Source: Neolecta irregularis DAH-3 (lineage: Eukaryota). From it: a DNA stretch of 32,520 nucleotides. The DNA is taken from assembly GCA_001929475.1 (NCBI GenBank), contig LXFE01004361.1, positions 1 through 32,520 of the forward strand, in the 5' to 3' direction. Positions 1-32,520 of the stretch are shown one piece after another. Under the pieces are notes generated by a model. It saw nothing but the letters and a program-made list of their open reading frames with translations, ran no database searches and was not told the DNA's origin. The position numbers and the translations under genes were made by a program. Each line of letters starts with the position of its first letter. Within the stretch, counting starts at the first letter, position 1.

Positions 1-713
1 GGCGAGTGCCCGGGCGTCGGCGCAGGCGTCTGCAGCGGCGTCGACGCCAGCGACGGCGGCGAGTACGTCCGTGGCGACGGCGGCGAGTGTGTGGCCGGCG
101 AGGACGGCGCGGTGGAGGACGGCGAGGTGGGGCGGCTCTTTTTGCGCGGGGGCCGGAGGTCGGGGGAGTGGTCTGGGAGTTGATCTGGCTCCTGGTGCTG
201 TTCTGGCTCCGGATGCTGTTCTGGCTCCTGGTGCTGTTCTGGCTCCGGATGCTGTTCTGGCGCCTGGTGCTGTTCTGGCTCCTGATGCTGATGCTGATAC
301 TGGTTGTCTGGCTGATACTGACCATCTGAGTGATACTGACCATTGTCCAAGTGATACTGGCCCTTGTCTGGCCGGGACGCGCCCTTGTCTGGTCGATGCT
401 GGCCTTTGGCTGGCTGCTCCTGGTCCCGATCCCTCTCGAGGCGCTCCATCTCGAGGTGCCGCACGGCCACCTGCGCTAGGAGGTCGATCTCGCCGAGCAG
501 CACGGGGCGGCGCGCGGGCGGCTGGGCATGGATGCGGGCGTGGCGGGTCAGCTCGTCGGACCTGCTGAAGCGCTTGCTGCACGCGGGGAACAGGCAGCGG
601 TGCGGCTTCTCGCCCGTGTGCGTGCGGATGTGCCGTGTCTGGTGTTCCAGGCGGTGGAACGCCTTGCTGCACAGAGGACACTTGTACGGCCGCGGGGCTT
701 CGGCGTCGCGCAT
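1..713 (-). CDS. creA: Carbon catabolite repressor CreA/Mig1/Scr1 (two C2H2 zinc fingers); 3' end lies outside the window
   Basis: Manual translation from ATG 713: [62 protein letters not shown], then EIDLLAQVA and [16 protein letters not shown]...[10 protein letters not shown], all CreA hallmarks. The frame is open to base 1, so the ORF track did not list it. Confidence 0.95.
185..292. repeat. 18-bp coding minisatellite (6 units) in creA, encoding (E/A)PEQH(Q/P)
   Basis: Units ctggctcctggtgctgtt and ctggctccggatgctgtt alternate; looser repeats continue to about 392. Confidence 0.9.
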
Positions 714-890
714 TGGAGGTTGGGCGCGAAAAAAGAAAAAAGGGTTTCACTTTGCAGTGTGGGGCAGCCTCCCCTCCCCGCGCTCGCACCAGCCACCGTG
801 GCGCATGCCTCCCGCACCACCACCACATCTTCACATGTCGGCGCCACCCCCCTGGCCCGCCTCCGAGACTGGCTTGCACTCGAGCACTAT

Positions 891-994
891 TCACTCACTC
901 ACTCATCCACTCACTACTCACTCACTACTCACTCACTCACTACTCATTCACTCACCGACCCACTCACTCACTCACATCCACTCACTCACACTCA
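891..994. repeat. Imperfect (ACTC)n/(GAGT)n microsatellite
   Basis: About 100 bp of tcactcactc... between the GDI stop and the creA start. Confidence 0.9.
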
Positions 995-1033
995 GCTAGG
1001 CATCCCATTCACTCAATCTAGCTCTACAAATCT

Positions 1034-2751
1034 CTAGGAACAAAACTGTGCTTGCTCTTCCTCAACAGTCAATCTCTTGTCCTTGGCATCCAAGGCAAGC
1101 GGGCGCCCCTCAACCCGCTCATAAATATCCCGGACATCCTCCGTAGTCGTCTCAAAGTGGCTCGTCGCATCATAGCTCTTCGACACATACACATGGTCCT
1201 TGCACCCGTCACTTATCGGCTCAAGAATGTCCTTGACTTCAATAAACCTGCAATCAGCGTCTCCCCGGCTCCCCGTCCATACTTGTCAAAGATCGCCCCA
1301 AGGAGATTCAGTCCCGCCTGGATTTCCACATGGGGGTTGTCGGTCTCTACAATCGTAGACACAATCGCAAGCCAGTGGTCTTTGGCGCACACATTATGCG
1401 CAGACGAAACACTCGCAATGTAAATGTCTACAGTCAGCCTCCGTTTCTCCATCCACCTACCATGCTGTCGACCAACCTGGTTTTGAGGAATAATAATCTG
1501 AACAGAGTCCAGACTGTCCGTGTTGGGAATAGGGTGCGTAAGAATGCAGATCGCTCGAATGACAGTTCCCACCTTTTTGACCTTGTCCGGAAAGTAGCTC
1601 GGGTCCCCAATTATCTTCTTGGCTTTGGCAACCTCATCCCCGCTTCGCACTCCAACTGCAACCCCATTCTCATAAACAACCCCGTCAATCTTCTTGTTGA
1701 GCATATAAGTACTGCCATAAATAGCAGCCAGTCTACATATTAGCAACAGCCCCTCAAAAACATACCGTGCAAAGCCTTGGGGCAACTCTCCCAATCCATA
1801 CAGAGGATAGAGGAAACATGTCTTTCCACCATAGCGTTGCACAGAATTGAGATACAGCAAGATCCGCTCATACGCTTCCTTTGCAGGCTTGTTGATGTAC
1901 GTATCATCAAGGTACAACGCCATTGCATGACCAATAAAGTCTTGAGTGCCCCTCTCAAGCCCAAACTTTTCATAGACCTTGGCCATGGAATCGACAACAA
2001 GGTTTAATCCTGCAGCGTTCAGCTTTGAATGAGGACATCTCACCTTGATGAGTCGTCGAATCCTCTGGCCTGTAGTTCCCAACAAACTCGAAAAACTTCT
2101 TCATTCGTCTCTTCTCAAACATCCCCATGAGTGGAGACCGAACAGCCTTGTGTCAGGGAATCTCACAACACACCATACCTCCATCTCCGATGCAGGTACC
2201 TTTGCAATCTTGCCGTCTCGATAAACATAACTTCCTGCAATTTGCTTGAATTCGAGGTATCTTGTAACATCCGTGTGCTGATATCAGAGACCAGTAGTCC
2301 GACTCACGTACCACGAGCATGTTTGTAAGATCTCCATTAGCCATAAGGAATTTTGGGATGAGATCAATTGCCCAATCTCGATCTCTCCCAAGAGATGCAG
2401 GGGGACCTTGATGCTTTCGAAACTTTTGAAAAATCTAGAGTTGTTAGAATTGAACGTGAATAGGAGAAAGCGCGCTGGCATCAAAGGAGCGAGAAAAAGA
2501 AGACATTGGAAACGACTTACTTGAGTTAGGTTCAAACTGGCACTGTCCCTGCCTTTCAGCAAAAAGATTTCAAGCGGAAATCGCACCCCCCGTAGTATTC
2601 ATTCTCATCCATATGCAAGACCTTCTTGCCCCCCACACTCAACAGCCCAGACAGGACACATTCAGTCAATCCTGTCCCTGCGGATGATCAGAGCCTTGAC
2701 TGAAGGACCGAATGTCCTACCAAGTACAATGATATCATATTCTTCATCCAT
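1034..2751 (-). CDS. GDI1: Rab GDP-dissociation inhibitor, 9 introns
   Basis: [61 protein letters not shown]; frame restored by GT-AG introns of 32-43 nt and one of 86 nt. Confidence 0.97.
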
Positions 2752-3008
2752 GGTGAATCGCTAGAGGGAAGAGCAGGTTGTGGAGGTTGTTCAAAGCTTA
2801 AAGGTGACCCCTGGGTTGGTCAGTCCAAAGATTATGTGGATGATCACTCGACATCCACGTGGAACAATGGAGAAATCGCTATAAATACTCTTTCCTCCGA
2901 CATGATTGTGAAATACATTTTCCCGCCAAAAGGATTTGAAAAATATCCCTACAATTTGACCTTTGGTTTCTCCAAAATAAAGTTGTCTCTCTAGAGTGCT
3001 GCTAATAC

Positions 3009-3729
3009 CTAAGCACGATCCTTCATCCCAGAATTGTTCAGTTCCTCAACCTTATCGAGCAAGCGCATTTCTTTATCTTGTTCTTCCAAATTTGGACCTC
3101 TATCAATATCTTGAGAACGATGCTTGATCCTTGAATCTCCTTCCCAAAGTTTTTCTTTGCGCAGATGCCGTGCCTCCCTCCATGCATTATGCCGTTCCGT
3201 CAAAACATGTTTTATCCTCTGCATAGTACATTTTACCTATTTTTAGCCCATATGAAAAACTTGTCTATTAAACCTTTGATTTGCGCGACCGAAGATGTTC
3301 CTCGCCGACAACAATCGCAATTCTCTTCCTTTCATGGAATTGTGAAGAGATCCTATTCAATTCCTTCAAACAAATATACCACAAATTATGCAAATCTTGA
3401 AAACTTTTCTCACGTAGTTCTGCTGCTGTCCACGGTCGTCCTTAAACATTAGACCCGTTGCGCAATCTTGATCAACCACACTGGTCGAGCCCTTGAGGCG
3501 AAATTAATGCTTTCTTATCCCAAAAAAACCCCCATAACGGGTGATCTGGATCGTCTTCTTTTTTAGGCTGTTCAAGGAACGCGGGAGTCGGTAACGGTCG
3601 ACGATTGGGGTTGAGCCCTGTTTTTCTCGATGTCCCGAGTAATAAAGATGTAGAATGCAGAAATCTTGAACGAGAAGATGCGATTTGACGTGTTATTGAA
3701 AATAAACCCAAATGAGTTAATGTCTGCAT
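3009..3729 (-). CDS. MRPL4: Mitochondrial ribosomal protein uL29m (MRPL4/MRP-L47), 2 introns
   Basis: [48 protein letters not shown]; Arg/Ser-rich presequence-like N-terminus. Confidence 0.92.
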
Positions 3730-4069
3730 TTTTATTTTATGTTCGACAAGGTTTTGAAAATTTTGTGGTTGGTGCCACAATTAAAATAACTACAACAACA
3801 ATATCCTCAACCTTTGCCCTTGCAAAAAGGTGTTGATGCTCCTCTGTATATATTGACCGACTCGTTCCAATAACACCCAATTTTGCAGATGCAAAGTGTC
3901 CCAAATTGACGGTCGGATAACATGACCTGGGCAAGAAAACCTTTGTATAGTAAACGGGAGGTCGTCACGTATTAACTTGTTGACAATCATATAAAAACAA
4001 AACTATACTGCCCAAAGCGCTGGCACTCTCTCTCTTGCATCTTATAAACATATACATATTGAATCAGTT

Positions 4070-4722
4070 CTACTTGGCCTGGCTTCGAGTCCGAGAGCTA
4101 ATTTGACCAAGGGCAGGAGTGCGACTCTTGCGTTTCGCAGAAGCCTTGGGCTGTTTCTTTAAAGTCGTCTTGGGCTCAGAGGCCTTTTTGGCAATTTGTT
4201 TCTCGCCATCCTTTGATTCCCCAGCATCTTCAACTTTTGAATCCGCTTGTTTGGCCTGCGTTTCTTTCTTGGTATTCTTTCCAGAACTATGCTTCTTGTC
4301 TGAATCATGGGTCTTTGCTTTCTTATTGTCGCCGTTGGCCTCGGCCTTGCTTTGCCGCTTTTCGCCAGTAGAGATGTCGGTTTCCTTGCTCTTCTTCTTG
4401 TCGGCATGGCGATTACCGAGCTCGACATGATCGCTTGCTCGTTTAACAGTGTCATTGCCACTGCGTTTGGCGTGAACAGCCTCAACCAATGAGACTCTAA
4501 AGCGCAGAAATAGAGCATACCGGGTTCTCCGGATCGTCGTTTTTGTGAGCAAGCTTTCCTTTCGTCTTGATATCTAGCTTTCCATGACCTTTGACTTCTG
4601 CGACAGTGCCGCTTGGTTCTCCGTTTTCCCTACAGTTCATTGGTATTTGCACGAATGATTATATGGTTTTGGTACCTGTTCCACGAAACATTATCAACTA
4701 CTGCAGGTTTCTCGTTGACCAT
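4070..4722 (-). CDS. Hva1/DUF2945 Tudor-like domain protein with Lys-rich disordered tail, 2 introns
   Basis: Spliced model MVNEKPAVVDNVSWNRENGEPSGTVAEVKGHGKLDIKTKGKLAHKNDDPENPAVHAKRSGNDTVKRASD resembles the fungal DUF2945 pattern VSW.W...PSG.VAEV...NPAVH..RSGND.VK.ASEL (recalled). Confidence 0.7.
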
Positions 4723-5760
4723 TACAAGATGAATATAGGGAGGTTGGGAAATAGGCTGGGGAAGAGGCTTTTTCTGGCGCTGTTTTCATTGCACGTCATA
4801 AGTGTCGCGTTTAGTTATATGGCACACCCATTCAGACGATTCTTGAAAGGTCTCAAACATCAACAAGCGCGTGATGCTTGAAAAGCCCACAAAGAAAAAT
4901 ATTTACAGGTCAGAAAGCGTAGCGCTTAGCCAGCTGCAACCAACCGACAAATATGAAGTAGCCACTCTGCTCATTCCCATCTGAACTTTAGCTATTCGTG
5001 AAAGGCATAATTGGATGAACAATGTAGATCATTCACTTATTGCCCCATTCTGTTGACCATCTTTCCTTTAATATCTCTGCTTGTTACAAGTTCTCTCGTT
5101 ACTCGTTACAGTCCACCTCGCCCGAGCCGTAATCTGATCAAGTCAGTTTTGTTTCTTATAATCATTGTCGATTTTTGACTAAAATTTGTATTCTTCTAAT
5201 TTAATTCATTTTGTTCATTTTTTAGCATATCATCGGTTTTTTTGGCAAGGGATTAAAAGAAGGGTAAGAATTAGTAGCAGCATGATTATTATGCTCGTTC
5301 CGTCTTATAAGTCATACAAATTCTGTTTTATAGTTATCTACAAGACTCAGCGGAGCAAAAGGTAGTACATACTGAAACACATCTTTCAGTGGCTTAGTTT
5401 GAATTGCAGATAGAGACTCCGTGTTGTAAAATTACCTGCTCTATTTATTAAGCATACTAAACATTCTTCTTGTCTTCTTAGTCGCAACCTTTTGTAAGGA
5501 GTATGACCAATCGATTGCTATTGCTGAAAGAGTAAGGAACATCCTGTGACTTGAATTATTTGGAAAATTATATGCAATTCATTATAATGATTCGAGTGAG
5601 TCATAAGAGAAAGGTAGGACGATGAGTATTATTTTCAAGAGAGCCACGAGAGTCACAGCCAGTATGCACCAATAAAAGGCTACTAGAAGAATTGAATTCA
5701 TTCATTGAGATTTAGCGGAACAGCTTATGGATCATAAAATCCTTATCTTATCAGAATGGA

Positions 5761-5843
5761 CAACAGGTGGTATATCACAGGGACTTGTGGAAAATATTTT
5801 AATTGACTGAAATATTTTTGACTCTTTCAATGCCGACAATGGT
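5761..5843 (+). pseudogene. Possible protein-kinase relic
   Basis: QQVVYHRDL, a frameshift, ENILID*, then in-frame ADNG at about the DFG position. Confidence 0.3.
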
Positions 5844-6294
5844 AGAACTATTAGTCGCCGTAGAATGGCGTGTTAGGGTAGGAATAGACTCCTTGGACGA
5901 CTGAACCGTTTTCAGAAACACGTTGCCTAAAACCCTTGCAATTTCAGCCCGGGTGCAAGTATTGAAGCCCAGATACTAGGTTGTATTGTTTCTAACCAAA
6001 GTATTAGCGACTTCCGCAGGACATACCTAGCCTAAGTATTGGGGACTGGCTAGGTATGAACCGCCATCTATATTATAACTACAATTTAATTGCCGCAATA
6101 TTAATGCAAGCCTTCCTTCTGTATTGGTAAGCGTGTACCAGCGGTATAGGCTTACACCAGGATAAAGCGTCTTTGTAACTTGGGTAGATGAATTTTTGTT
6201 GTCGAGCCACTTAATGTAACTGAAGTAAAGGAAGAATGATTCAGTAGCCCATTACTCCCACCACCAGTTTCGATAGTACATTAACTTGAACATC

Positions 6295-7340
6295 ATGGCC
6301 TCCAAAACCGGCGCTCGTCTTATGTCTTTACTCTCCCGTTTCTCGGGTAGATCTTTCTCCTCTTTTGACAAGGTCGTTCCAATGACTCAAAAAGATGAAG
6401 CAAAGGTATATCCAAGGCTTCATTTTTCATCCCTCTTATAATTTAGCTCTATCGTATTTTAACCCAAAGCTTCCGAAGCAAGCTTAATGATTTGGCTCCT
6501 TGCTATGCCGATCTGATAGATAACACAATCATAAAGCCTTTGAATGGCCAAAGATCCTATATCGATATACAACTAGAGCATATCGCCTCATCGCATAACC
6601 CCATACAAATCTTCGAAAAACTCCTCAATACAGATAGTCTCCATACCTCATTGGCTATTGCCATCATCAAGCACGACAAGATATCACTTCAGCAGTTATT
6701 ATTTATAATGGAAAATTTACGCAAATCCGGGAAATTGGACCCAGTAAAATTATCTCTCATCAAACGAATCATCGATTTCGGAGATCTGATATCTTCCGGC
6801 GAACTAGTGGACCAGAGTTTCAATTCTTTAAGGAATTCCATTGGCGGTCGTAAACTTCTTGCTTACTTCTACGCTGCGTGCGGAGAAATCAAGGAAGCCA
6901 TAAAATTATGCGTTCAGCACGAAAATTTATTCGGTATCTGCCTCAAGAAACTTTTGAAATGCGACAACACTGGTGGAATTGCACAGTTTTGTTTGGCATT
7001 CCCCGAGAAAGTGCTGGACGCTAGAGATGTTGGAGCATTACATTACCTCGCGAACCATCAGCTACCGGAAACTGCCTGGCTACTACTCCGAAATGACTTG
7101 ACAGAAGGAAGTTTTCCATTAGCTATTTTGATTCTGAAGCGCCTGGTTCAAAAAGGACAGATCAGAGCTGCGGATGAAATTCATCATTTCTTGTTTTGCC
7201 TGCGGCCGGAAGATCCACAACTCTATGAGATCAAACAAACACTTGATGAAGCTCGTCTGCTACATGGGTCTGAAACATGCGACAGTGCCATGCAACGAAT
7301 TCGACAGGCGTTGACATCGCACGAGCCACACCTTGCATAG
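6295..7340 (+). CDS. Uncharacterised ~334-aa protein, probably mitochondrial and alpha-helical, 1 intron (6406-6446)
   Basis: Exon 1 MASKTGARLMSLLSRFSGRSFSSFDK... joins the 282-aa ORF in frame through a 41-nt GT-AG intron. Confidence 0.7.
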
Positions 7341-7529
7341 CATGTATAGCAGCGAATCCATACTGGGGGCGATACATTGGGAAAAGCAGCAATTTCCCCT
7401 TCATTGGGCTACTGATTGTATACACAGCCAGTTTGGTCGTAGTGTTGCCGTATTGGATTTTGGTTAGCTTATCTCAAAAAGCTCACCACCTCAGACCAAT
7501 TTTCCCCTTCCGAATTCCCATATATCACC

Positions 7530-10112
7530 ATGCCCACCTCAGATTCAAATTCCCGGCCCCGACAGCCCAATCATAAAGCTCGCCATAATTCGCACCAATC
7601 ATATATTGCTTCAAGTGCTTCCAGTCAGCAGCATCGAAAGAATGCTGAGTCTTCATCTTTGCCAGAGGAAAAGAAAGCATACAAATCGATGCACTTTTCC
7701 CAGCTGTCTGCTCTGAAGGAAATGTTCGCCGAGTGGACTATGGAAGACCTGATCGACGCTTTACAAATGGCAGATGGAGATGAGTCGCTTGTTGTTACTC
7801 GCATTGTAGGAGGTATTCGCATTCATGAATTACGTATGGACACGTTCTAATCCACCGCTCAGGCCATACGTCCCAGTTCGAAACTGTTAGCAGTAAGAAA
7901 TCAAAGGATAAACCTAAGAAAAGTGAGTCATTCACTCAGTTTCCTTCCGGTCCATCTGGTCTAACTGCACTTCGACGACCAGGAGGTGGTCGAGGGTCGT
8001 CTTTTGTAGATCGAGGCGGTCGCGGGCGTGGAGGCATGTTTACGAATAGCGGGATCATGCTGATATCTAGGTCCCAGTCGGGGTATGCGTCGAGGTAATG
8101 ACGAATTCAGACTGTGTCAATCTGACTTACGACAGGAACCTCTCGAGGCAGGAGCAGAGATGAAGCGAATGTTAAGGTAGCTGCCACTGCTGACGGAGCT
8201 GTTGAACATCGGGGTGCTGTGAATGAAGAAACCACTTGTACGATTAATGATCTGGGCAACGAGCCGAAGACCGATAATCCTCGAAATACCACTGATGTAC
8301 TCAACGGTCAGAGAAACTTGACTGGCGATGATTCTTCTCCACTTGATAATAAGTCTTCTGGGGGATGGAGTGGAAATGCTACGAAGGCATCATCTGCCAT
8401 CGGAGATGTCAATGTGGAACGATTGACAAGGAAAGTACAACCAGGATTCAGCTGGGCATCTGTCGCTGCGTATTTTTCTCGAATTTATTATCCAATGATT
8501 AACTCCTTCAGTCCTCCCAAACCCAAACCCGTCCAAATACTCACTTCGTCTGCGCCTGTTGCCAGTTCTCTCTCGCCCTCAACCGCTTCAAACCCTCTCG
8601 TCCAACGCAATGAAACTCTCAAGGAGCACCTCTCATCTTCTGTACAAAATGATCACAATATGCTATCTACTCCTCTCACGAAGGATAACCTCGAAGCTGT
8701 AGCTCACAATTCTGCAGAACCTGGAGCGCCCGGTACCACTGTAACCTCAAACATCGGATCATCTGTATCTCAAAATCAGAAAGACCTGGCGCCTCCCGGA
8801 TTCGGTAAATCCCAAACTACTACGCGAAGACATCTCGAACCTGCAGTCGCCATGCCAAGCCCAAACGCAGCCATGCCCACCCCATCGAGCGCTGATCGTA
8901 GCAGCATTCAATTTGGCAGTCTCAACTTGGCGGGTAGGCAGGACCACCTCATGCCATCAGATGCCCAAAAGCACGAGAAGTATGCATATTTCCCGAATTG
9001 TATTGATTTGATTACAGAGAAACTTTGAAAACACAAACTCAGCCATCTCAACCAGTAGTTTCAATTCAGCAAACACTTCCCCAAGCTCATCAACCCTCCC
9101 CCGCAACCCTTAAGCAAATGCAGCAACCTCATCAAGATCAGAAGGTGCCACAGCATAGTCAACCGCAGCAGCAACAGCAACAGCAGCAGCAACAGCAGCA
9201 ACAGCAACAACAACAACAACAACAGCAGCAGCAGCAAGCTTACCGATATCCTCCTCATTCTTCTCATCTGCAAGCAAAACCTGAGCAACAATATGAGTCA
9301 TTCAGCCATACGGCTCAGTATCATCAAGGAATTCCATTCGGTCAACAACATTACATGGGTGGTTTTGGTGATCCAAGTTATTATGATCAACGATCCATGG
9401 TATCAGTCATGTATAGTGAATCCATTTCGTTTATCGTACTAGGGATACATGATGCCTGATGCCTACAGCCAGAATGGGGCACAGAATTTACCGCATGGCA
9501 GAGCCAGCGTTGGAACGGAACAATCTACTTCATCAAAATTTGCCCATGATACTAATACTGGTTTGCCCGCTGTTTCACCAAGTCCGGTCGCTCATGGCCA
9601 ACTGGCTCATCCCAGCGCACCTCAAGGTCCTTATTATAATCCATACCAATACTACGGTCAGGTTGGTTTTCTTGATAGAAATTGCCTAACCTAAGATCCC
9701 TTTTCCCTATGGATATGGATCTAGTGGCCGTGGTATGTATAGTCAGGGAACATACGGTTCGCCTCATGAGCAAGGACCAACAGCATATCCAAATCAATAT
9801 GGTAGCCAACCTCGCAGTAACAGCACCGACTTTACCCGCCATCAGAACCCCACTCAGCCTCACGCTGGTGTCCAAGATTTTATGAGTGGTGGTGCTCGTC
9901 AGCAACAGCCAGCTCCTGACGATGCTTTTGCCCCTAGTTTTGAAAAGCGTAATCAACAAGGGTATAATCAGAATGTGCATTACGGGAACACATTTGGTAC
10001 TCAGTATCCTCAACCTCAGTACGGATCTAATACATCTACTCAACAAAGTGGTTCTGCTAAACCTGCACAGAACAATAGCCAGCCTTGGGGCGGCTATGGT
10101 TCCTATGCCTAA
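7530..10112 (+). CDS. def1: Def1-like CUE-domain protein (RNAPII degradation factor), about 7 introns
   Basis: CUE-like LKEMFAEWTMEDLIDALQMADGD, RGG region, SWASVA, IQFGSLNL, polyQ and a Q/Y/G-rich C-terminus. Confidence 0.8.
9166..9237 (+). repeat. Mixed CAG/CAA tract encoding Q24
   Basis: 24 consecutive Gln codons. Confidence 0.95.
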
Positions 10113-10355
10113 TAAACTTGACGATGTCGTGGACAGTTTTAACACTTAAGTTTGAGGGGAAGAGCTTATTATAGTCGGGTTTTTTGGTCTCTGTGGTCTA
10201 TCTCTCATGGTTTTGTAAAACTTGTCGATGAAAATACTTATGTTCATCATTTATTACAATGTACTGTCCACCTGCTACGTCACTTGACTTGGGATTTCAT
10301 TCCCCACTCAAAATCAAGTTTCCCCTAAATTTTCCCAATCACTACCACGGTAGTT

Positions 10356-12277
<1,922 letters not shown>

Positions 12278-13428
12278 GTTCTTGGCTTAGTGAACAGAAG
12301 ATAAACATGAAGATGGAGTTTGGCGAAACTCGTTGAAGTAACACTATTCTAATGCAAGCCCACTGGAATTACACAGGCTGATCAATGCCACCCAATTCTT
12401 CTGTGGAACGTAGGGATAAGAATTATAAACAAGCTATCGTCTACACTGAATGGATGATAGATAGATGATAGATAGACATATATACTAAGATTCCCAAAGT
12501 CATGGAATGATGTATAAAAGCTTGCCCATGAGGAATGCATTCAATCCTTCAAATGCGATTTTCTAGAGCTTGTTGATCGCCTCAGTCGAAGCTGGTGCCT
12601 TTCTGCATAGACTACATAGAACATAGCGACGAGATCTGATTACCCACATTGAAGTTCGAGTCATTAGTGATGAACTCACACACCAAAGTATTACTTCTCA
12701 CAAAAGCATAATGAGAATAATATGTGGAATTAGCCATAGTTCATCCTGGATAAAGGTTGTGCCTCATTGATGACTATGAAAGACAGCATAGCCAAATTCA
12801 ATGGGGTCGACTCGTAAAATGGATATTTCTTGTCTGCTAGACAAGGATTCTTTCAATGTCTCTAAGGCAGAATTCCGAAGAATGAATCAGAGCCATCATA
12901 GATCACATAGCACGACCATGGTCCTAGGTCTGGAAAGCGAATGATCGGAAGAAGCTTGGCTTTCTTCCATGCCAGTCAATTCAAACGTCTTACCACTTTC
13001 CCATCATAACAAAACTCTGTTCATATACACCAATTGTAGTGAGAAATCATATTGGGATGATACAGTAGAACCTGGATATAATGAATGTGGCGTTCAGGGG
13101 TGTTGAATTTGGTATGAGGATTCGTTCTATCATGATATCACGTCCTTATACAAATTGATTTTGTAAGGCGGTTGGATTCGTTATTACGAGGAATTCCCTG
13201 TACGGAGGTTACGAACAACCAGGCTCTGTTGTGCATAGTGTGTCTCAGCTTCTGAATGTCTGCGATAGAACCATCCTTAATGTTCGGGAAAGACCGGGAT
13301 CGGGAAAGGCGGAGAAGCTCATATGCGACAAGGTTGCCATTGGCCCCTCCCAAAACCAGCTTCAACATCCATATCTCCTTGCTCTGCTGCTTTTTGCAAA
13401 TCATCAATTCAACTCCACGTCAATTACA

Positions 13429-14808
13429 ATGGGTGTCTCAGGTGGGTCTCATTTATTGTTAACATGAGCTTTACTTTATTAGATATCGTACCGAACGGTG
13501 TTCTTACTGGCGACAATGTTCTCAAACTTTTTGAATATGCTCGTGAAAAGAAGTTTGCTCTTCCTGCTGTGGTACATCTCTGTCTTAGTGTCATCCTACT
13601 GAGATAAATCTCAGAATGTTACTTCTTCATCAACCGTCATTGCTACTCTGGAAGCCGCAAGGGATAAGAAATCTCCTATTATCATTCAAATCTCGCAGGG
13701 GGGTGCTGCTTTTTTCGCAGGGAAGGGGATCTCAAATGCCCATCAAAAGGCATCTATTGCAGGTTCTGTTGCCGCTGCTCACTTCATCCGGGCGATTGCT
13801 CCATCTTATAATATTCCCATAGTCATTCATACAGGTATCTTATCACCTATCTGGGTATACTAAAGGTGCAGACCACTGCGCAATGAAACTTTTGTCTTGG
13901 CTCGATGGCATGCTTGATGCCGACGAGAAGTACTTCGAACAGCATGGGGAACCTCTTTTCAGGTGTCAATTATAACAAATTTTCTTTCAGAGCTAATTAT
14001 CCAGCTCGCATATGGTTGATTTTTCTGAAGAAACAAAGGAAAAGAACATTGAAATCACCAAGAAATACCTTCAGCGAGCTGCTCCTATGAAACAATGGCT
14101 CGAGATGGAAATTGGAATTACCGGTATATCACCAAATCGAAATTTTGGCTCACTTGAAGGAGGTGTAGAAGATGGCTGTGACAACACAGGCGTGACAAAT
14201 TCAAAGCTTTATACCCAACCGGAAGATGTCTGGGATGTCTACAGCACTCTCACTCATGTATCTCCTTACTTCAGCATTGCAGCTGCTTTTGGAAATGGGA
14301 AGATTCAATTTAAAGCCTTGTATGCTAATTTTCAAGTTCATGGAGTATATATTCTAAAAGTTCGTCTTGCCCCAGAGCTTCTTGAGAAGCATCAAGAATA
14401 TGCCGCCCATAAACTCGGCAAAAAGGGAAAGCCTTTGTAAGTGCTATTATCTACGTATCGTTGATATCAAGATACCTGGTAATGCACGGAGGCTCCGGCT
14501 CAACTCATGAGGAATTTCGAACTGCCATTAACAATGGAGTTATCAAGATCAATCTGGACACTGATCTCCAATATGCTTATTTGACTGCATGTACTCGATG
14601 TCTTCGGGTCTGATATGTATAGGGTGTGCGTGATTACGTACTCGCCAAGAAGGATTATCTCATGACTCAATGTGGGAACCCAGAAGGAGATCAGTTACCA
14701 AATAAATCGTACTATGATCCTCGCGTCTGGATTAGATACGGCGAGCAGACTATGAAGGTTCGAGTTGCTCAAGCTCTCGATGACTTTGGCGCTGCTGGGA
14801 CTTTGTAA
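13429..14808 (+). CDS. FBA1: Class II fructose-bisphosphate aldolase, 8 introns (one GC-AG, one apparent GG-AG)
   Basis: HTDHC, EMEIGITGG, FGN-VHG, HGGSGS, KINLDTD, YYDPRVW. Confidence 0.93.
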
Positions 14809-14969
14809 GCATCATGCGCATACATATGAGAATTGTTGAAAAAAATCAAGTATATAAGTCCTAGTATAAATGTCCAAAGAGTTTATTTTGAATATTAGTT
14901 TGAAGTTGGGAGTGATACTGTGTTGTGGGTGGCACGCTTAGACTCTGCATCAACCACCATCCATATCAG

Positions 14970-16481
14970 AATGGTCCCGGCAGACACTCAATGGGATAAC
15001 TGCTCAAACCTTCTTCTCGCACAATTTATCTACAAGAATGGCGATGGAGATTTCGAAAAAATATCATCAGAGCTCGAATCTCACCCTTTCATGAGTGAAT
15101 ATCATTCACCGACGCCAGATGTGAGTTCTAATTTGTGTGTATATGATGACAAAAAGTCTTGTGAGAGAAGATATAAAGAGTTACTCCAGGAGAACGATCT
15201 TAAAAGAGAGTGAGTGATTCGAGGACCTCTATCTAGATCTGATTCCGAAGACCAACGAAAGCTGCCGGTCCCGGAGTCAAACGTGCGACACTATTGTGGA
15301 CTTGAACCCAAAGTAACTGACTACAACAGCGGCGAAATGTATCTCTACACTCACCAAGATACTTCATTCCAAATACTACCAAGAACTAGTGAAAAATATC
15401 ACCAGTAATGAGGAGGAGTTTCTGTACTACCTTGTCATCTTATTTTATCTTATCCCTCAGCAAACTGAATCGAGAAATTGAAGAAATCCGAGAAGGAAAA
15501 TGGGATGATCAGTTTCGACAGCGGATAGCGCTCGATAATATGACCGACGAAGGGAATATTTCGATGCAGAATGTTGACGAGCTTCCAAATTCCGAAGACA
15601 AGAGGATCGACAACGACATGACTATGGAAAGTACTGCAGCACCGAACGAAGAAACAACTAGATCGCCTCGTCCAGAGTCAGCCCATCGTAAAACCCCTCC
15701 GACCACTCAGCCCGAACCTCTTGTTGCATACTTGTCCGACCGCGAACATACACGATCACCAGAGAAGGAACTTCCAGTATCAGCCGGAAAACCCGAGTTA
15801 CTACGCAAATCGCTTCGTTTAGAAGGAGATAAAGCTGCTGAATCTATGCTGAGTGATGCGGCACTGCAGGTACCGCGTGAGAACGAAACAACTCCTTTAT
15901 CATATCTAAAATCCCGAAAACGTAGTCGCAAATTTGAGGCAAGAGACTCTCCTTTACCCTCAAACAAATCAAGAAGGAGTGCAGCGACACCAGCCCACGA
16001 TGAAGGTAGTCCTGGAGCCCCTTTTCTGGATGGTATATGATCACCCCAAGGCGGGGAACTTAGCTGACTGTTCCCGAGGAATGTCGCCTAACAGACATAA
16101 AAAGTTCGTGGGATTAATATTGACTGTTTGGAACGATATTTCAACACATAGAAACGGTGCTCTATTCAACAATCCGGTATCAGATCGAGATGCGCCAGGT
16201 TATAGCTCCTTAATCAAGACGCCTCAAGACTTGAAAACGATTCGTCAGAAAGTCCGAGATGGGGTATTGCTCTTTGATTCACGAAATATGCTTATTTACA
16301 GGTTATTACCAATGCCAAAGAATTTGAAAGGGACATTCTCCTGATGTTTGCAAATTCAATAATGTTTAACGAAGAAGGCACAGATATGTCTAATATGGCA
16401 CAGGAAATGAGAGCCGAAGCAGAAAAATTAGTTCGGAGCTTTATCCAGACAGAGAAGAGGGTTGTACGGAGTTCTAACTAG
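14970..16481 (+). CDS. BRD8/Bdc1-like bromodomain protein (putative NuA4/SWR1-associated), 6 introns
   Basis: N-terminal LLLAQ..Y SANT-like region, coiled coil EIEEIREGKWD, bromodomain FNNPVSDRDAPGYSSLIKTPQDLKTI...LMFANSIMFN. Confidence 0.85.
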
Positions 16482-16759
16482 GAAGTTGACCTTTTTGAGG
16501 ATGATATTGGTTGGGTTTTTTCGTACTGGGATTGTAAATGTTGCTGCAACAGGAGCTCAGCCATGCGTTCCTTGCGGACTTTCTCGCGCTCTTCATCGCG
16601 AATGACGCCTTCGTGCATTACCTGGACAAAGTGAGACGCAGCATGCGGAGACTGGGGCTATACAGCCTGGGTCTGCTTTTGGGAGTAGTGGACATAATAG
16701 ATAGTGCCTGCTGTAGCTGTTGTCACGAGCGCAAACGTACCCTTGGCGGCGCGCGACAT
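16478..16759 (-). CDS. PET117: Cytochrome c oxidase assembly factor Pet117, one 42-nt intron; not in the ORF track
   Basis: MSRAAKGTFALVTTATAGTIYYVHYSQKQTQA|VMHEGVIRDEER...Q..LQSQYEKTQPI matches the Pet117 pattern MSRASK.TF...VH..Q....LH.G...D..R...Q..L...YE..QP. Confidence 0.9.
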
Positions 16760-16802
16760 GAGCGAGACGAAGGAGCGTATATGCTTTGCTACAACTGAAA
16801 AT

Positions 16803-16860
16803 GGAGGGTTGGTTAGTCCGCGTATGCTTTGTGATGACTGCAGACGGAGGGCTGGTTAGT
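16803..16860. promoter_or_regulatory. [10 protein letters not shown] 15-bp element GGAGGGYTGGTTAGT in a bidirectional promoter
   Basis: Copies at 16803-16817 and 16846-16860, within the 165 bp between divergent ATGs. Confidence 0.5.
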
Positions 16861-16924
16861 GGTGAGGCTGGTACTGGGCTTGGCTATTCTTTTCGCCGCC
16901 GCTCTTTTTTGCATCTTCCTCCAG

Positions 16925-18038
16925 ATGCCTGCCTACAGAATCGAATATGCAGCTTCTGCACGGTCAAAGTGCAAGGCCAACACCTGTGGTCAGGCCAAGA
17001 TAGAGAAAGGCGCTCTGAGATTCGGAACCTGGGTTGATTCAGGTCGCTTCCAGAGCTATGCGTGGAGACACTGGTAGTTTTGCCATCGCCAGATCATGCA
17101 TTGACTATATGCCATAGGGGTTGCGTTACCCCAAAAGTTTTGGAGAATGTTGGAAATGCATTCGACGACATAGAAAAAGAGATGGATGGATATGACGAGA
17201 TCGAGTACAAATGCATGCGCCAGGCCTGATGACTGACAATAAAAGAGACCGCGACAAGCTTAAAATCAAAGCAGCAGTAGAATCTGGACAGCGTATGCTC
17301 ATGTTTCCTCTCACTATCAACTCACAAACAAGTTGCCGAAGAGGACAAGACAGTCCCTGTTGACGGTCACAAAGAAAGCGGTGATGAGGAGGAGAACCCC
17401 AAGAAAAAAAGCGGTCGATCTAAGGAGAAAGTTGTATCTGCTGATGAAGAGCCAGAGGAGCCATCTGGCGAAAAGTACATTATCAATCAATAATTAATGT
17501 ACTAATAACACAGAACTCCTAAAAAACGAGGGCGCACCAAGAAGTCTGACGCGAAACTGTTGGATGAGGCTAAAATAGATACAGAGGAAAACACGTATTT
17601 GCCTTCAGTTATGAAGATTAATTTGTAGGTTTTCGAGATCTAAGAGAGCCAAGCGAGGAGAGCCCAAAAATTATAATGAAAATGACGACGGTTTCGATGA
17701 TGAAGAGTATGCGTACCCCTTGGTAATTCTGATCGTGGCAGTTCTATTCCGAAGAAAAAGTCATCTAAATCCAAGAAAGTCACCAAAGATGCTGACCCTG
17801 TAGACGACAAGTAATTTTCGTTATTATTTTCTGTACTGATCTACCAATAGACTTAAGAAAGCTCGAGGGCTTCCTAAGAAATCTGATGGGTAAATCCCCC
17901 TTCAGTTGATTACTGATCTATAGGATCCCAGCAGAAGTTCCCAAAAAACGCGGTCGACCCACGAAGAAAGCCATTGCTGCTGAAGGGTTAGGTATTGCTA
18001 CCGCAGAGGAAGCTCTAACAGAGATTGCTGCTGAATAA
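16925..18038 (+). CDS. Stand-alone PARP-type zinc finger protein (Hpz1-like) with AT-hook-like tail, 8 introns
   Basis: YRIEYAASARSKCKANTC...IEKGALRFG...WRHWGCVT; later KKRGRT and KKRGRP motifs. Confidence 0.88.
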
Positions 18039-18517
18039 TTGTGTATTATGTGGTGATCATTCTCATGATTTTCCTATGTTCTTGCCTGTATTGGAGATGG
18101 GTAGGTTGTTCTGTCGTTGTAAGTTTGTACTCTTCTTTTGCGTAATGTTATATGTGCACTTGAATGTAGGTGTATATTTGATTCTGGAAAGTTTTGTTGA
18201 AGTAATATAACTGTAATACAATAGTGGACTCGCGATCCTAACTCCTGTAAAAACTCAATTAAGAGCCAATCTGTGAGTCGGAGCAGAATTGTTGATAGAT
18301 GAGTCGAAGAGATTGGGCAGATGGCATAAATTCAATGAATAGGATGAGCGCAATTACAGACACAGTTGATAACGATTGTCAAGAATTCTGATGATATTCT
18401 AATTCTCACTCCCACAAAACAGGGAATGATACTCTAAAATGCTATATGGAACCCTCACGACCTGCAAGGGTCCTCATCTATTGATGGTCCAATGTCACCT
18501 TTTCTTCCTATTACACA

Positions 18518-19465
18518 TTAACGCCCAAATCGCATTTCGGCCTGTGAGAATTTATATAGACTCTTCAAGAAGACCGCGTAATTTACTTCTTCATTATCCT
18601 GTATATGACTAAATGATCAGCAATACTTACACAAAAAGATTCACAAGATCTCTGTAAGTCGAAGTTGCCAGGGCGGAAATCCCTGAAGTTTAATATTGGG
18701 TGAGAAAAGAACCAAAAGGTCTGGTTCAGTCATCACATTCGCTTAATGAAATTAGCAGGTTCCATAAAATGAATAGAACAAAGTTCAAAGTCCACAACTT
18801 CCTGTGTGAGTTCATCACACTTGAATGACTTAGATTTAGACATGGAACATAGTGTCTTGGCTAGATCGACAATTGAATCCCGACCGTCTTCGGAGGAGAT
18901 AAGAACAATCTTCAATTCTGTCCTATAAGTGGTAACTAGGTAGTGATAAACCGTTGGCTTTGCTCGGAATGTTGGTCAAGTCTCCATTGACGAATGAAGT
19001 AGTGTGAGGAGAGCGAATAGCTAAACGTGGTCTTTCGGCGCCCATATAGTTTTGTAACCGCTCACCGACTTCTCTATGAACAACAGTATACATATCCTTC
19101 AGTTGTCCTGGCTATTCAGCATTTTTTGAAGAAAAGAAAATACCACGTCTCTCAAAGACGGTAAGTAACTTGATACCCGCGCAAGCACACCAGCATGCAA
19201 TCTCAGCAGTCCAACCAATGAGATCATCGACTTCACCATCAAGTATGACAGCATAATGTTCCGGTATCCTATTCAATTTGGACACGTCGTTCCGAATATA
19301 CTGCGGGGTTTTGTGGTGATATTTTAAGAGTTGACAGGACTGGGTTAATATTGAATGATACGAACGACGCATGAGCAGGAAGGCGGAAAATAAGCTGTTT
19401 ATGACAAAGAGTATAAAATCGAGGGCAAAATCTGGGAGGATAGACTCCAGCCTGGGTTGGTCCAT
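18518..19465 (-). CDS. NUS1: Dehydrodolichyl diphosphate synthase subunit Nus1/NgBR, 4 introns
   Basis: IPEHYAVIL, CWCACAGIKLLTVFE, SSEDGRDSIVDLAK, EPDLL, GFPPWQLRLTEI, C-terminal RFGR (RxG). Confidence 0.93.
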
Positions 19466-19572
19466 TATTCTGGGCGGCTGAGAACTGAGAGGAGGACTAC
19501 TAGGCGGAAATCGGGCTGGATAATAACCACCTCCGTCATCGAGTAACGCATACAACCTGTCATTTTCTTGCA

Positions 19573-20076
19573 ATGGCTTCAAATGCCAACCGGACACTCA
19601 TTGCAGTCATCGGGGACGAAGTGAATTTTATCTTTAACACTAGCTTACAAAGAACAGGATTCAGTGACTGGCTTGCTCCTCGCAGGCACAGGCCAAGTAA
19701 ATCATGACGGAGATAAGAACTTCTTGGTCGTCGACGGGAGCATGAATCTCTGTTCCAATCGTCCCTAATCTGTAGAGACCGAGATAAAAACAATAGCAGA
19801 TACATTTGATGAATTCTTGAAGAGAAAAGACATTGCCATCATTCTTATCAACCAGCATGTGCGTCTTCTTCTGTGTATTTTATACCTAATCGTTTTTAGA
19901 TTGCAGAGAGGATTCGCGAACGCGTAGATTCCCATACCGCTGCTTTTCCTGCTCTTCTAGAAATTCCAAGCAAAGATCATCCATATGGTCTCTTTGTAGT
20001 ATATACTCATTCTGACTATTCAGATCCTGAGAAGGATAGCGTATTAAAACGGGTTCAAAGGTTATTTGGGGACTGA
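19573..20076 (+). CDS. VMA7: V-ATPase V1 subunit F, 4 introns (one GC-AG)
   Basis: [55 protein letters not shown]. Confidence 0.96.
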
Positions 20077-20234
20077 AAGAATGGAGAATATAAATGTAAT
20101 CTCAAGACAGACTTGCATTACTTATAATAAAAACGTCAGCACAAGCATTCCAAAATCTCATACATGCACATCAAGTAGTAGGAAATAATATAAAGAGAAG
20201 ATGCAACAAACAATACAACACCATATGCGCCCTT

Positions 20235-20769
20235 CTACAGCCCTAAACCGTGAAAAACAACGCTGCCTTTCAAACATGTAATCAGTTTCTTATCTGGTGT
20301 TACAAGATTTGCTTTAACGGTGTATGTGCCCTATTATCAGTCTCCCTCATTTAGCAAAGGCTGGAAAGCTTACCGGGGGAATCTCTTTGGGCAAATCAAT
20401 GCTCTTTGAGAGAGAAAGTTCACCTCGCTGAATTGGACACTCTTCTCCAGCATAATTAGAAGCCAGCTCACAAAGTTGATAGGTTTTCGTCAGCAGTGTG
20501 ATAAATCCATATTTGACTTCAACAACAACTAATGAGCCCTCAATTATTTCTTCAGAAAGCACCGCCTTAACGTCAATAGAAATCGTATGCCCAGCTAGGG
20601 GAGGATTGGGTGTGATGTTTATGAAGTCGATTTTGACAGTTCCTACAGAATCGTCGCAAAATTGAAGAGGGTTTGAGCCAGGAACGGTCTGCGAGCCTTT
20701 GAATACAACTTGGTGAGAGAAAACTCCTCGAAGGAGGGCAAAGAAAGGGAGTAAAATGCCTATCTGCAT
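20235..20769 (-). CDS. NPC2: NPC2/ML-domain lipid transfer protein (PG/PI-TP), 1 intron
   Basis: Signal peptide, VPGSNPLQFC, ITPNPP, VKYGFI, CPI..G, LPKEIPPGTY, ITCL. Confidence 0.92.
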
Positions 20770-21130
20770 GATAATAGGGGTTGTGGTTTGAGGATGAAGT
20801 GGAAGACGTCGCACCCCGGATAAGACCATTCTGGCTTACGTCATACTTTAACTCCACTAGGGAGCATTACTAAAAGTAATACACAAAATGTACTTCAAAA
20901 TAGCAAAAAGGTTGTTTTAAGTTATCTGCGAGAATTTCGCCATGATTCCGCACATCGGTATGCTAAATATAATATATCTATAGACTATTGAACAGCCAGC
21001 TACATCGATGGAAGTAGGTCTCTCCTATTCCTCCCTTTACAAAATGACAAGCCGGGAAAATGCAAGGCCAGAACTGCCCGACTCCTAGAAAACCCCAGGA
21101 ATAATAGATTGCCCTTGGACAGTAAATAAA

Positions 21131-22620
21131 TCAGCTTGCAGGAGCCAATGTCCCCGGAGAAGGAATCTTCGTAGCATGCGCATTGGCTCTTATAATCGGA
21201 ACGCCGTTTGTATCACGAACAAGGTCAACATTTTTATCCTCCCGCTGAGCTCGTTTCCAGATCTCAACCTCCATTCCTCCACGGACGACGCCAACTCGCA
21301 TTTGCGAAAGAAGATTGTGAGCTGCATTGGAATGATCATAGACACCCCCATTGAAGGCTGCTGTCATGTCTTTACCAATCCCGCTTTTCATGAGTGCTTT
21401 CCCACCAGGGTGTACACCAATGAAATTGGTTACGTCATGAATTACTCCACCAATGAGTATTAGATTCTGTTGTTCGGCCATTTCATTAAAGTCATCAAAC
21501 TCCATCACAGGGAGTTGGTCAAGCGGAATTCCCCAATCTATGCGAGCACGGCAGCGGTCGAGCATCTTTTGTTTCTGTTGAACCACTCCCTTCTGAATTT
21601 CATTTTCCGGAAACTGTTTAAGACCAAAAGCCAGACCGACAAAATGGCAGACACGAATAAGCCATTTGGTGGGGTCATATTGATACCATTTGATCGCATT
21701 TCGGTAGTCTGCGGGGAATTCGTGATGGAAATTGTGATACCCTTCACCCATGGTGATGAAGGCAGTAAGGACATGATCTCGGGGTGAATGGCGATCGTCG
21801 AAAGGCTGATCACCAATCCAGTGAGCAAGAGAATTCACACAAAAAGTGGCGTGGTGGACAAAGACCAATCTAAGCAATCCAGCGTAAAAGTACCCGCCTC
21901 GATAGTCACCCCATCCAAGACCACTGACGAGGGTTGGGAAGACAACAGACATAAATATCATTAAGGGCAGATAATGCTTATGTTGAAAGACGACGATAGG
22001 GTCTTGATTGAGATCAGAGATATTCGTGCGGCCTTTCTTTTTAGGGTCGGATTTAAACATCATCCAGCCAATGTGGGAATGAAAGAATCCTTTTCGAATA
22101 CTGTATGGATCCTTTTCAGTATCGGTCCATCTGTGGTGACTGCGATGACCTGCTGACCTGAGTTGTCAGAATGGTGTTCAGCGGAATAGACATACCACCA
22201 ACGAATAGATCCTTCGACCGCACCTGTCCCGCAGAGCATAAGCGCAAGGCGAAGAGGCCACGAGGCTGAGTATGATCTATGGGCCCAAAGCCGGTGATAG
22301 CCCGCGGTGATGCCTAAACCAGTGCAGAAGTACCAGATGACAGACCACAAGAAGGTGCGGGAGTCGATTGGGGTGGTGAAGAAGCCGTAGATGCCGAACA
22401 CGGGGGGAAATATCAGGGCGATTGTGCTGATCCAGTTCATCTTCTTGTACCAATTTGTGAGAGTGAACGGCTGATTTGCGATGTTCAGCTCGAGCATAAT
22501 ATGGTCGTCGGAAGGGCTGCTGCCGGCAGCGAACGTAGATGCAGCGGCAGATGCAGACGTCGGCATAGACATCGTCACAGACATAGACGCAGAGGCAGAC
22601 GTAGACATGGAATCCATCAT
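21131..22620 (-). CDS. OLE1: Acyl-CoA delta-9 desaturase with fused cytochrome b5, 1 intron
   Basis: His boxes HRLWAH, HRSHH and HNFHH; b5 motif HPGG; Ser/Ala/Met hexamer-repeat N-terminus. Confidence 0.97.
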
Positions 22621-22869
22621 GAGGGCAGATTGGTAGTTATATGCGTAGAGCAGAGCCCCAACAGTGTCATTACGACAGAATAACTGTTGGGGCGGGGCTC
22701 TTGATTCAGAGCCCCAACGCGCGACCAGGGTGGCTAACCACCTGGCGTGGCACCAGATGGCTTAGTAATCCACCCGCCCACCCACCAGAGGACTCTTAGG
22801 GGGGTAGTTTGGCTGGCACTCAGTGGTTGGGATAGCATCTCTAGAGATGTATGCTACTCCCGGTTCCTG

Positions 22870-23761
22870 GCATCAGGCATCCTGGTCTGTACTTTTGATC
22901 GTCTATCGACACCAGAACAAAGGCTCCTTTAGGTTACCAATACCTCGCAGATTCGCCCTAAGATCTACAGAAGAAACAAATCATAGTCTGCGCAGTCATG
23001 CACAAAATAGGAGTATTCATCGCTTGAAATAAAATAAAATAAACTCACTCAATGGGGTGCTTTGTTCCTCCTCGCCCAAAATTAATACGGGGATCTCTTC
23101 AAAATAACCGTCAATTATGACGACAACGGCGTCGAAGCAGCCAAGATCAAGTATTTCGATACTCTACCCCTAGCTACCAGTTTGTGCATTATTGATTTCA
23201 CCCAATAGAGAGACAGTGGAAGAAGTAACTGATACCGGTTTTCTCTATCAATACCTACAATTGCAGTTCAGCAACTAGGCCAAGATGCACTTATTCAGAT
23301 CTATCCAGGCGACACGGTATATCCACGGAGAAATCGTCAACTGCTAAGCCCCAGCTCAAAAAACTCTCCAACAAGCTACCACGAATCAAAGACAAGGTGC
23401 GATCGCATTGGTAGTGGATATTTAGTATACTTTGAATTGGACAGCGGAGAATTACCAGAATATCAGGAACAGAATCAGATGACTGGTGCCATCACTGCAT
23501 TCTGCATGGCGAATTCCCAGAAGGAAGAACAAGGAATAACTTTATGGTTAGTTGATCCGAGAACAATGTTGATTCCTAGGTTGTCAAGTGTGATGACAGT
23601 ACTGTTCAAATCATTTCTCTAGATCCGTCAAGCACTCTTGATTCTCTTGGCATACAAGCTCTCAGTGCACCTGCAAGCTCATCATGGCGATGGTCAACAG
23701 AAGTGCAGAACGCGCTGTTAACAATATTTATCTTCATATCGGTCTACAAAACGGAGATTAT
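22870..23761 (+). pseudogene. RSE1: Decayed internal fragment of splicing factor RSE1/SF3B3 (Prp12)
   Basis: Fragments in order across frameshifts and stops: [124 protein letters not shown]. Confidence 0.9.
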
Positions 23762-24087
23762 TAATAAAGTTGGATTAGAATAGCTGAATATGCGACAAAT
23801 ATTTGAAATATGAATAATAAAATCGGTGGTGCGAGTCAGTTAGATAGCAACGTAATTCACCACCCACCGGCACACGAAGTGGGTGGGTGTGTTCGGTCGG
23901 GTGGTTGGCCACACTGCGCGCTACAAGGCAATCGACCGGGAGGTGGTTGGGCTTTGGGGATACGTGGCCGCCGCAGCCGGGGTGTCAGTTTAGCATCGCC
24001 AAGAGAAACTTGCGATTTATGATATCCAATCTAGTTGGTGTATGGTGTCTGGTCTATTTATAACGACACCCGCTATTTCTTCCATAG

Positions 24088-24952
24088 ATGACACGTCTGA
24101 CCTCCATTGTCTTATCTTTTATTCGGGACCAAGTATCGCCAGAAGTGAGGCCCCTGTTTGTGGGTATTAGTGGCCCGCAAGGATGGTAGGACTGGTGCAT
24201 ATCATGGTGACAAAATCTCCAGCGGAAAATCCACACTCGCTTCAGAGCTCCAAACTATCCTATCGCAGTCGCAACAGATCGTGGTTCTGTCATTAGACGA
24301 CATCTACCTTACCCATCAGGCTCAACTTGAGCTGTCTTCCAACTACCCAAACAATCCACTCCTTAAGCATCGCGGGCAACCGGGGACCCATGACATCACC
24401 CTGGGTATCTCTGTTCTTCAAAGCCTCAAGAATGGAATCGAGGTGTCGATTCCGAGATATGACAAATCTGCTTTCCAAGGAAGAGGAGATCGGTGTCCCA
24501 TTGAGCAGTGGGATCGAATCGGGAAAAGTGTCGATATCGTGTTATTCGAAGGATGGTGTCTTGGATTCCAACCCTTATCCCAAGATGAGTTGAGATCGCA
24601 ATGGGAAGAAGCGAAAAAGACGAACGATCCTATTCTCGGAATTCATGAATTCGATCATCTACAGTTCATGAACAAGCAGCTCCGGCAATATACCGCATTG
24701 TGGGGATTTCTCGATGTTTTAATCTCTGTAACTACAAATGACCCAAACTACGTTTATTCCTGGCGCCAACAAGCCGAATCCGCTCTTTGGAAAATGTGTA
24801 ATTCAGGAATGACGCGGGAACAAGTTCAAGAATTCGTCGATGGATATATGCCAGCATATAAGCTATACAAACCAACACTCAATGACATCAACAAGAAAGT
24901 ACTGCAAATAGTACTAAGCCTAGATCGACAAGTGATCCGAATAGAGAAATGA
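24088..24952 (+). CDS. Tda10/GLYK-like P-loop kinase (putative D-glycerate 3-kinase), 1 intron
   Basis: GISGPQG|CGKST Walker A, SLDDIY, RGQPGTHD, PRYDKS..GRGDR, FEGWCLGF, YSWRQQAE. Confidence 0.88.
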
Positions 24953-25179
24953 CCTGAAAAAAGCTTTCAGCCCAAGAATGGTACACAGTTTACGTCAAAG
25001 TGCAAACCACGCTGTTTTACCTCGCGAATCATTGATATCTAACCATATTCAACACGCAAAAAAGAATATTCTACCTAAACACCGAAAGAAAGCATAGCAG
25101 GAAGACGAAAGCGATTCAAGAACCAATCTCCACTCCTGCAAATGTCCCCTAACTGTGAATTTCATCTTGAAAATGTATG

Positions 25180-27404
25180 TTATACCCGTAGATGTTTGAT
25201 CTCCGTCATCGAGTCGTTTGGATCATCTTCATCATCATTTATCTCCCTGACTTCCTGTAGTATCTGGGCAGTAGAGTTTCTGCGTAGAGACATGTCAGAG
25301 AGCCCCTCAAGCCAACCCTGTCGTAAATCCGTGTCATTCCAAAGTTCAGCAAGCCGATGACGATATATATCCCCAAAAGAAAGTCCTAGTCTTTCGACTT
25401 TATCGAACAAGCAACGGACCCAAGAACGTAGGTCCAAGTCGTTTGTAAGACATATGGCGGCCACGCTATTCGTGAGAATTAAGGGAGAAAGTGGGCCAAC
25501 CAGAGATTGTGAGCGATTGCAACCAGGACCGAAGGACAATTTAAATCCGGGGAATCTAAACCAGCTACTATTTGGCATATTTTAAATGCGTAGTGGGAAG
25601 CGCGAGTGGACTCGGTAGAACTTTTGGAAAAAGAAGCCCCAACAGGTGTTGAAATTTGGAGCAAATAACTCCTCACAGTCCAGTAATCCAGCATCGATAC
25701 TCCCCTAAATCGTTAGCATTCATCAAGATGAAAAGAATTGTACATTTGCCAATGTTTATACCGAACCGGCTGGATGGGACAGCCGTAATTTACGGTCACC
25801 GTTTCTGGTGCATCTTCTTGTAGTAATTCTGGTGGGAGTTCATGGTACCATAGCAAGCAAAGCTCATCTAGGTTCTTGATTTGATGGAGTATATTTTCTG
25901 GTGTCAAGGTCCTTGCAACCGCACAAGCCGCTAGTTTAGCCGTTTGTAAAATGACATGTCGAAGGCGGGATTTTGCATATGCTGAGGAATAAGATATGAA
26001 GATCGTATCTAGCTGTACCAATTTCTTCGATTATGTCAGGGGGATTCTTTTCCGTGAGAGACTTTTCACGAGCTTTGTGGTCTCCGAGCCAGTAAACTTC
26101 ATCTGGGGTGTTGGGATTTGAAACAAAGTACAAATACCTAGTAGAGGAGGCTTTGCAGCAATGAGAGCACTTGATGCATCCATATGTGACAACCAAGAGA
26201 GTAGGGCTCGACCAATTGGATTCGATGTCCACGAGTGAGGCGTTCCAGTATCTGTGATAATTCGACAAGCACCAGCTAGATGTCGGTACCATTTTACGAA
26301 ATCTGCGAGGTATTCTGTTGAATCAACACCTGCGTGAGGAGGAGATACCTTCGTATAACGCCAGTGAAAGGACAGCAGCCAGTAGGAAATACTCCTGACC
26401 TTTGGTTCCAGCAGGAGATCTCAGTCCCTCCATAATCTCATTCACAGCCAAGTGATAAAACATCATGGCATATTCCAATTTGTTGATATCGTGAGTGACA
26501 CTATACAGCAATGCTGAGAACGCAACTCGAGAGTATAACAACGGTTGAGAGGTCTCTGCCATGGCCAATATTGTCCTCGAAAAGAAATGAACTTCATCAG
26601 TATCGACAAAGTGGTGGAAATGTGTGATGTACTTTACATGAAAGGCCATGAAAAACGATATTTGGTTTTTGTATTTGGGGTCGCCTCCAGGGAACGACGA
26701 AAGTGAGAAATGAGGAGAATCAAAAGGGAGACAGTAGTCGAATTGAGTCGCGGGAGATGATGGCAGGTCAATTGGAATATGCAGAGTTTGGCCGCCCAAT
26801 TCGTTTTGCTTAAAGACCCATCGCGAGGAATCTTTTGGGTTGTAGTCTTCAAGGATGCTGAGGGCTCTCTGGGTGCTTCGTTTGACGACTCGACCCGACG
26901 TTTTGGTTCCACCGGCCTTCAAGGAACCTTTCCTGGCTTTTACCAGGGCAGAGACTTTTGAGCAACTCGAGTCTCCCCGAGGAAAGTCCTCAGTATTCTG
27001 GCCGCGGGGGGTTTCGGGGTATAGCGGTCTTTCTGCGGGACTGGACAACTGAGCCAATGCTGGCGGGTCGGCATGTTTCCACACGCAGGTTCTGTTTCCC
27101 GGCTGGCAGTTCTTGCAGTTTGGCTTTTCCTCGCCGCACTACAGAATGCCATTAACACCACAGCATGCGCGAAGCAGGACACGCACCTTTACTCGCCGCT
27201 GGCGACATGTAAGACACCCCGACGTAAGCACGCGGACACGCAAAAGGAGATACCCGTTCTGCTTCGCCCACGCTTCTTGCCCTCGCTCGGCAGATCAGGC
27301 TCTTTTGGCCTGTCCGCCACGCCTGGGGGCAGCGCGAGATAGTGGCCAAAGGGCGCTGCGGGATTGTACGAGAGGGCGATGCGGGAGGACTGAGCCGGGG
27401 GCAT
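25180..27404 (-). CDS. Zn2Cys6 fungal transcription factor, 7 introns (the first needs a non-AG acceptor)
   Basis: KKRGRSRTG|CLTCRQRRVK|CGEEKPNCKNCQPGNRTC followed by a fungal TF middle region; all downstream exons join through 34-48 nt GT-AG introns. Confidence 0.82.
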
Positions 27405-27717
27405 GAAATGCGAAAACATGGATGCTCCAGCGAGCGACAGCAGTTTACAAGACACTCAAACACAAATGCGTCTTGGCTGGGACTGCTGAGGCAAACGGAG
27501 AGCCAGGGCAGGCGGTTGTGTTGCAGCTATATAAGCGCCGGCCAAGCAATCACGCGGAGCCGGACCCCAGCATGCTGCAATCTGAAGCTATTCCTCTCCG
27601 GCAGATGCCTAGTCTGGTCGGTGAGGAACGACAAGTGCGAACTGTGAGATGCAAATGCGTCGCTAGGCCCCATTAAAATGCAAACCACGCCATAAACACA
27701 AAAACCAGACAGTCATG

Positions 27718-30012
27718 TCACACAGCGCCTGCTTGCTCGTCCCTATTAATTTGCTGCACCCCAATGTTTCTACACAGCGGACAAGAATTACGCCCGGTTG
27801 TAAGCCACTATCAAATATCAGCCTCGTATTGACCGGCCACTTTACCTCATCAATACATTCGCGGTGGAAATAATGAGAACATTTCCCTAGCCGCCGCACT
27901 TGTTCGCCAGCTTCATAGTCGGACAGACAGACCTGGCATCGATCGTTCTCATGCACGACAGAATCCGAGTTGCCGACAATGGTAATGCCTCCAGCTGCAC
28001 TGACCTCTTCGGCAGACGCCACGGGCGGCTTTGCTTGGCCGATCAGAGAGCTTAGTAGAAGCATGTCTTCGTATGTTGGGGACTATCGTGATCAGCATGC
28101 GTAACAAACAAGGTTGAAGTGTACATCTGTAAACAAACTTGGCGTGGTGAGTATAGGGTGGTTCTCAGGGTAAGCTCCACCAAGCACATAGATTATCCAT
28201 GATCGAGTAGTTTGATCGTTGATAAGTCCAGATGGACGGAAAACTGGAGGCGAACGACCAAAAGGGACCGGAGGAATAGGACTTTGAGGCGGGGGCCCCT
28301 GTGGCGGGAAATTAGTGTCGTTTGTAGTTACCGGAAGCGCAGGTGGAGCAGGCGCGTGAGGATCCCAAGGAATTCCACTTTCAGAAAGCGAGACTTGTGA
28401 TTCTTCGGGAGAAGAAATAGCAAACTCGGGAGCATCGGCGAATTCATCATCTGTCGATTCACCTTCAGGTGTACTGGCGGGGCTTTCCCAGTAATCAGAG
28501 TTAACGCCGAGCATATCAGATGGAAATGATTGATTAGGAAGAGGGGGAGGCTGCGGTCCTCTAACGCGAGGAATGGCCCGTAATGGGGATGAATTAGATG
28601 CGACTGATGAAACTGACGGTGAAGAAACCTGAGTTGAGGTAGGATTGCCTCTCACTGGTCTCACCCTCTGGGAATTACTTCTTTGTATGGGTAGATTAGC
28701 CAAAGCGTCGAAAAATAGAGGAGTATCATTTGCCACAGGGCCGTTTGAGTCTCGAGGTGGTACCGACCGAATCCCAACAATAATGATAGGCACCATCCGC
28801 TGGGCTCCCTGCTGTCCTTCAATTTGCTGAGTGCTTGAGGCAAAACGAAACATTCGGAAAAAATTAAGGGGCGGCAGGTCCCCTTCCATCGTCTCAGAAG
28901 TAGATGCAGAAGTGCCAGTTAATTCTCGACCGCCATTTCGCAAAGCAGCGGCTAGCCGACCATTTTGAAGAGCTCGCAAGAAGCTTTCAAAGCTGCCATC
29001 GAGAAGAGAGTCATTATTTGAAGGAGCGGGCGGCTCTGACTGTTCAGAAGAGTTGCCAACCAAAGATGCTGCGGTGGCGCTCGCTGCGACAGACAGCAAG
29101 CGAGATAACATCGCAGCTTGGTCTTCACCAGGACGAAGCTGTGCGTCACCAAAACTTGTACTTTGTTGATGAGTTGGCCCATCTTGAGTGGACGCTCTAG
29201 AACTATTCCGATCGTCGCTGAAATATCGTGGTGGTCGGGGGGCGTGGGAGCTTCTCATGAGATGTCTGCGACTAGGACTTTCCCAGGTGGCGAGTTCTCC
29301 GCTTTCGCTAGATGAATTTGAGCCCCTAGTTGTGATTTCAAGGCGTCCATCGTGATCTCGATCTGCTGTGCGAGGCCTTGTGGGCTGTACAGACACGTTT
29401 GACGAGGAATTATTAAGTTCTCGCCATGTGGCCGCAAGATTTGTTGTAATGGAATGTCTGACCCTGGCTATCCTGCTTCTTACAGCAGGCTCCGTTACAA
29501 GATTAGATGCGGCACTGCGGTTACTCATTGGAGGAAGAGATGCTCTTCGCTGTTGCCTGGTTAGATCATTTCGGTTTCTCAATCTTTCCAAAAATCTCGA
29601 GTCCATTCCTCCCAATCTCGTTGAAGCTCTGCGAGATATTTGTGGACTGGGGTTGACTACCACTCGGCTGTTACGACGGGGGTTTAAACGTTCTATCATG
29701 CGAAATCGTTGTTCTCTCCGCCTATTGGCTATCAGGTCCAAATCCGAGAGTTCAGGGACGTCGGGCATAGGAGTATCTTCGCTGATTGTNNNNNNNNNNA
29801 TTTAAACGTTCTATCATGCGAAATCGTTGTTCTCTCCGCCCATTGGCTATCAGGTCCAAATCCGAGAGTTCAGGGACGTCGGGCATAGGAGTATCTTCGC
29901 TGATTGTAGAAGGCGGATGCGGCCGATTAGGAAGCATATTTCGTCTCCTTCGTGATGTGACTCTGTTTGGCCGGGGAGAGGAGTTTGCAGGCGAGGATGA
30001 AATTTGACCCAT
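27718..30012 (-). CDS. RING-H2 E3 ubiquitin ligase, 2 introns; interrupted by an assembly gap
   Basis: SWIIYVLGGAYPENHPIL, PTYEDMLLLSSLIG, CQVCLSDY...CSHYFHRECIDEWL...SCPLC; N-terminus MGQISS. Confidence 0.88.
29683..29907. other. Scaffold gap (10 N, 29790-29799) flanked by a 107-bp [17 protein letters not shown]
   Basis: 29683-29789 equals 29801-29907 with one mismatch; collapsing the two copies gives one continuous ORF. Confidence 0.9.
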
Positions 30013-30603
30013 GTTTGATGTCGCCGAGGGACGATCGAATTATATGCGATTTGTAGCCTAGATGAAGACCAGCAAGTAGAGATGGCAAAGGATCTGCCGA
30101 TCAGCAGCTCGTACGGCGGAAGGCGAAAACCCTAAAAGATGGGTTTGATAATGCGTATAGTAAGGAGCGTACTCCAGGGTTTATTAGAGAGGGAAAGGCC
30201 GGGCGATGAAGTTCTAAAAAAGCAGCACAGCTACCACACGCCTCCTCCGCAGAGACAGGCAGAATAGTGGAGATGGGGTGGTGTTTGGTTATTTACTGGT
30301 TTAGGGACGGGGCCGACTGGTGGAGAGGCGATGGAATGCCAACCTCCCATGGGACTGGGCTGATTGTCGGTGGTCACTCATAAAAGAAGCTGTCAGCAGA
30401 GATAATTAATGAAATATTTGCGCCGAATAAAAGACTCTTTGACCTCCCATTTTTAACGCCGGGCTCCAGAGCATGAAACCCCCAAGACTGAACCAGCCAG
30501 ATGTTCACAAGAAAGAACAAATAAAGACAGCAACGCCCAAAAAAAATGTAGACAATGGCAAAAGTAGTGTGCTGGCGCCAGCAGGTGTCGTGGATACATG
30601 GCT

Positions 30604-30919
30604 CTATGACACCAGCGTAACTCGATGACTACTAGCTCCGCTCCTTTGAACGAAAACGCCTTAGCTACTTCAACAGGATCCAGAACAATGAGACGTACTT
30701 GGCTGGTGCCAGCATGTAGAACTGTTCTGAGCCATCGGCTTTTTTCCCGCCAACGTATATTTTTTCGCTGGAGGCGGGCTCAAAGCCGCCGGACGAGGCC
30801 GAGCTGCAGCTGTTGCGGCGGGGTGAAGGCGCAGGATACTTTTGATGCAGGGCAGAATGGGCGGAGCGGGCACGGAGGGAAGAGAAGATCGAAGCCATAA
30901 ATGGTTTGTGCGACGGCAT
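30604..30919 (-). CDS. Small conserved fungal protein of unknown function, 1 probable intron
   Basis: MPSHKPFMASIFSSLR...RRNSCSS...EKIYVGGKKADGSEQFYML, followed by a GTACGT donor; the 3' exon is uncertain. Confidence 0.6.
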
Positions 30920-31226
30920 GCTGCTGGTGACCGGGTGTGGCTGCGGCCTGCATTTCGTTTGAGGTTTTGTCCCGACTCGGAAGTAACCGGAAGCCCTATT
31001 CCGGTCCGTCCCGAATACGTCTACCCACCCACTCACTGCTCCCCAGACAGGTGCTGCTGGCTACAACACCGAGAATTGGACGCATAATAACAGATGCGCC
31101 TGAATATTCCGCGGGTAAGTGCATATATCCCATAAATTCGGCATTCGCTGGCACGGCAGCAGCACGCGCGCTTCGGATTCCGAGAAACACCGCCCGATCC
31201 CAAAACACGCCCATATATTTTGCCGA

Positions 31227-32520
31227 ATGCGCATCGAGGAATTGATCATTGACGGGTTCAAGTCCTATGCAGTTAGAACCGTCATCGCAAACTGGGATTC
31301 CGCATTCAATGCCATCACTGTGCTTCTCACGCCACTAATCTCTCGCGCGCTAACCCAATCGCAGGGCTTAAACGGCAGCGGCAAGTCAAATATACTCGAT
31401 TCAATATGCTTCGTCCTAGGCATCACCAACATGAGTACTATGCGCGCGGCAAATCTACAGGACTTGATTTACAAGCGAGGTGCCATTGGTGCTGTCGACC
31501 ATGACTGATCTTTCAAGGCCAGGCCGGCGTCACAAAAGCCAGTGTAACTATAGTTTTTGACAACAAAGACACAAAGAACAGTCCCATTGGGTTTGAAGAA
31601 TATTCTCAAATCAGTGTAACGAGGCAAGTCGTCATGGGTGGTCAATCGAAATATTTGATCAACGGTCATCGAGCTCAACAGCACACAGTTCAAAATCTTT
31701 TTCAGTCAGTTCAACTAAACATCAACAATCCCAACTTTTTAATCATGCAAGGGAAAATCACAAAGGTACTCAATATGAAACCGGTAGAAATTCTCGCAAT
31801 GATCGAAGAAGCAGCTGGCACTCGAATGTTTGAAGATCGCAAAGATAAAGCATTTAAAACCATGGCGAAGAAAGATAAAAAGGTCGAAGAGATCAACGCC
31901 TTGTTAGCGGAAGAAATTGAACCTAAACTCGAAAAACTTCGAAATGAGAAACGTGCATTTCTCGAATTTCAACAGACTCAGTCGGACCTCGAACGATTAA
32001 CAAAAGTTGTCATCGCACACGATTACTTGAAATTTCAGGATCGCCTGAACCGGTCTGGTGCTGATCTGGATGAAAAAAAGAATAGAATTCTGGCAATTGA
32101 GGAGAATATGAGCCAAAAGAAGAACGAAATCTCTCATATCGAAAGAGATGTTCGGCGTGTCAATCAAGAACGCGAGAAAGAGGCCAAGAAAGGAGGGCGC
32201 TTTCAAGCATTGGAAACTAAAGTCAAAGAAACGAGTCATGAACTCGTCAGGATAAACACTGTAGTCGAACTCAAAGAAAGTACGATTGCCGAAGAGCAAG
32301 ATCGAATCCAAAAAATTAGGGAAGCCATACGACTGGTGTGTTCAATGCCATACTAGACTGACTTGAACAGCTCACAGAATCTCTCCAACAGAAAACCCTC
32401 GAATATCAACAAATGAAACTCTCCTACGAAAAGCTAAAATCAGAATTCGATGCCCAACAACAGCAAGTATCGTCGAAAGAAGAGTTATTGCAAACTCTAA
32501 TTACTGGAGTGGCTGCAAAG
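31227..32520 (+). CDS. SMC2: Condensin subunit SMC2 (Cut14), 5' part
   Basis: [64 protein letters not shown]. Confidence 0.97.

Follow-up and report, generated by a model that had tools for sequence, protein, structure and literature searches.

A probable GG-AG spliceosomal intron in the zinc-ligand motif of the class II fructose-bisphosphate aldolase gene of Neolecta irregularis

How does an aldolase gene keep its metal-binding motif when the intron that divides this motif begins with GG? The question is raised by a 32,520-nt stretch of the Neolecta irregularis DAH-3 genome (GCA_001929475.1, contig LXFE01004361.1, positions 1 to 32,520; hereafter the window), in which positions 13429..14808 (+) hold a class II fructose-bisphosphate aldolase gene, FBA1 (PF01116), with nine exons, eight introns and a spliced product of 356 aa from an ATG start placed by homology. 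Intron 6, at 14298..14336 (+), divides the Val codon of the GNVHG motif in phase 1. Exon 6 (14160..14297 (+)) ends with FGN and the first base of that codon (AATG), and exon 7 (14337..14436 (+)) starts TT CAT GGA. The His codon at 14339..14341 (+) aligns to E. coli His226 (1DOS), which upholds the earlier assignment of this residue as a zinc ligand; in its available text, PMC11194214 gives His110, His226, His264 and Glu174 as zinc ligands and Asp109 and Glu182 as catalytic residues. A preliminary description of the locus proposed that a GG donor is used, that a tolerated insertion is translated or that this copy is decaying.

The intron is as described: 39 nt (31% GC), starting GGAAGA (14298..14303 (+)), with a GCTAAT branch-point motif at 14324..14329 (+) and an AAG acceptor at 14334..14336 (+). 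Its length is a multiple of three and it is free of stops in the coding frame, so that retention would give GN-GKIQFKALYANFQ-VHG and no premature stop. The A of the motif, 9 nt from the intron end, is the probable branch point, and AAG also ends 6 of the 23 other scored introns. The GG at +1/+2, present in both the window and the contig from sequencing run X1 (below), falls outside the canonical U2 definition of GT or GC, and the remaining features are those of U2-like GG-AG introns, namely G at +1, the full consensus AAG at +3..+5 and a CTRAY-type branch motif near the 3' AG. Pairing of U1 on the exon side is poor, with ATG instead of CAG and no AG at the donor. The aldolase gene and the PGM and GDI genes of the window together have 24 introns with a median length of 38 nt (22 GT, 1 GC and 1 GG), a sample (2/24 non-GT) that was chosen through the GG finding itself. 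Their GT donors are degenerate, and only 2 of the 22 carry the AAG at +3..+5 that is present in the GG donor of intron 6. Minor (U12) introns have an RTATCCTT-type donor, and a U12 identity was rejected for intron 6, whose donor is GGAAGATT. No GT-AG or GC-AG intron at the site restores the GNVHG motif, and in the scanned range the frame can otherwise be kept only with a GC 24 nt upstream, which removes AAAFGN. An FGFR-type parasitic donor, for which the available part of PMC4176328 describes a canonical GT 6 nt upstream, was also rejected, given that no GT occurs closer upstream than 14258, a distance of 40 nt.

Two sequencing runs cover the stretch, X1, which is DNA-like, and X2, from a different sample (S2). 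X1 gives a single contig over the whole stretch (depth 423, no other letters) with G at 14299, so that in X1 this base is not really a T; X1 is possibly the source of the assembly, which makes this a re-assembly check rather than an independent sample. The relevant X2 record (record 2) is an 831-nt contig (depth 357, no other letters, no gaps, matched pieces totalling 831 nt) that lacks all six introns in its span: introns 3 (13835-13871), 4 (13963-14004), 5 (14124..14159; 36 nt, 3n and stop-free) and 7 (14437..14471; 35 nt), which are GT-AG, the last intron, 8 (14587..14622; 36 nt), which is GC-AG (GCATGT), and intron 6, all on the (+) strand. Introns 1 (13442-13482 (+)) and 2 (13572-13614 (+)), both GT-AG, lie outside the contig. 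The 39 nt of intron 6 are skipped exactly, restoring GNVHG, and the option of a used GG donor is thereby supported. At the joint, 14296/14336, an ambiguity of 1 nt allows GG..AA or, one base further, GG..AG, and neither offers a GT. Across the 831 bases X2 does not differ from the exons of the window, and intron bases are invisible in it. The label of X2 is 'DNA?', it comes without a library record, neither run is registered as RNA, and the RNA nature of X2 is read from its content. We take it to be cDNA because every intron is absent, cover is missing just outside the gene and the assembly holds no intronless copy; PMC13263728, in its available text, calls its own RNA-seq the first for the species, which adds caution on this point.

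Protein-to-genome alignment from homologues alone places the same six introns as well as intron 2. With canonical donors only, none of the 119 homologues gives an intron at the site of intron 6, and with GG permitted all 119 choose 14298-14336. The margin over an in-frame insertion is 3 points and depends on analyst-set penalties, so that the alignment does not discriminate splicing from retention. The public protein model for the species (P0001, OLL21726.1) contains errors at three introns of the gene: introns 5 and 6 are retained and intron 8 is mis-spliced.

Scanning metagenomes for aldolase genes that have a G after FGN-G returned four loci, of which three (L012, L014 and L015) are fungal aldolase genes and one (L013) is unrelated. 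L014 and L015 are the same in sequence and L012 is 93% alike locally, leaving two distinct versions. All three carry a 79-nt intron, GTAAGC..TAG, that shares its site (FGN G|T) and its phase with intron 6. Because the same-site intron of another fungus starts GTAAGC, intron 6 is most likely old and its GG would be derived, by a T-to-G change at +2 in the Neolecta lineage. The ancestral reading stands on one outside lineage, and parallel gain may be the alternative origin.

Genome-wide pattern counts served only to nominate further loci, given that none rises above its reversed-pattern control and that such counts are no proof by themselves. The pattern AG|G[ACG]AAGT..CTRAY..YAG matched 33 times (GC 12, GA 17, GG 4; control 39), AG|GTAAGT with branch and YAG 9 times (control 16), and a looser GG pattern gave 16 rows (control 27). 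The textbook GT form is thus less frequent than its GC or GA version, in counts not above control. Lengths of 32-44 nt were found for 9/9 GT, 11/12 GC, 10/17 GA and 1/4 GG matches. In a Pfam scan of 11 loci, the exons match adjacent parts of one profile in six, comprising four GC donors (L048, L043, L047 and L036), one GA donor (L031, importin beta) and one GG donor (L052, RIC1). Four loci matched on one side (L025, L026, L051 and L028) and one on neither (L044). Four GA-AG candidates lie near locus base 1503 on the matched strand, in an alpha/beta hydrolase (L026, splitting G-H|S-M-G-G), importin beta (L031), a cullin (L051) and a WD40 protein (L025); only that in importin beta has both-sided support.

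The intron in RIC1 (L052:1503-1539; G000:C3527:18501-18537), placed by homology, is GG-AG and 37 nt long, not a multiple of three, so that its removal is required. On the profile, the flanking exons cover positions 103-131 and 134-162. The donor is placed at GG by 16 of 20 homologues and at a GA three bases upstream by two, with no intron from the other two, and no GT or GC near the GG keeps the frame. Unlike that of intron 6, this donor is preceded by AG. A near-identical database protein (P0362) is out of frame at the GG intron. The other three GG matches of the first pattern (L041, L045 and L049; 25, 47 and 29 nt) were dropped for want of a convincing frame, leaving one of four upheld, and the 16 looser rows contributed no further one: L064 repeats the RIC1 intron, L055 can be read through without a break in frame and in our reading appears coding, L059 lacks Pfam support and may have a GT at +7, and the other rows offer no convincing frame. 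Because the looser pattern adds no solid case, GG appears to be much rarer than GC or GA. Sequence comparison nevertheless supports a second GG donor, in RIC1, and GA and GC donors elsewhere in the genome. We found no published work on non-canonical donors in Neolecta in literature coverage that excluded the genome paper and its supplements; in one supplement file of PMC7072748 Neolecta and GG-AG are absent, and its tables possibly exist in another form.

A GG donor could also simply mark a decaying pseudogene whose function is carried out elsewhere. The protein has lost conserved residues: the E181 equivalent is V, an F before HGG is M, and in the loop directly after intron 6 KPGN is replaced by ILK with one residue deleted. 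The spliced product differs at 10 of the 151 columns classed as conserved, compared with 0-8 in 112 homologues, although the columns were defined as conserved in >=95% of those 112 and are biased in their favour; constraint may hence be somewhat relaxed. A paralogue might be missed in an assembly fragmented into 4542 contigs, and a search for class I aldolase gave no match when its positive control matched nowhere either. Against this, the frame is intact, the X2 contig is transcript-like, and in the alignment to 1DOS the equivalents of D109, H110, E174, E182, H226 and H264 are all retained. A PF01116 search of the assembly matches at this locus only, so the second FBA gene that an explanation by full retention would call for was not found, and a spliced contig is present; genes for PFK and FBPase are in the genome. 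Identity to Saitoella (0.68) is close to that of Pneumocystis (0.69), with 0.76-0.77 for three other fungi, and the neighbouring PGM is likewise at 0.68 to Saitoella, versus 0.69-0.73. The changes are those of mild acceleration, as far as sequence can tell, and not of decay, and we regard the chance of a pseudogene as close to negligible. The gene resembles other fungal class II aldolases (E. coli FbaA type, PF01116) in its identity of up to 74% and its zinc and catalytic residues, and differs in the altered loops GGVEDGCDN and GNVHGVYILKVRL; at window 14160-14180 it reads GGVEDGC for GGEEDGV and at 14345-14375 YILKVRL, one residue shorter, for the YKPGNVKL of most relatives, letters that the X2 contig confirms. 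The best reading is probably a working, single-copy aldolase gene in which intron 6 is not exonised. PGM adjoins FBA at window 10350-14808, and in Lipomyces arxii, L. starkeyi and Dipodascopsis tothii the two genes likewise have locus tags that lie near each other, hinting at old synteny. Database proteins for PGM (P0123, 89% identical) and GDI (P0241, 97% of aligned positions) point to a close relative in public data; an aldolase from that relative is not among the 120 matches listed, the best identity being 0.74.

X1 and X2 are different samples and the intron is unseen in X2, which leaves room for a genotype difference: the X2 individual would have GT, and the sequenced individual would carry GG as a private, leaky or null allele. 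According to the available part of PMC12805630, donors with +2T>G or >A yield less full-length transcript in human minigenes than GC donors do. Such a genotype difference seems improbable, given the identity over 831 exon bases, the lack of a second allele in X1, the status of the gene as the only class II aldolase found, and the separate GG donor in RIC1 and GA donors in the assembly. That a large share of transcripts retains intron 6, with the 13-residue insertion beside the zinc ligand being waste or lowering activity, would be in keeping with a weak donor, a stop-free 3n intron and the mobile His226 loop noted in the available text of PMC11194214. Contigs also drop rare forms and measure neither splicing efficiency nor retention. 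However, only the spliced path was assembled and no contig retaining intron 6, the X2 depth in the bin 14298-14358 (134.7) is just what the exon cover accounts for, 3n lengths occur in four of the eight introns, canonical ones among them, and an insertion in FGNxHG is found in 0/119 homologues. A translated insertion as the main product thus loses ground, and substantial leakage is in our judgement a slim prospect. Slimmer again is the chance that the X2 joint reflects reverse-transcriptase template switching, or that the pre-mRNA is edited back to GU. We know of no established mechanism for G-to-U editing. For template switching, the end repeat is 1 nt only and folding is weaker than in shuffles (z +1.35), with no hairpin; an artefact is likewise disfavoured by branch and acceptor motifs of the normal kind and by the coincidence with the ancestral intron site. 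Both processes are named among the possible causes of non-canonical sites in the available text of PMC7072748. Intron 6 is therefore very probably a true spliceosomal intron in a functional gene of single copy, an old intron whose GT donor became GG through a change at +2 and which is still precisely removed.

The best reading is that this U2-like GG-AG intron is spliced by a spliceosome tolerant at +2. The pairing motifs of the snRNAs are canonical: we found one U1 with the usual ACUUACCUGG end, a U6 with ACAGAGA and a U5 with the usual loop GCCUUUUAC. The U6 gene (L006; G000:C1963:269-417, - strand) contains a short GTAAGT..CTGAC..TAG intron just after ACAGAGAAGAUU. No variant U1 with a compensating base was seen among the 41 of 209 candidates that were scored, and a DNA search yielded one copy, a coverage that does not prove absence. 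As no compensating U1 was found, tolerance would most likely reside in proteins. The major (U2) spliceosome of Neolecta may define its introns of ~38 nt mainly through branch point, acceptor and length, and may require of the donor little beyond G at +1 and partial pairing at +3..+5, such that GT donors would erode and a donor other than GT would survive when +3..+5 stays AAG. The likeliest form of protein tolerance would be a spliceosome biased towards the second step, to which we give roughly even odds as the protein part. We prefer it by analogy with yeast, for which the available text of PMC10578475 describes a second step limited by U2A, a change at +2, and relief of that limit through second-step alleles of Prp8 or Cef1. 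Intron 3 of GDI (window 2435-2520 (-)) has, at 86 nt, double the usual length, and its donor is a near-perfect GTAAGT, which is what a need for stronger donors in long introns would predict. The broader proposal, which we hold to be as probable as its opposite, is that the spliceosome in effect reads only the +1 G. Old introns in essential single-copy genes would then drift to GC, GA or GG and stay constitutively spliced, GA and GG together would make up at least 1% of introns, the U1, U5 and U6 motifs would be unchanged, an upstream AG would be unneeded and the full-consensus context would be commoner in non-GT than in GT donors.

GG donors are already known in human, a copepod and Ganoderma, and what sets intron 6 apart is its ancestral site and a donor with no upstream AG. 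The GA and GG introns of the copepod Eurytemora affinis (PMC5714493), with GG donors in 5 of 297 introns of ten genes, are alike in that their GG donors are required and have A at +3, the 5' end of U1 is unchanged and gene models are broken at such introns. However, the Eurytemora exon must end AG, whereas aldolase exon 6 ends AATG, and the Eurytemora introns were recently gained, whereas at the site of intron 6 a distant fungus also has an intron, with GT as its donor (one outside lineage). The same paper quotes 32 human GG donors, 0.014% of sites. Rare human U2-like GG-AG sites and leaky +2T>G alleles, as covered by the available parts of PMC4176328 and PMC12805630, resemble intron 6 in dinucleotides, GT-to-GG origin and help from consensus elsewhere; these human cases are mostly alternative or of low efficiency, whereas the motif divided by intron 6 belongs to the active site of the one aldolase found, and removal of the intron is the sole assembled path. 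Among fungi, GG-AG is already recorded in the curated annotation of Ganoderma lingzhi, where the available text of PMC11590231 lists 20 sites (0.022%) beside 97.6% GT-AG and 1.85% GC-AG. It is a trace class there, whereas 2 of 24 introns of three housekeeping genes are non-GT in Neolecta, in a sample chosen through the finding, and Ganoderma is mostly GT-AG, whereas the full-consensus donor context in Neolecta is more often non-GT than GT, in counts not above control.

The U at +2 is regarded as nearly obligatory, and acceptance of GG and GA donors was left unexplained in the copepod paper (PMC5714493). An ancestral GT intron in a glycolytic active-site motif that has become GG and is still exactly removed offers a clean natural case, and suggests a lineage in which the tolerance at +2 can be followed back to proteins of the spliceosome. 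If only the +1 G is indeed read, Neolecta would be a natural, genome-wide counterpart of the yeast second-step suppressor alleles, and would point to changes in Prp8, Cef1 or proofreading factors. Given the errors of the public aldolase model at three introns and of the RIC1 protein at its GG intron, claims of gene loss in this early-branching ascomycete that are based on GT/GC-only annotation need rechecking.

Follow-up and report, generated by a model that had tools for sequence, protein, structure and literature searches.

The DNA-binding domain of a Zn2Cys6 transcription factor of Neolecta irregularis DAH-3 can be made only through removal of a 35-nt segment that begins with GT and ends in CGG. 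The segment (27219–27253, minus strand) lies in a stretch of 32,520 nt (contig LXFE01004361.1, positions 1 to 32,520, referred to here as the window), and we refer to it as intron 1 of the gene. Taking the sequence, transcript and protein evidence together, we put at about 0.78 the probability that intron 1 is an ordinary U2-type intron, with its 3' site CGG placed by a very short tether to the branch point.

Structure of the gene and of intron 1

Re-reading of the window sequence returned the same minus-strand letters on which the original prediction had been built. Directly 3' of the exon 1 end, ...AGAACGG, the segment opens with GTATCT, and after its terminal CGG exon 2 starts with GGTGTCTTACATGT, that is GG TGT CTT ACA TGT. 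Base counts and a check of the cut registers bore out the claim that 27219–27253 contains no AG and ends in CGG; the acceptor position –2 is G, at 27220, where a U2-type intron would have the A of its AG. A 4-nt direct repeat, CGGG, flanks the cut, and there are five equivalent registers that give the same mRNA (CG..GT, GG..TC, GG..CG, GT..GG and TA..GG). None of the five ends in AG, and GT..GG is the one that starts with GT. Read in that register, the segment has a donor of the local type, GTATCTCC, which it has in common with the canonical intron 3. Only two A residues are found in the 35 nt, at positions 3 and 29, and the sole usable branch A is the one at position 29 (27225), within a GCTTAC at positions 25–30. 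Judged by its letters, intron 1 looks like a local-type intron in all respects except the last-but-one base. The 5' end of the gene has a GC-rich island, and the intron lies within it.

Coding exon 1 (27254–27419, with its ATG at 27419–27417) encodes the N-terminus and the basic lead-in ...RSRTG, and its last codon is split (phase 1). On the other side of intron 1, the 32-nt exon 2 (27187–27218) carries cysteines 1 and 2 of the zinc cluster (CLTCRQRRVK). It is followed by intron 2 (27139–27186, 48 nt) and by exon 3 (26349–27138), which encodes cysteines 3–6 as well as the linker and the first part of the Fungal_trans_2 domain. The remaining introns, all on the minus strand like the rest of the gene, are intron 3 (26315–26348, 34 nt; CAG end and ordinary branch motif), intron 4 (26103–26137, 35 nt), intron 5 (25982–26018, 37 nt), intron 6 (25705–25743, 39 nt), intron 7 (25466–25500, 35 nt) and intron 8 (25149–25185, 37 nt). 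The last coding exon (25116–25148) ends with a TGA stop at 25118–25116. Introns 2 to 8 all have GT-AG ends; the other introns of the gene had been described as canonical, which was correct, and as six in number, which was not, as we found seven. Their lengths of 34–48 nt agree with the description of the 35-nt segment as typical in length.

With the 35-nt segment and the other introns removed, the frame is open throughout and gives a complete coding sequence of 2004 nt, or 667 aa. Two further claims about the segment also stood: when it is kept, the frame shifts and translation stops after 76 aa, and the Cys-bearing frame has no ATG of its own, there being no Met between its bounding stops (27139–27294).

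Comparison with contigs of two public sequencing runs

Two public runs, X1 and X2, contain this stretch, and we compared the contigs of both with positions 24900–27700. The genomic contigs of X1 show no joint in the gene, no letter that differs from the window, and CGG at the site; their word depth is ~437, but X1 is possibly the window's own source and so gives no independent proof of the G at 27220. A base-call or assembly error at 27220, in a genome that truly reads CAG, was among the explanations first considered, and a single base change would indeed make the intron canonical. The X1 contigs, however, were built independently and, at this depth, agree with every letter of the window across the site, albeit perhaps from the window's own data, and we regard an error as extremely unlikely.

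Run X2 (20,248 records, 11 Mb, contigs only) contains one contig of 8019 nt, at a depth of 402, that covers the gene with no other letters in any of its listed pieces. This contig skips eight stretches of the gene, namely the seven canonical introns and exactly the 35 nt of intron 1. The seven canonical skips read CT..AC on the plus strand (GT..AG on the gene strand) and measure 37, 35, 39, 37, 35, 34 and 48 nt, the joint at intron 6 being read with the cut moved by 1. The eighth was reported as 27218–27252, with a joint from 27217 to 27253 and an exon 1 piece of 27253–27700; four letters fit on either side of this joint, and the resulting range includes 27219–27253, the register in which the contig joins 27254 to 27218. 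The run carries the guessed label 'DNA?'. Because eight intron-sized stretches are missing from a contig that is otherwise collinear with the window, we infer that the contig was derived from processed RNA. The central claim of the original prediction, that the Zn2Cys6 domain is made only by removing a GT...CGG segment, is upheld by this skip of exactly 35 nt and by the fit of the spliced product to a zinc-cluster profile (see below).

The same donor could in principle be joined to a CAG inside exon 2, which would define a canonical-looking intron of 55 nt (27199–27253) with a second CTTAC 10 nt before its CAG. If used, this alternative would delete cysteines 1 and 2 and shift the frame to a stop after 108 aa. 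The X2 contig follows a different path, and use of the 55-nt intron was not seen. Contigs of X2 come without intron interiors, which says nothing on the absence of an unspliced form. Nor does a dominant spliced contig prove that the site is efficient, since frame-shifted or retained forms may be lost through nonsense-mediated decay.

A change from A to G at –2 of an acceptor is a classic way of inactivating it, and it is conceivable that the DNA and the RNA represent different genotypes, the RNA donor having CAG or lacking the 35 nt altogether and the CGG allele of the window being null or leaky. The organism and sample codes of X1 and X2 do differ, and the acceptor is invisible in a spliced contig, so that the genomic letter at 27220 in the donor of X2 cannot be read from it. 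Against this, the exon pieces of X2 show no other letter over ~2.5 kb, the word share of 0.79 is about that expected from the loss of intron words alone, and no joined form occurs among the X1 contigs. With letter-identical exons and a word share that is thereby explained, the two runs appear to come from the same or a near-identical genotype, which makes a difference at the one unseen base unlikely, and we judge the two-genotype explanation improbable. A recent A>G change that inactivated the site, as had been suggested, does not agree with the existence of a spliced form whose exons match the window in every letter. A change of this kind that left the site active is possible.

We also asked whether the junction could be an artefact, either of reverse transcriptase switching template between the CGGG repeats or of a mis-join during assembly. 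Short direct repeats like the one at this cut are also seen at template-switch artefacts, and the sequence over the 5' junction can be drawn as a hairpin. However, this hairpin is not exceptional (z –1.12, with 29 of 200 shuffles folding at least as well), and its base lies off the cut. X2 assembled into no other path here than the joined one, which lies within the contig of depth 402; an assembly based on 31-letter words cannot mis-join on four common letters. Finally, the cut restores exactly the conserved domain of the family and the 667-aa frame, which is unexpected of a random artefact. An artefact is in our view very improbable.

Removal of intron 1 and the DNA-binding domain

The spliced product is a 667-aa Zn2Cys6/Fungal_trans_2 protein. 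The sole close protein in the database was NEOLI_001701 (P0001), a 100% identical hypothetical protein of N. irregularis DAH-3 itself. This public model is 591 aa long. Its ATG lies inside intron 2, in another frame, and the true frame is reached through an invented intron, after which the model shares exons 3–9 with the corrected product. Pfam recognizes in it Fungal_trans_2 (PF11951, 62.7 bits with a cut-off of 21) and no Zn_clus.

A full HMMER search returned 203 relatives at E ≤ 0.001, all of them distant, with identities of at most 28% except for one repetitive 2579-aa match. Among the matches listed, 33 of the 54 relatives of at least 550 aa have the six-Cys pattern with R[TS][RK]xG in front of it; the lead-in variants seen were RTRSG (27), RTKTG (3), RSRKG (2), RSRRG (2) and RTKSG (1). 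Pfam domains Zn_clus and Fungal_trans_2 were both present in all eight relatives scanned. We built a zinc-cluster profile from the clusters of 35 relatives, and the spliced product matched it with 54.8 bits over profile positions 3–42, the basic lead-in encoded by exon 1 included. The retained form scored –0.3 bits, and the NEOLI_001701 model was not reported. The pattern CX2CX6CX6CX2CX6C of Zn_clus (PF00172) after a basic lead-in was likewise found in the spliced product only, which also has the C-terminal fungal-specific transcription factor domain (PF11951). As the spliced form alone fits the zinc-cluster profile, removal of the 35 nt gives the factor its DNA-binding domain.

We rejected the idea that the 3' end of the intron is a relic: the Cys frame has ...TSG ahead of its first Cys, but this adds no more than a single residue in agreement with the family. 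When exon 3 was used as query in a word-index protein search, the sole match among 2470 candidates was the window's own protein. Metagenome scans gave 161 pattern matches with no relative among them, and a second scan for exact matches gave 0.

Spacing between the predicted branch point and the 3' site

We measured branch spacing as the number of nucleotides after the branch A through the last intron base, following the counting in PMC10711555. In the seven RNA-supported introns, the nearest branch-like motif lies 7, 7, 8, 8, 8, 8 and 13 nt from the 3' end, the last of these being the GTTAAT of intron 2. In intron 1, the A of CTTAC, a motif of the YTNAY type and its predicted branch, is 6 nt from the 3' end, within a local range of 6–9 nt. 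This is below the minimum of 7 nt in the RNA-supported introns, which is also the minimum reported for yeast. The GCTTAC motif had been predicted to lie at the usual spacing of this genome; the motif is there, with a spacing among the shortest of the range.

In the window, 28 further introns were predicted, a set that includes false calls, and 18 of these have a branch-like motif at 6–9 nt, compared with 1141 of 6522 control GT..AG segments (17.5%; binomial p ~5e-8). The splicing of intron 8 ignores a CAG that lies just 3 nt beyond the branch-like A and uses the TAG at 7 nt. The next AG after the branch of intron 1 is 26 nt away and would give a frame-shifted product.

How a CGG could serve as the 3' site

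Spliceosome structures show A(–2) of the 3' site paired with the branch A and G(–1) paired with G(+1) of the 5' site, with a pyrimidine favoured at –3; according to the same source, splicing can do without Slu7 if branch and 3' site are less than nine nt apart (10.1101/212811). When yeast lacks Prp18, which is described as a ruler imposing a minimum distance, BG 3' sites such as UGG are used, many of them <10 nt from the branch (PMC10711555). From the 6–9 nt spacing and this yeast work, with both of which it fits, we infer that the 3' site of intron 1 is set by its distance from the branch point, which is the one we favour among the explanations originally proposed.

According to this model, branching would take place at the only usable adenosine (27225, within GCTTAC), and exon ligation at the G six nt downstream of it. 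The span from branch to 3' site, mostly 6–9 nt, would be so short that geometry brings this position into the active site. Of the three contacts known for a 3' site, CGG would keep the pyrimidine at –3 and the pairing of G(–1) with G(+1) of the 5' site, and would lose only the pair formed by A(–2) and the branch adenosine. The pyrimidine and the G(–1) may thus be enough for ligation. The site itself would most likely have originated from CAG by an A>G change to CGG that the short tether made tolerable.

A wider version of this proposal, in which the 3' site in Neolecta is chosen mainly by a fixed 6–9 nt tether from the branch adenosine, with AG helpful but not required and non-AG introns far above the ~0.04% of other fungi, seems doubtful to us. 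If the tether reading were true, Neolecta would possess a natural 'relaxed second-step fidelity' spliceosome, comparable to that of yeast without Prp18, and gene finders that accept only AG would have cut short or mis-framed Neolecta genes systematically, as they did with this one. Scans of the window sequence do not bear on this. A dynamic-programming gene finder called 33 introns in 10 genes, some evidently false. With NG acceptors allowed at penalties of –2, –4, –6 and –8, it made 3, 1, 0 and 0 non-AG calls, and the true N-terminus was never recovered. A filter on donor, branch spacing and coding flanks retained 14 candidates ending in AG and 3–13 for each of the other 15 end dinucleotides, and missed intron 1. 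Because the scans missed their target and the counts were similar for all dinucleotides, they give no information on how common non-AG introns are.

Intron 1 might instead be removed by the minor spliceosome. [quoted passage not shown] However, the same donor, GTATCTCC, also heads intron 3, with its canonical CAG end and ordinary branch motif, and the branch region GTGCTTAC differs from the U12 consensus, so that intron 1 appears to conform to neither the donor nor the branch consensus of this class. An Rfam search of the window gave no match and no snRNA within it. Eight U12-type GT-GG introns are reported in human and mouse, including a conserved one in ARAF, and have the same terminal dinucleotides as intron 1 (PMC1557818); minor-spliceosome RNAs, on the other hand, seem to be lacking in Ascomycota, in a study whose species do not include Neolecta (PMC2396436). 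We give a U12-type intron only a very slim chance.

A short intron with non-canonical ends, the removal of which shifts the reading frame of a transcription factor, is also known from HAC1/XBP1. Intron 1 shares these traits, and CGG/G (the stroke marking the cut) is common to both of its cut sites, so one could propose excision outside the spliceosome, by an IRE1/ligase-type cut of the HAC1/XBP1 kind or by a tRNA-endonuclease-type cut. Yet neither the minimum-energy nor the centroid fold of 27195–27285 shows the twin stem-loops with cuts in 7-nt loops, and the fold of this region is not unusually stable (z –1.12). In its normal donor, its typical length and the local spacing of its branch-type A, the segment is like a spliceosomal intron, and the gene encodes a Zn2Cys6 factor, which is a different protein family from the bZIP factors. 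We find non-spliceosomal excision barely credible.

Relation to known GT-GG introns and to yeast mutants

GT-GG introns are already on record in fungi, and intron 1 of the Neolecta gene is a further case of this rare class. Ganoderma lingzhi has 38 GT-GG introns among ~92,000 sites (0.041%), where they form the third commonest non-canonical class (PMC11590231), and in Fusarium graminearum an RNA-seq study reported Sanger-confirmed non-canonical pairs, GT-GG included (PMC3577648). A survey of 130 fungal genomes found 98.7% GT-AG and leaves GT-GG unmentioned in its main text (10.1101/616565). The introns of G. lingzhi and F. graminearum resemble the one described here in their U2-type appearance, GT donor, GG acceptor, rarity and transcript support; for these introns, the two papers give counts and no mechanism. 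The Neolecta intron differs from them in its length of 35 nt and in having a predicted branch A as little as 6 nt from its 3' end, and it occurs in a member of the Taphrinomycotina with ultra-short introns, where the GG site is the sole route to a DNA-binding domain. This combination of very short spacing, ultra-short host introns and a DNA-binding domain reached in no other way is particular to the Neolecta case, as is the error that it left in the public gene model.

Saccharomyces cerevisiae without Prp18 is similar in that CG, GG and UG sites are used, typically <10 nt from the branch (shortest 7) and with the G at –1 kept, but these are minor, mostly unproductive events unmasked by deletion of a fidelity factor (PMC10711555). 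The GG site of Neolecta, in contrast, gives an assembled, productive mRNA in a wild organism. It therefore provides a natural case of a productive GG 3' site with a predicted branch only ~6 nt away, and bears on the question of how far geometry can replace the pairing between A(–2) and the branch adenosine in exon ligation, which has so far been studied in yeast mutants. It also points to a genome-wide question in an organism with unusually short introns. Our literature search found no paper on Neolecta intron architecture, and the main text of the Neolecta genome paper contains no occurrence of 'intron' or 'splic'.

Correction of the public gene model

The gene now changes from the public NEOLI_001701, with 591 aa and no DNA-binding domain, to a transcript-supported product of 667 aa with a complete Zn2Cys6 cluster. 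A gene finder restricted to AG acceptors made the same false model as the public annotation (start 27152, intron 27041–27084), which shows how introns of this kind cost annotated domains.

Gene models and splice-site choice

The public protein model of this transcription factor gene, NEOLI_001701 (P0001, 591 aa), lacks the zinc cluster because it starts at an ATG within intron 2 (minus strand; model region 27041–27152) and reaches the true frame only by way of an invented GT-AG intron at 27041–27084 on the same strand. The same false model was returned by a dynamic-programming gene finder that accepted only AG-ending introns. In three distant relatives from other fungi found by HMMER search (P0006, P0034 and P0046), the proteins start partway through the zinc cluster and carry its last cysteines only. 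Since several relatives start in this way, the protein sequences hint that N-termini in this Zn2Cys6 family are often mis-modelled around introns that lie inside the cluster.

We also considered a canonical-looking alternative to intron 1, a 55-nt intron (27199–27253, minus strand) that shares the intron 1 donor and ends at a CAG inside exon 2. A second CTTAC sits 10 nt upstream of that CAG. The predicted product of this path is frame-shifted and 108 aa long, and the 8019-nt X2 contig, which skips eight introns and is probably RNA-derived, does not follow it. Use of the 55-nt intron as a minor form is possible.

In the intron at 25149–25185 (minus strand) and in two predicted introns at 11538–11573 and 13835–13871 (plus strand), an AG located 2–3 nt past a branch-like A is skipped in favor of the AG at 7–8 nt; RNA support for the pattern comes from 25149–25185 only. 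This preference for the more distant AG suggests that a minimum distance between branch and 3' site exists.

Base composition

A GC-rich island (26900–27650) of 56–62% GC, compared with 42–48% elsewhere in the gene, spans the gene's 5' end together with exons 1 and 2 and introns 1 and 2. Exon 1 is 64% GC, intron 1 57% and introns 3–8 27–50%. An A>G change at the intron 1 acceptor could, judging from composition, have been favoured by putative GC-biased substitution. Separately, the first 1000 nt of the window are 65% GC, far higher than the rest (36–56%), and a 188-aa open frame within positions 1–1000 had no Pfam match.

Neighboring gene and assembly features

The upstream neighbor (27663–29789), also on the minus strand, encodes a RING-type zinc finger at its end (zf-RING_11, 35.9 bits; zf-RING_2, 33.7 bits) and is interrupted by a 10-N scaffold gap at 29790–29799. 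Because the X2 contig continues unbroken past 27700 toward this gene, transcripts of the two neighbors may overlap or read through. The genomic contigs of run X1 are interrupted at 25765–25794, one of them with a 26-nt adapter-like loose end; this break is a technical trait of the X1 assembly rather than a genomic one.
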